Virus record (IMG/VR): IMGVR_UViG_2600255005_000005 | Direction: 5' to 3' (one strand) | Source of the DNA: a virus | Lineage: Duplodnaviria > Heunggongvirae > Uroviricota > Caudoviricetes | DNA: 14,025 nt | Part shown: positions 1-14,025 of the stretch, in pieces | Layout of the letters: each line of letters begins with the position of its first letter | Position numbering within the stretch: position 1 is the first letter of the stretch | Program-made: the position numbers and the translations under genes | The notes under the pieces: generated by a model | Database searches by the model: none | The model's input: the letters and a program-made list of their open reading frames with translations, nothing else | What the model was told of the DNA's origin: nothing

Positions 1-1479
1 ATGCTGGAAACCGCCTTTCAGGGCGTGAATGCGGTTATTGGCAGTATCAGCAATCTGTTCAGAGATGATGACGAACCGCCAGCGGCGGAGTATATCGCGG
101 AAGGCGCTCGGGATGTGCGTATCAACAGCCAGCCGGCGGCACGCAGCGGGGCACGCTGTACCTGTGAGGCCCGGGTGGTGAATGAGCCGGGGGACGGGGC
201 GTTTGTGTCACCGGATGTCCGCATTGGGGGGTCGTTACTGGTGGTCAGGGATATCAGAAGCGGCAGGTCGCAGATAACCCTGGTGGCAACCGTGGCGCTG
301 ATGTTTCTCCGCCCGGGCAAAATGCTTTCTAAAATCGCCTGTTTTGCTGCCGGTGTCGGGATGAGCATGATAACACAGAAGGCCATCAGCGCCCTTCCAC
401 ATCCGGTCAACGCCGCCACCGGAGCCAAATATCTGGCGGATGACGACGATTTCGACTTCAGCCTGCCGGGTCACTTTCCGCTGGACTGGCAGCGTGTGTA
501 CAGCAGTCGTGACGAGCGCACGGATGGGATGTTCGGTCAGGGCTGGAGTGTGATGTATGAAGTGAGCCTCGAGCGCACACCGGGTAACGCGGACGAAAAC
601 TGCATGACCTTTGTGTCGGGTATGGGGCGACGCCTGGATATGGAAGCCGTGCTGCCGGGGAGCGGGTTTTACAGTCCCGGTGAAGGACTGGCAGTACGGC
701 GTGGTGAGCAGGGGCACTGGCTTATCAGCAGCGATGATGGACAGTTTTTTCTGTTTGAAGCCGACCCGCATCACCCGCAGCGCCAGCGGCTGAAAATGCT
801 GGGCGACCGTAACAGCAACTGTCTGAATCTGTACCACGACGAGCTGGGGCGCATCACGCAAATCAGTGGTGAACAGCGGCGTCCGTGCATCCGTCTGCAT
901 TACGACCTGGCGGCGCATCCCCGTCGGGTGACGCAGATTTATCAGCATTTCCCTGATACTGCACCTTTACTGCTGCGTCGTTACAGTTATGACGCCGCCG
1001 GGCAGCTGACCGGCGTGTACGACAGTACCGGCCACCTGCTGCGCGAGTTTGCCTACAACGATAATCACTGCATGACCCTGCACCGCCAGCCGGGCGGCGA
1101 GGGATATTATTATCAGTGGGGCTGGTATGACGGTCCGGATGACGCAGCGTGGCGGGTGACGGGGCACCACACGGACAGCGGTGAACAGTACCGGCTGGCG
1201 TGGAACCTGGCGGCGCGCAGGCTGTGCGTGACGGACGGTCTGGGGCGCACGCGTTATCATCAGTGGGATGCGCAGAACCAGGTGACGGCGTACCGGGACG
1301 AGGCCGGGCAGGTGATGACGTTCCGCTGGAGCGACGAAGAACGGCTGCTGCTGGGGATGACCGATGCTCAGGGCGGCAGATGGCGCTATGTGTATGACCG
1401 TCAGGGGCATATCACGGAGACGCACGACCCCAGCCACACCAGTGCTATAGCGGGATATCCAGACTGCATGAGCAATTGA
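1..1479 (+). CDS. Rhs-family (YD-repeat) protein, N-terminal fragment with PAAR-like region and hydrophobic segment; truncated relative to full-length Rhs (~1400 aa); 5' end may lie outside the window
   Basis: GC-rich ORF running from the window edge. Contains the Rhs N-terminal signature (LPGHFPLDWQRVYSS...GMFGQGWSV, compare RhsA LPGPLPFILSRTYSS...GVFGPGW) and YD repeats (YDAAGQLTGVYDSTGHL, YVYDRQGHITETHDP). Upstream are a QPAAR motif and a hydrophobic stretch (ITLVATVALMFL...IACFAAGVGMSMI). The last ~13 codons look non-Rhs. Confidence 0.7.
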   Translation: MLETAFQGVNAVIGSISNLFRDDDEPPAAEYIAEGARDVRINSQPAARSGARCTCEARVVNEPGDGAFVSPDVRIGGSLLVVRDIRSGRSQITLVATVALMFLRPGKMLSKIACFAAGVGMSMITQKAISALPHPVNAATGAKYLADDDDFDFSLPGHFPLDWQRVYSSRDERTDGMFGQGWSVMYEVSLERTPGNADENCMTFVSGMGRRLDMEAVLPGSGFYSPGEGLAVRRGEQGHWLISSDDGQFFLFEADPHHPQRQRLKMLGDRNSNCLNLYHDELGRITQISGEQRRPCIRLHYDLAAHPRRVTQIYQHFPDTAPLLLRRYSYDAAGQLTGVYDSTGHLLREFAYNDNHCMTLHRQPGGEGYYYQWGWYDGPDDAAWRVTGHHTDSGEQYRLAWNLAARRLCVTDGLGRTRYHQWDAQNQVTAYRDEAGQVMTFRWSDEERLLLGMTDAQGGRWRYVYDRQGHITETHDPSHTSAIAGYPDCMSN

Positions 1480-1495
1480 TTCATCACGCAGCCGT

Positions 1496-2902
1496 TCATT
1501 CACGGTTTGCATCATTGATTTCCATCAGCATTACACTCTGATTTTTTAATTCATCGATCACTTCCTCTGGACGGGAATCCTGATCGATAAATTTCAACGC
1601 CTGCAACACCCGAACCGCATCAATCTGACGTATATCACCGCCCTGACGCAATGACTGAACAGCCAGCGCGGAGGATGAGTCAAACACCTGGGCAGATACA
1701 TCCAGTTCAGTGCGCACATCCACATTGCCACCGCAACTCTCTCCGCTCCATTCCGCCATTATCTGGAGAATATTATCGAGGGCATCTTCGAGGGAGTTCG
1801 CCATTGTATAAAGCGGCGAGTGTTCCTGCATCCGCTCTTCATTAGTCTGATCAACAGATTTGGTGGATGTATTTTCAGCCCGCAGAAGTTTAGCGCCGGC
1901 ATGACGCATCTGATTTTCCAGCTTCTCAAGTGATGTTTCGCCAGATTCTATCGCTGCGCCACTATGTTCAACATATTCGAGGCCATTTTTTGTTCTGTCC
2001 TCAAAAATCGTAGCGGTGGATGCACCAACCGTCAGTTCTTCATTCCTGTCCAGCCCGTAGGCCACCAGCAATGGAACGCGGGCAACATGAAGAATATTGT
2101 CCTGCTCGCTCTGGCTTTGCCAGTGCTTGATATTCAGCAAGCCAAGATTAAGCAATGGCGGTGTACCACGCATAAACCCTGTTTTCTTCGTATACAGTGT
2201 TACCAGAGGAATATCATCACGGCTGGTATTCCATGACTCATGAAGCATCCAGACAGATTCGCCATTAGTACCTTCGCTGCGTCGATAAATTTCTACTCGA
2301 CGGGGCATAATATGGCGGATCTGCTCCACCTTCTTCTGCCCGAAATCATCACCATCAATAATGATGACCTCTTTTATACGCAAATCAGTGAGAACAACTT
2401 TCCCTTTTTCAACTTTCGATTTCCATCCAATAACCTGGCGTGGATTCAGCATCGTAACGTACGGGCGACCACCGGCCGCGTTTTCATCGGCTTTTGTCCG
2501 AATCTCGTTCATATCCGTTCGTGGATAGTCCACCAGCGCATGTGCCACACCATACTGAAATGCGAGACTGAAAAATTGCTGCGCCCACACATCCAGTCGG
2601 CTCCCCTCCATGTCGATATTTTCTGCATATTCCCTGATTTTTTCCGGCGTTTCCTCACTCAATACTGTCGGCTCTGCAAATATTCGCCCAATATTTTGTT
2701 TGATGCTTTCTTCATACACAGGAAGTAGCGTAGCCACAGACAGGCGTTTTTTATAAGCGTCTTCATCTTCATTAGGCCATTTGGGGAGATAATTTTCCCC
2801 CTGCCTGCGCATTTCAAGCGTACCGCCCATCAGTGCGTCGTTAATATCCCACGCCTCCAGCATATCGTTATAGTCGAGGTTGGGTGTTGATATATCAGCC
2901 AT
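1496..2902 (-). CDS. putative phage portal protein (called by position immediately downstream of terL)
   Basis: 468-aa acidic protein. ATG at 2902 lies 2 nt after the terL stop (2905-2907). Gene order terS-terL-third gene is the canonical place for portal. No diagnostic motif recognised. Confidence 0.45.
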   Translation of the reverse strand: MADISTPNLDYNDMLEAWDINDALMGGTLEMRRQGENYLPKWPNEDEDAYKKRLSVATLLPVYEESIKQNIGRIFAEPTVLSEETPEKIREYAENIDMEGSRLDVWAQQFFSLAFQYGVAHALVDYPRTDMNEIRTKADENAAGGRPYVTMLNPRQVIGWKSKVEKGKVVLTDLRIKEVIIIDGDDFGQKKVEQIRHIMPRRVEIYRRSEGTNGESVWMLHESWNTSRDDIPLVTLYTKKTGFMRGTPPLLNLGLLNIKHWQSQSEQDNILHVARVPLLVAYGLDRNEELTVGASTATIFEDRTKNGLEYVEHSGAAIESGETSLEKLENQMRHAGAKLLRAENTSTKSVDQTNEERMQEHSPLYTMANSLEDALDNILQIMAEWSGESCGGNVDVRTELDVSAQVFDSSSALAVQSLRQGGDIRQIDAVRVLQALKFIDQDSRPEEVIDELKNQSVMLMEINDANRE

Positions 2903-2904
2903 AA

Positions 2905-4215
2905 TTAAATCCGAAGTGATGTGACTCTTCCGGTCGGTTTGACAATAGGGAATTGCTTAACGATGAAATAACCTCCGGCATCATTCGGGTGATCATTGCC
3001 AGATTTTTTATCAGGCTCCCCCTTATCATCCCAGACCTGTTGCTCCAGAGATTCGGCATATACCGGACAACGCTTCACATTAACTTTATAGCGACGCTCA
3101 CCATTGGCATTGCAGAACATTGCATTCATTGAGTTAACGCGATCTTTTACTGGCGGGTTCGAGCTGTTCACCACAACGTTAAAACCTGCCTGCTTAAGCT
3201 GGGCTATATCCGTCGTACTTGCGTTACTTGATTTTCTGGAATCTCCGGAAGCATCTGGATAAATATAAATCTCCCTCACTTTCCGGTAATCATGCCCGTC
3301 ATACGGCCAGAAGCGTTCTTTAATGATGCGGATCATATCCGGCGTATCGTAGGCATTGATGATTTCAGTTACCGCACATGGAAGCCCCAAACGCAGCACA
3401 TGGACGATTCCCGCCATCTTTCCAACGTTAAAATCCATCCCAATATAAATCGGCTCCCCTGGCTGCTCCACTTCTTCGCAATTATTCAGTTTCCGGTCAA
3501 ACTGATGGTAAACAGTACCACTTGTCAGGTTAGTAAACTGTCCTCGCAGATAGGCTTTAATCAGCTCTGGAGGGTATGATTCAAGAAGCGAAGGAATGTA
3601 ATCTGCTGGCAGGTTCTTTTCATTATCGAAAGTAGATGCCTGCACCAGACCATACAGTGAGGCCAGCTCTGTTTTTTCACGCACGGCTTTAACAAACTGC
3701 TCGTAGACAAATTTGAATCCTTCCGGCGTGGTTGTAACGTCAATACCGTTGCGAAGTCCATCAATCTTATAACGCATACGCGCAATTATCTTGCGCCACG
3801 CCGTTCTGGCTTTTTCCTTCGGCAAAATGTCCAGTTCATCCACCAACGCATTACCAATTTTGAAACCGACGATCGTTTGTGGCTTCTCCATCGATCTGCA
3901 GATAGTGGTTCCCCGATACTGGCGTCCGTAATAAAAGTGAACCTCTTTATTTCCCTCATTAATTTTTACGTTCAATCCCCAGTCAGCAGCAACTTCTTCC
4001 ACTGTAGGGTAAAAAATATCGCGAATTTGGGGATACGTTGGCGCAAAATATCCCTGATTTATACCTGGATGCTCCCAAATCCCCTTGCATATGCCGCCAC
4101 ACCCAACCCATGTTTTGCCCGAGCCAAAACCAGCAATATAGGCTTTAAATTTATGGGGCATTGAAAGAAATCGCGCCTGAGGCACATTAAGCGTCGGAGA
4201 GATCATCTTCATCAC
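2905..4215 (-). CDS. terminase large subunit (ATPase/nuclease)
   Basis: Walker A AGFGSGKT and Walker B-like LVDELD, with a C-terminal acidic nuclease-like region (IYIGMDFN, YIYPDASGD). Start is ambiguous among ATGs at 4215, 4212 and 4206; AAGGAG precedes them and favours 4212. Overlaps the terS 3' end. Confidence 0.85.
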   Translation of the reverse strand: MMKMISPTLNVPQARFLSMPHKFKAYIAGFGSGKTWVGCGGICKGIWEHPGINQGYFAPTYPQIRDIFYPTVEEVAADWGLNVKINEGNKEVHFYYGRQYRGTTICRSMEKPQTIVGFKIGNALVDELDILPKEKARTAWRKIIARMRYKIDGLRNGIDVTTTPEGFKFVYEQFVKAVREKTELASLYGLVQASTFDNEKNLPADYIPSLLESYPPELIKAYLRGQFTNLTSGTVYHQFDRKLNNCEEVEQPGEPIYIGMDFNVGKMAGIVHVLRLGLPCAVTEIINAYDTPDMIRIIKERFWPYDGHDYRKVREIYIYPDASGDSRKSSNASTTDIAQLKQAGFNVVVNSSNPPVKDRVNSMNAMFCNANGERRYKVNVKRCPVYAESLEQQVWDDKGEPDKKSGNDHPNDAGGYFIVKQFPIVKPTGRVTSLRI

Positions 4216-5281
4216 TCCTTACTCTGGCATCAACCACATTAATATTGATCGCCACAGGCTGGGGATGTTCATTATCTTCCACCGTTTCGATCTCTTTGCG
4301 CAGCTTCTGGTTTTCCATTCTGCGCCGTTCAATTTCCAGTTCCTGTAGCCGCTTATCTGCACATAAAGCCCCGCCAGCAGAAAGCAAACGCAACAATTCA
4401 CGCCGGGCGGCAGCCTTATCCTCCAGCAGGATCTCAACGCCGAATTTTCCGAATTTTGCCCCTGCATATAATTGCCGCGCATCCCCATCAAGCAGAGTGG
4501 TATCAGCCATATAAAGCTGTCCCGTTCCCTCACCGCAGCACTTCGGGCAGTCCGGATTGGGTATGGCGTTATCAACAAAGCCGAGGCCTCCATATTCCGG
4601 TTCGGGTTTGCCATCTCTGGAAGCCTGCGCCGCTGCCTTGTCGAATTCTGCTATATCGCGCCACTGGTAGAGATGATTCTCGCCCCAGCAATAACGGCAG
4701 TTAACACGGCGAAATTGTGCAAGCTGATTGGGGTCGGCCAGGACAATGGCCATCAACTGACTCACTAGTAAATCCAGGTCTGCGGTATAGCGTTTCTGGT
4801 ACTGATTGCGGAAGTAGCTGATAGCGCGAAAAACCCTGGCATTTCTAAGCATACGACTGGCGTTGCTGTTAGCTGTCGCACCTTGCCCCTCATAACCGGC
4901 TAGTCGGTACGCCTCTGTCGGCTTTTTACCCTGAGCAACAAGCATCGCAAACTTAGCCTGCTGGTCAGAAATGCCGAATTCATCGGGACAGAACGAAAAT
5001 TCCTCCGCGTCGCCCTCATTCAGGCCCGCATCGAATACTGGCTTTTTTTCCTGAGATTTTTCGTTCCGCTTTTGTGCAGTCTGCGTAGATTTTTTCTGCG
5101 CACTTTTTTGCGCAGTTTTGCGCATTTCTGTCTGCGCATTTTTCGGAGTTTTTTTGATGTAACGACGGGCTGTTGCGTAATTCAGTCCCCTTGCTTCACA
5201 CCATGCCACCGGAGATATACCGGAGCGGGTGTATTCAGCAATATACTCCTGCTGCAACGCCCCCCAGTCCGGTCTGCTCAT
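4187..5281 (-). CDS. terminase small subunit-like DNA-binding protein (unusually long, 364 aa)
   Basis: N-terminal HTH-like region (GISPVAWCEARGLNYATARRYIKK), a Lys/Gln-rich low-complexity linker, a terminase-small-like segment (KKPTEAYRLAGYEGQGATANSNASRMLRNARV), a Cys cluster (CRYCW...CPKCCGEG) and a C-terminal coiled-coil-like tail. Sits immediately upstream of terL with overlap. Confidence 0.6.
   Translation of the reverse strand: MSRPDWGALQQEYIAEYTRSGISPVAWCEARGLNYATARRYIKKTPKNAQTEMRKTAQKSAQKKSTQTAQKRNEKSQEKKPVFDAGLNEGDAEEFSFCPDEFGISDQQAKFAMLVAQGKKPTEAYRLAGYEGQGATANSNASRMLRNARVFRAISYFRNQYQKRYTADLDLLVSQLMAIVLADPNQLAQFRRVNCRYCWGENHLYQWRDIAEFDKAAAQASRDGKPEPEYGGLGFVDNAIPNPDCPKCCGEGTGQLYMADTTLLDGDARQLYAGAKFGKFGVEILLEDKAAARRELLRLLSAGGALCADKRLQELEIERRRMENQKLRKEIETVEDNEHPQPVAININVVDARVRSDEDDLSDA
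5073..5138. repeat. phased array of palindromic hexamers TGCGCA (4 perfect plus TGTGCA and TGCGTA), each followed by a T-tract, at ~10-14 bp spacing inside terS
   Basis: Read directly: tgtgca(5073), tgcgta(5082), tgcgca(5097), tgcgca(5109), tgcgca(5119), tgcgca(5133). Confidence 0.6.
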
Positions 5282-5284
5282 CAG

Positions 5285-5536
5285 TTAGTCCTGATTTTTA
5301 TCCACCCTGAGTAGTTCGCGCAGAGCAAAGGCATCCCCTTTTCTGGCAAGCTTAAACAATGCCGCTCGTAACTCGGCTTCACCTTTCGCTCTGCCCTTAC
5401 GGATGGCCGCATAAAAATCTGTCATTGCTTCCCGATTTTCTTTCAGTCGGTTCAGATCAACATCCAGAACGTCAGCGATTTGTTGTGCAGTCATCCGGCA
5501 CGCTGCCAGAGACTCGACTTTCGAATACGGAATCAT
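5285..5536 (-). CDS. hypothetical small protein (83 aa), possible DNA-binding helper of packaging
   Basis: ATG at 5536 preceded by GGGGTGA. Stop lies 3 nt before the terS start. Basic, helical composition. Confidence 0.45.
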   Translation of the reverse strand: MIPYSKVESLAACRMTAQQIADVLDVDLNRLKENREAMTDFYAAIRKGRAKGEAELRAALFKLARKGDAFALRELLRVDKNQD

Positions 5537-6404
5537 TTGTCACCCCCATTGATATGCAGGGTGTCTTCTTCCTGTATTTTTCGTGAAGGATTTTTACTGC
5601 AGCGTTGTTCCAGGTGACCTGATGGTGAATGCGTTTATGGCTGGCACCCATCAGTGAAATTTTTACGCACGACGGCGCATACATGACGGAGTAAAAACTT
5701 TTAACGTAGGTTCCGGAATCCAGATACAGCTCGGTCATTCCGCCGCTGTTTTTCTGCGTCTGTTTCTGCCCTAACTGGACAGCACCGATCGTCATAAACA
5801 ATTCACCACAGCGACCGAGATTCGTGTACGTATTCACATCCTCGTTAATGCGCCCCATGAATGAGAACGGTCGATCAACCGAACAGATAAAGCTGTTCAT
5901 TGCCTTGCGTTTCACCCACGAAGCATGGCCGCCATTGTCACCAAGAAAATCCCCGCCCTGCGACATAGCGATGGAAAGAGCAGGTATTGATTCGTAGTAC
6001 GCCAGCATTTCAGAAAGGATCGCATCCAGTTTCCTTATCGGAAAATAGGCCTGGTCATAGTTGCGATCCACCCGAAACTGGAACTCGTGATAATCATCAT
6101 CGAGCTGAATGAAGTATTTACACCCGACCAGTTTTGCCAAGTCGAAACAGGCATTACGGGCGTAAAAAATTGAGCGGCGGTCACAGAAATTATCGGCTTC
6201 GTCAAAACGACTGGCGATATCGGCTTTGGAAAACACCAGCACCTGTTCACCAAATTCAGCCATGTACTGATGCCGTGTCTTATCTTCATCATCAACAACG
6301 ATAAAAATTTTCCCGGTATAGCCAGCACGACGCAACGTCCGGTAAGTCAGAACTTTGTCCGGTCGCCCGTGAGTCAGAATAAAGGCGCAAAAATCATCAC
6401 GCAT
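5472..6404 (-). CDS. hypothetical protein with GT-A-fold glycosyltransferase-like motifs (soluble, ~310 aa)
   Basis: Ordered motifs FILTHGRPD, IFIVVDDED and FIQLDDDYHEF (DxD), with no hydrophobic TM segment. Preferred start is the ATG at 6404 (MRDDF), which overlaps the ParB-like stop as ATGCGTGA and is preceded by GGAGGAGGA; the longest ORF would start at 6425. Confidence 0.5.
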   Translation of the reverse strand: MRDDFCAFILTHGRPDKVLTYRTLRRAGYTGKIFIVVDDEDKTRHQYMAEFGEQVLVFSKADIASRFDEADNFCDRRSIFYARNACFDLAKLVGCKYFIQLDDDYHEFQFRVDRNYDQAYFPIRKLDAILSEMLAYYESIPALSIAMSQGGDFLGDNGGHASWVKRKAMNSFICSVDRPFSFMGRINEDVNTYTNLGRCGELFMTIGAVQLGQKQTQKNSGGMTELYLDSGTYVKSFYSVMYAPSCVKISLMGASHKRIHHQVTWNNAAVKILHEKYRKKTPCISMGVTNDSVFESRVSGSVPDDCTTNR

Positions 6405-7188
6405 ATTCCTCCTCCTCACCACCATGCATGATCTCCACCATGCGCTGCGTCATCCGGACAAATCCATTTTCAATAGCCTGCTGATAATCAATGATCACCA
6501 GCGCCGACTCCTCGAAAAAACACTGAATTTCAGCGGGGGCGTGAGCGTAATAGTCCGCAATTCTGCTGAAATTAAACACCGTGTGACGTTCTGCCGCACA
6601 CAGGAGGAATTTCTCAATATCAGGCTCAAGGGAAGCCAAACGTATCCGGCTGATCAGCTCCTGCGTTTTCGTATCGTCGTACAGTTCACTGATATCCGGT
6701 TTACCGCCCGACGGCTCATAAACAGGCGTATCAATTTTCGTCGTATACGGCTCCTCCTCATTTCCTGTACCGGGCAAAACATCCGTCAACAGTTCATCAA
6801 TTTCTGTCGGGATGAAGCCTGTCAGGGAGACATCAAAATCAGCATTGATTAGGTCCGACAGCTCCATCCGCAACAGATCTTCATCCCAGCCAGCATTCAT
6901 CGGCAGGCGATTATCTGCCAGGCGGTACGCCTTTTTCTGCTCATCCGTCAGGCCAGACAGAACAATGACCGGAACAGAATCCATTTTGAGCATTTCAGCC
7001 GCCATAACACGACCGTGACCCGCAATAATTTCGCCCTTTTCGTCAATCAGCACCGGATTAGTCCAGCCGAATTGCTTAATACTTTCTACCAGTTGTGCCA
7101 CCTGCTCAGGGCTGTGCGTCCTGGCGTTGTGCGCATACGGTGACAATTCTTGTAATGGGCGATAGACTATCTTTAATTTCTCGCTCAT
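6397..7188 (-). CDS. ParB-like nuclease domain protein
   Basis: ParB/Srx N-terminal signature (NPVLIDEKGEIIAGHGRVMAA) followed by an acidic C-terminal half. ATG at 7188 with AAGGA just upstream. Confidence 0.75.
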   Translation of the reverse strand: MSEKLKIVYRPLQELSPYAHNARTHSPEQVAQLVESIKQFGWTNPVLIDEKGEIIAGHGRVMAAEMLKMDSVPVIVLSGLTDEQKKAYRLADNRLPMNAGWDEDLLRMELSDLINADFDVSLTGFIPTEIDELLTDVLPGTGNEEEPYTTKIDTPVYEPSGGKPDISELYDDTKTQELISRIRLASLEPDIEKFLLCAAERHTVFNFSRIADYYAHAPAEIQCFFEESALVIIDYQQAIENGFVRMTQRMVEIMHGGEEEEYA

Positions 7189-7202
7189 ACATCCTTGCTT
7201 TA

Positions 7203-7240
7203 TGAATAAAACGCACCCCAGCAGCCAGTGCTACTGGGGG
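7203..7240 (-). terminator. candidate intrinsic terminator downstream of trkG
   Basis: On the minus strand a ~10-bp stem hairpin (CCCCAGUAGC / GCUGCUGGGG, 4-nt loop) is followed by UGCGUUUUAUU. Confidence 0.4.
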
Positions 7241-7325
7241 CGGAGGTGTTGCTGGTAAAGTTAGGTATTGGATCAATGAGTGAGTCAACATAATATTAAA
7301 CTCACAATTATAAATCAGCCATATA

Positions 7326-8783
7326 TTAGGAGCGCCAAAAAAAACCTGAAAACAATATAATAACAGGATAAATTTCAAGGCGACCAAGAATCATAGCTAT
7401 GCACATTAAATATTTTGCAATGTCATTAAGCACTCCGAATGACGATGCAGTAGCCCCAAAACCTAATCCCATATTATTAATACATGCAGCCACTGTTGCA
7501 AATGATGTAAGAAAATCATATCCCATACCATTTAACACCAGTATAAAAAACACCGTGAAGAGAGTATAAAGAAAAAAGAAACTCCATACAGACCTCATTA
7601 CACGATCTGTAACTATCTTCCCTCCTACATTTACACTCAACAACGCTCTGGGATGAGAAAGCTGATTTATCTCGTGTTTGCTTTGTTTGAAAAGTATAAG
7701 AAATCGAAGTGACTTAATTCCACCACAAGTTGAACCTATACATCCCCCAAAGAAACTTGACAACAGCAAAAACACTATCGTGTGCGTGGGCCAGCTTGCA
7801 TAATCCTGCGTAGCTAAACCATTATCAGTGAGCATGGAGCTGGCAAGAAAAAACGAATGAATAAAACTTCCATGCAAGTCATACATACCTATATGCCAGA
7901 CCTGGAAAGAGGTAACAATGATCACCCCTAAGGCTATTAACAGAAAGAAACGAAGTTCAATATCTCTGATTAAAGGTTTTATCGTTTTCCTGCTAATAAC
8001 AATATACCAAAGAGTGAAGTTGAAAGCCGATAGCAGGGAAAAAGAACCAGCCACCAGCTCAACCAAATAGTTATTAAAATATCCGATACTCTCGCTATGA
8101 GTTGAGAAACCACCAAGCGAAACTGTGGAAATCCCGTGACAAATAGCATCAAACAAAGGCATTCCTGCAAGTCTATAACAGACAATACAAGCAATACCTA
8201 ATAAAGAATAAGTTATCCACAGTGTCCGTGACGTATCGGCCAGGCGGGGAGTGAGTTTGTCATCCTTAAATGGCCCCGGCATTTCTGACTGATAAAGCTT
8301 TGCACCACCAATACCCAATAATGGCAATACAGCAACCGCCAGAACAATAACTCCTAAACCACCTATAAAATTTAACTGTGACCGATAGTACAAATATGCC
8401 CGAGGTAATGAACTAACATCATCAATTACAGTTGCTCCTGTTGTTGTTATTCCAGAAACCCCTTCAAACAGAGCATCAATGAACGTTAAATTAAGTTCTG
8501 AGTCAATCCATAAAGGGAATGCACTAATAACAGAAAACAAAATCCAAAACATTACAATTATAATAAACCCATCACGGGTACGTAATTGAATGCCAGATTT
8601 CTTAGTTGTATACCACGCTCCGCCACCAATGCAAAAAAATATAACGAAAGTTATAAAGAAAACGAATAGGCTTTTTTCTTTATAAAACAATGCTACAACC
8701 ATTGGTGGCAACATTGAAAGACTATAGAGCCAAACCAGGAACCCACACATATGAGTAACAACTCTTACATGAGATGTATTCAT
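7326..8783 (-). CDS. trkG: TrkG-type potassium uptake protein (Trk/Ktr/HKT family membrane transporter), prophage moron
   Basis: Multi-pass membrane protein whose sequence matches what I recall of E. coli Rac-prophage TrkG (MNTSHVRVVTHMCGFLVWLYSLSMLPP...), with repeated pore-loop glycine motifs. Strongly AT-rich relative to its flanks. First ATG at 8783; an in-frame TTG at 8801 has AAGGTGG 6 nt upstream and is an alternative start. Confidence 0.9.
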   Translation of the reverse strand: MNTSHVRVVTHMCGFLVWLYSLSMLPPMVVALFYKEKSLFVFFITFVIFFCIGGGAWYTTKKSGIQLRTRDGFIIIVMFWILFSVISAFPLWIDSELNLTFIDALFEGVSGITTTGATVIDDVSSLPRAYLYYRSQLNFIGGLGVIVLAVAVLPLLGIGGAKLYQSEMPGPFKDDKLTPRLADTSRTLWITYSLLGIACIVCYRLAGMPLFDAICHGISTVSLGGFSTHSESIGYFNNYLVELVAGSFSLLSAFNFTLWYIVISRKTIKPLIRDIELRFFLLIALGVIIVTSFQVWHIGMYDLHGSFIHSFFLASSMLTDNGLATQDYASWPTHTIVFLLLSSFFGGCIGSTCGGIKSLRFLILFKQSKHEINQLSHPRALLSVNVGGKIVTDRVMRSVWSFFFLYTLFTVFFILVLNGMGYDFLTSFATVAACINNMGLGFGATASSFGVLNDIAKYLMCIAMILGRLEIYPVIILFSGFFWRS

Positions 8784-8920
8784 ATCTAAATATTCTTTCA
8801 ATTATAACCACCTTGCTGCAATATTATGATTATACTGTATAAAATTTAACTCCTCTTAGATCTTACTTCACTGTTCCTTATGAAACAATCATCAAAATGA
8901 ATCATATTGTAGTTAAGATT

Positions 8921-9385
8921 TTACTTTAAACACTGTTCGGTTATGTATTGCTGAGCACCTTCAAGTTGGGCCTGCATCATTACCAGTCGTTCCCGGAGGG
9001 TGAAATAATCCCGTTCAGCGGTGTCTGCCAGTCGGGGGGAGGCTGCATTATCCACGCCGGAGGCGGTGGTGGCTTCACGCACTGACTGACAGACTGCTTT
9101 GATGTGCAACCGACGACGACCAGCGGCAACATCATCACGCAGAGCATCATTTTCAGCTTTCGCATCAGCTAACTCCTTCGTGTATTTTGCATCGAGCGCA
9201 GCAACATCACGCTGACGCATCTGCATGTCAGTAATTGCCGCGTTCGCCAGCTTCAGTTCTCTGGCATTTTTGTCGCGCTGCTCTTTGTAGGCGGTGGCGT
9301 TATCACGGTAATGATTAACAGCCCATGACAGGCAGACGATGATGCAGATAACCAGAGCATAAATAATCGCGGCGACTCTGCTCAC
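8921..9385 (-). CDS. Rz-type i-spanin (lambda Rz-like)
   Basis: Near-identical over most of its length to lambda Rz as I recall it ([21 protein letters not shown]...[33 protein letters not shown]...). GTG start at 9385 overlaps the lysozyme TGA stop (GTGA); the longest ORF begins at a TTG at 9400. Confidence 0.85.
8980..9165 (-). CDS. Rz1-type o-spanin lipoprotein, embedded in the +1 frame of Rz
   Basis: Signal peptide plus lipobox (LPLVVVGC) and a proline-rich mature part ([24 protein letters not shown]), matching lambda Rz1. Lies entirely within Rz. Confidence 0.85.
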
Positions 9386-9921
9386 TGATCTATCCCCCAA
9401 CAGGCTAATGCGCTTTCCTGGTCACGACGAATAACCTGTCCATAGCAGTTATTTGAACGTATGCGGCAATCGCGCCCACCATCTTTTATCCACCAGCGAA
9501 TCGCCTCGCATGCACCCTTACGATCACCGGCATTCAGCCGCTTATAAAACGTCGACGGGAAACACTTACCGGGGCCAATGTTATAGGGACAAAATGACGC
9601 TATACCCGCTTTCTGTGGTTCGGTCAGTGGTACTTTAATATTGCGCTCCACCCATGCCAGCGCCTTATCACGTTCAATAGCGTTAACCTGGTCGCATTTT
9701 TCCTTCGACAGCCTCATTCCCGGTATGACGGGCTTACCATCCACCATTGTGGCACCACGACAGATGGTCCATATACCGGAACCATCGCGGTATGCCGTTG
9801 TGTGGTTACCTTCTTTTTCATCCAGAAACTGGTCGAGAATATCAGGCGCAGGCGCAGGCGCACCGACGGCAATCAGTGCCAGAACGGCAGCCGACAGGCC
9901 GTATCTGATTTTTGCGTTCAT
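9382..9921 (-). CDS. phage lysozyme (GH24-like), probably SAR-type endolysin, resembling Qin RrrQ/YdfQ
   Basis: Catalytic E-x8-D-x5-T arrangement ([18 protein letters not shown]). N-terminal weakly hydrophobic Ala/Gly-rich segment ([20 protein letters not shown]) fits a signal-arrest-release domain. Partnered with an S21-type pinholin. Confidence 0.85.
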
Positions 9922-9981
9922 GGATATTTATCAGGATTTATCGGTTTCTGAACCCTGGATATGTTTATCTGTCCCGGCCTG

Positions 9982-10012
9982 TTGAATCAGGCAAGGAATA
10001 GTTAAATACAAT
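9982..10012 (+). promoter_or_regulatory. candidate sigma70 promoter for the plus-strand 90-aa gene
   Basis: TTGAAT (9982-9987) and TACAAT (10007-10012) with a long 19-bp spacer, followed by SD AGAGAGGA and the ATG at 10027. Confidence 0.25.
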
Positions 10013-10026
10013 AGAGAGGATTGTTT

Positions 10027-10299
10027 ATGGACAATAGCACCATTTCTCTACAGGAGTTGCTCGACTGCATTTCCAAGCTTCGGGATGATGTAAATGCCCT
10101 TACTGTCGCATTTTCATATCTGGCATTCTCAATTCCCAAGGAACAAATGCAACCAACACTGGCATCGCTCCAGCTTGAATCACTCAACCCCAAATGGTCC
10201 CAGCAACAACAAAATTCTTTCAAGTGGCTGGCGGTATTACTGGAAGAAAAATATGCTGGTGAAATTACCATTTCGGCGGAGTCTTCAGTGAACCAGTAA
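10027..10299 (+). CDS. hypothetical protein (90 aa), antisense-oriented gene inserted inside the lysis cassette
   Basis: ATG at 10027 with SD AGAGAGGA 7 nt upstream; helical E/K/L-rich composition. Its 3' end overlaps the 3' end of the convergent 114-aa gene by 35 nt. The ORF track's 10021 start is a TTG. Confidence 0.5.
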   Translation: MDNSTISLQELLDCISKLRDDVNALTVAFSYLAFSIPKEQMQPTLASLQLESLNPKWSQQQQNSFKWLAVLLEEKYAGEITISAESSVNQ

Positions 10300-10609
10300 T
10301 TCTTCCCGGCAGTTTTCCTTTGTAGGTTATCCACACACCCTGCGCCTCTAAAATTATGGGGCGCTTTTCCGGTGACTGCTCATCCCCTTCACATAACCCT
10401 GCAGCAACATCCAGGAAGACCTGTCTGATGCTCCTTCTGGCTGCTGCCTCATAAAACTCCAGCGCGGCACCTTCAACACGGTCCAGCGAGATGTCCAGGT
10501 CTAAAATTTCACCGTCAAAGCGTTTTTTGTCCCGTAACGCTAAAGTTACCGTAACTTTATTCTCAAAATTGCGGATCCCTTTCACAATCAGTTCATAGTT
10601 TTGAGTCAT
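10265..10609 (-). CDS. hypothetical lysis-cassette protein (114 aa), in the position of Qin ydfR between holin and lysozyme
   Basis: ATG at 10609 lies 4 nt after the holin stop, with GGGGAGAG upstream, so it is translationally coupled to the holin. Soluble, charged protein. Confidence 0.6.
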   Translation of the reverse strand: MTQNYELIVKGIRNFENKVTVTLALRDKKRFDGEILDLDISLDRVEGAALEFYEAAARRSIRQVFLDVAAGLCEGDEQSPEKRPIILEAQGVWITYKGKLPGRITGSLKTPPKW

Positions 10610-10613
10610 TGAA

Positions 10614-10829
10614 TTACTCTCCCCGTGCAGCCTTACGCTTATCTTCTTTAATCTTGAAATAAAGATTTGTCAGATACGTCAACAGGCCAAACACCAGACT
10701 ACCCAGCACACCTATTGCTGCCCACTGTGAGGGCGTGACTCTATCGAGCAACTGTAAAAACCAGTAGCCAGCACTGCCTGCGGAGGTGCCATAGGCGACA
10801 CCTGTTGTTAACTTATCCATGGATTTCAT
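10614..10829 (-). CDS. class II holin (phage 21 S / EssQ-EssD type pinholin) with dual-start motif
   Basis: [71 protein letters not shown] closely matches S21 as I recall it: two TM segments, a Met1-Lys-Ser-Met4 dual start and a charged C-terminus. The upstream in-frame extension to 10922 is rejected. Confidence 0.85.
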
Positions 10830-11168
10830 AACCCCCACCTCGCAGATGCGGGCGCTGTGTAATGGAAACAAAAAATGGCCACCAGCGGCCCGTAAAAAAC
10901 ACCCCGTCAAAAGCACCGGCATCCGCAGATGCCCTTTGCGTGGCGTTATTTGATGCGCGCCAGGTGTGGCGCAAAGAAATGAAATAAGACTTATCGAAAA
11001 TTAAGGTTAATTTGATGATTTAAACCACTTCTGAAGCTTAGTAGTATGAACATGTCCCCAGAAGGGGCCAATACTTATTATTCTTCATGGACTTTGTCCC
11101 GCGGTCTTAATCCGACGACCGCGCTACTTTTCACCCTCTCGCAAATTGCTATCTAAAGGACGTTGTCC

Positions 11169-11201
11169 CACGAGTATTCCTGTATGCTCGTGTCTTTTTT
11201 T
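11169..11201 (+). terminator. candidate plus-strand intrinsic terminator
   Basis: CACGAG...CTCGTG stem with a long 12-nt loop, followed by TCTTTTTTTTG. Confidence 0.3.
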
Positions 11202-11212
11202 GTCCTGAGAAA

Positions 11213-11243
11213 GGAATAAAAAAAACCGCCAGATATGGCGGTT
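11213..11243 (-). terminator. strong minus-strand intrinsic terminator
   Basis: On the minus strand AACCGCCA-UAUC-UGGCGGUU (8-bp stem, 4-nt loop) followed by UUUUUUUUAUU. Confidence 0.55.
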
Positions 11244-11605
11244 GGTCAATGCAAGGGATGAATTTTTTAATTGTTATTAAACCGAGGCGTCGGGTGCCTC
11301 CCGAAGTATTCCGTGCTGCATGGATACTGTGGTTTCCCGCTAAACCGACTCTTTAAACCACCCTCGCACTGAGGAGCGCCTCTGTGGTGCTTTTACAACA
11401 CCAAAATGATGCATCACCGACCCTGCCAGGAAATACAAAATCTCCACCGATAATGCACCATTCTGCTGCCGTAAAAAATTAGCACTGAGGCTACACCCGG
11501 CCTCAAATCATAGCCAGAGAACAGAATGCTTTTTCAAAACAACCTGCTCCCACGTAATAAAAAAATACGCCAGTGCCGTAATACAATAAGGCTTGTTTTA
11601 AATGC

Positions 11606-11680
<75 letters not shown>

Positions 11681-11683
11681 ATA

Positions 11684-11759
<76 letters not shown>

Positions 11760-11777
11760 ATTGGTTCTTCAGGGGAG

Positions 11778-11803
11778 CGATATCACCGAGCGATATCACC
11801 GAG
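11778..11803. repeat. perfect tandem direct repeat, 2 x 13 bp (CGATATCACCGAG)
   Basis: Read directly; lies 18 nt upstream (transcript sense) of the tRNA-Thr 5' end. Confidence 0.6.
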
Positions 11804-12004
11804 CAAAGAAGAGTTCCCCCTCAGAACCGTTTTCGATGATACGATTTAATATTCCAATCGCAACAACACTTTGCGTCAAGCTATGTAAATTTATTTATGT
11901 ATTTTTATTTTATGTGAACATTTCACCTTCACTTAAAATATACGCGACAATATATAAACAAATTTATTTTGAAGGCAATATTAAATGTCGTTTCTTATAT
12001 CACA

Positions 12005-12040
12005 CCATAATAACAACAAAACCCGCTTGATGGCGGGTTC
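12005..12040 (-). terminator. candidate tR'-like intrinsic terminator downstream of the Q-like gene
   Basis: On the minus strand AACCCGC-CAUCAA-GCGGGUU followed by UUGUUGUUAUUAU, about 85-120 nt downstream of the Q-like stop. Confidence 0.45.
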
Positions 12041-12091
12041 TATTAAAGTTTAATTGCGCTTGATTCGCCTCGCGATACAGCTTTGCGAAGC

Positions 12092-12128
12092 GTAGCAAAA
12101 TTGAAGCAGTTTACGCGTAAAAAATCAA
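12092..12128 (-). promoter_or_regulatory. candidate late promoter (PR'-like) at the 3' end of the Q-like gene
   Basis: On the minus strand TTGATT, a 17-nt spacer, then TTCAAT. Weak hexamers; the call leans on the position between Q and the terminator. Confidence 0.2.
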
Positions 12129-12667
12129 GCCGTTTTTTGAGCGAATGATTCTCGCATGGGAATGTATAGCGCATACTCAGCAACGGCCAACCAATTAGCA
12201 ATTCGCTTTTCGCATGTGCTAAAACACCACTCTGGGTGTGCATCATTTAGCAATTCAGCCATTTTGCGTTTGGTCATCCCCCGCCCCTCATACCGTTGCC
12301 GAAGGACGCTAATCAATCCTGGATGCTCTGCCAGCACCTCACTTATGACCCGATCAATACATAACGCCTCTGCATCAGTACAATGCGCCAGCCAGCTCTT
12401 TTGCTTGCCGTTGATCATCTCTCTCAAAAACGCTTCCAGCTCAGCTTTCTCTATTCCCGCTTTTTTCATTCTGCGCAGGGCTTCATTGATGGCTGTTTTC
12501 GTCAATTTTTTGGATGCCAACAACTGATTGAACATATTTCCTGACCTGCCACCGCCAATATACGACCAGCGCCCCCACATACGCAGTTTGCCCTGAATCC
12601 AGACACTTTCCAGCGTGGCGAGACGAAGGTGTTCTCCGCTTTTTCCTGTATTCGTTGGGTAAATCAC
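12125..12667 (-). CDS. putative late antiterminator Q-like protein
   Basis: Last gene of the nin-like cluster, immediately upstream of the terminator/tRNA/lysis region. GTG start at 12667 overlaps the upstream TGA (GTGA) and has AAGGAGGG 7 nt upstream. Contains an N-terminal W-G-x-W motif and Cys residues. The longest ORF to 12787 would overlap the upstream gene by 124 nt. Confidence 0.5.
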   Translation of the reverse strand: MIYPTNTGKSGEHLRLATLESVWIQGKLRMWGRWSYIGGGRSGNMFNQLLASKKLTKTAINEALRRMKKAGIEKAELEAFLREMINGKQKSWLAHCTDAEALCIDRVISEVLAEHPGLISVLRQRYEGRGMTKRKMAELLNDAHPEWCFSTCEKRIANWLAVAEYALYIPMRESFAQKTA

Positions 12668-12954
12668 AAATATCCCTCCTTTCTCCAGATTTCTTGTGTG
12701 CGAAAAACACCTTCTGCATGCATCAGGCGTAATTCTTCTTTGGTGTAATCGCTGGTTTTTACCCGCCCGTCGATTAGATCGTGGCATGAGCTACAGGCAA
12801 TCGCCGCCTGCATATCGTGTGGTTTTGTCGCTATTCCGCACGTTCCCGCCAGTCGGTAATGCGCCAGCACAGACGTTTCCGGATCGTGATTGCAGTAGCC
12901 AGGAATTCTGACGGTGCACATCTGCCCCCGCGCCGCTTTACGTAAATCCACCAT
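12664..12954 (-). CDS. DUF1364-family protein (YbcO-like putative nuclease of lambdoid nin regions)
   Basis: 96 aa, MVDLRKAARGQMCTVRIPGYCNHDPETSVLAHYR...IACSSCHDLIDGR, with the conserved Cys pattern I recall for DLP12 YbcO. Its ATG overlaps the upstream stop (TAATG). Confidence 0.7.
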   Translation of the reverse strand: MVDLRKAARGQMCTVRIPGYCNHDPETSVLAHYRLAGTCGIATKPHDMQAAIACSSCHDLIDGRVKTSDYTKEELRLMHAEGVFRTQEIWRKEGYL

Positions 12955-13553
12955 TACGCAAACTCCAGCAGCTGCGCGGCCACATTTTCGACTTGTTCCG
13001 GAGAGGAAAATTTACGGAACAGAATCCAGTTCCACAGCACATTCAGAACAGATTTATAAACCTGCTGAAACTCGGTTTCGTCCATATTCGCAAAAGCGAT
13101 GGATTTCGCCCGACGCCCATGGCTACCGTCCGGATAAAAATGTTCGGTGTAAAATCCAGCCTGAATGGTTACCCACTCGCGAAAAGCCTCAAACGACTTT
13201 AGCAATGCCGTATCCCGAGTTCTGCGTGTCGCAACTGTATTCAGATATTGCTCTGCGGCATCACTCAGGGCTGGCGTGTGTTCCCGACCAACTGATTCGC
13301 ACAGGTAATCAACGAAACCAGACAGCAGTTCTCGTTCGCGAGGCGTGATCGCCCCACCGACCGGAGTCCAGTAATCGAATCCCAGTTGCAGGAGTTTGAA
13401 AAAACGCTTGTGGAATGCGTAGTTACGCACACGCTTAAAGTCTGCGTGTATCCACTCACCTATTTTGATTTGATGCAGAAAATCGCAACTCTCCGGCGTC
13501 GCCGGGAGAAGTAAACCAGAAGAGGTTTGTTTGACCAGTTGTATATGCGCCAT
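12954..13553 (-). CDS. lambdoid nin-region protein of unknown function (possibly DUF1367-like)
   Basis: 199-aa ORF with ATG at 13553, translationally coupled to the downstream DUF1364 gene. Family assignment is from memory of the sequence style (KRVRNYAFHKRFFKLLQLGF...) and is tentative. Confidence 0.6.
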   Translation of the reverse strand: MAHIQLVKQTSSGLLLPATPESCDFLHQIKIGEWIHADFKRVRNYAFHKRFFKLLQLGFDYWTPVGGAITPRERELLSGFVDYLCESVGREHTPALSDAAEQYLNTVATRRTRDTALLKSFEAFREWVTIQAGFYTEHFYPDGSHGRRAKSIAFANMDETEFQQVYKSVLNVLWNWILFRKFSSPEQVENVAAQLLEFA

Positions 13554-13828
13554 TTCTCAATCTCTCGATGGCGCAGTGCAGCAGATGCCAGTTGTTCAGG
13601 CTGACGTATAAAGTATAAATAAACTGGTTCCAGTGTAAAGCCCCCACATTGATGGAATAAAAATCAAACAATAGATTGCTGGGATAAAAATACAACGCTT
13701 ATTATTAAAAGCGGTTAGACAAATTAAATTTTAATGTTATGCAAATCTGCCAGATTAGCATAATATCTCATTTGAAAACCGCTGAAATAACAATCTTATC
13801 AGGATTAATCATATTAAGGTGAGTAAAT

Positions 13829-13915
13829 ATGGAAAACAACAAATCTGCACATTACGCTCCTTTTTTATCTATAATACTTTTTGTATTTTGTTGTGTATGG
13901 GCGGTATTTTTATAA
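13829..13915 (+). CDS. candidate small hydrophobic peptide (28 aa, MENNKSAHYAPFLSIILFVFCCVWAVFL)
   Basis: SD AGGTGA 5 nt upstream of the ATG. Polar N-terminus followed by one hydrophobic helix-length segment. TAA stop lies 15 nt before a perfect 14-bp inverted repeat. Below the ORF track's length cutoff. Confidence 0.3.
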   Translation: MENNKSAHYAPFLSIILFVFCCVWAVFL

Positions 13916-13930
13916 AACACACCCACAAAT

Positions 13931-13960
13931 AAATCAAACCCGCTACAGCGGGTTTGATTT
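13931..13960. terminator. perfect 14-bp inverted repeat (AAATCAAACCCGCT / AGCGGGTTTGATTT), candidate bidirectional terminator
   Basis: Read directly; the arms are separated by 2 nt and the flanks are AT-rich. Confidence 0.5.
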
Positions 13961-14025
13961 ATATAGTTGTTATACGGAAACTGGCACACGAGCAGGCAAT
14001 GGATAGTGAGCCCAGTTATTAGCAT

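What the first reader, a model, noticed from the sequence alone, without database searches (positions are those of the whole stretch)
1420..1515. Abrupt junction between a truncated Rhs gene and the prophage immediately after portal
The Rhs frame is recognisably Rhs up to about 1440 (YVYDRQGHITETHDP), then runs 13 unrelated codons to a stop at 1479, only 17 bp from the portal stop at 1496. In phage orientation a new ORF starts at 1515 (MMQTVNERLRDESIAHAVWISRY...), overlapping the portal stop as a downstream head gene would, but it runs into antisense Rhs sequence. The prophage therefore lacks capsid and tail genes and the Rhs lacks most of its core and toxin tip, consistent with one deletion or rearrangement fusing the two.
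Basis: partly seen in the sequence, partly recalled or inferred. Interest (0 to 1): 0.5.

Follow-up and report, generated by a model that had tools for sequence, protein, structure and literature searches.

The report
Rhs–prophage junction: likely assembly artefact
The sharp join between a cut-off Rhs toxin gene and a cut-off prophage is really in the sequence, but it is most likely a place where two draft-assembly contigs were pasted end to end, not a rearrangement that happened in the bacterium.

Summary
Window 1-1430 is the 5' part of a PAAR/DUF6531/RHS type VI effector gene, 99.86% identical to both Rhs copies of Escherichia ruysiae. Window 1431-14025 is the late, lysis and nin region of a Rac-type prophage on the minus strand, 99.7-100% identical to E. 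coli prophages. The 468-aa gene is a portal. The ORF starting at 1515 is the first 28 codons of the Mu-F-like minor head gene. The join at 1430|1431 is blunt: no microhomology, filler or IS remnant.

The biological reading is probably wrong. The window comes from AEMF01000001.1 (Escherichia sp. TW11588), a 4.46-Mb "contig" from an early draft project. Within about 16 kb of that record there are three blunt joins between segments from unrelated map positions: narGHJI-RtT | DcrB-Rhs 5' (2.8 kb) | phage piece (13.1 kb) | truncated ampG-yajG-bolA-tig-clpPX-lon. The first join falls exactly on the boundary of a 4.8-kb Rhs repeat and inside the RtT/tRNA-Tyr repeat region. Housekeeping genes nearby carry frameshifts, two of them beside homopolymer runs. 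Where both elements are intact in E. coli they are co-oriented, so a single deletion cannot give this convergent join.

Best explanation: contigs abutted without spacers (confidence about 0.8). Interest is low.

The parts
1..1430 (+). 5' fragment (codons 262-738) of a roughly 1550-aa PAAR/DUF6531/RHS-repeat type VI secretion effector gene. It is the right-hand part of a 2.76-kb DcrB-Rhs piece that begins 1334 nt upstream of the window.
   Evidence: Pfam DUF6531 at 2e-19, RHS_repeat at 2.7e-15, partial PAAR. 99.86% identical to both E. ruysiae Rhs loci L007 and L008. 93% identical to E. coli, with 73 of 96 differences at third codon positions.
1430..1431 (.). Blunt junction B between the Rhs piece and the phage piece: no shared bases, no filler, no IS end.
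   Evidence: Base-by-base three-way comparisons. The 30-mer spanning the junction is absent from genome, viral and metagenome collections, and no complete E. coli genome spans it.
1432..1479 (+). 15 out-of-context codons plus a stop, read in the Rhs frame from the antisense strand of the phage minor head gene. This is a by-product of the join, not a domain.
   Evidence: Translation. The DNA is 100% phage.
1431..1515 (-). First 28 codons (plus 1 nt) of the Phage_Mu_F / SPP1 gp7-type minor head (head morphogenesis) gene, overlapping the portal stop as in intact prophages.
   Evidence: The 28 N-terminal residues are identical to the Yu5 protein. The intact gene is annotated as a minor head protein, with PF04233 and PHROG 241.
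1496..2902 (-). Portal protein (468 aa), intact.
   Evidence: PHROG 145 portal at 4.5e-165. PDB portal proteins at 1.5e-17. DUF4055. Identical to WP_000763709.1 in E. coli prophages.
2905..4215 (-). Terminase large subunit.
   Evidence: Pfam Terminase_6N and Terminase_6C. PHROGs terminase large subunit.
4187..5281 (-). Terminase small subunit.
   Evidence: Pfam Terminase_2. PHROG 51.
5472..7188 (-). TAGT-type glycosyltransferase (5472-6404/6425) and ParB-like protein YnaK (6397-7188).
   Evidence: Pfam TAGT at 3.8e-35 and ParB_N. PHROG 842 and PHROG 620.
7326..8801 (-). trkG potassium transporter, the cargo gene that marks Rac-type prophages.
   Evidence: Pfam TrkH at 3.8e-144. Annotated trkG in the matching E. 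coli prophages.
8921..14025 (-). Lysis cassette (Rz, lysozyme, DUF1327, holin), tRNA-Gly and tRNA-Thr (11606-11759), Q-like DUF1133, YbcO, DUF1367 and a 57-aa ORF. The phage piece runs 509 nt past the window end to a third blunt join with ampG.
   Evidence: Gene calls and Pfam. tRNAs. Junction C.

Best explanation
The junction at 1430|1431 is a seam between two separately assembled contigs. They were written one after the other, without an N spacer, into a single pseudomolecule record: AEMF01000001.1, Escherichia sp. TW11588 (cryptic clade IV, now E. ruysiae). One contig is a 2.76-kb piece of the repeated DcrB-Rhs module. The other is a 13.1-kb piece of a Rac-type prophage. Their neighbours in the record are also unrelated contigs. 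The truncated Rhs, the truncated minor head gene and the 15-codon tail are therefore by-products of concatenation, not gene products of the organism. Shown: the exact seam, the identity of both sides, the source record, and two further seams close by. Inferred: that the cause is concatenation of contigs.
For: (1) Source. The 492-aa product of window 1-1476 occurs on exactly one contig in the collection: AEMF01000001.1 of GCA_000208585.2, 4,463,584 bp. Published tables assign AEMF to strain TW11588, clade IV / E. ruysiae. For the sister strain TW14182 the accession given is AEJZ01000533, so that assembly has at least 533 contigs. A 4.46-Mb gap-free contig from this early draft project is therefore not credible as a natural contig.

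(2) Three blunt joins in about 16 kb.
- Junction A, L024 8666/8667: narK-narGHJI-RtT joined to DcrB-Rhs.
- Junction B, window 1430/1431.
- Junction C, L030 9492/9493, 509 nt beyond the window end: the phage S8-peptidase gene at about codon 567 joined to ampG at about codon 171, followed by yajG-bolA-tig-clpP-clpX-lon-hupB-ppiD.
These blocks map at about 1.28 Mb, the rhs loci, 1.42 Mb and 0.45 Mb in E. coli K-12 (K-12 positions from my own knowledge).

(3) Junction A sits to the base on the left boundary of the 4.8-kb repeat shared by the two Rhs loci of E. ruysiae OPT1704. All three sequences converge at CGGCGATAGATATC. On its other side it lies inside RtT, next to the duplicated tRNA-Tyr genes. 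Assemblers break contigs at such places; recombination has no reason to.

(4) Low consensus quality. Four frameshifts appear in about 30 kb: Rhs (A7 versus A8), narH split, narJ fused to narI, lon split. The Rhs and lon shifts lie beside homopolymer runs.

(5) Every base is accounted for by one element or the other. There is no IS, no att site, no duplication and no microhomology.

(6) Orientation is wrong for a single deletion under the synteny seen in E. coli AR_0077.

(7) Weak hint: among nine Rac-like prophages, polymorphism against Yu5 starts within 10 nt of the seam (segment positions 693-708; the seam is at about 699), while the portal gene is almost invariant. A collapsed-repeat contig could end there.
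Against: There is no read-level evidence. I could not show that the missing halves lie elsewhere in the record: Rhs codons 739-1550, minor head codons 29-371 plus capsid and tail genes, the ampG 3' part, and tyrT-purU. The two searches aimed at this gave nothing usable. In the E. ruysiae reference the Rhs repeat continues 2 kb beyond the seam, so the Rhs contig end is not at a demonstrated repeat boundary. Junction C lies in single-copy ampG, so that contig end would have to be a coverage gap. The record is deposited as an ordinary contig. I found no paper that describes how it was built.
Confidence: 0.8

Rival explanations
1. Real chromosomal inversion in TW11588. Its end points lie in the minor head gene of a ttcA-site Rac-type prophage and in a co-oriented Rhs gene, joined by illegitimate blunt-end recombination. 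The reciprocal junction (the rest of the minor head gene facing the Rhs 3' part) would lie at the other end of the inverted segment.
For: An inversion is the only single event that gives a convergent Rhs-5' / portal-side join from the co-oriented arrangement seen in E. coli AR_0077. Both flanks are otherwise intact and near-identical to natural sequences.
Against: It explains only one of three blunt joins within 16 kb. The Rhs fragment is itself cut off from vgrG and its upstream context exactly at a repeat boundary and joined to narI-RtT. The phage fragment is cut again and joined to half of ampG. There is zero microhomology. The junction appears in no other genome or metagenome.
Confidence: 0.07
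2. Real single deletion, in a strain where the prophage lies next to and convergent with an Rhs locus. The deletion would remove the Rhs 3' part together with the phage head and tail genes.
For: Prophage decay and Rhs truncation are both common. K-12 Rac lacks its packaging and head genes and rhsE is a pseudogene (my own knowledge). The window alone is compatible with this reading.
Against: The matching prophages examined sit at ttcA, co-oriented with the rhsE-locus Rhs. The rhsC-locus copy has the same K-12 orientation. The Rhs fragment has no native upstream context in the record: narI-RtT is abutted at the repeat boundary. The other phage end is fused to ampG.
Confidence: 0.04
3. A different kind of artefact. 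A chimeric read or library molecule, or a wrong join made by the assembler or by a reference-guided scaffolder, produced this one false adjacency inside an otherwise genuine contig.
For: The blunt join with no shared sequence resembles a chimeric template. The consensus is of low quality.
Against: Three such joins within 16 kb, one exactly on a repeat boundary, are more simply explained by systematic end-to-end pasting of contigs. Graph assemblers misjoin through shared repeats, and there are none at 1430|1431.
Confidence: 0.09

Closest known systems
Pseudomolecule or concatenated-contig draft genome records (contigs joined without N spacers)
   Same: An implausibly long gap-free contig from an early draft project. 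Blunt joins between non-syntenic blocks. One join on a repeat boundary. Frameshifts in housekeeping genes, two beside homopolymer runs.
   Different: Not documented for this record in any paper I could read. The ordering rule for the pieces is unknown. Two of the six piece ends lie in sequence that is single-copy as far as can be seen.
Rac cryptic prophage of E. coli K-12 (ttcA site, carries trkG)
   Same: Same prophage type. Matching E. coli prophages have intR/xisR next to ttcA, recET, kilR, sieB, ydaSTUV, lysis genes, trkG, ynaK and ydaY. The window part is 99.7-100% identical to E. coli relatives.
   Different: K-12 Rac has a natural internal deletion that joins ynaK to ydaY and the tail genes (my own knowledge). 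Here terminase and portal are intact and the break is 28 codons into the minor head gene, against foreign DNA.
Rhs / PAAR-Rhs type VI secretion effectors (rhsC and T6SS-island loci of Escherichia), including natural Rhs pseudogenes such as K-12 rhsE
   Same: PAAR-like N-terminus, DUF6531, YD/RHS repeats, and a DcrB-family gene immediately upstream. The two E. ruysiae copies share 4.8 kb and differ only at the toxin tip.
   Different: The fragment stops at codon 738 of about 1550. It has no RHS core domain, no toxin and no immunity gene, and its upstream vgrG context is replaced by narI-RtT.

Membership tests
Contig-concatenation artefact (pseudomolecule) | Several blunt joins between blocks that are not neighbours in related closed genomes | tested here: met
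   Three joins in about 16 kb: nar-RtT | Rhs | Rac piece | ampG-lon block.
Contig-concatenation artefact (pseudomolecule) | Piece ends coincide with repeat boundaries | tested here: inconclusive
   Met for both sides of junction A: the exact edge of the 4.8-kb Rhs repeat, and RtT next to the duplicated tRNA-Tyr genes. Not shown for junction B, where there is only a hint from the onset of polymorphism. Not shown for junction C, which lies in ampG.
Contig-concatenation artefact (pseudomolecule) | The missing halves of the cut genes are present elsewhere in the same assembly | not testable with these tools
   The whole record cannot be fetched.
Contig-concatenation artefact (pseudomolecule) | No sequencing reads span the seam | not testable with these tools
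   No read data are available.
PAAR-Rhs type VI effector | N-terminal PAAR-like region, DUF6531 and RHS/YD repeats | tested here: met
   DUF6531 at 2e-19. RHS_repeat at 2.7e-15. The PAAR match is partial and just under the cut-off (26 versus 27 bits) because the window starts at codon 262.
PAAR-Rhs type VI effector | RHS-associated core domain followed by a C-terminal toxin, with an immunity gene downstream | tested here: not met
   The fragment ends at codon 738. The next sequence is phage. Intact orthologues run to 1550-1552 aa.
PAAR-Rhs type VI effector | Linked vgrG and DcrB-type adaptor upstream | tested here: inconclusive
   The DcrB gene is present at L024 8748-9200. vgrG is absent because of junction A. 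vgrG is present in the E. ruysiae T6SS-island copy and in E. coli AR_0077.
Rac-type lambdoid prophage | Colinear late, lysis and nin genes with the trkG cargo gene | tested here: met
   99.7% identity over 12.5 kb to E. coli Yu5. Gene order matches the ttcA-site prophages of Yu5 and AR_0077.
Rac-type lambdoid prophage | Integration at ttcA with intR/xisR, and a complete head and tail module | tested here: not met
   Neither end of the 13.1-kb piece reaches an att site. One end is cut in the minor head gene and the other in the S8-peptidase gene. This applies to the piece, not necessarily to the organism.
Phage portal protein | Portal-family sequence match, and position between the large terminase and the head morphogenesis gene | tested here: met
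   PHROG 145 at 4.5e-165. PDB portal proteins at 1.5e-17. Gene order TerS-TerL-portal-MuF.

The most novel reading that the evidence does not exclude
The join is real in strain TW11588. A blunt, homology-free illegitimate recombination, most simply an inversion, fused a recently acquired E. coli-type Rac prophage to a type VI Rhs effector gene. That event would inactivate both and create a 753-aa Rhs stump with a 15-residue phage-antisense tail.
Probability: 0.1. Interest if true: 0.2.

Novelty: not a real feature. Interest (0 to 1): 0.05.

Why it matters
Biologically it matters little. Practically it is a warning. AEMF01000001.1 (TW11588), a commonly used reference for cryptic clade IV / E. 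ruysiae, appears to be a spacer-free concatenation of contigs with homopolymer frameshifts. Gene truncations, odd adjacencies, "degraded prophages" and synteny breaks read from it should not be taken as biology. Scans of raw sequence will keep flagging such seams. A seam can be recognised by three signs: blunt ends, several joins close together, and coincidence with repeat boundaries.

Tried and rejected
- **Junction in other collections.** I searched for the 30-mer spanning the join in one genome per species, in IMG/VR and in JGI metagenomes. There were no matches. No complete E. coli genome spans it.
- **Truncated Rhs by protein search.** The search returned only hits at 96% identity or less, none covering more than 97% of the query, and not the source protein itself.
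- **Look-up through the ParB-like protein.** Too widespread: 1653 blocks, and the source was not among the 10 places shown.
- **Finding the missing Rhs 3' half in the source record.** I scanned for protein clusters whose longest contig is 4,463,584 bp. There were none.
- **Artificial concatenated query.** I joined the missing phage proteins (AAA, S8, minor head, DUF6651, capsid) into one query. Nothing scored.
- **Original genome paper.** Not held under the PMC id I recalled for it. Other papers give only strain and accession tables.
- **IS-mediated or site-specific event.** Considered and rejected, because every base belongs to Rhs or to phage and there are no repeats or IS ends.
- **The Rhs-like ORF as a phage tail or host-range gene.** Rejected, because it is 99.86% identical to chromosomal Rhs genes at the rhsC locus and in the T6SS island.
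- **Metagenomic chimera of E. coli and E. ruysiae.** Not needed, since the record is an isolate genome. The near-identity of the phage to E. coli phages remains noteworthy.
Full report
**What is in the window**

The plus strand of 1-1479 carries a 492-codon ORF with DUF6531, RHS repeats and a partial PAAR motif. On the minus strand lie these genes, in order:
- a 468-aa DUF4055 protein (1496-2902);
- large and small terminase subunits;
- a TAGT-type glycosyltransferase and a ParB-like protein;
- trkG;
- Rz, lysozyme and holin;
- two tRNA genes;
- Q-like, YbcO and DUF1367 genes.

The DUF4055 protein is a portal. It matches PHROG 145 at E 4.5e-165 and solved portal proteins at E 1.5e-17, and it sits between TerL and a Mu-F-type head morphogenesis gene in intact relatives.

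**Mapping the junction**

Against 5,426 complete E. coli genomes, window 1431-3000 matches prophages at up to 100% identity. The match always starts at 1431. No genome covers both sides. Window 1-1430 matches Rhs genes at 93% at best, and the match always ends at 1430. The closest prophage, in E. coli Yu5, is 99.7% identical over 12.5 kb. It is a full Rac-type prophage whose late end is followed by uspF-ompN-ldhA. In AR_0077 the same prophage type starts beside ttcA. In both, the gene after the portal is a 371-aa "phage minor head protein".

A three-way ungapped comparison shows the switch between 1430 and 1431 with no shared base and no inserted base. The same holds against the E. ruysiae Rhs reference. 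The ORF that starts at 1515 has its first 28 residues identical to the minor head protein and then reads antisense Rhs. The Rhs frame keeps Pro477, reads 15 foreign codons and stops at 1477-1479. GC content falls from 0.61 to 0.46 at the join.

**Origin of the Rhs side**

The 96 differences from the best E. coli allele are spread evenly, and 73 of them are at third codon positions. This is an orthologue from a diverged lineage, not a decayed copy. A scan of one genome per species found two loci in Escherichia ruysiae (NZ_CABVLQ010000001.1) that are 99.86% identical over 1-1430. They share a 4,836-bp DcrB-Rhs module at 99.8% and differ only at the toxin end. One lies at the rhsC locus (kdpDBA ... 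Rhs ... phr-dtpD-ybgI). The other lies in a T6SS island after tssM and a vgrG-sized ORF. Full length is 1550-1552 aa, and window position 1 is codon 262.

**Orientation argument**

In E. coli AR_0077 the intact Rac-type prophage and the intact homologous Rhs gene are on one chromosome. The minor head gene is at 1,303,280-1,304,392 on the plus strand. The Rhs gene is at 1,395,924-1,400,591, also on the plus strand. In the window the two are convergent. A single deletion between co-oriented genes cannot produce that. An inversion could.

**The source record and its context**

Looking up the 492-aa product found exactly one place: AEMF01000001.1 of GCA_000208585.2, a contig of 4,463,584 bp. Published tables assign AEMF to strain TW11588, cryptic clade IV, now E. 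ruysiae. For the sister strain TW14182 the accession given is AEJZ01000533, so that assembly has at least 533 contigs.

Ten kb to the left (L024) the record reads narK-narG-narH-narJ/I. Homology to E. coli narI-RtT runs to L024 8668. The DcrB-Rhs module starts at L024 8667, which is the exact left edge of the 4.8-kb repeat defined by the two E. ruysiae copies. All three sequences converge at CGGCGATAGATATC. On the nar side the break lies inside RtT, next to the duplicated tRNA-Tyr genes.

To the right (L030) the phage piece ends 509 nt beyond the window, inside the S8-peptidase gene that is intact in related prophages. There it abuts ampG at about codon 171. After ampG come yajG, bolA, tig, clpP, clpX, lon, hupB and ppiD.

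So within about 16 kb there are three blunt joins. They separate a nar block, a 2.76-kb Rhs piece, a 13.1-kb phage piece and an ampG-lon block. In K-12 these blocks lie at roughly 1.28 Mb, the rhs loci, 1.42 Mb and 0.45 Mb (K-12 positions from my own knowledge).

The same 30 kb contains four frameshifts:
- Rhs, A7 where both E. ruysiae copies have A8 (this is why the gene call, and the window, start at an internal ATG);
- narH, split in two;
- narJ, fused to narI;
- lon, split in two.

The Rhs and lon shifts lie beside homopolymer runs.

**Interpretation**

The simplest account is that the record is a spacer-free concatenation of draft contigs, and that 1430|1431 is one of its seams. The points in favour are:
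- the implausible contig length for this project;
- three blunt, non-syntenic joins close together;
- one join exactly on a repeat boundary on both of its sides;
- the poor consensus quality;
- the absence of any recombination signature;
- the wrong orientation for a simple deletion.

A weaker hint comes from nine Rac-like prophages. In them, differences from Yu5 begin within 10 nt of the seam, while the portal gene is nearly invariant. A collapsed-repeat contig could end at such a point.

The points against are these. I have no reads. I could not fetch the rest of the record to show that the missing halves are elsewhere. The Rhs piece ends 2 kb before the end of the reference repeat. Junction C lies in a single-copy gene.

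I put the concatenation artefact at about 0.8. Another kind of misjoin gets about 0.09. A real inversion gets about 0.07, and a real deletion about 0.04.

**Comparison with known things, and verdict**

Both elements are ordinary members of well-known kinds: a PAAR-Rhs type VI effector module and a Rac-type lambdoid prophage with trkG. Natural truncations of both exist, for example K-12 Rac and rhsE (my own knowledge). Even if the join were real, it would be a routine case of decay. As it stands it is most likely not a feature of the organism at all. Interest is low. The useful outcome is a caution about this reference record.

Noticed in passing
L024 8666/8667 (1334 nt left of window position 1) and L030 9492/9493 (509 nt beyond window position 14025): Two further blunt joins in the source record. 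The first is narI-RtT joined to the exact start of the DcrB-Rhs repeat. The second is the phage S8-peptidase gene joined to ampG at about codon 171. The 216-aa ampG gene call is a chimera that reads on into phage DNA.
   Followed up: yes
L024 about 9937-9944 (just left of window position 1); L024 6674-6686 and about 7700; L030 3447-3492: Frameshifts split Rhs (A7 versus A8), narH and lon, and fuse narJ to narI. The Rhs and lon shifts lie beside homopolymer runs. This indicates a high indel error rate in the record. The Rhs frameshift explains why the window starts at an internal ATG of Rhs.
   Followed up: partly
window 1431-14025 compared with window 1-1430 and L030 8900-9493: The prophage piece is 99.7-100% identical to E. 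coli prophages, whereas host DNA of the same record is only 89-94% identical to E. coli (ampG 89%, Rhs 93%, narI 94%). This suggests very recent cross-species spread of a Rac-type phage into E. ruysiae. Contamination of the draft with E. coli DNA is less likely but possible.
   Followed up: no
window 5472-7188 (-): A TET-associated-type glycosyltransferase (Pfam TAGT; PHROG beta-glucosyl-HMC-alpha-glucosyltransferase; called 'GREB1-related' by PGAP) overlaps a ParB-like gene (ynaK), just upstream of the terminase genes and next to trkG. It looks like a DNA-modification module, but no TET/JBP gene is in the window.
   Followed up: partly
window 11606-11680 and 11684-11759 (-): tRNA-Gly(UCC) and tRNA-Thr(UGU) genes lie between the Q-like gene and the holin. 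They are also present in the E. coli relatives.
   Followed up: partly
L007 8666-13501 and L008 8666-13501 (E. ruysiae NZ_CABVLQ010000001.1): Two DcrB-Rhs modules, 99.8% identical over 4.8 kb, lie about 506 kb apart at the rhsC locus and in a T6SS island. They diverge only in the last roughly 160 nt of the shared part and in the toxin tips. This is a clear case of Rhs tip replacement and a guaranteed assembly breaker.
   Followed up: partly
L025-L034 positions 6663-10056 (related prophages); L030 9492-10056: Related prophages carry an AAA ATPase (384 aa) and an S8 subtilase-like peptidase (754 aa) as a pair between the replication and nin genes. This may be a defence or accessory module. Only its last roughly 190 codons are in the TW11588 piece.
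   Followed up: no
L001 about 11992-12007, corresponding to window about 1422-1437: Across nine Rac-like prophages the portal gene is almost invariant, while SNPs against Yu5 begin within 10 nt of the seam position in the minor head gene. This is either a mosaic boundary or a coincidence.
   Followed up: partly
L005 18412-22746 (E. coli Yu5) compared with L002 8702-15885 (E. coli AR_0077): The ansP-yddH (rhsE) locus is a swappable T6SS cargo site. It holds PAAR, VgrG and an M35 metallopeptidase in Yu5, but VgrG, DcrB and PAAR-Rhs in AR_0077.
   Followed up: no

Follow-up and report, generated by a model that had tools for sequence, protein, structure and literature searches.

The viral record IMGVR_UViG_2600255005_000005, analysed here as a single stretch of 14,025 nt (the window), begins with a forward-strand open frame of 492 codons (positions 1–1479, with an ATG at base 1) that combines a PAAR motif with Rhs sequence and runs into phage DNA. 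A preliminary description made from the letters alone raised the possibility that this frame is the orphaned N-terminus of a type VI secretion system (T6SS) effector, that is, a delivery domain with no toxin. The question is whether the frame is such a module in its own right and, if it is not, how it came to have this form.

The profile matches of the translated frame were far beyond chance. The Pfam PAAR_motif profile (PF05488) matched aa 30–60 (E=1.1e-5) at 26.0 bits, slightly short of its gathering score of 27, and scored 29.0 bits when aa 1–130 were scanned separately. The QPAAR motif of the preliminary description lies inside this match at aa 44–48 (nt 130–144). The PAAR-like region is present but amounts to half a domain, as the match spans profile positions 39–69 of 70 only; the segment (88–180, + strand) is the C-terminal half of a split PAAR domain. 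The NCBIfam model T6SS_PAAR_dom reached 14.6 bits (cut-off 124). Further along, DUF6531 (PF20148) was matched at aa 134–212 with 70.1 bits, followed by four RHS_repeat matches (Pfam), four YD_repeat_2x matches and a weak RHS_core match (both NCBIfam). With these four repeat hits the Rhs part ends at codon 477, and the frame contained no DPxGL motif, no PF03527 match and no toxin. A motif search of the 492 aa for the prePAAR motif AARxxDxxxH was also negative. GC content along the window changes from ~0.62 to ~0.50 near nt 1440.

An exact match of the translated frame placed the window on record AEMF01000001.1 (GCA_000208585.2), a 4.46-Mb pseudomolecule from a 2011 draft genome. The accession belongs to Escherichia sp. 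TW11588, which was isolated from soil and is a member of cryptic clade IV, now E. ruysiae (PMC12446263, PMC7716201). Positions outside the window are given in source coordinates covering the window and its flanks (L004, where 11430 is window position 1430). Window position 1 was found to correspond to nt 784 of a full-length E. coli rhs gene, with 93% nucleotide identity over 1–1430. Immediately upstream in TW11588 is a 269-aa open reading frame (L004 9219–10028) in another frame, which overlaps the 492-aa frame by 28 nt. Alignment placed the cause of the frame change at L004 9937–9943, 57 nt before window position 1, where TW11588 has a run of seven A's instead of eight. The run of eight is kept in six of six other copies of the gene (E. 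coli AR_0077, 2017.09.02CC and ECMA0423, one Shigella and both E. ruysiae copies). Because of the missing A, gene callers restart at an internal methionine; with the run repaired, the first methionine of the window becomes residue 262 of the full protein. The ATG at position 1 is accordingly placed by this alignment inside the gene, as Met262, and not at its start.

Extension of the frame upstream recovered what the window lacks. In the repaired protein a prePAAR motif, AARQGDALLH, is present at residues 7–16 by regular expression, and the source gene does carry this element, although the Pfam prePAAR_I profile scored only 11.7 bits on the repaired N-terminus against a cut-off of 25. The only region with a 19-residue Kyte–Doolittle mean of at least 1.6 is at residues 17–81 (maximum 2.27), upstream of both PAAR motifs, which are at 113 and 306. 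The two PAAR halves occupy residues 94–122 (profile 5–33) and 291–321 (profile 39–69) and jointly score 41.8 bits with Pfam, with a charged insert of ~170 aa between them in the intact protein. The first PAAR half, the prePAAR motif and the transmembrane domain (TMD) are all upstream of the window, and in this assembly they are in a different frame. The 492-aa frame is therefore not the N-terminus, and a continuation of the frame upstream is what the preliminary description had itself named as grounds for refutation.

Class I prePAAR effectors are defined as Rhs proteins that carry AARxxDxxxH, have one TMD region ahead of a 'split' PAAR domain and depend on an Eag/DUF1795 chaperone (PMC7773334). 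A prePAAR motif and a single TMD before PAAR were found in the repaired gene and in its intact orthologues. An Eag-type chaperone gene (DUF1795/DcrB, PF08786; L004 8748–9200, 150 aa) ends 18 nt before the true start of rhs, and the near-identical E. ruysiae Eag protein scored 69.1 bits. The source gene of window 1–1430 is classified by these features as an ordinary class I prePAAR Rhs effector gene, carried by TW11588, and the window segment (+ strand) comprises its codons 262–738 by homology to full-length genes. Of the neighbouring genes that might be expected, the chaperone gene was found, but vgrG is reduced in the TW11588 assembly to its last ~35 nt, with narI/RtT DNA before it. The upstream nar genes were considered as the narZYWV genes of the E. 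coli rhs neighbourhood and this was rejected, as BLAST identified them as narGHJI followed by RtT repeats. Likewise, TGGTGGTGGGGGAAGGATT upstream of eag was considered as a tRNA-Tyr att-site remnant and rejected, being the 3'-tRNA-like part of an RtT repeat; ARAGORN found no tRNA there.

The hydrophobic stretch downstream of the PAAR half was confirmed at aa 92–132 (274–396, + strand), but it is not of transmembrane grade: its 19-residue Kyte–Doolittle mean peaks at 1.35, where the usual transmembrane threshold is 1.6. It is interrupted by R104, K107, K111 and K127, and its uncharged runs are 12 and 14 residues long. The best PDB match was 7Q97, RhsA of Pseudomonas protegens (phmmer, E=3e-111 over residues 287–759). 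In RhsA, a seal peptide (268–275) and an amphipathic anchor helix (289–302) bound to the inside of the cocoon precede an autocleavage site at H304|P305 and a cork at 305–386 (Guenther et al. 2022, PMC8765631). All of these plug features were matched by alignment. The window sequence PGKMLSKI (aa 105–112, nt 313–336) aligns to the seal KGKFLSNL, and aa 125–132 (nt 373–396) align with a 6-residue gap to the anchor helix SQATNALTQAVVAS. The site PH|PVNAATGAK aligns to TH|PVHAATGAK of RhsA, which makes H134|P135 (400–405) the equivalent of H304|P305, with cleavage itself predicted. The sequence DDDD at aa 147–150 (439–450) matches RhsA D318–D320, and the DUF6531 match (aa 134–212, nt 400–636) aligns to the RhsA cork and is the putative cork part of the N-terminal plug. 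The remaining Rhs sequence (637–1430, ~265 residues) would be the start of the Rhs/YD-repeat cocoon, with ~4 of the 13 repeat hits of the intact protein. All of these features are on the + strand.

The stretch at aa 92–132 is therefore best described as a PAAR-to-plug linker with seal-peptide and anchor-helix equivalents. Class I prePAAR effectors have one TMD region, N-terminal to PAAR (PMC7773334), and the class II motif GxxxxGxxLxGxxxD was absent from the window frame. Because the stretch is below the transmembrane threshold, lacks the class II motif and aligns to the RhsA plug, it is assigned to the Rhs plug and not to a second TMD or a membrane anchor. The anatomy of the gene is settled by the sequence match to a PDB entry together with the intact orthologues, and the function predicted for each segment is taken from homology to RhsA and Rhs1. 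The layout proposed in the preliminary description was correct in that the frame does come from an Rhs effector that bears PAAR and is delivered by the T6SS; the hydrophobic segment that had been read as a TMD is instead equivalent to the plug.

These results bear directly on the idea that the frame is an orphan which could still work as a T6SS delivery module, in which PAAR, a TMD and the start of Rhs would load onto VgrG with no toxin attached. The PAAR motif hit and the neighbouring Eag gene are what such a module would be expected to show. However, neither the prePAAR motif nor the TMD to which the chaperone binds is encoded in the frame, and the first half of PAAR is missing too. PAAR folding and VgrG binding depend on the prePAAR motif, and Eag binding on the TMD (Ahmad et al. 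2020, PMC7773334). The hydrophobic stretch that is present is homologous to plug elements that need a complete cocoon, and there is no vgrG in the assembled TW11588 locus. Since it is without prePAAR, the TMD and half of PAAR, the frame could not act as a delivery domain, and we regard the orphan module as exceedingly improbable. Whether the truncation is an artefact or a genuine pseudogene, the frame is not a functional orphan delivery domain.

At the other end of the frame, homology to rhs stops at 1430 and homology to prophage DNA starts at 1431, giving a blunt junction at 1430/1431. At this point the intact gene reads ...CACGACCC|AATGGGGCGGG; past the break the rhs sequence continues as ...AATGGGGCGGGTGTCGCAGAC. 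Positions 1431–1479 (+) contribute the last base of codon 477, 15 further codons (SHTSAIAGYPDCMSN) and the stop, all non-Rhs and read antisense from phage DNA. On the opposite strand to rhs, 1431–1512 are the first 82 nt of the 'minor head protein' gene of a Rac-like prophage, cut at the junction; in E. coli Yu5 this coding sequence occupies 12970–14082 of the compared region (L001), and the window match begins at 14001. The prophage portal gene (DUF4055; 1496–2902, – strand) begins a 13.1-kb Rac-like block whose gene order follows that of E. coli prophages at 99.7% identity; from 1431 the window is 100% identical to Rac-like prophages of E. coli. No microhomology or insertion sequence (IS) was found at 1430/1431, and the rhs/prophage junction was present in 0 of 5426 complete E. 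coli genomes. The prophage block cuts genes at both ends. Its far end, at about 14533/14534 in window numbering and so beyond the window, is inside an S8-peptidase gene and abuts an ampG gene truncated at about codon 171, beside yajG-bolA-tig-clpPX-lon. An end of the block at IS1, as in one related locus (L016), was considered and rejected, since IS-free phage homology runs 157 nt further.

The 492-aa frame thus exists because of two discontinuities, the missing A upstream and the blunt join at 1430/1431. We consider it most likely, with a probability of roughly 80%, that the truncation is an artefact of the draft assembly in which contigs were concatenated and bases dropped, and from the following comparisons we infer that neither the joins nor the frameshift are real mutations.

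The first comparison concerns the TW11588 block between the two suspect joins (L004 8667–11430, 2.76 kb). It is 99.89% identical to both E. ruysiae copies, differing by two SNPs and the A-run, and this identity stops exactly at both joins. The two E. ruysiae loci have unrelated upstream DNA and are identical to each other from 8666 (GGCGATAGAT...), which is where the TW11588 block starts after narGHJI/RtT. A real breakpoint at that base would be a coincidence of about 1 in 2000, by our estimate for a random breakpoint within ~10 kb. A block start at the boundary of identity between paralogues is what is expected of a collapsed-repeat contig. In the draft genome E1V33, the same repeat is a stand-alone 4.4-kb contig that starts ~27 nt from the boundary. 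The 3' break at 1430 does not follow this pattern. In the finished E. ruysiae genome it is not a repeat boundary, as the copies are identical for another 1.9 kb, and in E. coli the 400 nt on each side both occur at a median of two places per genome. A contig end at 1430 is thus not accounted for by a repeat boundary, which counts against the artefact reading.

The second comparison concerns the wider region. Three blunt, gene-cutting joins were found within ~16 kb, in the order RtT / vgrG'-eag-rhs' / phage minor head gene ... S8 peptidase / ampG'. The four blocks that they connect are far apart in E. coli, and neither IS elements nor homology were found at the joins. Five single-A deletions were also found in ~31 kb, one each in the conserved genes narH, rhs and lon and two in narJ. 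Against an artefact, only the rhs and lon deletions, two of the five, fall in long homopolymers, and those in the nar genes were called by comparison with E. coli alone; in a search of the E. coli collection for a clade IV genome, the best match over the nar segment had only 97.1% identity. No frameshifting indel was found in the phage block (12.5 kb) relative to E. coli. The papers that cite TW11588 contain nothing on how the assembly was made.

The same observations may be read as a genuine rhs pseudogene, in which a real slippage frameshift in the A8 run and illegitimate rearrangements left a dead remnant fused to a prophage and to nar/RtT DNA. The rhs loci are prone to rearrangement and A8 runs slip in vivo, the deposited sequence has exactly such a structure, and the 3' break is away from any detectable repeat boundary. 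However, this history would require three independent blunt illegitimate joins in ~16 kb without IS or homology, one of which would have to coincide with the base at which the paralogues of a sister strain become identical. The block is also undecayed, at 99.9% identity to the intact copies, and narH, narJ and lon carry single-A frameshifts at the same time, a sign of consensus error. A pseudogene is accordingly considered unlikely.

The A-run may also be read as a regulated split, in which the A8 run is a switch operated by slippage (phase variation or transcriptional) with A7 as a genuine OFF or alternative state from which the 269-aa prePAAR-TMD-half-PAAR product arises. The run is kept at the nucleotide level in the six E. 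coli, Shigella and E. ruysiae copies despite ~7% divergence elsewhere, and class I effectors encoded by two open reading frames do occur naturally, as a small subset (PMC7773334). Those natural cases are split after a complete PAAR domain and not inside it. Moreover, the run encodes K-K in QKKAA, so that coding constraint can explain its conservation, and the same assembly drops single A's in unrelated housekeeping genes. A regulated split therefore appears very unlikely. It is just as doubtful that A7 and the relocation both reflect the true genome, with the A8 run in the split PAAR acting as a slippage switch that silences the effector or giving a separate prePAAR-TMD-half-PAAR polypeptide, and the eag-rhs' remnant fused to the prophage.

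Under the preferred reading of an assembly artefact, a contig that represents a collapsed two-copy repeat, the 2.76-kb vgrG'-eag-rhs' block, would have been pasted between unrelated contigs of the pseudomolecule. A consensus that systematically drops A's would have produced A7 and with it the frame break in rhs. The intact protein carries prePAAR, an Eag-shielded TMD, the split PAAR, the linker/seal/anchor segment, H|P, the cork, the cocoon, an aspartyl autoprotease and a C-terminal toxin; it would ride on VgrG through PAAR and deliver the caged toxin. For annotation, the analysis locates both parts of the split PAAR domain, the seal and anchor segments, the H|P site and the cork in an Escherichia class I prePAAR Rhs protein, and identifies the hydrophobic stretch after PAAR as part of the plug and not a membrane anchor. 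It also serves as a caution that an open reading frame set by a gene caller in an old draft pseudomolecule can mimic a toxin-less orphan delivery domain. Recognizing the frame as a slice of a standard effector gene avoids a false lead.

The closest structural reference is RhsA of P. protegens (7Q97). Both proteins share the second PAAR half, the linker/seal/anchor segment, the H|P site, the acidic patch DDD(D), the cork and the initial YD repeats. A 'CxKHP' segment and the first PAAR half can be aligned further upstream as well, and the Eag/DUF1795 chaperone logic is the same. In the Escherichia protein the charged insert that separates the PAAR halves is longer and the anchor-helix region is 6 residues shorter, which is ordinary family variation. 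In the window the TW11588 gene is moreover cut on both sides, at Met262 and codon 477, and cocoon closure, the aspartyl protease and the toxin are missing.

The closest relatives by sequence are intact genes. The two rhs loci of the finished, species-representative E. ruysiae genome CABVLQ01 (L006 and L007) are 99.9% identical at the nucleotide level over window 1–1430 and encode proteins of 1550 and 1552 aa. The E. coli rhs gene of the ansP–pptA locus (e.g. WP_249827432, AR_0077) is 93% identical and encodes ~1555 aa; in both species eag is likewise directly upstream. The L006 gene is behind tssM-tagF-vgrG-eag, and the L007 gene is between kdpDBA and phr with an EndoU toxin at its end; a full vgrG together with tssM and tagF occurs both at L006 and in E. 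coli, where rhs comes after vgrG and closes a T6SS cluster. An intact orthologue has 13 repeat stretches and a PF03527 match (RHS core end) at 1334–1369, with EndoU in one copy. In contrast to the TW11588 gene, the intact orthologues have A8, are complete and are never beside nar/RtT or a prophage head gene.

Three other known arrangements resemble the window frame in part. Class II prePAAR effectors (Tse6-like, with PAAR between two TMD regions) share a hydrophobic segment downstream of PAAR, whereas the segment here is below the transmembrane threshold and homologous to the Rhs plug, there is no class II motif and the protein is of the Rhs type. The two-ORF class I effectors, in which a prePAAR-TMD-PAAR frame precedes an Rhs-toxin frame (Ahmad et al. 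2020; PMC7773334), are similar in that the TW11588 gene is also called as two overlapping frames of 269 and 492 aa, but the split in TW11588 is inside PAAR and at a 1-nt homopolymer deletion unique to this copy. Orphan rhs modules lie downstream of a main rhs gene and consist of the 3' end of the core, a different toxin tip and an immunity gene, whereas the window piece is 5'-internal (codons 262–738) and is followed by phage DNA, with neither a toxin nor an immunity gene. The window gene is thus of an already-known kind, represented by near-identical intact copies in public genomes, and does not depart from its family.

The Rac-like prophage segment occupies window positions 1431-13917, within a block that reaches about position 14534 in the source sequence, and carries portal, terminase, TAGT, ParB-like, trkG and lysis genes together with a Q-like region. 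This segment is matched at 99.7-100 % identity by prophages in many Escherichia coli strains, whereas the chromosomal genes that flank it in TW11588 have only about 92-95 % identity to E. coli. On these sequence comparisons, the difference suggests either that phage was exchanged across species very recently or that the assembly is contaminated.

The far end of the block is a third blunt join, between a prophage S8-peptidase gene and ampG, located just past the window end at 9492/9493 of L018, the downstream TW11588 extract (about window 14533/14534). At this join the peptidase is a 102-aa remnant, compared to 754 aa elsewhere, and ampG is cut near codon 171; there are small indels in A-runs close by.

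Single-base deletions, each of an A, were observed outside the window in narH and narJ (positions 6538, 7691 and 7756 of the upstream extract, L004) and in lon (L018, about 3490-3500, in GATAAAAAATT). The missing bases break narH into 379 and 136 aa and lon into 64 and 734 aa, and join narJ to narI as a 461-aa frame. This recurrence across genes suggests a systematic loss of A's from the TW11588 consensus.

In the E. ruysiae representative genome, both intact rhs loci (L006 and L007, 8666-13501 in each) have in common an identical 4.7-kb 5′ block, consisting of eag, preceded by the vgrG 3′ end (35 nt) and followed by the initial ~1370 rhs codons, 3′ of which they part into different toxin tips. 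One tip is EndoU; the other matched nothing in Pfam, and a 171-aa ORF lies after it. Directly upstream of the rhs copy at kdp-phr there is no vgrG.

Among the prophage genes, a TAGT/GREB1-related glycosyltransferase-like protein (PF20691) and an adjoining ParB_N/Srx-like protein (window 5472-7188, minus strand) could constitute a phage DNA-modification pair. The latter is intact at 263 aa, compared to a partial ynaK in the E. coli Yu5 annotation. The minus-strand lysozyme gene (ORF 9382-9921) encodes 179 aa versus 177 aa in Yu5, owing to an in-frame 6-nt CAGGCG duplication at 9843. Two phage-borne tRNA genes of the late region, tRNA-Gly(TCC) and tRNA-Thr(TGT) (11606-11759, minus strand), are likewise included in the Yu5 prophage annotation.

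Follow-up and report, generated by a model that had tools for sequence, protein, structure and literature searches.

The terminase genes and their prophage context

The window, by which we mean the whole 14,025-nucleotide stretch of DNA analyzed here, belongs to a full-length Rac-type lambdoid prophage of E. coli. In strain Yu5, where an identical stretch is found, the RefSeq annotation places racR, recET, kilR, trkG, lysis genes and a complete head and tail module in the flanks. Of 5426 complete E. coli genomes, 906 contain DNA that matches positions 4187-5540 of the window, which hold terS and the open reading frame (ORF) upstream of it. Every relevant gene of the window is carried on the minus strand, as follows.

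1496-2902, minus strand: portal gene
2905-4215, minus strand: terL, large terminase subunit (Pfam Terminase_6N, E = 4e-33; Terminase_6C, E = 6e-11; RefSeq annotation)
4187-5281, minus strand: terS, small terminase subunit of 364 aa (ORF and translation; RefSeq annotation in the identical E. coli locus)
5153-5281, minus strand: N-terminal three-helix (HTH-like) domain of TerS, aa 1-43, with the putative recognition helix Y35-ATARRY-I42 that contains Arg39
5285-5536, minus strand: small ORF directly upstream of terS (69 aa in RefSeq)
5472-6425, minus strand: TAGT glycosyltransferase (TET-associated type; Pfam TAGT; 'GREB1-related' in RefSeq)
6397-7188, minus strand: ynaK, ParB/Srx-like, intact in the window
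7326-8801, minus strand: trkG, TrkH-family K+ transporter, cargo within the prophage
11606-11680 and 11684-11759, minus strand: tRNA-Gly(tcc) and tRNA-Thr(tgt), in the late region upstream of the lysis genes

The assignment of terS rests on a Pfam Terminase_2 match at aa 122-321 (E = 1.3e-8) and on a match to phrog_51, terminase small subunit (E = 5e-76); a PDB sequence search with TerL gave zero matches. Within the Terminase_2 core, aa 195-250 (~4532-4699) carry a four-cysteine motif, C195-R-Y-C198-W-G ... C245-P-K-C248, that is invariant in all aligned homologues and looks like a zinc-ribbon insert in a small terminase. The small ORF directly upstream matches positions 145-218 of the 319 positions of phrog_309, another small-terminase family (E = 8e-23), and may be what is left of a second TerS type, or an accessory piece of one. 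Farther upstream, the TAGT glycosyltransferase and YnaK are encoded between trkG and terS, which hints at a module for DNA modification; both follow the Rac clade and not the hexamer array described below, and ynaK, intact in the window, is a pseudogene in strain Yu5.

A hexamer array in terS conserved as DNA

Directly 3' of the segment coding for aa 1-43, terS contains an array of short related sites, the coding strand of which (terS nt 144-209) reads KNAQTEMRKTAQKSAQKKSTQTAQK.

5073-5138: six-site hexamer array, terS nt 144-209, proposed TerS recognition (pac) element
5133-5138: site 1, TGCGCA, coding aaT GCG CAg, N-A-Q
5119-5124: site 2, TGCGCA, in another frame than the remaining sites, aTG CGC Aaa, M-R-K (frame 1)
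5109-5114: site 3, TGCGCA, coding acT GCG CAa, T-A-Q
5097-5102: site 4, TGCGCA, coding agT GCG CAg, S-A-Q
5082-5087: site 5, one mismatch, TGCGTA on the plus strand and TACGCA on the coding strand; in most E. coli relatives the site is TGCGCA
5073-5078: site 6, one mismatch, TGTGCA on the plus strand and TGCACA on the coding strand; in about half of the E. coli relatives the site is TGCGCA

The first-pass annotation of this DNA had described six related palindromic hexamers, followed by T-runs, in the 5' part of terS. Both the position (nt 144-209 of a gene for 364 aa) and the T-runs on the plus strand, which are A-runs on the coding strand, are as described, and four of the hexamers are exact TGCGCA; the two one-mismatch copies, TGCGTA and TGTGCA, however, are not palindromes. 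Sites 5 and 6 are nonetheless true homologues of perfect hexamers, as the E. coli relatives make clear. TGCGCA occurs 10 times in the window, and the clustering of four copies within 42 bp was not reproduced in any of 1000 first-order Markov simulations of the window, nor in any of 20000 simulations trained on the A/T-rich linker itself.

Species-representative genomes were fetched by two TerS-core peptide patterns, independently of the array. In all 13 of the core-selected loci that share the N-terminal domain, with protein identities of 37-100%, 3-6 exact TGCGCA hexamers begin at nt 138-147; these loci come from Escherichia, Shigella, Serratia fonticola, Superficieibacter, Buttiauxella, Citrobacter, Raoultella, Enterobacter, Pantoea and an unclassified Enterobacteriaceae MAG. 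The four core-selected loci with another N-terminal domain have zero TGCGCA. More broadly, every relative with the N-terminal domain has between 3 and 10 exact TGCGCA in this position; these relatives span at least 10 named genera, with TerS identity as low as 37-55%.

The reading frame of the hexamers is not fixed. In Klebsiella prophage terS genes of ~70% DNA identity, six exact TGCGCA at the same place read T-A-Q, P-A-Q, L-R and C-A, so that all three frames are used, and in Klebsiella and Citrobacter arrays this happens within one intact ORF. Across 70 arrays chosen without regard to their hexamers (copy number 3-8), the A-Q frame accounts for 284 of 359 hexamers, the x-R frame for 63 and the C-A frame for 12. 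Codon choice follows the DNA motif as well: Ala-Gln dipeptides are coded T|GCG|CA in 281 of 305 cases (92%) within the linker, versus 9 of 109 (8%) in the rest of the same genes. A pure protein-level repeat would use one frame and ordinary codons; what we find is three frames and an Ala-Gln codon choice forced to TGCGCA in the linker only.

Compared in this way across homologous loci, the array is conserved as DNA, independent of reading frame and protein sequence. The earlier annotation had proposed a comparison of homologous terS genes at synonymous sites, and had named retention of the protein linker with loss of the DNA pattern as an outcome that would count against a site; the homologues present the opposite, with DNA hexamers retained where the protein linker is not. 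Its suggestion that site function and coding may coexist is likewise borne out, in that hexamers are kept in three frames while linker protein, hexamer number and spacing vary.

Conservation within the E. coli clade is looser. The six array positions are homologous, deletions between repeats occur, and hexamer positions vary at 0.038 versus 0.053 for the spacers, a difference too small to be informative. In some lineages single sites are often lost, and therefore no individual hexamer is essential.

Several irregular terS genes touch on the array. Many database terS ORFs are only 81-87 aa long, mostly cut by frameshifts in A7-A9 runs between hexamers (window 5090-5160; P0126, P0131, P0138 and P0151, the last present on 62 contigs); the cause is either sequencing error in homopolymers or genuine, frequent inactivation or slippage in the array. 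A protein search with the 50-aa TerS N-terminus returned only ~45 short truncated ORFs, with no diversity. One protein, P0036 (L031/L032), has a frameshifted linker that retains the hexamers, but its three single-A insertions lie in homopolymer runs of short-read-archive assemblies, and we do not count it as evidence because it may be a sequencing artefact. In Rac-SA53 (KU052037; L002 2230-2322), an LT-IIa toxin-carrying Rac-type phage, a 'gpO-terS' fusion has its junction at the array start, with the HTH domain gone and part of the array retained, so that the array region appears to act as a recombination or deletion boundary.

Repeat motif and residue 39 of TerS

TerS residues 1-43 are predicted to form a putative HTH-like DNA-binding domain. 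An AlphaFold2 model of 54 residues, from a shallow alignment, has helices at residues 6-20, 24-31 and 35-41 with pLDDT of ~88 over residues 11-40. The top PDB matches of this model in Foldseek are mostly HTH DNA-binding domains, and because none is significant (E > 0.4) we use them for consistency only; a PDB sequence search with the N-terminal profile gave nothing significant. Six library proteins (P0184, P0234, P0264, P0266, P0290 and P0305) carry 2-6 tandem copies of a domain like this one.

The repeat motif co-varies with a single residue of the third helix. Among 71 unique viral loci, picked by the peptides MA[KR]PDWG or [IV]SPKDWC, both located outside helix 3 and outside the array, at least three TGCGCA accompany Arg39 in 18 of 18 loci and at least three TGCGAA/TTCGCA accompany Lys39 in 53 of 53, although many of the sequences are related and the covariation therefore represents only few independent switches (R39K and the Stx-type helix). 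Within the 43-aa domain (73 versus 19 unique domain sequences), no position other than residue 39 separates the two groups completely, and the closest Arg/Lys domain pair differs at 5 of 46 positions. The peptides agree: among the 144 of 150 matches listed from a library of 1.84 billion proteins, Arg39 helices (ARRY, ARRH, ARQH) occur with AQ repeats and nearly all Lys39 helices (AKRY, AKRH, AKLH, AKDY) with AN/ANS repeats. Further phages, chosen solely by similarity of the N-terminal domain, behave in the same way. Aeromonas phiARM81mr (..SARRYLK) has seven TGCGCA and Vibrio phage douglas (..TARRYIK) has five, in a bipartite array like that of a few relatives; Klebsiella RothD and Yersinia vB_YenM_30.14 (..AKRYIK) have five TGCGAAT/ATTCGCA and no TGCGCA in the array region. 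From this covariation between loci we infer specific recognition of the array by the DNA-binding domain of TerS.

Other N-terminal types have their own repeat at the same place, TGGAAAC in four copies in Serratia aquatilis and GGGGCA in four copies in Erwinia and Izhakiella. Stx-converting phages of the VT2-Sakai/933W type (L234 2501-3307, which is VT2-Sakai terS, and L233 1201-1987) have a related domain with the helix ..NTARTRIK, and an array of four GATCAT at an exact spacing of 12 bp (peptide IDHEIDHKTDHEIDH) followed by one or two TGCGCA; a close relative of this domain with ..TARRYIK has a linker of the TGCGCA type (AQ repeat). Each GATCAT contains a Dam site, as do the pac hexamers of phage P1, and by analogy Stx phages may have a P1-like pac site, possibly one sensitive to Dam.

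Domain and array are found together on Terminase_2 cores (Rac, Klebsiella, Yersinia), on an Sf6_terminase core (locus L212) and on cores without a Pfam match (Aeromonas, Vibrio and the RothD/Stx type). When viral contigs were scanned without bias for three TGCGCA close together, 145 clusters emerged, of which 89 adjoin this domain and 3 the core only; the other 53 are unrelated, most of them perfect tandem repeats. We lean, by a modest margin over even odds, toward viewing the HTH domain and the repeat array that follows it as a portable packaging-specificity cassette with a readable code (Arg39 with TGCGCA, Lys39 with TGCGAA, ARTRI of the Stx type with GATCAT, P1 with TGATCA), shuffled among at least three TerS core types in phages of Enterobacterales, Aeromonas and Vibrio. 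Because the site lies directly 3' of the DNA for its putative reader domain, the two would move as one specificity cassette in terS recombination. If so, the pac sites of hundreds of uncharacterized prophages could be read straight from terS, and the family would offer a natural, mutable system for how a pac-type TerS gains sequence specificity.

Function of the array

The array most likely marks DNA for packaging, because it is conserved as DNA and not as protein and because it changes with a residue of the DNA-binding helix of TerS. We put a probability of roughly 0.75 on its being a cis-acting DNA site that is read by the N-terminal HTH-like domain of the TerS encoded by the same gene, most likely the pac element of the Rac-type phage. 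The first-pass annotation's reading of the array as a terminase-binding, candidate pac site thus gains strong comparative support from DNA-level conservation, codon choice, covariation with residue 39 and a layout shared with P1. Late in infection, TerS oligomers would attach to concatemeric phage DNA at the 4-6 TGCGCA hexamers, each HTH taking one hexamer and neighboring TerS subunits binding the loosely spaced hexamers; bound TerS would then recruit TerL, its presumed partner for cutting and translocation, which would make the first cut nearby and so start a packaging series. In this scheme the physical binding, its stoichiometry and the position of the cut are what we infer from the comparisons made here, and so is the idea that packaging is headful and requires the site.

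The same TerS-array pair could instead act as an operator, with TerS binding the array to regulate its own or late-gene expression or to serve some other non-packaging role, since covariation tells who reads a site and not the outcome of binding. A site inside the gene of its own reader is a layout common in autoregulation, and the palindromic copies give the array region a stable RNA fold (z = -3.7). However, TerS is known to recognize the genome for packaging, the pac site of P1, the only characterized site with this layout, acts in packaging, and the array lies ~140 nt into the ORF and not at a promoter or ribosome-binding site. The RNA hairpin, moreover, would not be kept by the non-palindromic variants (TGCGAAT, GATCAT and the TGGAAAC direct repeats). 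An operator therefore seems to us unlikely, though it is the best of the alternatives. RNA structure as the signal in its own right was considered and rejected, the fold being a by-product of the palindromic copies and non-palindromic motif variants sitting at the same position.

It had also been proposed that the hexamers are spaced about one helical turn apart, so that phased A/T tracts would bend the DNA, and an intrinsic bend of this kind, in which shape rather than hexamer sequence is the signal, has been proposed for SPP1 pacL. A4-A7 runs do separate the hexamers at intervals of roughly 10-15 bp in the window and in most enterobacterial relatives. The hexamers themselves, however, are 9, 15, 12, 10 and 14 bp apart in the window, with a mean of 12, and at such a spacing helical phasing does not hold; across 70 related arrays the spacing ranges over 7-15 bp, is commonly 7, 9, 10, 12, 14 or 15 bp, and is 10-11 bp in only 11% of 289 spacings. 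Nor are the tracts general in the family: Aeromonas-type arrays keep seven hexamers with at most one A4+ run, at 57% GC. In position frequencies over the 70 arrays the hexamer is the invariant part and the flanks are merely A-biased. The phasing claim and its rationale in bending thus fall away, and we regard a bend as the signal as very improbable.

Still less credible is that the hexamers are a by-product of coding, in which an Ala-Gln-Lys-rich linker arose by duplication of a short unit and has no function at the DNA level. Most hexamers (284/359) do read Ala-Gln in a Lys-rich linker of low complexity, and copy number varies with deletions between repeats, but 21% of hexamers lie in the other two frames, the TGCGCA coding of Ala-Gln is a property of the linker (92% vs 8%), and across genera, at 37-55% protein identity, the linker peptide changes but the hexamer stays exact; the motif also switches with TerS residue 39, which coding alone cannot explain. 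An equally slim chance attaches to binding or modification of the array by the ParB/Srx-like YnaK or the TAGT glycosyltransferase, both encoded within 2 kb upstream of terS and the former of a family whose members bind repeated sites, given that TAGT is upstream in 84 of 88 Rac-clade loci vs 5 of 85 other loci with TGCGCA arrays, that Klebsiella phages with six hexamers have unrelated upstream genes, and that the motif follows the TerS residue and not ynaK or TAGT.

If the array is the pac element, it predicts where packaging, and hence generalized or lateral transduction of adjacent host genes, would start. Prophages of Klebsiella, Citrobacter, Enterobacter, Aeromonas and Vibrio carry related cassettes, and Stx-converting phages have an altered version. 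Because one base of the repeat changes along with one Arg/Lys substitution in TerS, the question of TerS specificity can be tested directly. According to a 2022 review, the mechanism of DNA binding by TerS is unclear and controversial, and pac binding in vitro is weak and mostly sequence-independent; this poorly understood specificity is a caution for our reading and, equally, a reason why the family may be useful.

Comparison with known packaging sites

In the literature that we searched, we found no paper that maps packaged ends for Rac-type or Stx-type phages or describes this TGCGCA array, and the ON4706xx records are prophage predictions and not virion DNA. In phage lambda, cosB contains several R elements, near the gene of gpNu1, that are bound by the winged HTH of that protein. 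Several copies of a short element near the gene of the small terminase subunit are thus common to lambda and the window. Lambda is, however, a cos system with defined nicks, and its R elements, which depend on IHF, are longer and not within coding sequence, whereas the hexamers of the window are shorter and inside it.

The precedents named in the first-pass annotation were P22, Sf6 and SPP1, which do share a site within or next to terS, although P1 is much closer, with the same layout behind a possibly related domain. The pacL and pacR sites of SPP1 likewise give TerS several points of contact, inside gene 1 or adjacent to it; they flank the cut, include non-coding DNA and have no short exact repeat in common with the window array. 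In the headful phages P22 and Sf6 the packaging recognition site lies within the small-terminase gene (PMC9611059). Our candidate site also lies inside terS, but the P22 site is a single asymmetric sequence of 22 bp and not a repeat array, and in sequence neither the TerS proteins nor the sites of P22 and Sf6 are related to those of the window. The Sf6 site, as Leavitt et al. reportedly described in Virology in 2013, is in the DNA coding for the DNA-binding domain of TerS, so that domain and site can be exchanged together, and the same logic of joint exchange would apply to the window array.

The pac site of P1 is a 161-bp segment inside pacA with seven TGATCA/G repeats that carry Dam sites, and it is needed for packaging (PMC10028697). 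In the P1 record the hexamers are at pacA nt 194-233 and 324-380, with an annotated IHF site and the cleavage positions between them. Three features of this site are missing from the window, which has one cluster of 4-6 hexamers in place of the two clusters, HEX4 and HEX3, that flank the P1 cleavage site (the nearest further TGCGCA is at 4297, and there is no second cluster in the window), no IHF consensus nearby (WATCAANNNNTTR, zero matches with at most one mismatch between 2702 and 6107) and, the motif being TGCGCA, no GATC in 5073-5138 and thus no control by Dam methylation. The window array also begins right after the HTH-coding part, at nt 144, while the P1 hexamers come ~70 nt later, and the Terminase_2 core with its four-cysteine insert is unlike PacA. 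In both phages, however, 6-bp TG..CA palindromes are repeated inside a small-terminase or pacase gene and overlap its coding sequence, in several copies at an irregular spacing of 7-15 bp, and in both the array is downstream of an N-terminal HTH-like segment with a third helix ..TARRY[LI][RK]; the P1 hexamers come after an 'NTARRYL' helix. The PacA N-terminus has a weak HTH_23 match, and hhalign pairs it with our domain profile at 92% probability over 39 columns with 23% identity and a shared TARRY, a pairwise result for a short domain. By this analogy the window array is laid out as a P1-type pac without Dam sites, second cluster or IHF site. Synonymous recoding of the P1 hexamers lowered wild-type P1 yield and packaging ~9-fold (PMC10028697), and a pac element in the Rac-type prophage would give the same kind of handle with which to build or disable transducing particles.

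Follow-up and report, generated by a model that had tools for sequence, protein, structure and literature searches.

What does a glycosyltransferase do when its gene overlaps that of a ParB-like protein and the two lie beside the packaging genes of a phage? The question is raised by the window, the whole 14,025-nucleotide stretch of DNA analysed here, in which such a pair lies on the minus strand of a Rac-type E. coli prophage (Table 1). The preliminary description of this DNA had placed the pair between the lysis cassette and terS. This holds on the terS side, whereas on the lysis side trkG and a terminator-like hairpin intervene. Reading of the sequence confirmed the 8-nt overlap ATGCGTGA, which contains both the partner stop codon TGA (6399-6397) and the transferase ATG (6404-6402), as well as the upstream GGAGGAGGA (6415-6407), whose end is separated from that ATG by 2 nt. 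A mechanical list of open reading frames starts the transferase at 6425, seven codons before the ATG. The two genes had also been called 'welded'; in the window they overlap and are not fused. Since the prophage is truncated after the portal gene, this host may never express the pair.

Table 1. Positions of the gene pair, its predicted domains and neighbouring features in the window
Feature	Position	Strand	Remarks
Portal	1496-2902	minus	Agrees with the annotation of intact prophage L001
terL	2905-4215	minus	Agrees with the annotation of intact prophage L001
terS	4187-5281	minus	Pfam Terminase_2/Terminase_6N/Terminase_6C matches over the terS-terL-portal region
Small basic ORF, 83 aa, pI 9.25	5285-5536	minus	phrog_309 (terminase small subunit), 8.3e-23
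TAGT-family GT-A glycosyltransferase (predicted), 310 aa	5472-6404	minus	ATG at 6404
Coupling junction: GGAGGAGGA, then AT, then ATGCGTGA	6397-6415	minus	Direct sequence reading
Partner, full-length YnaK-type ParB/Srx protein, 263 aa, pI 4.49	6397-7188	minus	
Partner C-terminal domain, aa 170-263	6400-6681	minus	Specific to transferase-linked partners
Linear motif PYTTKIDTPVYEPS, aa 147-160	6709-6750	minus	Within the disordered linker
ParB/Srx NTP-binding N-domain, aa 1-135, GHGR box II at aa 57-60	6784-7188	minus	Confident part of the model
Terminator-like hairpin	7216-7239		Between the lysis genes and the ParB gene
trkG	7326-8801		Between the lysis genes and the ParB gene

The small basic ORF that follows the transferase gene indeed abuts terS, ending 4 nt from its start. 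The NCBI annotation pipeline PGAP gives a shorter product of 69 aa with its start at 5494. Beside terS, this ORF is conserved in enterobacterial relatives only, and it is probably a packaging accessory outside the pair.

The 310-aa protein, which the preliminary description could not assign to any characterised system, belongs to a named family. It matched Pfam PF20691 (TAGT, TET-associated glycosyltransferase) over residues 8-222 with 122.3 bits (cut-off 27.5; E 3.4e-35), and phrog_842 with 6.3e-104. The name that PGAP gives to the gene, 'GREB1-related protein', is explained by the C-terminal glycosyltransferase domain of animal GREB1, which lies in the same superfamily. An AF2 model of the transferase reached a pTM of 0.72, with residues 1-150 mostly above a pLDDT of 90; the C-terminal third has low confidence and we drew no structural conclusions from it. 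All fold matches of the model in the PDB were GT-A proteins, SpsA, glycogenin, ColGalT1 and GalS1 among them, and the best matches in the viral library BFVD were TAGT proteins (2.3e-23, TM 0.68). A profile search of PDB sequences with the transferase gave nothing meaningful. A search of this kind with the partner C-terminal domain was likewise without a meaningful match; armadillo-repeat matches in these searches were weak and were dismissed as low-complexity helical.

The three GT-A hallmark motifs noted earlier occur in the expected order, with FILTHGRPD at aa 8, IFIVVDDED at aa 33 and LDDDY, the DxD motif, at aa 101. Conserved residues comprise R14, D38-D41, D102-D104-Y105, Q149-G-G-D152, N187-E-D189, G231-TYVKS and R258/H260/H261. 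R14, D102-D104-Y105 and E188-D189 are invariant in 30 close relatives, and the R, DDD-Y, N and D positions are at least 90% conserved in 57 diverse ones; R14, D102-104 and E188/D189 stay, with others, invariant or nearly so in relatives down to 30-40% identity. In phage DNA GT-A enzymes and in JGT, these residues have their counterpart in the active-site pattern R...DDD...ED(Y/F). With a maximum Kyte-Doolittle mean of 1.08 over 19 residues, the protein has no predicted membrane segment, and there is no match to a GtrB-type family, so the enzyme is not GtrB-like, as had been proposed. A GtrB-type bactoprenol glucosyltransferase was accordingly rejected as a candidate: the protein lacks a hydrophobic segment and belongs to another Pfam family, and no gtr genes are annotated. 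On sequence and model, the 310-aa protein can be assigned as a soluble GT-A-type glycosyltransferase of the TAGT family, for which sugar transfer is predicted.

The partner matched Pfam ParB_N with 28.9 bits (cut-off 26.3) and, over residues 1-250, phrog_620 with 6.5e-90; Foldseek placed its AF2 model near Noc, ParB, KorB and PadC at about 1e-6. The fold search suggested in the preliminary description has thus returned a GT-A fold for one protein and a ParB fold for the other. The model predicts that an NTP-binding domain is followed by a short helical segment, by a linker without fixed structure and by a C-terminal domain. Residues 1-135 fold in it, 136-169 have a pLDDT below 50 and count as disordered, and 170-263 form helices at low confidence, a part from which we drew no structural conclusions. 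In an alignment of 72 non-redundant partners, the N-domain positions N21, G57 and N93 reach a conservation of 90% or more, and R60 and D92 one of 70% or more. In the linker the same alignment revealed a motif of the form Y-T-x-K...P-x-Y-E-P, with Y148, P155 and Y157 at least 90% and T149, K151, E158 and P159 at least 70% conserved. The C-terminal domain has no Pfam match and no PDB sequence relative. It also occurs without a ParB domain, in Vibrio jumbo phages (L006) and at two further loci (L134 and L136).

This architecture is not that of a partition protein. The Pfam search found neither an HTH nor a ParB C-terminal domain, TIGR00180 scored 38.5 bits and thus below its cut-off of 58.45, and no parA is annotated in the prophage; a partition-type ParB was rejected for want of the HTH and of an annotated parA. 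The word 'nuclease' in the name of the ParB domain is a historical label, and the partner has no profile match to nuclease families. Of the 'DNA-binding nuclease' in the preliminary description, the ParB NTP-binding fold therefore stands, while the rest has no support, given that no HTH was detected, the pI is acidic and there is no indication of a nuclease. DNA methyltransferase models match the N-domain with their N-terminal part (PADLOC MTase_II, 2.6e-38; phrog_498, 1.2e-50). PADLOC matched the ParB domain only, through its methyltransferase model, and a known anti-phage defence system was rejected on this ground.

Is the association of the two genes a peculiarity of this prophage? Across related phages the pairing is close to obligatory. 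The partner was adjacent to the transferase in 162 of 193 non-redundant loci, one gene off in 23, fused in one, downstream in one and at a distance of 1.7-3.2 kb in two; the remaining four are cut by a contig end, which leaves 189 assessable. The partner lies within 3.2 kb of the transferase in all 189 and in the same operon in 187, which bears out the co-occurrence that had been put forward as a check, and no partner-less locus was found among those with at least 900 nt upstream. An independent sample of species-representative genomes showed the pair at all 77 assessable loci. In the opposite direction, a search that began with the partner C-terminal domain found the transferase next door in 80/80 viral loci, and tblastn with the linker and C-terminal domain retrieved 28 phage records, all 28 of which carry the transferase. 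Among the 162 adjacent pairs, about 150 have a partner stop codon that overlaps or touches the transferase start. The overlap is thus more than chance, in line with the proposed co-translation of the two genes as a unit. An in-frame protein of 522 aa (L135) is the sole partner-transferase fusion that we found. Fusion was rejected as a common form: longer family members are fused to a class I methyltransferase domain, a sulfotransferase domain or a second TAGT. The pair is interrupted by another gene, or its partner has no ParB N-domain at all, in 23 of the 193 loci, so ParB-mediated DNA loading cannot be the whole story.

Carriers of the pair include phages of twelve or more bacterial phyla as well as haloarchaeal ones. 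Nearly the whole pair is present in 867 of 5,426 complete E. coli genomes (about 16%). In E. coli K-12 the transferase gene is deleted and ynaK is the stump of the module, and in several Lactobacillus delbrueckii phages the transferase gene is split or decayed; both cases indicate that the transferase is accessory and not essential. The pair lies directly upstream of terS/terL in phages of Proteobacteria, Firmicutes, Actinobacteria and Bacteroidetes. Away from the terminase, a Vibrio jumbo phage carries the module amid exonuclease, primase and helicase genes, and at L134 a beta-clamp-like gene is its neighbour. Accessory genes for sugar activation found in or beside the pair encode a His-phosphatase together with a TagD-like cytidylyltransferase (the latter in 14 loci), an NAD epimerase/dehydratase or a second TAGT.

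If the enzyme modifies DNA, an enzyme that makes the acceptor might be expected nearby. In the intact Rac-type prophage no TET/JBP dioxygenase, dCMP/dUMP hydroxymethylase or primary alpha/beta-GT is annotated, nor is any acceptor-making enzyme in the complete genomes of phages c5 (31.8 kb) and phi jlb1 (38 kb). The larger unknown ORFs of these genomes, scanned one by one, gave no significant Pfam match. Among the 25 commonest Pfam families in the neighbourhoods of about 106 diverse loci there was no recurrent acceptor-making family, a scan that rules out a recurrent dioxygenase and could miss an isolated single case. Many carrier hosts, moreover, are strict anaerobes, in which an O2-dependent dioxygenase could not work. 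The acceptor of the transferase cannot be a TET-made hydroxymethyl base. To our knowledge, an O-glycosyltransferase has no evident acceptor in canonical DNA.

Characterised TAGT-type members glycosylate hydroxymethyl-pyrimidines in DNA, or the glucose on them (PMC13216743; bioRxiv 10.1101/2023.12.21.572611). The original TAGT/ParB analysis is credited by later citing papers to Iyer et al. 2013. The beta-glucosyl-HMC-alpha-glucosyltransferase of T2/T6 shares PF20691, the GT-A fold and a soluble phage enzyme with the window. However, it adds a second glucose to glucosyl-hydroxymethylcytosine that is made before replication, works alongside alpha-/beta-GT and has no ParB partner, whereas the prophage of the window has neither an annotated hydroxymethylase nor an alpha-/beta-GT. 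In sequence the T-even type is remote, since only proteins of T4-like Aeromonas phages were detected, at 22-24% identity. The metavirome 5hmC GT-A DNA glycosyltransferases and kinetoplastid JGT have the GT-A fold and the R...DDD...ED(Y/F) pattern of the window's enzyme, JGT being set beside it by its described pattern. These enzymes act on DNA after replication and are often found near ParB and terminase genes. Unlike the window's enzyme, the metavirome enzymes need a neighbouring 5-methylpyrimidine dioxygenase, with a C5-methyltransferase, and JGT needs JBP; none of these was found at the window or in its relatives.

For the partner, the closest comparison is ParB176, which activates the phage thymine dioxygenase 5mYOX176 on double-stranded DNA (PMC13229309). 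As far as its description goes, ParB176 has the same layout as the window's partner, with an NTP-binding domain, an unstructured linker, a C-terminal domain and no DNA-binding domain. Each is encoded beside an enzyme, and ParB176 specifically serves one that modifies DNA. The clients differ: that of ParB176 is a dioxygenase, whereas the neighbour of our partner was a glycosyltransferase in every examined locus and not a cognate 5-methylpyrimidine dioxygenase. Phages often carry DNA methyltransferases fused to ParB, and prophages are enriched in such fusions (PMC12704722). In these the enzyme is fused, acts on canonical bases and uses SAM, whereas the window has a separate, translationally coupled glycosyltransferase, with fusion at L135 only. 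Animal GREB1 stands further off, as a cytoplasmic protein of 1949 aa that is reported to O-GlcNAcylate a transcription factor (PMC7968844), with no ParB partner and no phage context.

We propose that the pair forms a two-protein, partner-dependent DNA glycosylation module in which the partner loads the TAGT transferase onto phage DNA, a reading to which we give an even chance. Both proteins would be made from the late, packaging-side operon of the phage. The 310-aa protein would be an active nucleotide-sugar transferase of GT-A fold whose DxD site binds metal, and would work only with its upstream partner. The partner, in turn, would hold or load the transferase onto duplex phage DNA, a role suggested by the phage ParB that does so for a thymine dioxygenase and by the ParB domain that does so when fused to DNA methyltransferases. 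Sugars would then be put on phage DNA after replication, before or during packaging, where they would most likely blunt host nucleases. The DNA-directed activity of the preliminary description fits the family, while the usual acceptor-making enzyme is absent; that DNA is the target, that the partner is the loader and what the biological role may be are points that we infer. The partner is acidic (pI 4.49) and carries no recognisable DNA-binding domain, which speaks against DNA loading.

Against a DNA target stand the missing acceptor-making enzyme and the report that GREB1, a relative, is a protein O-GlcNAc transferase (PMC7968844). Both would be accommodated if the acceptor were a protein: either Tyr/Thr residues in the partner's own linker, in a glycogenin-like self-priming reaction, or a virion or host protein, with the partner as substrate or adaptor. 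One of the fold matches is glycogenin, a GT-A enzyme that glucosylates itself, and outside its domains the partner is most conserved in the short motif, which holds a threonine and two near-invariant tyrosines and lies where the pLDDT is below 50. Partners that consist of the motif and C-terminal domain alone, without a ParB domain, still pair with the transferase. A conserved linear motif could, however, equally be a docking peptide. The characterised phage and kinetoplastid members of the family all act on DNA, the ParB N-domain of most partners matches that of DNA methyltransferase models, and the neighbours are packaging or replication genes, with no specific structural protein recurring beside the pair. 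We regard a protein acceptor as the less likely reading, though a serious alternative.

The neighbourhood invites two further readings. The pair could be a packaging accessory, its ParB-like protein recognising DNA near cos/pac and aiding the terminase while the transferase-like protein has a structural or regulatory part. Its position directly upstream of terS/terL in phages of four bacterial phyla would fit, as would phage c5, whose gene order after the cos site begins with the pair, and Nocardia phage NTR1, whose annotation has no separate terS from the pair to terL. Yet catalytic residues are kept throughout the family, and the pair accompanies unrelated terminase families (Terminase_6N, Terminase_3 and GpA), lies elsewhere away from any terminase amid replication genes, is split or lost in viable Lactobacillus phages and can have sugar-nucleotide genes inserted inside its operon, all of which make this reading very unlikely. 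We consider it still less probable that the enzyme serves lysogenic conversion by changing a polymer of the host surface, for example O-antigen or teichoic acid, in the manner of GtrB or TarP. Prophage GT-A enzymes such as TarP, itself structurally close to the phage GT-A enzymes, do act in this way, and the TagD-like cytidylyltransferase in 14 loci could be read in the same sense. However, there is no predicted membrane segment, and the prophage annotation lists neither a flippase nor Gtr partners. The pair sits in a late operon downstream of the lysis genes, and it is found in phage c5 (a complete genome with no annotated integrase), in lytic jumbo phages and in a haloarchaeal virus. Strict linkage to a ParB-type protein, finally, has no place in surface-glycan pathways.

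The partner-dependent DNA glycosylation module that we favour bears on a gap in the field. TAGT decoration of hydroxymethylated phage DNA is known; here, a ParB-partnered transferase occurs without a detectable dioxygenase or hydroxymethylase. Of 753 phage genomes with a transferase in a 2026 survey, 288 had solitary TAGT homologues, to which the survey assigned no function; an earlier study had excluded about 65% of the viral contigs with a transferase, since they had no dioxygenase or thymidylate-synthase homologue. The window's pair gives the solitary-TAGT puzzle a concrete and tractable form, as a two-gene module with a dedicated partner. More speculatively, and with more doubt than confidence, the glycan may be set without prior hydroxymethylation and without oxygen, either on a canonical DNA base or the backbone, or on the Tyr/Thr motif of the partner to yield a glycoprotein that acts on DNA. 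If true, this would be an as yet undescribed type of phage modification, and it would explain both the solitary TAGT genes and the contigs without dioxygenase or thymidylate-synthase homologues that recent papers left open. Were the partner protein the target, the pair would represent a new phage glycoprotein system. Were the target DNA, it would provide a modification route that needs neither oxygen nor a hydroxymethyl precursor, with a bearing on restriction evasion, sequencing artefacts and phage engineering.

The 310-aa transferase and the 263-aa ParB-like protein encoded upstream of it, hereafter the partner, have overlapping genes, as the preliminary description proposed. The start of the former and the stop of the latter are both read within ATGCGTGA, and GGAGGAGGA lies upstream of the transferase ATG, ending two bases short of the start. 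The term "welded" needs a small correction: the two genes overlap, and their proteins are not fused. All three GT-A motifs quoted for the transferase are present (residues 8, 33 and 101), and the absence of a hydrophobic segment agrees with the claim that it has no membrane segment. The 83-aa protein that follows is basic (pI 9.25) and its ORF abuts terS, again as described; it is this start, and not the 69-aa one chosen by the NCBI pipeline PGAP, that agrees with homologues of 85 aa. The last ~21–25 residues of the E. coli transferase are poorly conserved and of low confidence, and their coding sequence enters the small ORF out of frame. In Salmonella, Klebsiella and others, relatives measure 285–290 aa and end just ahead of that ORF.

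The transferase had not been assigned to any characterised system from the sequence alone. By profile search it is a member of a known family, matching Pfam PF20691 (TET-associated glycosyltransferase, TAGT) with 122 bits against a cut-off of 27.5, and PHROG 842 at 6e-104. A fold search with its AlphaFold model (pTM 0.72, N-terminal half very confident) returned only GT-A glycosyltransferases from the PDB, including SpsA, glycogenin, ColGalT1 and GalS1, which bears out the proposed GT-A identity. The best matches in a viral structure library were TAGT-domain proteins (top 2.3e-23, TM 0.68), while a search of PDB sequences detected no solved structure for any family member. R14, D38/D41, D102-D104-Y105, E188-D189 and a further C-terminal set do not vary among close relatives, and their conservation is still at least 90% in 57 relatives of 30–44% identity. 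These residues correspond to the R...DDD...ED(Y/F) active site that phage DNA GT-A enzymes are described as sharing with the base-J glucosyltransferase. The family comprises 1,321 clusters (50% identity, E up to 0.001), 493 of them with E up to 1e-30, and elsewhere the transferase is fused to a class I methyltransferase or a sulfotransferase, or occurs in tandem with itself.

The predicted structure of the partner matches Noc, ParB, KorB and PadC at ~1e-6, and conservation extends to the glycine and arginine of box II. Its N-terminal domain also matches DNA methyltransferase models over their N-terminal part (PADLOC MTase_II, 2.6e-38; phrog_498, 1.2e-50). A partition ParB is ruled out and the earlier "nuclease" label is unsupported, since no HTH was detected in the partner, which is acidic (pI 4.49), and its neighbourhood encodes no ParA. 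Y148, P155 and Y157 of the linker motif show at least 90% conservation across 72 non-redundant partners. Vibrio jumbo phages and two related loci (L134 and L136) encode partners of 130–139 aa that carry the motif and C-terminal domain without the ParB domain. Because these short forms still pair with the transferase, the motif and C-terminal domain are the transferase-specific part, with the ParB domain a frequent, non-universal addition.

Locations of the pair, its domains and related features
Feature	Location	Strand	Remarks
Partner ORF, 263 aa	window 6397-7188	-	
Transferase ORF, 310 aa	window 5472-6404	-	from ATG at 6404
Poorly conserved transferase tail	window 5472-5536	-	
ParB/Srx NTP-binding domain	partner residues 1-135		Pfam ParB_N above cut-off; fold matches Noc, ParB, KorB and PadC
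Linker, predicted disordered	partner residues 136-169		carries the Y-T-x-K...P-x-Y-E-P motif, PYTTKIDTPVYEPS
Conserved C-terminal domain	partner residues 170-263		no Pfam or PDB relative found in profile searches
RHS-family fragment	window 1-1479	+	
Terminator-like hairpin	window 7216-7239		strong, 10-bp stem
trkG	window 7326-8801	-	
Rz gene	window 8921-9400	-	
Embedded Rz1-like lipoprotein ORF	window 8980-9165	-	other frame
Intact 263-aa gene, strain Yu5 prophage	L001 21113-21904		
ynaK, E. coli K-12	L247 2878-3141		
Short partners without ParB domain	L006 (Vibrio jumbo phage) 5459-5878; L134 6079-6471; L136 5241-5633		
Partner–transferase fusion, 522 aa	L135 (viral contig) 9272-10837		
Histidine phosphatase–cytidylyltransferase fusion	L110 (related locus) 2145-3098		between partner and transferase; 13 similar loci
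Region without annotated gene, phage phi jlb1	L089 11351-12745		

Related loci were gathered from annotated phages, from IMG/VR (close and diverse alignments), from one genome per species and, in the reverse direction, from IMG/VR with the partner's C-terminal domain alone, which left 193 loci once transferases more than 90% identical were collapsed. The partner lies directly upstream of the transferase in 162 and one gene away in 23; it is fused in frame in one, downstream in one and 1.7–3.2 kb away in two, and a contig end cuts the locus in four. Stop and start codons overlap or abut in most adjacent pairs. No partnerless transferase was found among the 193 loci where at least 900 nt lie upstream, in line with the module proposed earlier. 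The single in-frame fusion is read as natural, though it may stem from a sequencing frameshift. The pairing also holds in reverse: when IMG/VR was searched with the partner's C-terminal domain only, the transferase stood beside it in 80 of 80 cases, and all 28 records of the phage collection with linker and C-terminal domain also carry the transferase.

Both terminase subunits and the portal gene are the usual downstream neighbours, the terminases belonging to unrelated families, and in phage c5 the pair comes first after the cos site. Where no terminase is adjacent, the pair is surrounded by genes for replication. These are exonuclease, primase and helicase in a Vibrio jumbo phage, and in L134 and L136, where the partner is downstream of the transferase, a beta-clamp-like gene adjoins the partner. 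Genes between or beside the two encode a fusion of histidine phosphatase with a TagD-like cytidylyltransferase (14 loci), an NAD epimerase/dehydratase (six loci) or a second TAGT. The inserted genes are predicted to make or tailor activated sugars. The second half of the L110-type fusion has glycerol-3-phosphate and ethanolamine-phosphate cytidylyltransferases as its best PDB relatives, a hint that this subclade uses a CDP-activated donor. Taken with the transferase fusions, the inserted sugar genes form the signature of a real glycosylation pathway. In phi jlb1 the partner gene is immediately preceded by 1.4 kb in which no gene is annotated, a stretch that could hold the packaging site or a late promoter.

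The substrate of characterised TAGT-type enzymes must offer a hydroxyl group, carried either by the DNA base or by a sugar already attached to it. Enzymes that provide it are TET/JBP-type dioxygenases, nucleotide hydroxymethylases and primary glucosyltransferases. No such acceptor-making enzyme is annotated in the intact Rac-type prophage, complete c5 (31.8 kb) or complete phi jlb1 (38 kb), and their larger unknown ORFs gave no significant family match. Among mid-sized neighbours at ~106 diverse loci, no dioxygenase, thymidylate-synthase homologue or cytosine methyltransferase recurs; such bulk scans show the commonest families only, so they rule out a companion that is regularly present but could miss a rare one. 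Among the hosts are Veillonella, Clostridia, Bacteroides, Porphyromonas, rumen Kiritimatiellae and a Methanosphaera bin. Fe(II)/2-oxoglutarate dioxygenases depend on molecular oxygen and thus could not supply the acceptor in strict anaerobes, an argument independent of gene searches.

The window is a portion of a Rac-type lambdoid prophage of E. coli. In comparison with complete E. coli genomes, the pair region is 100% identical to that of strain Yu5 and occurs in 1,580 of 5,426, with at least 80% of it in 867. The intact Yu5 prophage runs lysis genes, trkG, ParB-like gene, 'GREB1-related protein', small ORF, terS, terL, portal and head/tail genes. The placement of the pair between lysis cassette and terS needs a small correction: trkG and a terminator-like hairpin just upstream of the ParB gene separate it from the lysis genes. 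trkG is a low-GC insert (37.7% versus 47.7% for the window), and Rz with its embedded Rz1-like ORF shows the usual spanin arrangement. No promoter-like site above chance precedes the pair in the window. The prophage here is defective, because an RHS-family fragment cuts it right after the portal gene; head and tail genes are absent. Over 1-1430 this RHS-repeat core fragment shares ~93% identity with E. coli RHS genes. Its junction with the portal gene, near 1480-1496, is not spanned by any of the six complete E. coli genomes that were listed as best matches. The pair itself is intact, with the same sequence as in complete prophages, although it may be silent in this host. In K-12, the transferase and packaging genes are deleted and ynaK is an 87-aa stump of the partner gene. 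PGAP labels the intact Yu5 gene a partial ynaK pseudogene, leaving ~530 bp unannotated, probably on account of the ynaK name.

The best-supported reading, which we hold with middling confidence, is a partner-dependent DNA glycosylation module made late, its main weakness being the acceptor. The pair would act before or during packaging, and glycosylation of DNA by the transferase would depend on the partner, a putative DNA-tracking protein serving a DNA-modifying enzyme. Three precedents exist for such an arrangement. A phage thymine dioxygenase requires, specifically on double-stranded DNA, a cognate ParB that has the partner's domain layout and likewise lacks a DNA-binding domain (PMC13229309); many prophages encode DNA methyltransferases fused to the same ParB domain (PMC12704722); and T4 alpha-glucosyltransferase binds the gp45 sliding clamp. 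In a serious but less probable rival the sugar goes to a protein, which could be a virion or host protein or the partner itself at its invariant Tyr/Thr motif. This rival draws support from the missing acceptor-making enzyme for DNA, from partners that have no ParB domain, from the report that GREB1 modifies a protein and from the fold match to self-glucosylating glycogenin.

A purely packaging role for the pair is improbable given the conserved catalytic residues, the many terminase types that accompany it, its occurrence far from any terminase and the sugar-activating genes of the operon. Nor is surface-glycan conversion likely, as the transferase is predicted to be soluble and is tied to a ParB-type protein, and the pair lies in a late operon and is found in an archaeal virus as well as in phages for which no integrase is annotated. 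The transferase gene of several Lactobacillus delbrueckii phages (phiLdb, Ld17, LL-Ku, Ld25A; H49-H67) is split in two or reduced to a fragment, whereas their ParB-like gene is still annotated, which suggests that the enzyme is not needed under dairy conditions. Because of this decay and the stump in K-12, the module as a whole appears dispensable, which fits counter-defence better than a core function in packaging.

Earlier work already recorded that ParB occurs together with phage DNA-modification clusters. New relative to the literature examined is a clade that is paired strictly, in both directions, with a dedicated partner domain, in which no dioxygenase was found, and which is widespread in anaerobes and brings sugar-supply genes of its own. 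In recent papers 'solitary' TAGTs are expressly left unexplained, as are transferase contigs without a dioxygenase or thymidylate-synthase homologue. We tentatively raise the possibility, a doubtful one at present, that the clade represents glycosylation without hydroxymethylation or a phage glycoprotein system; either would be of high interest if true.

Follow-up and report, generated by a model that had tools for sequence, protein, structure and literature searches.

The paradigm of pinholin/SAR-endolysin lysis is phage 21 (OL657228), in which S, R and Rz overlap directly, with neither ydfR nor an antisense ORF, and bor follows Rz. RzRz1 spanins are used by both lambda and phage 21 (PMC6139136), and identity between the two phages reaches 97.4% for Rz and 98.3% for Rz1. 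SAR endolysins are recognised by a weakly hydrophobic, Gly/Ala/Ser/Thr-rich N-terminal TMD that follows 1–3 basic residues; one of them, R of the Stx2 phage 933W, has been used experimentally as a SAR endolysin by the Young laboratory, and Mu gp25 aids its release (PMC9239132). The 933W holin belongs to the S21 family and begins MYQM. Two Escherichia coli K-12 prophages are also close to the locus described here. Qin has the order essQ-ydfR-rrrQ-rzpQ/rzoQ, with the ydfR stop overlapping the rrrQ ATG. In Rac, a deletion has fused ydaW to about codon 9 of Rz, and of the lysis cassette only a stub of rzpR (a pseudogene) and rzoR is kept.

We analysed a 14,025-nt stretch of DNA (the window; IMG/VR record IMGVR_UViG_2600255005_000005), which very probably carries an intact lysis cassette from the late operon of a lambdoid E. 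coli prophage of the Rac type. The identity of the genes, the joints and their distribution were computed directly in this analysis, and the functional roles of the cassette genes are predicted from homology to characterised systems. The features are as follows.

12125..12667, minus strand: Q-like late antiterminator (DUF1133; PF06576, PF06530, phrog_753)
10877..12045, minus strand: Q-to-S leader (hairpins and two tRNAs)
10829..10614, minus strand: pinholin S (PF04971)
10609..10265, minus strand: ydfR-family gene (DUF1327; PF07041, phrog_406)
10027..10299, plus strand: 90-aa ORF (phrog_2411)
9921..9382, minus strand: lysozyme R (PF00959)
9844..9903, minus strand: SAR-like segment and Ala-Pro linker, lysozyme codons 7–26 (hydropathy, composition)
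9382..9385, minus strand: GTGA overlap of the Rz start and the lysozyme stop (alignment, BLAST ends, identity scan)
9385..8921, minus strand: Rz (PF03245)
9165..8980, minus strand: Rz1 (PF06085)
7326..8783, minus strand: trkG (PF02386)

The initial annotation had placed the holin, lysozyme, Rz and Rz1 genes correctly, all four on the minus strand, and its labels of pinholin, SAR-type lysozyme and embedded lambda-family Rz/Rz1 are upheld by family matches and sequence features. The lysis set is not one contiguous S-R-Rz block: 691 bp (9922-10613) separate the holin stop from the lysozyme start, and the initial annotation had omitted the ydfR gene and the convergent ORF, both of which lie in that interval. 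The minus-strand order is Q-like gene, leader (terminators and two tRNAs), S, YdfR, R, Rz/Rz1 and trkG, with the small convergent ORF beside YdfR on the plus strand. All six ORFs of the cassette are open.

E. coli prophages whose annotation reads essD/YdfR family protein/lysozyme/lysis protein/trkG match positions 1431-13917 of the window at 99.7% identity, and these relatives carry ydaV, ydaT and DUF1627 (ydaW-like) genes upstream. The potassium transporter gene trkG, a landmark of Rac-type prophages, lies directly downstream of Rz (PF02386 E=3.8e-144, GC 0.34-0.42), the position held by bor in phage 21. K-12 Rac is the same locus: synteny is kept around rzpR-rzoR-trkG-ynaK, trkG, rzoR and most of Rz are common to both, and the match extends over window positions 6935-9358 (2424 nt) at 99.4% before it breaks inside Rz. 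Q, the tRNAs, S, ydfR, the antisense ORF and R, all taken by the K-12 deletion, are kept in the window.

Upstream of the cassette, the antiterminator gene matches PF06576 (E=1e-106), PF06530 (E=5e-6) and phrog_753, ‘anti-termination protein Q-like’. Its leader contains five terminator-like hairpins (12045-12014, 11506-11485, 11243-11224, 10933-10918 and 10890-10877), along with tRNA-Thr(TGT) at 11759-11684 and tRNA-Gly(TCC) at 11680-11606. This parallels the phage 21 layout of Q, pR', terminator, two tRNAs and S. An Rfam search over 8700-12300 returned the two tRNAs alone above threshold; a sub-threshold STnc100 match (22 bits vs 47) was discounted. A sigma-70 consensus scan for the late promoter gave 6 matches against 5.7 expected, no better than shuffled sequence.

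The holin is a 71-aa member of PF04971, ‘Bacteriophage P21 holin S’ (E=4.8e-35, 119.8 bits vs a cutoff of 26). It is 93% identical to K-12 EssQ, 85.9% to S21 over all 71 residues (74% at the nucleotide level) and 83% to 933W S; PGAP calls the identical protein EssD in relatives. The MKSM dual start of phage 21 S, which the initial annotation had pointed out, is present as in S21 and EssQ and is preceded by the Shine-Dalgarno sequence GAGGTGGGGG. Judging by the sequence, the S71 antiholin form would start at Met1 and the S68 holin form at Met4 (10820). A search for an sdi-like RNA structure around the dual start gave a fold z-score of –0.58, no better than shuffles. The two TM segments ascribed to the holin were recovered by hydropathy only: a weak TMD1 at residues 8–28 (mean Kyte-Doolittle [KD] 0.55, 57% G/A/S/T) and a clear TMD2 at residues 36–57 (mean KD 1.44), which contains a glycine-zipper-like GxxxSxxxG (G40, S44, G48) conserved with S21.

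The 179-aa lysozyme is a T4-lysozyme-like muramidase (PF00959 E=1.4e-24) with the catalytic motif E37-x8-D46-x5-T52, matching the SAR-endolysin triad E-x8-D/C-x5-T. It is 93.2% identical to K-12 RrrQ and 91.5% to 933W R, whereas with R21 and lambda R the identity falls to 36% and 27%; R21 (3hde, E=1.2e-16) and RrrD (4zpu) are among its sequence matches in PDB. On these identities the enzyme is assigned to the RrrQ/933W-R lineage and not to that of R21, from which it also differs by four extra Cys. The Gly/Ala-rich, SAR-like N-terminus noticed earlier was confirmed: K4 and R6 precede weakly hydrophobic residues 7–21, with 53% G/A/S and a mean KD of 2.0; the corresponding values for the SAR segment of R21 are 65% and 1.99. 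A comparable N-terminal segment is absent from lambda R (maximum KD 0.36). We infer that the lysozyme is a SAR endolysin, tethered until pmf collapse and releasable by the pinholin.

The same residues could also be read as a cleavable Sec signal peptide, in which case secretion of the enzyme would be constitutive and the holin no more than a modulator of it. The n-h-c layout fits such a peptide, with K4/R6, a hydrophobic core at residues 9–19 and small residues in VGA/APA. However, Pro follows every A-x-A type site (VGA|P, APA|P, APA|P), and signal peptidase I cleavage is blocked by Pro at +1. The pinholin partner also argues against constitutive secretion, as the nanometre-scale holes expected of it would be too small for a folded soluble enzyme and would suit a SAR enzyme, and the 91.5%-identical 933W R is in use as a SAR endolysin (PMC9239132). 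We therefore consider cleavage very unlikely and retain the SAR endolysin as the preferred reading.

Codons 7–26 of the lysozyme contain a (GCGCCT)x3 hexamer repeat (TRF 9843-9862: period 6, 3.3 copies). The nearest relatives have 2 GCGCCT copies and a 177-aa lysozyme, and the 3-copy allele found no match in the species-representative genome set or any fetched locus. No recognisable Shine-Dalgarno sequence was found ahead of the lysozyme ATG. Because ydfR ends 343 nt upstream of the lysozyme gene, the Qin-style translational coupling of ydfR to rrrQ is lost here, and the level of endolysin expression is therefore uncertain.

Downstream of the lysozyme, Rz (154 aa, PF03245 E=9.4e-53) is the predicted inner-membrane spanin subunit, with an N-terminal TMD at residues 4–23 (mean KD 2.8), as in i-spanins of this family, which combine such a TMD with a periplasmic coiled-coil domain, and Rz1 (61 aa, PF06085 E=2e-19) is the predicted outer-membrane lipoprotein subunit, with the lipobox VVGC (Cys20), Thr at +2 and an AAGGAG Shine-Dalgarno sequence 7 nt ahead of the gene. 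As the initial annotation described, Rz1 is fully embedded in Rz, in the +1 frame at an offset of 220 nt. It covers 0.47–0.87 of the Rz length, where members of the embedded family usually start at 0.4–0.5 L and end at 0.9–1 L (PMC6139136). The intermolecular disulfides of the lambda spanins involve Rz Cys99 and Cys152 and Rz1 Cys29 (PMC6139136), and all three cysteines are kept at these positions.

The spanin pair had been described as nearly lambda-identical. It is indeed close (Rz 92.2%, Rz1 93.3%), though the wording was slightly generous, and the last ~70 nt of Rz depart from lambda with 60-67% identity in a 30-nt identity scan. The mosaic reading built on this description had been given with a proviso, set beforehand, that equal similarity to the phage 21 spanins would count against it, and this is what alignment gave: identity to phage 21 is 89.5% for Rz and 95.0% for Rz1, and at the nucleotide level the pair is 92.5% identical to lambda and 91.5% to phage 21. 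Up to 9358, the Rz gene matches the rzpR remnant of K-12 Rac at 99.4% nucleotide identity. The 933W Rz and Rz1, equal in length (154 and 61 aa), represent a diverged allele, with identities of 67% and 70%, and the Qin spanins RzpQ (DUF2514) and RzoQ are unrelated, at 27–29% identity (29% for RzpQ).

The Rz start codon GTG and the lysozyme stop codon TGA overlap, as reported initially, in a 4-bp GTGA, and a real joint lies there. By alignment, BLAST ends and a 30-nt identity scan, Qin-type homology stops at the lysozyme stop and lambda/21 homology begins inside the same GTGA. The part of the earlier proposal that did not stand concerns the parents. It saw phage-21-type S and R joined to lambda-type Rz/Rz1 by exchange at the lysozyme/Rz boundary, and the S21-family holin, the 92–93% identity of Rz and Rz1 to lambda and the relatedness break at the R/Rz overlap all speak for it. 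Yet phage 21's own Rz/Rz1 are lambda-type and those of the window resemble them just as closely, the lysozyme is of RrrQ/933W rather than R21 lineage, and the holin is nearer EssQ than S21. As phage 21 natively bears lambda-type spanins, the holin and spanins are not of different ‘types’ and the supposed phage 21/lambda mix is none. We regard a hybrid of those two parents as hardly tenable.

Instead, the alignments identify the joint as that of a Qin-type S-ydfR-R block with a lambda/21-type Rz/Rz1 block. Qin has the same S-ydfR-R order, with S and R each 93% identical to the window's. The lysozyme gene supplies, at its 3' end, the translation start of Rz (Shine-Dalgarno GGGGGA and GTG). The joint was found in 1430 of the 5426 complete E. 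coli genomes; it is old and common, and at the level of sequence the cassette is a routine lambdoid mosaic.

The interval between S and R begins with the ydfR-family gene, whose start lies 4 nt past the holin stop and whose 114-aa product matches PF07041 (DUF1327, E=8e-42) and phrog_406 (E=2.5e-67). Residues 1–69 are Qin-YdfR-like (~87% identity; nucleotide identity 87.7–89.6%), and the nucleotide homology to Qin stops at 10404; Qin ydfR has a different tail, and Qin is without the antisense ORF. The variable segment comprising the ydfR tail and the antisense ORF (9932-10403) lies within the Qin-type block. Among the 322 homologues of the DUF1327/YdfR family, the common core extends to ...SLKTPP and the tails are variable, long variants (176 and 183 aa) bearing an unrelated helical tail. 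The structural model of the window's YdfR has an overall pLDDT of 61 (~75 for the N-terminal beta-beta-beta-alpha domain) and no significant PDB match (best E 0.2); a very weak resemblance to PUR repeats (E=0.25, probability 0.14) was not taken as evidence. Residues 1–72 of K-12 YdfR bind the RNase E catalytic half according to a 2026 report (PMC13232886). Within the family, this binding to the catalytic half has been reported for K-12 YdfR only, and that homologue also co-purifies with RNA.

The plus-strand ORF of 90 aa is convergent with ydfR, overlaps its last 35 nt and is antisense to the late operon. It matches phrog_2411 (E=4.7e-59), and a GAGGA Shine-Dalgarno sequence 7 nt before its start is conserved. 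The ORF stays open in the relatives, with stops in the minus-strand shadow frame there, and its dN/dS is 0.19–0.54. All 63 homologues come from Escherichia or Shigella, save one partial record deposited as Pseudomonas sp., and they are always accompanied by the 113–114-aa YdfR variant behind an S21-type holin; the two genes stay together behind such holins also where lysis genes of an unrelated type follow. The ORF is probably a real small gene, a moron. Searches of Pfam, NCBIfam and PADLOC for its function gave no match, and its model, a three-helix bundle with a pLDDT of 79, found none in PDB or BFVD (best E 2.3 and 0.29). We also considered a minus-strand 110-aa ORF (10334..10002) as a gene or as a frameshifted extension of YdfR and rejected it on account of stop codons in relatives L009–L015; it is the plus-strand ORF's shadow frame, sharing wobble positions with it, and this accounts for its low dN/dS.

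Chlobot (PP925838) shares the S-ydfR-antisense ORF-R block, with 97–98.6% protein identity. As Chlobot is a free-living phage, the layout occurs in a phage isolated on E. coli. In mEp460 (NC_019716), S and R are 98.6% and 96% identical to the window's, YdfR has 104 aa and the antisense ORF is not annotated. The first ~38 residues of Rz are common to the window, Chlobot and mEp460, but in both phages the periplasmic part of Rz, like Rz1, is of a different allele (mEp460 Rz 61%; Chlobot Rz1 34%). A moron within the cassette is also found in 933W, where ant lies between R and Rz, whereas in the window ydfR and the ORF lie between S and R.

The prophage itself is cut short: at ~1431 the portal gene borders on a fragment of an Rhs gene, and head and tail genes that relatives have are missing. 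In the present host, induction of the cassette may never take place. We weighed the reading that it is the inert relic of a decaying cryptic prophage, intact by chance and neither expressed nor functional there. Besides the Rhs cut, K-12 Rac shows that deletion of this region happens, and R is without a Shine-Dalgarno sequence. Against this, the six ORFs have all stayed open, the 99.7% identity to copies in fuller prophages means that any decay is very recent, and the holin dN/dS among relatives is 0.05–0.15, which indicates strong purifying selection. An inert relic is thus a possibility we take seriously but consider doubtful, and we favour an intact cassette.

By analogy with the characterised systems, such a cassette would work as follows. 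Q-modified RNA polymerase would read through the leader terminators, as suggested by homology to phage 21 and 933W, and translation of S from Met1 and Met4 would yield antiholin and holin. The endolysin would be exported by Sec and held tethered and inactive by the weakly hydrophobic stretch at its N-terminus. Small holes made by the pinholin at a set time would depolarise the inner membrane, upon which the SAR segment would exit the bilayer and the enzyme would refold and degrade murein. The Rz-Rz1 complex, spanning the periplasm, would then disrupt the outer membrane.

It is conceivable, though we think it rather unlikely, that YdfR and the antisense 90-aa ORF are a functional lysis accessory and not passive cargo. 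One option is that YdfR may act on late mRNA via RNase E. In another, the prophage would express the antisense ORF or its transcript, and this product may damp read-through into R-Rz-Rz1 or set lysis timing.

The arrangement as a whole is well known, widespread and ordinary, and only the YdfR/antisense-ORF pair, between the genes for the pinholin and the SAR endolysin, has research value. The pair is present in E. coli prophages, Stx-encoding ones included. The locus shows the lysis region of the ancestral Rac prophage, prior to the K-12 deletion, and it corrects a tempting inference: an S21 holin beside ‘lambda-type’ Rz/Rz1 does not make a hybrid, since phage 21 natively has this arrangement. 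It is also a clean case of module exchange between lambdoid phages at a stop/start overlap of 4 bp, in which the upstream gene gives the ribosome-binding site and start codon to whichever spanin module comes next.

ORF listing and family scans of the interval 8921-10829 recovered the four genes of the initial annotation, along with the MKSM start of the holin, an Rz1 frame (+1 relative to Rz) lying entirely within Rz, and a GTGA overlap of the lysozyme TGA stop with the Rz GTG start. That annotation had missed 691 bp with two further ORFs between holin and lysozyme.

Genes of the cassette
10829..10614, minus strand: holin S, 71 aa (PF04971 'Bacteriophage P21 holin S', E=4.8e-35)
10609..10265, minus strand: YdfR, 114 aa (DUF1327, E=8e-42)
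10027..10299, plus strand: opposite-strand ORF, 90 aa (phrog_2411, E=4.7e-59)
9921..9382, minus strand: lysozyme R, 179 aa (PF00959, E=1.4e-24)
9385..8921, minus strand: Rz, 154 aa (PF03245, E=9e-53)
9165..8980, minus strand: Rz1, 61 aa (PF06085, E=2e-19)

The cassette had been read as an S21-type pinholin and a SAR-like lysozyme joined to lambda-type spanins. The comparison set comprised lambda, phage 21 (a fully annotated genome), K-12 Qin and 933W.

Protein identity of the window's products to the comparison set
Holin: phage 21 S21, 85.9%; Qin EssQ, 93.0%; 933W, 83.1%
Lysozyme: lambda, 27%; R21, 36.3%; RrrQ, 93.2%; 933W, 91.5%
Rz: lambda, 92.2%; phage 21, 89.5%; Qin, 29%; 933W, 67%
Rz1: lambda, 93.3%; phage 21, 95.0%; Qin, 27%; 933W, 70%

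The spanins turned out about equally similar to those of phage 21, the very outcome named beforehand as refuting the 21/lambda mosaic. In nucleotides, the Rz region shares 92.5% identity with lambda and 91.5% with phage 21, and the spanins of these two phages are themselves 97.4% (Rz) and 98.3% (Rz1) identical. The window's order, an S21-family holin and then lambda-family spanins, is native to phage 21, and RzRz1 serve lambda and phage 21 alike (PMC6139136).

A module exchange at the lysozyme/Rz boundary was nevertheless real, with sides that are Qin-type and lambda/21-type. By BLAST, Qin-type sequence covered 10833-10404 (87.7%; S and the first ~69 ydfR codons) and 9931-9382 (89.6%; the lysozyme), lambda/21-type sequence ran from 9384/9387 to 8931, and 10403-9932 matched nothing in Qin, lambda, phage 21 or 933W. 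Multiple alignment placed the R/Rz switch inside GTGA, the window tracking Qin through ...GGGGGATAGAtCAGTGA and then lambda/21 from TGAGCAGAGTC. Because the switch lies there, the Rz GTG start and its Shine-Dalgarno-like GGGGGA belong to the lysozyme-side module, which explains why Rz starts with GTG here and with ATG in lambda. A scan of identity in 30-nt windows agreed with this position. Qin identity was 87-100% in most of them down to 9381 and 60-83% in three, one of which, at 9860, bears the repeat; past 9381 it was at most 83%, mostly 47-77%. From 9380, identity to lambda/21 was 83-100%, mostly 90-100%; to lambda it stayed at 100% from 9260 through 9021, a partly dual-coding stretch. It dropped to 60-67% over the last ~70 nt, where the Rz tail is QCLK vs QCR and the Rz1 tail GNDW vs ERG. 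Phages Chlobot and mEp460 match the window over the first ~38 residues of Rz and differ in the periplasmic part of Rz and in Rz1; exchange therefore occurs inside Rz too. The R/Rz joint is widespread: of 5426 complete E. coli genomes, 1430 cover a 301-nt probe centred on it to at least 80%, and the entire 2.4-kb layout is present in 138 genomes.

The lysozyme has the SAR-like N-terminus first proposed for it. K4 and R6 precede a weakly hydrophobic segment (mean Kyte-Doolittle 2.0, 53% Gly/Ala/Ser), comparable to that of R21 (1.99 and 65%), and an Ala-Pro linker follows; lambda R, in contrast, is without a hydrophobic segment. The catalytic motif E37-x8-D46-x5-T52 is intact. Pro follows each A-x-A-like site, which would speak against signal-peptidase processing. 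The SAR segment contains no Cys, so P1-Lyz-type disulfide isomerisation is ruled out, and R21-like conformational control would be the likelier model. The N-terminal segment with its preceding basic residues and the catalytic motif are the SAR criteria of PMC9239132, in which 933W R, 91.5% identical to the window lysozyme, was employed as a SAR endolysin whose release Mu gp25 promotes. A perfect hexamer tandem repeat at 9843-9862 (plus strand CAGGCG x3.3; coding sense GCGCCT x3) gives this allele three GCGCCT hexamers compared to two in its nearest relatives (179 aa vs 177 aa), and thus one more Ala-Pro in the linker. The three-copy allele was found in none of 185,579 species-representative genomes and in no fetched locus.

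The segment between holin and lysozyme holds a YdfR-family protein. Members of this family have in common a core ending ...SLKTPP, beyond which they carry either alternative short tails or a helical extension of 65-72 aa. Wherever the 113-114-aa YdfR variant occurs, the convergent 90-aa ORF is there too (~35 nt overlap), and the pair sits directly 3' of an S21-type holin. This placement is kept with downstream lysis genes of other types (Phage_holin_8, Phage_holin_3_7, Peptidase_M15_4), stx-carrying contigs included. The E. coli contig loci L010 and L011 carry an S21-type holin, ydfR, the 90-aa ORF and then an unrelated second lysis set (Phage_holin_8, Phage_holin_3_7, a Peptidase_M15_4 endolysin), so that a single late region holds two holin systems; L011 also carries stx genes. 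The 90-aa ORF keeps its GAGGA-N7-ATG start and an open frame over ~12% nucleotide divergence, with a dN/dS of 0.19-0.54 indicating only modest constraint. It was modelled as a three-helix bundle (pLDDT 79) that matched no structural relatives; the YdfR model was weak and likewise gave no structural match. A 110-aa minus-strand ORF at 10002-10334, exactly antisense to the 90-aa ORF, was rejected as a shadow frame: it has stops in relatives, and its low apparent dN/dS (0.14-0.29) comes with third codon positions shared with the 90-aa ORF. The only functional lead for the insert comes from the literature: residues 1-72 of K-12 YdfR bind the catalytic half of RNase E, and RNA co-purifies (PMC13232886). 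This N-terminal part is the one conserved in the window's YdfR.

In K-12 Qin the ydfR stop codon overlaps the rrrQ ATG, giving translational coupling, whereas in the window 343 nt separate the ydfR stop from R; the inserted segment has thus abolished coupling of the Qin style. Upstream of the lysozyme ATG, 9922-9960 shows no recognisable Shine-Dalgarno sequence. Chlobot, isolated on E. coli, shares the layout at 97-98% identity, so the layout is evidently compatible with lysis.

Several E. coli chromosomes carry prophages 99.7% identical to window 1431-13917, with the PGAP labels essD, YdfR family protein, hypothetical protein, lysozyme, lysis protein and trkG. K-12 MG1655 Rac is 99.4% identical to 6935-9358, spanning ynaK, trkG, rzoR and Rz to ~codon 9, after which K-12 runs into ydaW. 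From the extent of this match, the window carries the Rac lysis region in undeleted form, K-12 keeping only an rzpR/rzoR stub of it. Lying 5' of the cassette are a Q-like antiterminator (DUF1133/Phage_antitermQ), five terminator-like hairpins, tRNA-Thr and tRNA-Gly, the same order as in phage 21 (Q, pR', terminator, two tRNAs, S), where the tRNAs are tRNA-Asn and tRNA-Thr.

Features of the Q-S leader
11606-11759: tRNA-Thr(TGT)/tRNA-Gly(TCC) pair
11243-11224, minus strand: terminator-like hairpin, 8-bp stem, T8 tail
11169-11192, plus strand: terminator-like hairpin

The two hairpins stand back to back (11169-11243) in the 776-bp tRNA-to-S gap, which is 91 bp shorter in ATCC 8739. An Rfam STnc100 match over 11214-11409 was sub-threshold. 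Directly upstream of the tRNA pair lies a perfect 13-bp tandem repeat, GAGCGATATCACC x2.3, at 11775-11804.

On the other side of the cassette, trkG (7326-8801; GC 0.34-0.42 vs ~0.50 in flanking phage genes) is a classic foreign 'moron', placed where lambda, phage 21 and 933W have bor. The minus strand at 5472-7188, between the terminase genes and trkG, encodes a TET/JBP-associated glycosyltransferase (PF20691 TAGT, E=3.8e-35) and, overlapping it, a ParB-N-domain protein of full length, which in K-12 is truncated as ynaK and which also matches the PADLOC 'MTase_II' model (E=2.6e-38); the two look like a phage DNA-modification pair. At 1-1479 (plus strand), a fragment of an Rhs/PAAR gene (DUF6531, RHS repeats, PAAR; GC-rich, ~60%) adjoins the portal gene near 1431; its identity to E. 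coli rhs genes is only ~93%. This junction was shared by 0 of 5426 complete E. coli genomes, and relatives have minor-head and capsid genes there instead. The prophage thus appears to be cut at ~1431 by a rearrangement involving an Rhs element, which may leave the cassette silent in its host.

The best-supported account would be the canonical pathway, in which Q-dependent late transcription drives the action of pinholin, SAR endolysin and spanin, each step being drawn from close homologues. The locus is a routine lambdoid mosaic: its S/ydfR/R block is Qin-type, its ydfR-tail/antisense-ORF segment variable and its Rz/Rz1 lambda/21-type. It is not new in kind, identical proteins being already annotated in many genomes, and the YdfR/antisense-ORF pair is the sole thread that merits experiment.

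Follow-up and report, generated by a model that had tools for sequence, protein, structure and literature searches.

Between the YdfR-family and endolysin genes of an S21-type lambdoid prophage, and backwards relative to the late lysis operon that contains them, lies ORF90, a gene of 90 codons. It is quite probably a 'reverse moron', an accessory gene that carries its own promoter, forms a self-contained unit and acts in the lysogen rather than in lysis. It is common in E. coli yet has never been characterised. As a reverse moron it joins a class that is already known, and what should be looked for is a small lysogen-expressed protein involved in phage–phage or phage–host conflict, not a component of the lysis machinery.

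A protein-coding insert in the lysis cassette

In the window (the whole stretch of 14,025 nucleotides of viral DNA that was analysed), the lysis region is laid out as follows:

10614..10829, minus strand: class II (phage 21 S-type) holin, matching PF04971
10265..10609, minus strand: YdfR-family (DUF1327) gene, 114 aa; core conserved over residues 1–69, tail differing between alleles
10027..10299, plus strand: ORF90 (Ybl58; WP_000370546.1; PHROG 2411), 90 aa, ATG start, the putative reverse-moron cargo
10002..10334, minus strand: alternative 110-aa ORF, rejected as a by-product of third codon positions common with ORF90
9966..10273, plus strand: putative moron insert, 308 bp, missing from phage H-19B
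9382..9921, minus strand: phage lysozyme, 179 aa, with a hydrophobic N-terminus, matching PF00959
8921..9400, minus strand: Rz spanin, matching PF03245
8980..9165, minus strand: Rz1, embedded within Rz

The cassette has all the elements of the phage 21 type, namely a class II holin, a lysozyme-family endolysin and Rz with an embedded Rz1. Judged by eye, the N-terminus of the lysozyme (179 aa in the window, 177 aa in BL21) appears to be SAR in character. The start of ydfR lies 4 nt past the holin stop, and a profile search places the 114-aa product in DUF1327/YdfR. The anatomy given in the original prediction stands, including a gene coupled to the holin, and all of its coordinates proved correct when rechecked on the sequence. 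Its premise that holin and endolysin are near each other in Qin was half right, as Qin has ydfR between the two, translationally coupled to rrrQ.

Relative to related cassettes, the ORF90 segment is an insert, as had been proposed. It is absent from Qin, where ydfR and rrrQ overlap with nothing inserted between them, and from mEp460, where the ydfR–lysozyme junction is a 55-nt gap. Phage H-19B has 15 nt in place of 9966–10273, with the promoter part retained and joined to the final ~20 nt of ORF90, a deletion scar. Two hallmarks of a moron are seen here: the two genes that flank ORF90 are neighbours in related phages (Qin, mEp460 and H-19B), and the base composition of the insert (42.5% GC) is unlike that of its neighbours (52% in the lysozyme and Rz genes). 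The full arrangement is present in the free-living phage Chlobot, so a phage with the ORF90 insert is viable.

The ydfR–R junction is occupied by at least four unrelated cargo ORFs (ORF90, an 86-aa ORF, phage 86 orf6 and a 98-aa ORF), all in the same backward orientation, which makes it a favoured position and one insertion hotspot for reverse morons. Two of these are positional analogues of ORF90 only. When they were tried as homologues, the 86-aa antisense ORF of the YdfR-long allele gave no BLASTP match and an hhalign probability of 0.3%, and phage 86 orf6 gave no BLASTP match and no significant hmmsearch result.

The opposite-strand gene has its counterpart in RefSeq, which annotates an identical 90-aa CDS, and every sampled genome in which coverage was at least 77% has an annotated CDS. 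The convergent 35-bp overlap with ydfR also stands, at 10265–10299. An alternative upstream TTG at 10021 would give a product of 92 aa. The exact sequence is found in a 370-member cluster named Ybl58, and it matches the PHROG 2411 profile over its full length (E = 4.3e-59, positions 1–90 of 90). Profile search adds relatives of 81–97 aa, with 26–55% identity and the common motif AFSYLAFS...LxFES; profile searches of Pfam, NCBIfam and PADLOC returned no family, and fold searches no match. The protein is acidic (pI 4.4), with three predicted helices and with neither a signal peptide nor a lipobox.

ORF90 is carried by 1221 of 5426 complete E. coli genomes (about a fifth), BL21, REL606 and CFT073 among them. 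In a variant set whose locus retrieval was biased toward intact plus ORFs, it is intact and exactly 273 nt long in 36 of 40 distinct DNA variants (identity down to 89%), and four nonsense alleles occur among the 40, each a singleton; frameshifted 94-aa variants and truncated forms are also found. Synonymous changes are in excess (25 observed, 14 expected), and pN/pS within E. coli is 0.33, a value that cannot tell the plus frame from the minus frame (0.30) because both share third positions; the distribution of stop codons was used instead. Chromosomal orthologues in Serratia give a pN/pS of 0.16, with pS up to 0.8. At the level of sequence, these patterns establish ORF90 as a genuine protein-coding gene, belonging to a small family under purifying selection.

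Members of this family are always stand-alone units, and their settings are many and unrelated: backwards in tail operons between genes M and L, adjoining a terminase gene, on an IncF plasmid, between dinI and bssS on Serratia chromosomes and, in 60 genomes, intact in a decayed lysis-cassette remnant next to iha (a pathogenicity-island remnant). This spread over tail operons, the iha remnant, a plasmid and the dinI–bssS interval argues that ORF90 is a generic reverse moron and not a lysis-specific part.

Candidate transcription signals and the promoter-leader module

Because all neighbours for more than 2.6 kb upstream lie on the other strand, ORF90 would need its own promoter. The following signals were considered:

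9920..9935, plus strand: ATGGATATTTATCAGG, a box that aligns to CTG-N9-CAG in the module described below; it overlaps the start codon and initiation region of the lysozyme gene on the other strand
9937..9942, plus strand: TTTATC, a −35-like hexamer, separated from TATGTT by 17 nt and unchanged in all 40 variants
9960..9965, plus strand: TATGTT, a −10-like hexamer with a predicted start near 9972, invariant in 40 of 40 variants and aligned with the TAnnnT of the module
9977..9992, plus strand: hairpin GCCTG-TTGAAT-CAGGC, where the mRNA is predicted to begin; the '−35' of the original prediction forms its loop
9982..10012, plus strand: promoter of the original prediction, TTGAAT (9982–87), 19 nt, TACAAT (10007–12)
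10014..10020, plus strand: Shine-Dalgarno sequence GAGAGGA, 6 nt before the ATG, with the GAGGA core kept in 40 of 40 variants
10343..10371, plus strand: terminator-like hairpin GCGCCTC/GGGGCGC (−13 kcal/mol), then TTTTCC, 44 nt past the ORF90 stop

Both hexamers of the promoter proposed originally are present, but the pair has a 19-nt spacer, is weak and is poorly conserved, its −10 reading GACAAT in 15 of the 40 variants. A standard promoter scan (16–18 nt spacers) did not call it, and found fewer sites in the region than in shuffled sequence; with relaxed spacing it is the only match in 9600–10030. Transcripts starting near 10019 would lack part of the Shine-Dalgarno sequence, which is itself as predicted. 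TTGAAT/TACAAT is probably not the functional promoter, and we regard TTTATC-17-TATGTT (9937–9965) as the better candidate. Both candidates are weak matches, and the invariance of 9922–9965 may owe nothing to promoter function, since cassettes that lack ORF90 also have this stretch, which is the endolysin leader.

TATGTT is also the commonest −10 hexamer of a conserved promoter-leader module that we find upstream of more than 60 unrelated small ORFs, with base-pair covariation in the leader. Of 65 module copies, 64 have TAnnnT, always 6 nt before the conserved RNA start, and window positions 9920–9965 align with the promoter part (upstream box, then TAnnnT) of copies L233, L204 and L215. Among the 57 copies with both flanks resolved, 46 are antisense to both flanking long ORFs; the strand of ORF90 is likewise opposite to that of the flanking late genes. 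The module precedes gp23 of HK022 and gp23 of HK97, the latter annotated as 'reverse moron product'. An IHF-like motif, WATCAR-N4-TTR, occurs in 33 of the 65 copies and is imperfect in the window. A LexA box upstream was considered and rejected, as the conserved box is CTG-N9-CAG and not CTG-N10-CAG.

The RNA leader of the module is unannotated in RefSeq. Its elements are UCAGCC, a hairpin that shows covariation, and a stem around the loop GAUGGCUGAUUA; Rfam has no family over the ORF90 locus or over the module. Covariance model R1 scores the leader at 87 bits in HK022, 64 in copy L178, 50 in HK97 and 37 in phage 86, and finds nothing in the window at E <= 10, where the resemblance is limited to the short hairpin at 9977–9992 and ~50% similarity. 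Therefore, the promoter-proximal part alone is demonstrably homologous to the module. As a handle for finding and co-regulating hidden accessory genes, the module may be the more useful by-product of this analysis.

Transcription of ORF90 would most likely proceed from the weak sigma-70 promoter TTTATC-17-TATGTT, starting near 9972, and the mRNA would open with the 5' hairpin, be translated from the GAGGA ribosome-binding site and terminate in the 10343–10371 hairpin. The stem of this last hairpin (10343–10365) lies in the coding region of the ydfR tail and is perfectly retained in the decayed iha-linked copy; it has just four U residues, in coding sequence conserved for YdfR, and a terminator scan did not call it. 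The analogy with other morons suggests expression of ORF90 from the silent prophage, and its product may be a small acidic cytoplasmic helical protein working in the lysogen, for example in phage–phage or phage–host conflict, and not in lysis. The earlier suggestion of a lysogen-expressed factor fits the moron class by the same analogy, and interference with late transcription, if any, would be a side effect of orientation. A literature search returned nothing for WP_000370546, Ybl58, the module sequence or 'reverse moron', and no transcript, 5'-end, ribosome-profiling or proteomic evidence for ORF90.

Alternative roles

A more elaborate reading, which we hold to be doubtful, makes ORF90 one cargo of mobile reverse-moron cassettes with a common promoter and a structured, possibly pseudoknotted 5' leader, in which UCAGCC pairs with the invariant loop GAUGGCUGAUUA. 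The leader would serve as a shared, regulated expression platform for dozens of fast-evolving small proteins whose genes are transcribed against phage late operons, and at the ydfR–R junction the transcript would also tune endolysin or exclude related superinfecting phages.

We think it unlikely that the antisense unit is a lysis-timing brake, as originally suggested, in which collision with Q-modified late transcription, pairing of ORF90 mRNA with late mRNA, or both would result in less or later endolysin and spanin. The geometry would permit collision with late transcription or antisense effects on it: a transcript from ~9972 to ~10371 would be the complement of almost the entire ydfR–R spacer and of the final ~107 nt of the ydfR message, and the recurrence of backward cargos at this junction is in keeping with such a role. 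However, units of the same kind, module plus cargo, are also found backwards elsewhere in late operons, at many sites (such as tail genes M/L and I/J), so that backward orientation is a feature of the cassettes in general rather than of lysis, and relatives of ORF90 function outside phages (Serratia, the IncF plasmid and the iha remnant). Late transcription in lambdoid phages is strong and Q-antiterminated, whereas the candidate promoters are weak; the predicted transcript ends short of the endolysin start region (9922–9940), and Chlobot is viable with the insert.

It is very unlikely that the unit is chiefly a lysogen-expressed antisense RNA acting against the late mRNA of related superinfecting phages, in an exclusion resembling that of STnc6030, with the ORF being secondary. 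There is a precedent in a lysogen-expressed RNA antisense to late structural genes that excludes self-type phage (PMC7067206), and the ORF90 transcript would be complementary to widely shared ydfR-tail and spacer sequences. Nevertheless, conservation of the protein reaches relatives 26–55% identical in contexts without an antisense target, and the start codon and GAGGA core of ORF90 are kept in all 40 variants.

That there is no plus-strand gene, with ORF90 a chance ORF or annotation artefact and the minus ORF at 10002–10334 or a longer YdfR as the true CDS, is scarcely credible and already contradicted: the minus frame does have third codon positions and pN/pS in common with ORF90, and longer YdfR proteins of 176–183 aa do exist, but the minus ORF is interrupted by clade-fixed stop codons (at codon 14 or 28) and has no PHROG, Pfam or NCBIfam match, the long-YdfR tail is different DNA in place of 9966–10272 with no similarity to either strand here, and distant ORF90 relatives occur where no gene overlaps. 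The conserved coding frame is the plus frame, and not the minus ORF that the original prediction had kept in view as an alternative. Also rejected were ORF90 as an antisense shadow of the C-terminal tail of long YdfR, given that the tail DNA differs, and ORF90 as an inverted copy of that tail, for which BLASTP found nothing.

Comparison with known systems

The moron concept reportedly goes back to Juhala, Hendrix and colleagues in 2000. Lambda bor and lom are lysogen-expressed morons of the late region, bor being a lipoprotein gene downstream of Rz, on the opposite strand, that is expressed from the prophage. ORF90 resembles bor as an accessory gene on the opposite strand near the lysis genes, with what would be its own promoter, and differs in that bor, a lipoprotein gene, lies outside the cassette; the two have no sequence similarity.

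The essQ-ydfR-rrrQ-rzpQ/rzoQ cassette of Qin has the same holin type, YdfR core (residues 1–69) and lysozyme, at 88–90% DNA identity. In contrast to the window, its YdfR has 103 aa with a stop overlapping the rrrQ start, there is no antisense gene, and 92 bp of Qin stand where the window has 9932–10403.

In Salmonella, STMMW_20121 of ST64B and STnc6030 of BTP1 are antisense to prophage lytic genes, have their own promoters in lysogens and have been interpreted as accessory loci, and STnc6030, with a measured phenotype, shows late mRNA to be a possible target of antisense transcripts of this kind (PMC7067206). The transcripts of these loci were measured, whereas ORF90 is known from its sequence alone, and there is no sequence relationship between them.

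HK97 gp23 (NC_002167.1) and HK022 gp23 ('srb', moron gene product; NC_002166.1) lie between tail genes I and J. They differ from ORF90 in occupying a tail operon and not a lysis cassette, and in having a structured RNA leader, of which the window has no recognisable copy. The Srb-like proteins (PHROG 6806) give a weak hhalign match to the ORF90 family (probability 17.8%, E = 1.4e-3, 36 columns, in the central helix), and hmmsearch against Srb alone gives E = 2.4e-4. Like ORF90, each is a small ORF (73–86 aa) opposite to the late operon and between genes that are adjacent in relatives, and their promoter region is homologous to window positions 9920–9965.

The lysis cassette and its antisense ORF

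Positions 1431-13917 of the window, a Rac-like lambdoid prophage of E. coli, match strain Yu5 at 99.7% identity, and the 851 bp around ORF90 (the 90-aa plus-strand ORF) are 100% identical to the E. coli B strains BL21 and REL606. The coordinates of the original prediction were correct throughout, the convergent overlap of 35 bp and the ribosome-binding site GAGAGGA among them.

Features of the lysis cassette in the window
10614-10829, minus strand: phage 21 S-type holin (PF04971)
10265-10609, minus strand: YdfR/DUF1327 gene, 114 aa, beginning four bases past the holin
10027 (ATG) to 10299 (stop), plus strand: ORF90, RefSeq hypothetical protein WP_000370546.1, in the 343-bp gap between the YdfR and lysozyme genes
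9382-9921, minus strand: lysozyme gene
8921-9400, minus strand: Rz, with Rz1 embedded at 8980-9165
7326-8801, minus strand: trkG, directly 3' of Rz

The trkG gene codes for a potassium transporter and is known to be carried by the Rac prophage; beyond it lie a ynaK pseudogene and then packaging genes. Two minus-strand tRNA genes (11609-11759; tRNA-Gly and tRNA-Thr in the RefSeq annotation of Yu5) separate the holin from the DUF1133/DUF1364/DUF1367 genes that lie upstream of it. At 9843-9862 the lysozyme gene carries one unit more of a GCAGGC hexanucleotide repeat than BL21, which adds Ala-Pro (GAPAPAPD versus GAPAPD) just past the hydrophobic N-terminal segment.

The YdfR/DUF1327 proteins are modular, with a conserved N-terminal core of about 69 aa and allele-specific tails (window 10265-10609; retrieved proteins P0085 and P0089; retrieved locus L204, 1280-2086), the differing tails giving sizes of 103, 114-116, 176-183 and 268 aa. 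The first 72 residues of Qin YdfR, matching this core, are reported to bind RNase E's catalytic domain (2026 paper, PMC13232886).

ORF90 is a protein-coding gene

ORF90 is a genuine protein-coding gene, and the reading as a spurious ORF is all but excluded. Its product, named Ybl58 in UniRef, matches PHROG 2411 over the full length, and a protein search in Escherichia and Shigella gave 63 clusters, in which full-length forms are exactly 90 aa down to 76% identity, with 94-aa frameshifted variants and truncated forms also occurring. The DNA segment 9966-10272 is present in 1221 of 5426 complete E. coli genomes, and a CDS is annotated at every sampled genome match with at least 77% coverage. The reading frame is intact in 36 of 40 distinct DNA variants, the four nonsense alleles all being singletons; the IMG/VR loci were gathered by tblastn with the plus-strand protein, a procedure biased to intact copies. 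The pN/pS of ORF90 is 0.33, and Serratia chromosomal orthologues, which have no overlapping gene, give 0.16 at pS values reaching 0.8. Relatives of 81-97 aa at 26-55% identity, recovered when 1.8 billion representative proteins were searched with a profile, have in common the motif ELLDxIsxLRxxVNxLxxAFSYLAFS...LxFES; conservation of residues 1-47 is far above that of the C-terminal third.

The rival minus-strand ORF (10002-10334), raised in the original prediction as the possible conserved and expressed one, is a by-product of ORF90. Its pN/pS of 0.30 is the same as that of ORF90 because third codon positions are common to both; changes synonymous in both frames are in excess (25 observed versus 14 expected), and those synonymous in one frame only are balanced (5 versus 4). 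The stops are what sets the two frames apart: as a coding sequence in its own right the minus-strand ORF was rejected, entire clades having a fixed stop at its codon 14 or 28, whereas stops in the plus frame occur at tips only. Searches of protein family collections found no family match for it.

The AlphaFold2 model of ORF90 has three helices (8-34, 38-52 and 59-77; mean pLDDT 78.6), for which fold searches returned generic helical matches only. With a pI of 4.4 the protein is acidic, and it lacks any long hydrophobic segment. In a profile comparison with HK022 Srb-like proteins its central DVNALTVAFSYLAFSIP was aligned to EVTALKLAFGLLFARLP, at a probability of only 18% (E = 1.4e-3).

Settings of ORF90 relatives
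P0217: in reverse orientation, between tail genes M and L
P0215: backwards, adjoining small late genes and the terminase gene
P0222: on its own, in a chromosome of 6.4 Mb
P0224 and six Serratia species: flanked by dinI and bssS
75% identical E. coli copy (L199 2517-2789, E. coli F11): sole intact gene of a decayed lysis-cassette fragment beside iha
55% identical E. coli copy (L198 2513-2782, plasmid pD217IncF): adjoining an autotransporter gene on an IncF plasmid

The family is thus a stand-alone unit, found in many non-lysis settings, and the protein is therefore independent of lysis genes. The Serratia orthologue (L191-L196 2968-3249; L186 4001-4279) directly follows the dinI terminator and is under strong purifying selection (pN/pS 0.16). 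In the fragment linked to iha, a siderophore receptor/adhesin gene, the 5' end of the lysozyme gene is still recognisable but destroyed; this ORF90 copy is present in 60 complete genomes, mutually at least 99% identical.

The ydfR-endolysin junction and a promoter-leader module

Relative to related cassettes the ORF90 segment is an insert, with a GC content of 42.5% versus 52% in the lysozyme gene beside it. The junction is a hotspot for insertions, at which at least three other unrelated backward ORFs are found in other alleles.

The ydfR-endolysin junction in related cassettes
K-12 Qin: 103-aa ydfR, its stop overlapping the rrrQ start; 92 bp of Qin replaced by window 9932-10403
mEp460: 55-nt gap from ydfR to the lysozyme gene
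H-19B and Stx1 phages: 15 nt instead of 9966-10273
YdfR-long allele (176 aa): unrelated backward ORF, 86 aa, PHROG 2572 (L173 2979-3239)
Stx2 phage 86: backward ORF orf6, 104 aa, PHROG 1853 (L204 956-1270)
Loci L233 and L275: backward ORF, 98 aa, PHROG 25324, after a module at L233 2812-2878

In H-19B (L203 827-900) the promoter part and first ~15 nt of a canonical leader (TCAGGCCAGCGGTGG) are joined to the last ~20 nt of ORF90 (GAGTCTTCAGAGAACCAGTAA). This reads as a deletion scar, which the Stx1 phages have too, and the "empty" H-19B/Stx1 junction therefore derives from an occupied one. Between its antiterminator gene and holin, the YdfR-long prophage also carries an STnc100 sRNA (Rfam RF02076, 132 bits) and a tRNA (L173 974-1163, plus strand).

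A striking sequence is common to the upstream regions of distant phage-borne ORF90 relatives. Viral contigs contained 121 exact matches to GGGATGGCTGATTA, 88 of them in the same context of ~130 nt, which we call the module.

Elements of the module, in cargo orientation
CTG-N9-CAG box, in 53 of 65 copies
TTGCTT-like -35
TAnnnT hexamer, in 64 of 65 copies, most commonly TATGTT, always 6 nt before a conserved UCAGCC
Hairpin, three pairs of which show compensatory changes (12, 8 and 13 sequences)
Second stem around the invariant loop GAUGGCUGAUUA

Covariation scores 0.195 versus 0.127 in column shuffles, none of 500 shuffles scoring as high, in a control that ignores sequence relatedness; when the 3' partners are slid, pairing falls from 94% to 27-49%. 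G-U pairs are frequent, which assigns the structure to the cargo strand. Because GGCUGA in the loop is the complement of the leading UCAGCC, a pseudoknot is possible; no covariation can be seen in this helix, since the sequences were gathered by means of both motifs. Built from 56 copies and scored on sequences outside it, a covariance model recognised the leaders of HK022 gp23 (87 bits), P0215 (L178, 64 bits), HK97 gp23 (50 bits) and phage 86 orf6 (37 bits), and weakly that of the 86-aa ORF (L173, E = 0.3). Module sites include HK022 NC_002166.1 13978-14107 (L326 1501-1630), HK97 NC_002167.1 15027-15112 (L325 1501-1626) and loci L181-L322. In enterobacterial phage contigs the module stands ahead of more than 60 small ORFs that are unrelated; its cargos comprise at least 66 different proteins, mostly of 65-100 aa, spread over many PHROGs of unknown function, with one group DUF1883. 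Rfam has no family for it, the RefSeq E. coli genomes listed carry no annotated feature at its position, and the common promoter-leader module may itself be new.

In the window the module is only partly present (9920-9992), and the model of its leader gave no match there at E <= 10. Its promoter part is clearly homologous to 9920-9965, the closest copies being those of lysis cassettes (L233, L204 and L215). Here TTTATC (9937-42) and TATGTT (9960-65), 17 nt apart, are invariant in 40 of 40 variants, although conservation of 9922-9965 is not independent promoter evidence because this stretch is also the endolysin's own leader in cassettes without a backward gene. The predicted start near 9972 would give an mRNA whose 5' end is the hairpin GCCUG-UUGAAU-CAGGC (9977-9992). 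The promoter originally proposed, TTGAAT (9982-87) and TACAAT (10007-12), does exist and was the sole candidate, with 9 of 12 matches, in a scan of 9600-10030 allowing spacers of 15-19 nt. However, its 19-nt spacer is missed by a standard scan, the first T of its -10 is replaced by G in 15 of 40 variants, its "-35" is the loop of the predicted hairpin, and a start near 10019 would fall within the ribosome-binding site. On these sequence features TTTATC-17-TATGTT is the likelier promoter.

A weak predicted terminator (hairpin GCGCCUC/GGGGCGC, -13 kcal/mol, followed by UUUUCC) lies 44 nt past the ORF90 stop. It overlaps the sequence coding for the conserved EKRPIILEAQ of YdfR tails, and the decayed iha-linked copy retains it with a perfect stem amid diverged surroundings.

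Interpretation of the ORF90 unit

The best-supported reading is that ORF90 is probably a reverse moron, an accessory unit that encodes a protein and has a weak promoter and a leaky terminator of its own. We infer its promoter, transcript ends, expression timing and any phenotype; by analogy with lambda bor, a precedent for expression from a repressed prophage, and with antisense loci of Salmonella prophages, the repressed prophage would express ORF90, whose action would lie outside lysis.

In the original prediction the insert could be a lysis-timing brake or a lysogen-expressed factor, acting through the protein and through antisense transcription. Module units are antisense to both neighbouring long ORFs in 46 of the 57 copies with both flanks resolved. 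Like backward cassettes occur throughout late operons, which removes the main appeal of a brake and leaves it unlikely. The isolated phage Chlobot carries the full arrangement at 96% identity, and the insert is therefore compatible with productive lysis. Set beside the conservation of the protein, a role of the unit as RNA only, in superinfection exclusion, is very improbable.

The literature searched held no description of the ORF90 family or of its place inside the lysis cassette. The kind of unit to which we assign ORF90, a reverse moron, is already known: GenBank labels HK97 gp23 "reverse moron product" and gives "srb protein; moron gene product" for HK022 gp23, and work on the transcriptomes of Salmonella prophages describes accessory loci that run antisense to lytic genes (PMC7067206).

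Follow-up and report, generated by a model that had tools for sequence, protein, structure and literature searches.

What occupies the gap between the tRNAs and the holin in the late region of a Rac-like prophage, and does it encode small RNAs (sRNAs) or a protein? The window considered here is a stretch of 14,025 nucleotides from a virus of the Caudoviricetes (IMG/VR record IMGVR_UViG_2600255005_000005). A preliminary description, made from its sequence, had called 10923-11605 free of open reading frames (ORFs), and the scan of both strands indeed found none of at least 60 aa there. The lower border has to be shifted. Since the holin begins at 10829, the non-coding gap extends from 11605 to 10830 (776 bp). 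A 102-aa holin ORF ending at 10922 was rejected as an over-extension, as the start at 10829 is supported by the RefSeq annotation of essD (holin) with 216 bp and by Pfam Phage_holin_2_1, which spans residues 5-67 of the 71-aa product. It appears likely that the gap, which corresponds to the moron slot of a lambdoid prophage of the Rac-like kind, is densely filled with non-coding RNA elements, including a convergent pair of sRNA genes. The earlier view that sRNAs are more plausible here than a protein has gained support from a conserved promoter, from covarying helices on both strands and from the lack of a convincingly coding ORF.

The minus strand is the late strand of the phage, on which the Q-like protein, the tRNAs, the gap and the holin follow one another. 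Two tRNA genes, identified by ARAGORN and by the Rfam tRNA model (73.8 and 65.6 bits), border the gap on its upstream side:

11759..11684, minus strand: tRNA-Thr(UGU)
11680..11606, minus strand: tRNA-Gly(UCC)

The Q-like gene ends at 12125, and its product matches DUF1133 as well as, just above the cut-off, the Q21-type antiterminator family (Phage_antitermQ). With the holin starting at 10829, the moron slot suggested at first is the correct placement.

Two intrinsic terminators directed towards each other had been reported in the middle of this gap, and both were recovered by a consensus scan. On the minus strand, a stem of 8 pairs (11243..11224; 5 G-C) is followed by T8 and is retained in 8 of 8 aligned relatives; on the plus strand, a stem of 9 pairs (11169..11192) is followed by TCTTTTTTT. 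The T-tracts end at about 11211-11213 (minus) and at 11201 (plus), leaving ~10 bp between the facing 3' ends. Each hairpin is flanked by a T-run on one side only, which makes them a pair of one-way terminators and not a single bidirectional one. Since the late genes lie on the minus strand, the element first called a minus-strand terminator is the phage-sense terminator. Terminator-like sites are enriched in the 1.8-kb region, with 6 counted there and 2.0 +/- 1.5 in shuffled sequence. Three features discussed below had escaped the preliminary description, namely the long hairpin, the first terminator of the plus strand and the additional terminators before the holin.

On the plus strand, three consecutive elements make up a putative sRNA gene:

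10985..11047, plus strand: promoter region of the sRNA (conservation across variants; K-12 paralog)
11053..11139, plus strand: sRNA core of ~80-90 nt (covariance model R1, 99.3 bits; pair counts; RNAalifold)
11140..11201, plus strand: 3' extension of the RNA, type a variant (consensus scan)

The promoter region comprises a conserved upstream block (10985-11026), a -35 element TTTAAA (11019-11024), a spacer of 17 bp and a -10 element TAGTAT (11042-11047), which reads TAATAT in relatives. Both hexamers are retained in essentially all of the 67 unique variants. This sigma-70-type promoter matches 8/12 consensus positions and is therefore missing from the list of a consensus promoter scan with a threshold of 9/12. 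The RNA would start at ~11054. Its core opens with a covarying 5' hairpin (11055-11069) and continues with a conserved single-stranded U-rich stretch (11070-11088), a candidate seed. An GGACUUUGUCC hairpin (11090-11100) and a G+C-rich hairpin (11101-11124) with the invariant loop UUAAUCCGAC follow, the latter forming terminator T1 together with a U-run that counts only U4 in the window and U6-U7 in relatives. The 3' extension adds a small hairpin (11160-11170) and terminator T2 (stem 11169..11192, T-tract to 11201), which is the plus-strand hairpin seen in the preliminary description. Judging from these motifs, the RNA may exist in two forms, one of ~80 nt ending at T1 (~11132) and one of ~148 nt ending at T2 (11201).

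Covariation and structure of homologous regions, proposed earlier as a check on the sRNA reading, speak in its favor. The five plus-strand helices are 97.5% paired among 25 variants, compared with 33-50% in slid controls, and 7 pairs show compensatory double changes, which amount to few independent substitutions because many of the covarying cells derive from few events separating types a and b. These two types differ in sequence, and both hairpins of the 3' extension are kept via double changes (pairs 112-122, 114-120, 127-142 and 128-141). The same helices were recovered independently by RNAalifold. The excess of G·U over A·C cells in these helices (37 vs 3) favors the plus strand as the transcribed one; the fold z-score is -4.55 on this strand and -2.40 on the minus strand. 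Among the variants, a retained 5' half is combined with three different 3' ends. A lack of conservation beyond the flanking genes had been named as grounds for abandoning the sRNA reading; promoter, helices and the long hairpin described below are all kept in related loci.

The opposite partner of the pair would be a sense transcript:

11211..11409, minus strand: body of a phage-sense small RNA, STnc100/PasD-like (Rfam STnc100, RNAalifold, terminator scan)

Its predicted fold consists of a closing stem (GAGGCG/CGCCUC), three internal hairpins and a CGGGAGGCACCCG hairpin, and its 3' part of an A/U-rich stretch, the terminator stem 11243..11224 and the U-tract 11223..11211. RNAalifold returned the same multibranch fold from 49 variants, with two covarying pairs (CG/UA 26:21 and GC/AU 30:11). 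The Rfam model STnc100 (RF02076) aligns over its full length with 11409..11214 on the minus strand at 22.0 bits (E = 0.016), which does not reach its gathering threshold of 47 bits. The multibranched fold, the closing stem and the CCGGGAGGCACCCGG hairpin just before closure are nevertheless those of STnc100, and the CGGGAGGCACCCG motif is identical to the model consensus. PasD is a relative of STnc100, and both STnc100 and PasD1/PasD2 (EcOnc13) are phage-sense prophage sRNAs (Pearl Mizrahi 2021, PMC8550237; Zhu, Shabalina and Storz 2026, bioRxiv 10.64898/2026.05.13.724894). Like the RNA predicted here, they lie upstream of the holin and end with an intrinsic terminator. Unlike it, STnc100 and PasD follow a DUF3927 gene, whereas the sense RNA of the window follows tRNA-Gly and the long hairpin; PasD also has no blastn similarity to it. 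A true STnc100 (93.7 bits) is found at the equivalent sense position of one relative (L013), which carries the hairpin unit and, further downstream, this STnc100.

Between tRNA-Gly and the body of the sense RNA, two further structures are located:

11390..11477, minus strand: long imperfect RNA hairpin of ~34 bp with many G·U pairs (folding, covariation, conservation)
11473..11506, minus strand: terminator-like hairpin (stem 11506..11485) with T-run in the spacer between tRNA-Gly and the long hairpin (consensus scan)

The long hairpin, with its conserved apical stem-loop GGAGAUUUUGUAUUUCC and a 3' internal loop, is conserved more strongly than any other module of the gap. On the minus strand it folds with -41.5 kcal/mol (z = -6.88), and on the plus strand with -12.6 kcal/mol (z = -0.42); the same fold is obtained for 56 of 56 unique variants (-35 to -49 kcal/mol). 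Its 34 pairs are 95.9% paired across 27 variants, 8 of them with double changes, compared with 35-54% in slid controls. A tRNA-Gly precedes it by 100-139 nt on the same strand at 139 of 143 loci. The hairpin occurs in 396 of 5426 E. coli genomes (~7%), whole every time. RNase III requires a double-stranded stem of ~20 bp or more on the transcribed strand, and the 34 phage-sense-specific pairs provide one; the hairpin may be an RNA processing or stability signal (e.g., an RNase III site) in the trailer of tRNA-Gly. The start of the STnc100 model (11409) inside its 3' arm hints only weakly at RNase III processing. No convincing sigma-70 promoter was detected directly upstream of the hairpin in either of the two spacer types. 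The spacer sequence differs in loci of the L013/L182 type, in which the terminator-like hairpin 11506..11485 is not kept; since this other spacer type lacks it, the hairpin is probably dispensable. For the same reason, the idea of an attenuator, with this terminator competing with the long hairpin, was rejected.

At the other end of the gap, directly upstream of the ribosome-binding site of the holin, further stops are found:

10877..10972, minus strand: pre-holin module (consensus scan and conservation)

The module contains a covarying hairpin (10972..10957) and two terminator-like hairpins (10933..10918 and 10890..10877), each followed by a T-run, and is kept before two unrelated holin types. 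In total, four sense-strand terminator-like hairpins are located between the tRNAs and the holin.

The plus-strand RNA also has a counterpart in the core genome. Covariance model R1, against which the window copy scores 99.3 bits, finds with its full length a paralog in the yodB-serU spacer (52.1 bits in K-12 and 53.9 bits in E2348/69, E ~1e-9), as well as paralogs with other 5' regions in the relatives L137, L063 and L121. The unannotated yodB-serU paralog occurs in 5418 of 5426 E. coli genomes, in copies that are 95-99% identical; as this is about the ordinary divergence of the E. coli core, near-universal presence alone is not proof of function. Its upstream block, -35 element and 3' module are collinear with the window. 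Upstream block and -35 share 83% identity between the window and K-12, and the -10 element of the paralog reads TATGAT at the same spacing. The window copy displays the whole layout of the family: a -35 element TTTAAA, 17 bp, a -10 element, a 5' hairpin, a variable single-stranded stretch, the GGACUUUGUCC hairpin, and a G+C hairpin with the loop UUAAUCYGAC followed by a U-run. In a Term-seq study, an 'orphan' 3' end was mapped to 2043181 on the plus strand in two of three conditions (PMC7815308 supplementary file 1). This position is the last U of the terminator of the K-12 paralog, which is homologous to T1. Literature searches for a yodB/serU sRNA and for the RNA sequence found no description, and no serU-spacer entry appears among the rows listed in the EPEC RIL-seq tables.

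With these data, the strongest competing account can be weighed. The region might be a mere stack of transcription stops, in which the sense terminators silence the lysis genes until Q acts, the plus-strand terminator blocks antisense transcription and the short RNAs are functionless by-products. The four sense-strand hairpins, the retention of the pre-holin terminator pair before two holin types and the Q-type antiterminator gene upstream all fit this account. It leaves unexplained, however, why a promoter is conserved on the opposite strand, why helices which are not terminators covary (the 5' hairpin, helix 4 and the 34-bp hairpin) and why a single-stranded stretch is conserved. Moreover, the paralog, with the same promoter and 3' module, is retained and gives rise to an RNA 3' end at a chromosomal site that has no phage late operon. 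An array of stops without functional RNAs is thus considered unlikely.

Small proteins offer another explanation. The 36-aa plus-strand ORF (11046..11156) noted in the preliminary description does exist, but it is not conserved: its ATG, which lies within the -10 element and upstream of the presumed start site, is missing in type-b relatives, and the ORF was rejected as a gene. A second candidate overlaps the sRNA promoter and 5' hairpin on the opposite strand:

10991..11089, minus strand: phage-sense small ORF, 32 aa in most relatives (reading frames across loci)

This ORF could belong to a small-protein or type I toxin-antitoxin-like module, with the plus-strand RNA as a cis-antisense repressor over its start codon. 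It is intact in 92 of 121 loci (76%), its pN/pS of 0.39 is the lowest of six frames (0.49-0.92 in the other five), and the conserved single-stranded stretch is exactly antisense to its start region. Given this overlap and its intactness in 76% of the loci, part of the plus-strand conservation could be coding. As evidence for coding, however, the six-frame pN/pS control was judged unconvincing. The ORF is frameshifted to 16 aa in the window (11089..11042) and broken in 29 of 121 loci (24%) by several independent events, variable sites number 16, 10 and 15 at the first, second and third codon positions, so that the third is not the one that varies most, and as many as 29 different peptides are encoded by 33 nucleotide variants. 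The ORF has no visible promoter, and the K-12 paralog has no ATG at this site. The peptide is weakly hydrophobic, with a longest hydrophobic run of 7 residues, and therefore falls short of a membrane toxin. The 32-aa ORF is probably not a gene, and a toxin-antitoxin-like module is very unlikely.

A 41-aa plus-strand 'hypothetical protein' annotated by PGAP in the pre-holin module was likewise rejected, because indels of 1-4 nt break its frame in relatives. The longer ORFs annotated in this slot in RefSeq/GenBank (96 aa in L007, 105 aa in phage vB_EcoS-683R6 and 132 aa in L005) could be taken for the remains of a protein gene broken by frameshifts, a decayed moron that is scarcely credible given that the sense-strand ORFs of L005 and L007 traverse the terminator hairpin and U-tract (e.g., ...PPYLAVFFIL...), that the annotated ORFs differ in frame and strand with no conserved frame in common, and that conservation of the DNA follows RNA helices with G·U pairs and not codons. 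No small ORF in the gap appears convincingly conserved as coding, and several 'hypothetical protein' annotations in this slot are probably spurious.

The preferred reading, a convergent sRNA pair, has well-described precedents, and its architecture as such is not new. Tree et al. (2014, PMC4104026) reported convergent sRNA pairs 3' of PR' at the moron site of prophages in E. coli O157 Sakai, among them the anti-sRNAs AsxR and AgvB. The pair proposed here occupies the same slot between the Q antiterminator/PR' and the lysis genes, as the gap lies 3' of the Q-like gene and 5' of the lysis genes. The layout is also the same, with two short facing genes and an intrinsic terminator each (11243..11211 on the minus strand and 11169..11201 on the plus strand); in the window, it is read from the sequence, with RNA structure on each strand and transcription presumed. 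A conserved 3' part joined to a variable 5' part is a further common trait. The Sakai RNAs differ in length, at 51-60 nt compared with ~80-150 nt for the plus-strand RNA, and in the host prophage, which is here a Rac-like, non-Stx element. AsxR, AgvB and Esr41 have no match in sequence or structure in the gap. The ~42-nt 3' region of AsxR/AgvB (RF02703, RF02702) gave no match at E <= 5 within 10830-11610 or at E <= 1 within 10500-12300. At permissive thresholds, Rfam returned no AsxR, AgvB, Esr41, sok or IpeX-like match in the gap; the weak matches were confined to STnc100, STnc240 and microRNA precursors, the last being due to the shape of the long hairpin.

PasA and PasC, a second group of comparison, are antisense-oriented sRNAs, and the genes of PasA, PasC and PasD1 typically adjoin the holin/lysozyme operon. 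The plus-strand RNA shares with PasA and PasC the orientation opposite to the late genes and the intrinsic terminator at the end, and its 5' end lies ~225 nt from the start of the holin, similar to the 214 nt of PasA. [quoted passage not shown]

The following course of events can be envisaged for the convergent pair. Sense transcription would come from a promoter before the tRNAs (~11877-11836), or from polymerase reading through from the late promoter immediately behind the Q gene. The transcript would contain tRNA-Thr, tRNA-Gly, a trailer folding as the 34-bp hairpin and, next, the STnc100/PasD-like RNA stopping at the intrinsic terminator 11243-11211. The hairpin, most simply an RNase III site, would serve as a processing or stability signal which frees or protects the ~200-nt RNA downstream. 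The plus-strand gene would be self-contained, with its own sigma-70-type promoter (11019-11047), a start at ~11054 and ends at the weak T1 or at T2. Its RNA may be a base-pairing regulator made in lysogens, acting in trans on host or phage mRNAs via the variable 5' part. Being fully complementary to the leader of the late mRNA, it may also damp leaky read-through toward the holin. Upon induction, Q-modified polymerase would pass the sense terminators at 11243, 10933 and 10890 and reach the holin. Of this picture, the structures with their strandedness and conservation, the promoter and terminator motifs, the core-genome paralog and its Term-seq 3' end are observed, and expression of both RNAs in this prophage, as well as their 5' ends, protein partners and targets, is inferred.

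Two broader readings can be put forward, namely (1) that an undescribed sRNA family is common to the E. coli core genome and to prophages, and (2) that the 34-bp hairpin represents a new kind of cis-acting signal; they are tentative proposals and rather doubtful. If the first were true, the core copy would be an unannotated RNA of ~89 nt between yodB and serU, and the phage copies would retain the core promoter and a protein-binding 3' module but have acquired new seeds in their 5' part. In that case, lysogens would make a 'reprogrammed' host regulator controlled by the same signals, or else the phage copy could compete with the host RNA for its chaperone. If the second were true, the hairpin would tie processing of the phage's tRNA operon either to moron expression or to the release of a regulatory RNA encoded downstream. 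Since the K-12 sibling, to which the plus-strand partner is tied, already has a mapped RNA 3' end, the family is easily testable in the best-studied bacterium.

In pathogenic E. coli, host regulation is known to be rewired by prophage sRNAs (e.g., AgvB, AsxR and Pas RNAs), a theme that the locus extends. It would carry the convergent-pair architecture to Rac-like prophages, present in ~7% of sequenced E. coli (among them laboratory and commensal strains, e.g., W, 042 and ATCC 8739, which carry the locus), and it points to a long hairpin strictly linked to a tRNA. The host prophage is a Rac-like, non-Stx element of commensal and extra-intestinal strains. The locus occurs in only 2 of 50,697 phage records, and a scan of genome contigs with the hairpin pattern found only Escherichia ruysiae, identical to the window.

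One last candidate RNA lies just outside the gap. Lambda 6S RNA is a short PR'-tR' leader RNA. StxS of Stx phages is another leader of this kind (PMC7547250). Their likely counterpart in the window is a leader of ~85 nt upstream of the tRNAs, delimited by a candidate late promoter (12127-12099) and a terminator (12045-12014), and the RNAs of the gap would be separate units further downstream.

The window represents a lambdoid, Rac-like Escherichia prophage, and several E. coli chromosomes as well as an E. ruysiae representative are 100% identical to it. On the minus strand, the sense strand of the late genes, DUF1367, DUF1364, and the DUF1133 protein are followed by tRNA-Thr, tRNA-Gly, the gap, and then a P21-type holin, YdfR, lysozyme, Rz, and trkG. 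The DUF1133 protein has an additional match to the Q21-type antiterminator family, barely over the cut-off. The potassium-transporter gene trkG (7326–8801, −; 5817 onward in L001) is the Rac-type cargo gene; its presence directly after Rz, next to the lysis cassette, shows that the Rac remnant in K-12 has a fuller relative in this prophage.

The holin starts at 10829 and not, as implied by the preliminary description, at 10922, so that the non-coding gap between the tRNAs and the holin spans 11605–10830. In the range first described as free of ORFs of 60 aa or more, none was found on either strand. The convergent terminators reported there were both recovered by a consensus scan, with their 3′ ends facing each other about 10 bp apart:

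11243..11224, minus strand: terminator stem followed by T8
11169..11192, plus strand: terminator stem followed by a T-tract

The surrounding 1.8-kb region holds six terminator-like sites (these two and four others), versus 2.0 ± 1.5 in shuffled sequences. The observation of an ORF-free stretch with terminators is real, and it represents a new instance of an already described architecture. In many Sakai prophages, the site downstream of PR′ at which morons insert was reported to hold convergent sRNA genes, among them anti-sRNAs whose 3′ part is conserved and whose 5′ part varies (Tree et al., 2014, PMC4104026). Around the holin region, PasA and PasC are antisense-oriented, while PasD is sense-oriented and STnc100-related (Pearl Mizrahi et al., 2021, PMC8550237; Zhu et al., 2026). 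The relation of STnc100 to PasD, and the occurrence of such RNAs around the prophage holin region, were described by Zhu, Shabalina, and Storz (2026, bioRxiv 10.64898/2026.05.13.724894). The window shares the architecture of the Sakai and Pas loci and belongs to a different prophage lineage. Of 5426 complete E. coli genomes, 373 carry the gap (81–100% identity), as do only 2 of 50,697 phage records; the gap is mosaic, with sub-modules found alone in other prophage contexts. Scanning of IMG/VR with two conserved words yielded more than 160 loci, giving 30–67 unique variants per element.

Comparative analysis supports a self-contained sRNA gene on the plus strand, opposite the late genes. Throughout an alignment of 67 unique variants, its promoter has an invariant −35 TTTAAA (11019–11024), a 17-bp spacer, and a −10 TAGTAT or TAATAT (11042–11047). 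The 36-aa ORF noted previously (11046..11156) is present, but its start lies inside this −10 element and is not conserved. The RNA comprises a 5′ hairpin, which is either CCCC/GGGG or CUCC/GGAG, the single-stranded stretch AAUACUUAUUAUUCUUCAU, which is conserved, the hairpin GGACUUUGUCC, which is invariant, and a G+C-rich hairpin whose loop UUAAUCCGAC does not vary; with the U-run that follows, this last hairpin forms the first terminator (U6–U7 in sequence types b and c, only U4 in the window, which is type a). Types a and b carry an extra small hairpin and a second terminator, retained through compensatory changes despite differing sequence. Across 25 sequences, 29 pairs were 97.5% paired (33–50% in slid controls) and seven of them had changed on both sides; the same helices were predicted by RNAalifold. 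The plus strand is favored because the helices contain 37 G·U cells versus 3 A·C cells.

A covariance model, R1, was built on the 88-nt core of this RNA. It scored 99.3 bits on the window, and its further matches include a variant in locus L137 whose 5′ region is different and, in L063 and L121, a second, diverged copy at a distance of about 1 kb. In these two viral contigs, both copies lie on the same strand (L063 947–1034 and 1956–2049, −; L121 3451–3538 and 4460–4553, −); their 5′ parts differ, with covariation in the terminator stem (GCGACC/GGUCGC versus CGCGGC/GCCGCG). Searches with blastn against the Pas loci, with Rfam, and with R1 gave no link between the plus-strand partner and named sRNA families. 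An unexpected full-length R1 match (52–54 bits, E ~1e-9) was found in the chromosomal spacer that separates the tRNA-Ser gene serU from yodB in K-12 and from zinT in E2348/69:

NC_000913.3 ~2,043,093–2,043,187 (2094–2188 of the K-12 locus L186), plus strand: sRNA-like gene of ~89 nt in the serU spacer, from R1
1458–1553 of the E2348/69 locus L183: the same gene

Of 5426 E. coli genomes, 5418 carry this paralog; it has no annotation in the curated K-12 record and no match in Rfam. The upstream block and the −35 TTTAAA are those of the window, and a −10 TATGAT follows at equal spacing (17 bp). The 5′ hairpin and single-stranded stretch are different; identity in the 3′ module is 87%. Among the 3′ ends classed as 'orphan' in the Term-seq tables of Adams et al. 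(2021, PMC7815308) is one at 2043181 (+), seen in LB at OD 2.0 and in a third condition, not in LB at OD 0.4. The sequence of this entry is exactly that of the paralog, and the mapped end falls on the final U of the predicted terminator; thus, termination at the homologous site takes place in vivo and the K-12 family member is transcribed. This lends indirect but real support to the plus-strand gene of the window. For the RNAs of the window, expression, 5′ ends, partners, and targets are inferred.

A further element follows tRNA-Gly:

11477–11390, minus strand: long hairpin of ~34 bp, from folding and covariation

Its folding energy is −41.5 kcal/mol (z = −6.88), versus only −12.6 kcal/mol (z = −0.42) for the complementary strand, an asymmetry due to the many G·U pairs of the stem. 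All 56 unique variants adopt the same fold (−35 to −49 kcal/mol), always worse on the opposite strand. In 27 diverse sequences, 34 pairs were 95.9% paired (35–54% in slid controls), eight had changes on both sides, and many others alternate G·U with A·U or G·C. Given this strand-specific fold and covariation, the long hairpin belongs to the phage-sense transcript as an RNA element. Of 5426 E. coli genomes, 396 have it, always whole; a tRNA-Gly on the same strand precedes it by 100–139 nt in 139 of 143 loci, a spacing that holds although the spacer has unrelated sequence types. A terminator-like hairpin at 11506–11485 is absent from the other spacer type, and no convincing promoter was found in front of the long hairpin. 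The element would lie in the trailer of the transcript that carries the phage tRNAs, acting as a processing or stability signal, and an RNase III site would be the simplest reading. This tRNA-Gly-linked hairpin and the unannotated core-genome paralog are two leads worth following.

From ~11409 to the terminator, the minus strand gives a full-length but weak match to Rfam STnc100 (22 bits, E = 0.016; gathering score 47). The CGGGAGGCACCCG hairpin of this sense RNA matches the model consensus exactly, and a multibranched fold of that kind, with two clearly covarying pairs, was obtained by RNAalifold from 49 variants. On these grounds, together with the STnc100–PasD relation, the sense RNA is filed here as STnc100/PasD-like, being a non-member by the Rfam threshold. 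In the bovine strain OkiPb01701 (L013, 2658–2760), tRNA-Gly is directly followed by the long hairpin, a short body, and the same terminator as in the window, then by TerB, DUF3927, a true STnc100 (93.7 bits), an opposite-strand iraM, and the holin. This gene order indicates that the slot takes several different cargo sets between fixed RNA modules.

The analysis of homologous regions proposed in the preliminary description revealed covarying helices on both strands, and its view that sRNAs are likelier here than a protein is supported and sharpened by covariation, structure, conservation, and the K-12 paralog. Overlapping both the promoter and the 5′ hairpin of the plus-strand gene is a 32-aa phage-sense ORF, which 92 of 121 loci have intact; it is frameshifted in the window and has other breaks elsewhere, its pN/pS of 0.39 is only slightly under that of the other five frames (0.49–0.92), the highest variability is not at its third codon position, and its start codon is absent from the K-12 paralog. 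This candidate was rejected, as were a 41-aa plus-strand ORF annotated by PGAP, which is broken by indels in relatives, and the ORFs of 96–132 aa annotated in relatives, of which the sense-strand ones cross terminator hairpins. Public 'hypothetical protein' genes lie in the gap at 1618–2016 in L005, 1619–1909 and 2030–2155 in L007, 3189–3506 in L002, and 10862–10987 (+) in the window. The sense-strand ORFs of L005 and L007 read through the terminator hairpin and U-tract, the annotated ORFs share no common conserved frame, and these genes look like annotation artefacts.

Right after the Q-like gene, a likely late promoter on the minus strand consists of −35 TTGATT (12127–12122), 17 bp, and −10 TTCAAT (12104–12099); with a different Q allele the −35 is kept as TTGCAA. 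A terminator lies downstream:

12045..12014, minus strand: stem of the likely first late terminator, followed by a T-run, just after the Q-like gene (element 12127–12005)

This element has a weak Rfam match to STnc370 (30 bits; gathering score 54). Promoter and terminator would produce a leader of ~85 nt; given their position, both the tRNAs and the gap come after the first late terminator. Stx phages have the same arrangement. Promoter-like hexamers at 11836–11877 (−), ~75–115 nt 5′ of tRNA-Thr (TTGACG, 17 bp, TGGAAT; TTGCGA, 16 bp, TATCAT), are identical in all four aligned relatives; they could be the promoter of the phage tRNA operon, possibly also feeding the hairpin and the sense RNA. 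Just 5′ of tRNA-Thr, the 13-bp unit GCTCGGTGATATC forms a tandem duplicate (11775–11800, −), and it is single copy in all three aligned relatives.

Follow-up and report, generated by a model that had tools for sequence, protein, structure and literature searches.

We find that this DNA very probably (roughly 80%) carries the cassette that controls the late genes in a Rac-like lambdoid prophage, organized as in phage 21. The window, meaning here the whole 14,025-nucleotide stretch that we analyzed, encodes a remote homologue of the phage 21 antiterminator Q21. Behind the gene lie promoter-like hexamers, a pause-like hexamer and an intrinsic terminator, all conserved among relatives and laid out as in phage 21. 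The switch is of an ordinary kind; its branch of the Q21 family has been unstudied so far and differs in the ring-forming segment of the protein and in the type of promoter. All features of the cassette are on the minus strand (Table 1).

In phage lambda, the late promoter PR' is constitutive, giving a short terminated RNA in lysogens, and Q permits read-through of the terminator tR'. A first-pass annotation made from the letters alone had proposed a Q/PR'/tR'-type arrangement here. That arrangement is conserved in ~140 non-redundant relatives and mirrors the annotated cassette of phage 21.

Table 1. Features of the putative late-control cassette and its surroundings, in window coordinates.
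Feature	Positions	Strand	Remarks
DUF1367/NinB-like gene	13553-12954	(-)	Upstream of the YbcO gene
YbcO/DUF1364 gene	12954-12664	(-)	Adjoins the Q-like gene upstream
Shine-Dalgarno AGGAGG	12675..12680	(-)	7 nt 5' of the GTG; read from the sequence
Q-like antiterminator gene	12125..12667	(-)	180 aa; GTG 12667, TGA 12127-12125; Pfam DUF1133
Candidate -35 TTGATT	12123..12128	(-)	Contains the Q stop codon; kept in relatives
Candidate Q-binding element	12107..12122	(-)	In the promoter spacer; 8-bp subsites TTTTACGC + GTAAACTG
Upstream core TTACG	12120-12116	(-)	26 nt upstream of the pause hexamer
Candidate extended -10 TG-c-TTCAAT	12100..12108	(-)	Hexamer 12105-12100; 17 nt past the -35
-10-like hexamer TACGCT, candidate sigma-dependent pause element	12089..12094	(-)	5 nt past the -10; from conservation
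Conserved block TCGCAAAGCTGTATCGCGAGGCGAA, predicted initially transcribed	12064..12088	(-)	+6 to +30
Predicted short terminated leader RNA (6S-like)	12011..12093	(-)	~80 nt; from promoter and terminator positions
Intrinsic terminator (tR'-like)	12011..12045	(-)	GC-rich stem, 6-nt loop, U-tract
tRNA-Thr(TGT)	11759-11684	(-)	First cargo past the terminator
tRNA-Gly(TCC)	11680-11606	(-)	Next after tRNA-Thr
Lysis genes: P21-type holin, DUF1327/YdfR, lysozyme, Rz	8921..10922	(-)	Presumed to depend on read-through

The DUF1133 gene, its prophage and its homology to phage 21 Q

The source of the window is a Rac-type lambdoid prophage with an intact late region. A prophage of E. coli JNEC-KY178 is 100% identical to the window, and the assignment follows from its gene content, which includes recET, kilR, sieB, racR, ydaSTUV and trkG. 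The Q-like gene is separated from tRNA-Thr by 365 nt of non-coding DNA. The tRNAs and lysis genes that had been claimed beyond the terminator are there, as tRNA-Thr, tRNA-Gly, a P21-type holin, lysozyme and Rz. Past Rz, the same minus-strand run continues with trkG and then terminase and head genes. A true Q gene elsewhere, for which the first-pass annotation had allowed, was not found: no second Q gene of any Q family lies between the replication and lysis genes of the complete JNEC-KY178 prophage.

The start of the Q-like gene overlaps the stop of its ybcO-like neighbor as GTGA in our reading of the sequence. A longer, 220-aa form of the frame that begins at an ATG was ruled out. The 180-aa form is the correct one, because alignment to the Pfam DUF1133 model begins at residue 1 and relatives have their start at the same residue (MIYP...).

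The protein had been called Q-like from its position and weak motif evidence, and this assignment is now supported by tests: the DUF1133 profile, hhalign and Foldseek all point to Q21. A Pfam search returned DUF1133 at 357 bits, together with a marginal match (27.4 bits, cut-off 26) to PF06530, to which the Q proteins of phage 21 and 933W belong (10.1101/651190). The protein also matched PHROG 753, which is annotated as 'anti-termination protein Q-like', and NCBIfam gave no match for it or for its neighbors. Single-sequence phmmer against the PDB returned only noise, with Q21 at E 0.86, so a family profile was needed. Among 1.8 billion representative sequences, phmmer recovered DUF1133 members only and no direct bridge to PF06530. 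Full-length DUF1133 clusters in that search numbered a handful, all from Enterobacterales; the family is narrow. A profile built from 55 DUF1133 members matched the Q21 PDB chains 6P18/6JNX with E 3.9e-10 in two colinear segments. Alignment with phage 21 Q by hhalign gave a probability of 97.1% (E 5.9e-11) over Q21 residues 5-151.

Structure prediction points the same way. The AlphaFold (AF2) model has a mean pLDDT of 73.7, reaching 88-95 over residues 101-170 and ~90 over the C-terminal half; its low-confidence parts are the N-terminal third and an insertion. When this model was compared with the PDB by Foldseek, ranks 1-12 were all Q21 (probability 1.0, TM 0.66-0.74 normalized by target), and the first match other than Q21 had an E value above 1. 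The model thus matches the Q21 fold, which is all-helical with a core like sigma region 4.

An invariant tryptophan of the DUF1133 family, W34, aligns with W26 of Q21, the residue in contact with the beta' dock (PMC6606751). T151-C152-E153-K154 aligns with T125-C126-R127-R128 of the Q21 recognition helix, and R155 comes next. Across the family, T151 and R155 do not vary and C152 hardly does. In Q21, the residues of this helix that contact the Q-binding element are A124, T125, R127 and R128, whereas the window protein has E153-K154 in the place of R127-R128. The DNA-binding motif has a loop 13 residues shorter than that of Q21. The other marked difference concerns the ring, or 'nozzle', that H2 and its linkers form inside the RNA exit channel in Q21. 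According to model and alignment, H1 with W34 and an H2-like helix (residues 43-51) are present in the DUF1133 protein. The H2-H3 linker that contributes to the ring in Q21 is replaced by ~30-45 extra residues, modeled as low-confidence helices (pLDDT 46-65) at about residues 51-94. Identity to Q21 is only ~16-19%. Taken together, profile homology and modeled fold support the view that the 180-aa DUF1133 protein is a distant, divergent Q21-type antiterminator.

Our literature search turned up no measurements of transcripts, pausing or read-through, either at this locus or with any DUF1133 protein. The only paper found that names DUF1133 is a survey in which 13 Shiga-toxin phages have it under the label 'Q antiterminator (HHPred)' (PMC8136144).

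Candidate promoter, pause hexamer and Q-binding element

The promoter-like pair that had been seen to overlap the Q stop is indeed there, as TTGATT and TTCAAT. By itself the pair is not above chance. A consensus scan did not list it, because TTCAAT lacks an A at position 2; chance alone would give that scan 2.8 +/- 1.7 promoter-like sites in the 1.7 kb scanned. The weight of the pair comes from its conservation in relatives. We collected ~240 DUF1133 loci from viral contigs, species-representative genomes and phage records, which reduced to 141 non-redundant versions of the stretch that follows the gene. The geometry TTGnnn / 16-18 nt / TGnTTnAAT / 4-7 nt / TAnGCT fits ~130 of these 141 versions, and those that lack it have weaker -35 hexamers such as TTGCAG. 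Within the window the promoter-to-pause motif occurs once, with no second copy.

The putative late promoter of the family is of the extended -10 type, since the TG one base 5' of the hexamer (spacer positions 15-16) is near-invariant, as is the hexamer TTnAAT itself. Relatives also show TAAATT, TATCTT and TACGAT at the -10 place, and some have a near-consensus pair, TTGACT-16-TAAATT, with the same hexamers as lambda PR'. The most variable positions are the 5 nt that separate the -10 and pause hexamers; among close relatives of the window this gap reads TTTGC, TCCGG or CCCAG, with the hexamers invariant. The promoter elements are kept regardless of coding context: in the 192-aa members of the family the coding tail includes the -35, and the stop codon shares bases with the -10, whereas in the window it is the -35 that overlaps the stop. 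The window promoter may be weak, or it may depend on its TG motif.

Transcription is somewhat more likely to start at A12093 than anywhere else. The earlier placement of a start near 12092 is plausible, and ours differs from it by one base. This A is 7 nt past the -10 and falls inside TACGCT, which would put that hexamer at -1..+5. In lambda, a sigma-dependent pause occurs at a -10-like element at +1..+6 (PMC6606751, PMC7547250). We moderately favor reading TACGCT as a sigma-dependent pause element, because it is one base from the TAAGCT of phage 21 and is similarly shifted from the -10 (11 nt, as against 12 in lambda and 13 in phage 21); it also fits the TAnnnT pause pattern. A point against the reading is that the hexamer overlaps the predicted start, and so is 1-3 nt nearer than its counterparts in lambda and phage 21.

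The deposited phage 21 record, which annotates the elements of the late cassette from published experiments, offers the closest comparison. Its order is Q, -35 (TTGACA), Q-binding element, -10, start, pause element, terminator, tRNA-Asn, tRNA-Thr and S21 holin. The window repeats the sequence of parts from Q through promoter, pause hexamer TA(A/C)GCT and short leader with terminator to two tRNAs and an S21-type holin. The annotated Q-binding element of phage 21 is ATTGAGCA AATGAGCA and its sigma-dependent pause element, TAAGCT, is at +2..+7. The core of the upstream subsite, TGAGC, begins 26 nt 5' of the pause hexamer, and the same 26 nt separates the candidate core TTACG from the pause hexamer in the window. 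The two cassettes differ in recognition helix (TCEKR in the window, TCRRE in Q21) and in spacer core (TTACG, TGAGC). Unlike that of phage 21, the window -10 is extended and its second base is not an A. From the -10 to the pause hexamer there are 5 nt in the window and 7 in phage 21, and the leader would be ~80 nt rather than ~50.

We extracted the 5-mer that lies 26 nt upstream of the pause hexamer at each DUF1133 locus and sorted these 5-mers by recognition helix. Helices TCRRR or TSRRR, which resemble the TCRRE of Q21, went with TGAGC or TGAAC at 20 of 20 loci. Those reading TCESR, TCETR or TCEGR went with TTGCG at 76 of 78 loci, across three geometries (17/5, 18/4 and 16/4), and TCEKR, the class of the window, went with TTACG at all 31. 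TCERR was paired with TGTCG, and TCQRR with TGAC(A/C) in two geometries. The quantity that stays fixed across loci is the distance from the 5-mer to the pause hexamer, not to the -35, as would be expected if the protein loads onto polymerase held there. From this distance and the TCEKR class, we place the candidate site of the window in the promoter spacer with TTACG as its core (Table 1). Between its subsites TTTTACGC and GTAAACTG, only the core nnAC is common. The pairing of helix class with 5-mer could come from co-inheritance rather than recognition; that would leave unexplained why phage 21's own core, TGAGC, occurs in the class that shares the Q21 helix. On balance, the patterns incline us toward the spacer element being the Q-binding site. 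This element, like the extended -10 (TGn) and the conserved TAnnnT pause-like hexamer, goes beyond the first-pass annotation.

Terminator, predicted leader and module boundaries

An intrinsic terminator had been placed ~85-120 nt downstream of the gene, and we locate it, as a strong terminator, 80-114 nt past the Q stop. Its stem-loop (12045-12014) has 13 pairs, with a T-tract that runs to ~12011. Among the non-redundant relatives, 139 of 141 have a terminator, which ends 49-114 nt past the stop (median 77), compared with 111 of 705 random 210-nt control windows from the same loci (16%). The relatives' stems comprise 44 different sequences; what is conserved is a terminator as such, not its sequence.

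For the predicted 83-nt leader, the folding energy is -30.1 kcal/mol, with z = -4.4 relative to shuffles. The leader is not an Rfam isrJ, isrK or STnc370 member, as gathering scores were not reached: STnc370 scored 30.4 bits (cut-off 54), isrK 14.4 (cut-off 50), and isrJ was not listed. A 5' leader hairpin (12092-12066) seen in a single-sequence fold was also dropped. RNAalifold predicts no pairs across relatives, and pair counts for this hairpin in relatives were 63.9%, against 62.6% in shuffles.

The block TCGCAAAGCTGTATCGCGAGGCGAA, just past the pause hexamer, is kept across several recognition-helix classes. Among relatives, we found no covariation support for an RNA hairpin in it. The block may tune pausing or loading, or it may matter in the RNA. 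Homology to other E. coli prophages stops either at 12063 (+31) or at ~12012, just past the terminator, and the cargo beyond the terminator varies by phage, including tRNAs, sRNA-like elements, and pertussis-like and LT-II toxin genes. In one Salmonella genome (L208), isrK, a C4-like RNA and an antirepressor (ant) gene come after the DUF1133 gene. There, a window-type unit (TTGCAT-17-TTCAAT-5-TACGCT with the conserved block) lies 870 nt downstream of the Q gene, behind the inserted ant module. Together, the homology boundaries and this displaced copy indicate that the unit from the -35 to ~+30 moves as one piece.

The proposed switch, other readings and related systems

We propose the following course of events. 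Host sigma-70 RNA polymerase would initiate at TTGATT-17-TGcTTCAAT, likely at A12093. Sigma region 2 would then re-bind TACGCT (12094-12089), and polymerase would pause with ~11-16 nt of nascent RNA. Without Q, polymerase would escape and halt at the terminator, leaving an RNA of ~80 nt. Once the early operon makes Q, the protein would bind the promoter spacer at its TTACG core, load onto the paused polymerase and narrow the RNA exit channel. The modified polymerase would pass the terminator and transcribe the tRNAs, the lysis genes and the morphogenesis genes.

The same hexamers could be read in a different register, in which TACGCT is the real -10, transcription starts near 12082, the leader is ~70 nt, and TTGATT and TTCAAT are protein-binding sites. 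The pause signal would then lie further downstream, for example TATCGC at 12077-12072. TACGCT does have the key -10 bases A2 and T6, which are absent together from TTCAAT, it is preceded by TGc in the window, and TAnGCT is as conserved as the first hexamer. Yet no class has a -35-like hexamer 16-18 nt upstream of TACGCT, and the TGn before it falls in the gap of low information and is not conserved, whereas the TG before the first hexamer is near-invariant. The near-consensus pairs of relatives, such as TTGACT-16-TAAATT, sit at the first position. The proven pause element of phage 21, TAAGCT, is placed equally, 26 nt from the Q-binding core, and the 5' end of IsrJ, the leader of another Q-type cassette (see below), falls between the -10 and the second hexamer. 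We consider this shifted register unlikely.

Two further readings take the terminator out of the switch. The protein might be a transcription activator that binds the spacer and boosts a poor promoter, with the hairpin a leaky attenuator or unrelated. The window promoter is poor by consensus, and Q21 is similar in fold to region 4 of ECF sigma factors (10.1101/651190). Nevertheless, 139 of 141 relatives have a terminator 49-114 nt downstream, although its sequence has turned over completely; if termination were not the regulated step, this would be difficult to account for. The closest homologue of solved structure is a proven antiterminator whose sites are laid out in the same way, the polymerase-contact residue is kept (W34 for Q21 W26), and the near-consensus promoters of some relatives would need no activator; we regard activation as very improbable. 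Alternatively, the hairpin at 12045-12011 might merely end the early (nin) operon, with the late promoter further down, for example TTGCGA-16-TATCAT (11863-11836) before the tRNAs. The consensus scan lists two promoter-like sites between terminator and tRNAs, each scoring 9/12, while the pair at the Q stop is unlisted. However, the number of hits equals the chance expectation, and an unregulated promoter past the terminator would read into the lysis genes in the lysogen. Most relatives have other cargo in place of the stretch past the terminator, whereas the promoter-to-pause unit stays with Q. We rejected these sites as the late promoter because the stretch is not conserved with Q, and a promoter so placed is hardly credible.

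Returning to the phage 21-like switch, a broader reading would join the parts as follows. DUF1133 would be a structurally distinct Q21-type branch, with a helical insertion of 30-45 residues in its ring segment and a shortened DNA-reading loop, that uses extended -10 promoters with the pause element over the start. Residues 153-154 and the 5-mer 26 nt upstream of the pause hexamer would form a possible recognition code. The TCGCAAAGCTGTATCGCGAGGCGAA block would possibly be an extra cis element, either a determinant of pausing or loading or the seed of a leader-derived regulatory RNA. We offer this combination tentatively, as a possibility that is rather doubtful as a whole.

The logic of the cassette is the same as that of lambda Q/PR'/6S/tR'. 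Unlike the window, lambda has a 194-nt leader and requires an additional -35-like element, and its Q (PF03589) is unrelated to the DUF1133 protein in family and fold. Cassettes of the phage 82 type are another parallel. Rfam isrJ is the leader of these Q82-type (PF06323) cassettes, which consist of a Q gene, TTGCAA-17-TATATT, 5 nt, a second hexamer, a short leader and a terminator. In Salmonella, the 74-nt IsrJ RNA has been detected and its 5' end mapped by primer extension (PMC2330248). This end lies ~4 nt past the TATATT -10 (4th to 7th nt) and ~2 nt before the second hexamer, and by analogy it is an experimentally seen counterpart of the arrangement that we propose for the window. The Q family is a different one, however, and the window leader has no match to Rfam isrJ. 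The Gifsy-1 protein AntQ has been shown to interfere with termination (PMC4825925). We considered and rejected AntQ as a DUF1133 protein, as the Q gene in isrJ-carrying Gifsy-1-like contigs is PF06323 (Q82 type). Since AntQ appears to be of the Q82 type, experiments on it are not transferable to DUF1133.

Prophages of E. coli, Salmonella, Citrobacter, Klebsiella, Pantoea, Serratia and Yersinia commonly carry DUF1133. In phages of type II enterotoxigenic E. coli, such as Rac-SA53, the DUF1133 gene precedes the toxin genes. Knowing the promoter, pause and binding sites of DUF1133 cassettes identifies the switch that controls those toxin genes. With the natural pairs of helix and site, DNA reading by Q21-type proteins can be probed directly. 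Annotators can label DUF1133 as a Q21-like antiterminator and flag the ~80-nt leader as a candidate prophage sRNA.

In lysogens, Shiga-toxin phages make a regulatory sRNA, StxS, from the terminated PR' transcript (PMC7547250). The window is likewise predicted to make a short terminated late-promoter transcript. Its leader has no sequence relation to StxS; by analogy, it could have a function of its own. At two loci (L205 and L208), DUF1133 genes are followed by isrK. Locus L103 scores 38 bits on Rfam isrJ, indicating that 3' leader and terminator parts have been swapped between Q82-type and DUF1133 cassettes.

Short leader RNAs and the isrK-anrP module

The Salmonella sRNA IsrJ (Rfam RF01393), which has a mapped 5' end, is the short terminated leader of late cassettes of the Q82 type (PF06323), an antiterminator family distinct from DUF1133. 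Besides two comparison loci, L244 and L264, this assignment is based on about 120 further viral contigs, numbered from L243 upward. The elements of these cassettes follow in the order TTGCAA-17-TATATT, TAAATC..TATCGT and a terminator. In Gifsy-1-like contigs, an inserted isrK-anrP module precedes the IsrJ cassette.

Behind DUF1133 genes, Rfam isrK was detected at two comparison loci, L205 and L208, the latter from a Salmonella genome. The Rfam model 'a1, b1 targets of C4' overlaps isrK in L205, C4 antisense RNA lies downstream of isrK at both loci, and an antirepressor gene (anrP-like) comes next in L208. Thus, judged by its sequence features, the isrK-orf45-anrP locus looks like the immI (c4-icd-ant) module of P1/P7, a likeness that the IsrK paper does not mention.

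Rfam STnc370 matches the leader in the window (12010-12076) at 30.4 bits, below the cut-off of 54. This sub-threshold match spans GCGAAUCAA and the terminator, and the likeness may reflect 3' leader parts that are common to prophage late leaders.

Cargo genes and the tRNA pair

Within the late operon, trkG is cargo, as are the genes that follow it, one ParB-N-like and one for a TET-associated glycosyltransferase (GREB1-related), both within window 5472-8801. The LT-II genes of another relative occupy the same place as the pertussis-like toxin subunit genes of phage Rac-SA53. From this position directly after the cassette, toxin genes in some E. coli are predicted to be controlled by DUF1133-type switches.

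The phage-borne tRNA pair is approximately 98.7% identical to host thrU and glyT of the tufB operon. The match falls into two pieces and skips tyrU, which lies between thrU and glyT in the host. Together, the identity and the skipped gene suggest capture from the host with later loss of tyrU. The inverted repeat upstream of tRNA-Thr contains a tandem 13-bp duplication (GCTCGGTGATATC twice); this repeat and the promoter-like site may represent a processing stem and a separate tRNA promoter.

Positions of features in the window and at comparison loci
Feature	Location	Remark
tRNA-Thr(TGT) + tRNA-Gly(TCC)	window 11606-11759	phage-borne
Imperfect inverted repeat GGTTCTGAGGGGGA ... TCCCCTGAAGAACC	within window 11765-11863	directly upstream of tRNA-Thr
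Promoter-like TTGCGA-16-TATCAT	window 11863-11836	
trkG, potassium transporter gene of host type	within window 5472-8801	between Rz and terminase genes
eplB, eplA, pertussis-like toxin subunit genes	L081 3625-4856 (phage Rac-SA53)	directly after DUF1133 cassette
isrK after DUF1133 gene	within L205 3075-3276	75.6 bits
isrK after DUF1133 gene	within L208 3088-3268	67.1 bits

Follow-up and report, generated by a model that had tools for sequence, protein, structure and literature searches.

The window, that is the whole stretch of 14,025 nucleotides that was analyzed, is a Rac/Qin-like lambdoid prophage of E. coli. As a tRNA scan and the annotated genes of near-identical genomes indicate, the minus strand carries, read from right to left, the end of iteS, a non-coding gap, the DUF1367, DUF1364 and DUF1133 genes, tRNA-Thr, tRNA-Gly, a holin gene, YdfR, a lysozyme gene and an Rz-like lysis gene, and the series ends with trkG, a ynaK fragment, the terminase gene and a portal-like gene (DUF4055). 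In phage records the DUF1133 protein is named antitermination protein Q. The stop codon of iteS lies at 13970-13972 on the minus strand and the gene runs on past the end of the window. The last 426 bases of the window are 100% identical to 13 complete genomes, in which iteS is followed by iteA; AR_0369, M18 and CEC15 are natural lysogens with this full identity. The gap between iteS and the DUF1367 gene contains a small ORF on the plus strand, together with several candidate signals (Table 1).

Table 1. Features at and around the small ORF, with positions in the window.
Feature	Position	Strand	Basis
DUF1367 gene, left neighbour, first gene of the nin/Q-side operon	12954-13553	-	ORF list, annotation
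Promoter-like site, TTTACA-16-TATACT, 10/12, facing the DUF1367 gene	13612-13639	-	Consensus scan
Small hairpin CGCUU-8 nt-AAGCG with a U-rich run behind it; candidate RNA element or weak terminator	13696-13713	-	
Almost invariant A/T-rich block, 49 bp	13697-13745		Conservation profile, inverted repeat, L107 homology
Weak candidate sigma-70 promoter	13739-13766	+	-35 ATGCAA (13739-13744), 16-bp spacer, -10 TAATAT (13761-13766)
Promoter-like site, TTTCCA-16-TATGAT	13808-13835	-	Consensus scan; an RNA started here would be antisense to the small gene's 5' leader
Shine-Dalgarno sequence AAGGTGAG	13816-13823	+	Read from the sequence
Small ORF, MENNKSAHYAPFLSIILFVFCCVWAVFL	13829-13915	+	ATG start, 28 codons, stop codon included in the coordinates
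Hairpin, predicted bidirectional intrinsic terminator	13929-13962	both	Fold, terminator scan, iteS end
iteS, 3' end (S8 peptidase, IetAS anti-phage system)	13970-14025	-	RefSeq annotation, 100% identical locus

An earlier interpretation, hereafter the sequence-only reading, had described in this gap an ORF of 28 amino acids with a polar N-terminus and a single hydrophobic segment, preceded by a strong Shine-Dalgarno (SD) sequence and situated in AT-rich DNA on the strand opposite to the phage operon, and all of these features were borne out. The ORF ends with a stop codon at 13913-13915, the SD core AGGTGA (13817-13822) is complementary to the 3' end of the 16S rRNA and lies 6 nt 5' of the ATG, and the annotated phage genes nearby are all encoded on the minus strand. 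The GC content across 13625-13924 is 27–31% versus about 50% in the flanking genes on the left-hand side. T-rich DNA readily encodes phenylalanine, leucine and isoleucine, and hydrophobicity by itself is weak evidence. Of 146 copies, about 100 retain TAAGGTG and about 44 have the weaker TAAAGTG or TAAAGCG; the weakening (TAAAGTG) affects about 30% of the copies, the commonest allele included.

In the peptide, residues 1-11 constitute a polar head, while residues 12-28 are hydrophobic and reach the C-terminus, with a mean Kyte-Doolittle value of 2.9 in the window peptide and of 2.6–2.9 over all alleles. This hydrophobic segment is kept in every allele compared, and the positions that are invariant across the alleles are MENN...H..P.LS.ILF..C..WA.FL. 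Both cysteines that had been pointed out, C21 and C22, are present, but only C21 is invariant among 15 alleles. A lipoprotein was considered and rejected, as the S allele (LFAC) fits a lipobox by eye and the W and H alleles do not. The ORF does not appear to be the fragment of a longer gene either, its stop codon being conserved and tblastn showing no longer relative.

Searches with the peptide against the Pfam and NCBIfam profiles up to an E value of 10 returned chance matches only (Sec20, Lp6.6), far under the cut-off, and those against PHROGs, PADLOC and PDB remained at chance level as well. An exact look-up showed the four commonest alleles to be absent from a collection of 15 billion proteins, which comes as no surprise for an ORF below the usual minimum length of gene callers; 28 codons fall under the 30-codon floor of the common ones. 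Among the matches listed from RefSeq and GenBank, there is no annotation over the ORF. A text search of the literature found the peptide strings in no paper, they are absent from the supplements of the Sakai intergenic small-gene study, and the literature on IetAS and on hokD, lambdoid phages and the hotspot contained nothing concerning the small ORF.

The gene is common within a narrow range of hosts. The window-type and hokD-type alleles together match 761 of the 5,426 complete E. coli genomes, with 80% or more of the query covered in 607 of these, and a second allele group, as found in phage 666R9 and Shigella, matches 466 genomes, with at least one genome common to both lists. In total, about 1,100–1,200 of the 5,426 complete genomes, or roughly one in five, carry the gene, at a median of one place per genome. 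A scan of the GTDB species representatives matched only Shigella flexneri and Escherichia ruysiae. The cassette is also present in the inducible phages vB_EcoS-683R6 and 666R9, and tblastn against 50,697 phage records added nothing beyond the four records already found by DNA search. Two degenerate scans of viral sequences for distant homologues gave no matches, and a degenerate scan of metagenomes gave five, all of them random once translated. The known range of the family is therefore Escherichia and Shigella only, and the family is narrow and young.

As 17 ORFs of at least 20 amino acids overlap positions 13300-14025, the length of a 28-codon ORF alone is within chance. The small ORF stands above chance because of the comparative evidence (frame, substitution pattern and intactness) and not because of its size. 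A first pattern scan of IMG/VR yielded at least 120 loci. To avoid circularity, IMG/VR was rescanned with a non-coding pattern taken from the upstream block (13699-13742), which identified 128 sites. Three of these run off the end of the contig, and all of the remaining 125 are followed by an intact 28-codon ORF without a single indel or stop codon. Twelve of the 125 had been missed by the first pattern, solely through missense changes. The conservation profile shows several indels in the 260 nt upstream of the ORF.

The substitutions within the ORF follow the pattern of a translated sequence. Its reading frame is open in 19 of 19 haplotypes and is the sole frame to be so, and the variable sites among the distinct ORF sequences are distributed over codon positions 1, 2 and 3 as 6, 7 and 17. 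The pooled pN/pS is 0.35 in the proposed frame versus 1.19 and 0.58 in the other forward frames, values that derive from 19 related ORF haplotypes with few independent events and take no account of kinship. The antisense frame that shares the third positions has a pN/pS of 0.37, yet it is open in only 4 of the 19 haplotypes. Divergence is greatest in the L107 copy, in which 14 of 87 bases but only 4 residues differ from the window. When the observed substitutions were placed at random, as few amino-acid changes as this were obtained with P of about 1e-4. Against three of the four other alleles the corresponding values for L107 were 0.0001–0.0006 and against the fourth (666R9) 0.004, while other comparisons between lineages gave 0.005–0.04 and the closely related S-P pair 0.30; these values, too, are uncorrected for phylogeny. 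Finally, the stretch of leader that separates the SD sequence from the upstream block can no longer be aligned easily in L107 and phage 666R9, and the SD sequence, start, stop and length of the ORF are kept.

Because of the excess of third-position changes, the low pN/pS, the L107 comparison and the exact conservation of start, stop and length, we conclude that the ORF shows the pattern of a translated gene; at the level of sequence comparison, these data establish it as a protein-coding gene under purifying selection. It is the reading frame itself that is conserved and not merely the DNA, which is the distinction that the sequence-only reading had made decisive, and its proposal of a small membrane protein gene is supported by the same observations together with the hydrophobic C-terminal segment found in all alleles.

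These observations also bear on the suggestion that the region is purely regulatory DNA or RNA, consisting of divergent promoters, tandem terminators and an insulator between the cargo genes and the Q-like operon. In that case the RNA of the plus strand would, in the manner of lambda OOP or aQ, exert its effect by convergent transcription or as an antisense RNA, and the ORF would be incidental or else be translated into a peptide of no consequence. Indeed, conservation of the non-coding block upstream equals or exceeds that of the ORF, both strands carry promoter-like and terminator-like sites, and cargo and Q-like operon both lie on the minus strand and hence would need insulation. The synonymous sites of codons 11-14 (CCT TTT TTA TC) are nearly invariant, a change from TTT to TTC being confined to three copies, and this may point to a constraint at the nucleotide level. 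However, the substitution pattern and the exactly preserved ends and length of the ORF would not be expected of non-coding DNA, and the L107 cassette is situated away from any Q operon. We therefore regard a purely regulatory function as very unlikely.

Downstream of the ORF, the sequence-only reading had noted a perfect inverted repeat of 14 bp. The repeat is present and perfect, but it is longer than that, its arms (13929-13944 and 13947-13962) comprising 16 nt each with 100% complementarity. The predicted fold is a stem of 15 bp (AAATCAAACCCGC/GCGGGTTTGATTT, with the GC core CCCGC/GCGGG) closed by a 4-nt loop, TACA, and since the left arm is A-rich and the right arm T-rich, a U-run follows the stem on either strand. 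On the minus strand the fold has an energy of -22 kcal/mol (z = -7.1; none of 200 shuffled sequences was as stable), while on the plus strand the hairpin dominates the predicted fold and is flagged as terminator-like by the terminator scan. On the minus strand it lies 8 nt beyond the iteS stop codon, and on the plus strand 14 nt beyond that of the small ORF, so that stem, loop and tracts as well as a site beyond two convergent 3' ends agree with what is expected of a bidirectional rho-independent terminator.

Comparison with the related loci indicates to which gene this element belongs. In most related prophages the gene on the right is hokD, likewise on the minus strand, and a hairpin, AAACCCGCCGAAGCGGGTT, to which the window can be aligned, stands at the corresponding position; K-12 Qin shares only this hokD-side hairpin with the region. 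Across 146 loci the hokD-type hairpin is often degenerate, and the S/P and L107 alleles have no such hairpin after the ORF. Altogether four different types of sequence follow the stop codon of the ORF in these 146 loci, namely the hokD, the IetAS (as in the window), the DUF1971/BstA-like and the L107 type, and for this reason we assign the hairpin to the cargo gene. By its sequence it is the intrinsic terminator of that gene (iteS here, hokD in most relatives), which can secondarily also stop the convergent transcript of the small gene. Its earlier attribution to the small gene as an element of its own was thus mistaken, since the element terminates the convergent neighbour and other alleles of the small gene lack it. 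Another inverted repeat, which links codons 12-15 to the region past the stop codon, occurs in the hokD-type relatives and is absent from the window; it was dismissed as a long-range pairing, its covariation being inconsistent with an A-C mismatch in about 20 copies.

The position of the hairpin also raises the question of a leader peptide, in which read-through of the hairpin, and thereby transcription antisense to iteS or hokD, would be modulated by a ribosome occupying the stop codon, 14 nt away from the stem. In addition to the short distance between stop codon and stem, there is a weak resemblance to Phe and Leu leaders in Rfam (E = 0.03–0.14, far below the gathering scores). No family reaches its gathering threshold in the region of the small ORF; the best score, 28 bits for Phe_leader against the 55 needed, is driven by the terminator hairpin. 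There is, however, no co-oriented gene downstream in any context, the downstream genes all being convergent, the S/P and L107 alleles lack the hairpin, no run of regulatory codons is seen, and the conservation of the amino acids of a transmembrane-like segment would be unexpected. A leader peptide is for these reasons highly improbable.

Upstream of the ORF, the most conspicuous element is the 49-bp block, an imperfect palindrome with arms at 13697-13710 and 13729-13742. The distance from the block to the ATG is 83–88 nt, and the block accompanies the ORF where all else differs. Judged by its conservation, it is probably a promoter/UP element or operator of the small gene, or an RNA element of the minus strand. 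A consensus scan for plus-strand sigma-70 promoters with at least 9 of 12 matches found none upstream of the ORF. The weak candidate listed in Table 1 was placed by eye, and its PWM score is below those of six listed candidates. It is preceded by an A/T tract (13721-13736) that could act as an UP element, and the PWM scan revealed an equivalent pair with a 16-bp spacer, in the same position, in three other alleles, L003 and L129 (ATGCAA/TAACAT) and L107 (ATGAAA/TAGCAT), which agree in the T, A, A and T positions of their -10 hexamers. The minus-strand promoter-like site that faces the DUF1367 gene lies in a region conserved in all alleles except L107.

Since short membrane peptides in such settings are often type I toxins or membrane-targeted morons, the sequence-only reading had offered a type I toxin as a candidate function. 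In this reading the gene would belong to a new type I toxin-antitoxin-like module, with a membrane-depolarizing peptide repressed by a small RNA of the minus strand. The RNA would start either at the 13835-13808 site, antisense to the leader, or near 13750; in the latter version an RNA of about 60 nt would cover the conserved block and end at the hairpin 13713-13696 with its U-run. The peptide combines small size with hydrophobicity and, like ShoB, has ...LFL at its end, and the cassette is found among toxin and defence genes, which would fit such a module. Yet none of the models of known type I toxins (Hok/Gef, Ldr, TisB, Ibs, ShoB, DinQ, ZorO) matches the peptide, nor was any Rfam RNA matched.

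The candidate regulatory elements point in both directions. The minus-strand promoter-like site overlaps the start codon and its -10-like hexamer is kept in four of five alleles, but its -35 hexamer is in any case fixed by codons 1-3; its role as an antisense promoter is speculative. The hairpin in the conserved block suits a minus-strand RNA, as the three variable pairs of its stem are paired in five of six variant classes on the minus strand versus three of six on the plus strand, with the pairing-preserving changes GC>GU>AU and CG>UG>UA. However, it is very weak (about -2.9 kcal/mol) and has no U-run in L107. A 9-nt direct repeat, CAAATCTGC, present at 13742-13750 and in codons 4-7, could pair the small RNA with the mRNA, but it was rejected as a conserved pairing element, being absent from the commonest allele and with about one such repeat expected by chance in an A/T-rich stretch. 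Likewise, the SD sequence is mostly paired in the predicted folds (probability of being unpaired 0.18–0.47), but its pairing partner differs between alleles, which argues against a conserved structure that masks it. In addition, the would-be overlap of sense and antisense RNA (13746-13812) is the least conserved part of the module. With neither toxin-model nor Rfam matches, only weak candidates for an antisense promoter and terminator and no conserved masking of the SD sequence, the type I proposal is unsupported, and we consider both the module and either of the suggested RNA starts unlikely. A related idea, that a membrane-active peptide and a divergent small RNA from the 49-bp block form a two-part module marking and guarding the fixed border of the defence slot in Rac/Qin-like prophages, appears quite unlikely to us; if true, the module might function as a new type I toxin-antitoxin or abortive-infection element, or through an inner-membrane peptide that excludes superinfecting phage.

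The neighbours of the gene vary. The best matches to the whole window (99.7% identity) stop at 13917, two bases beyond the stop codon of the small ORF, and this stop codon is therefore a mosaic boundary. To the left of the cassette lies DUF1367 in 86 loci and a gene of 92 amino acids in 49. To the right, hokD is found in about 92 loci, IetAS in 15 and DUF1971, in some cases with a BstA-like gene, in 24, and a HEPN protein and a Sll1717-type ATPase are rarer neighbours. The remark that Qin carries hokD close to its Q region was an apt one, as hokD is the immediate convergent neighbour of the small gene in about 70% of the related loci. K-12 Qin has rem in the position of the small ORF. In L107 the cassette adjoins tail-fibre genes and the homology is limited to the 49-bp block, the SD sequence and the ORF. 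These comparisons demonstrate, as far as alignments can, that block, leader and ORF move as a unit between different prophage contexts, and the cassette is located at the fixed left edge of a slot for swappable defence and toxin cargo.

With respect to the features by which morons are recognized, the base composition of the small gene deviates from that of its surroundings, and the gene is present or absent among related prophages and occupies more than one genomic position (rem in K-12 Qin; next to tail-fibre genes in L107). A terminator is found in the W and H alleles only and the promoter is a weak candidate. On balance we favour, with moderate confidence, an autonomous prophage moron that encodes a tail-anchored inner-membrane peptide from its own transcript, the hairpin being the terminator of the cargo.

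For such a moron, the small gene would be transcribed from its own promoter in the lysogen and then translated; expression in the lysogen is probable because the gene lies on the strand opposite to the lytic operons. In the window, the terminator that follows iteS, being bidirectional, would also stop this convergent transcript. Residues 12-28 are predicted to insert into the inner membrane, with the MENN..H..P head staying in the cytoplasm. The peptide would then affect the host cell. As its polar head and hydrophobic tail are equally conserved, a specific membrane partner is favoured, and binding to a membrane protein seems more likely than plain membrane damage. The hairpin, in turn, may serve as a terminator or insulator that keeps transcription of cargo expressed in the lysogen (IetAS, hokD) out of the Q-like antiterminator operon; a block to read-through would be needed because this cargo is expressed in the lysogen on the same strand as that operon.

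Prophage-borne small membrane peptides and morons are already well known, and the small gene is unsurprising in kind. The short type I toxins of enterobacteria (ShoB, IbsC, TisB, ZorO, DinQ) are 19–29 amino acids long and consist of a single hydrophobic helix. The small gene resembles them in size, in its one hydrophobic segment, in its location in an A/T-rich gap that looks non-coding, in being invisible to gene callers and in that a divergent or antisense RNA is conceivable. It differs from them in the lack of any sequence or profile match, in being a single copy instead of a tandem repeat and in its good SD sequence without a conserved masking fold. With hokD (relF) of Qin it shares the place in the prophage, and the hairpin of the window is homologous to the hokD terminator; however, the peptide is unrelated to Hok/Gef, the window carries IetAS instead, and K-12 Qin itself lacks the small gene.

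Among the lambdoid morons are bor and lom of lambda and gp15 of HK97. The small gene is similar to these in its deviant base composition, in an orientation independent of the lytic operons, in being present or absent among similar phages and perhaps in having a terminator and a promoter of its own, although it is far smaller than the morons described.

An unannotated gene that is nevertheless under selection in about one fifth of the complete E. coli genomes is a well-defined candidate for small-protein studies. Its stop codon, moreover, provides a practical landmark, as it marks the recombination boundary beside which defence and toxin cargo (IetAS, hokD/relBE, BstA-like, HEPN and Sll1717-type ATPase genes) is exchanged in lambdoid prophages.

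Small inner-membrane proteins of E. coli such as YnfS in Qin, AcrZ and MgtS were found in small-ORF and ribosome-profiling work and are part of the catalogue of the Storz laboratory. Like them, the product of the small gene has fewer than 50 amino acids and one predicted transmembrane segment and was missed by annotation, and some of them are also prophage-borne. The small gene is outside those catalogues because it is absent from K-12. Neither YnfS nor Rem of K-12 Qin resembles the peptide in sequence, and YnfS is annotated in Qin a few kb away from the corresponding locus.

The A/T-rich block upstream of the small ORF is almost invariant and accompanies this ORF in every case, including L107, the most diverged copy. 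This block could constitute a promoter with an UP element, an operator or a gene for a small RNA on the minus strand. At its left edge lies a minus-strand hairpin in which substitutions of the type GC to GU to AU and CG to UG to UA maintain the pairing in the minus-strand RNA, which they fail to do on the plus strand. The left arm of this hairpin, CGCTTTTA, is identical at 7 of 8 positions to the boxA of lambda, CGCTCTTA.

Features in and around the small-ORF region of the window
Feature	Position (nt)	Strand	Description
tRNA-Gly(TCC) and tRNA-Thr(TGT)	11606-11759	minus	between Q-like gene and lysis genes
DUF1367 gene	12954-13553	minus	intact ORF of 199 codons
Sigma-70-like site	13612-13639	minus	TTTACA-16-TATACT, good (10/12), about 50 nt upstream of DUF1367 start
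Hairpin	13696-13713	minus	five pairs, followed by a U-rich run
Conserved block	13697-13745		49-bp imperfect palindrome with inner repeat ATTAAAtTTTAAT; arms at 13697-13710 and 13729-13742
Direct repeat CAAATCTGC (9 nt)	13742-13750 and 13840-13848		edge of conserved block and small-ORF codons 4-7
Promoter-like site	13846-13875	plus	TGCACA-18-TATAAT, within small ORF

The sigma-70-like site upstream of DUF1367 suggests that the nin/Q-side genes may own a promoter downstream of the cargo terminator. The promoter-like site within the small ORF may have arisen by chance, or it could produce a short RNA that extends up to the terminator; its perfect TATAAT is confined to the window allele, where Ile15 is encoded by ATA, the other alleles reading TGTAAT, TGTGAT or CGTAAT.

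The 9-nt direct repeat shows a partly parallel change at both of its sites in the Shigella-type allele (AAGTTC) and is missing in the commonest allele. L002, L003, L005 and other loci that carry hokD as the convergent right neighbour contain an inverted repeat of 10-12 bp, TTTTATCTGT(R)A / T(Y)ACAGATAAAA, which joins codons 12-15 to the stretch of 15 nt that follows the stop codon and can be seen in predicted folds. The covariation of this repeat is inconsistent, and it is absent from the window.

Immediately right of the small-ORF stop lies a cargo slot of Rac/Qin-like prophages (13917-14025 and beyond in the window; also in L001-L005, L007 and L155), which is bordered by replication-side genes (ydaV, DUF1627, DUF977) on one side and by DUF1367 on the other. 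In the best matches to the whole window, the alignment breaks off at 13917. The slot holds IetAS in the window and hokD alone, hokD-relBE, a HEPN (LA2681) protein, DUF1971 with a KilA-N/BstA-like protein, or Sll1717-type P-loop ATPases in the relatives.

Although the final 426 bases of the window are identical to those of strain AR_0369, the DUF1367 gene of this strain (L001 5356-5954) is annotated as frameshifted, in contrast to the intact frame of the window, which therefore does not derive from AR_0369. The presence of trkG and a ynaK fragment at about 6930-8800 marks the prophage of the window as Rac-like, and the location of its tRNA genes is one shared by many lambdoid and Stx-type prophages.
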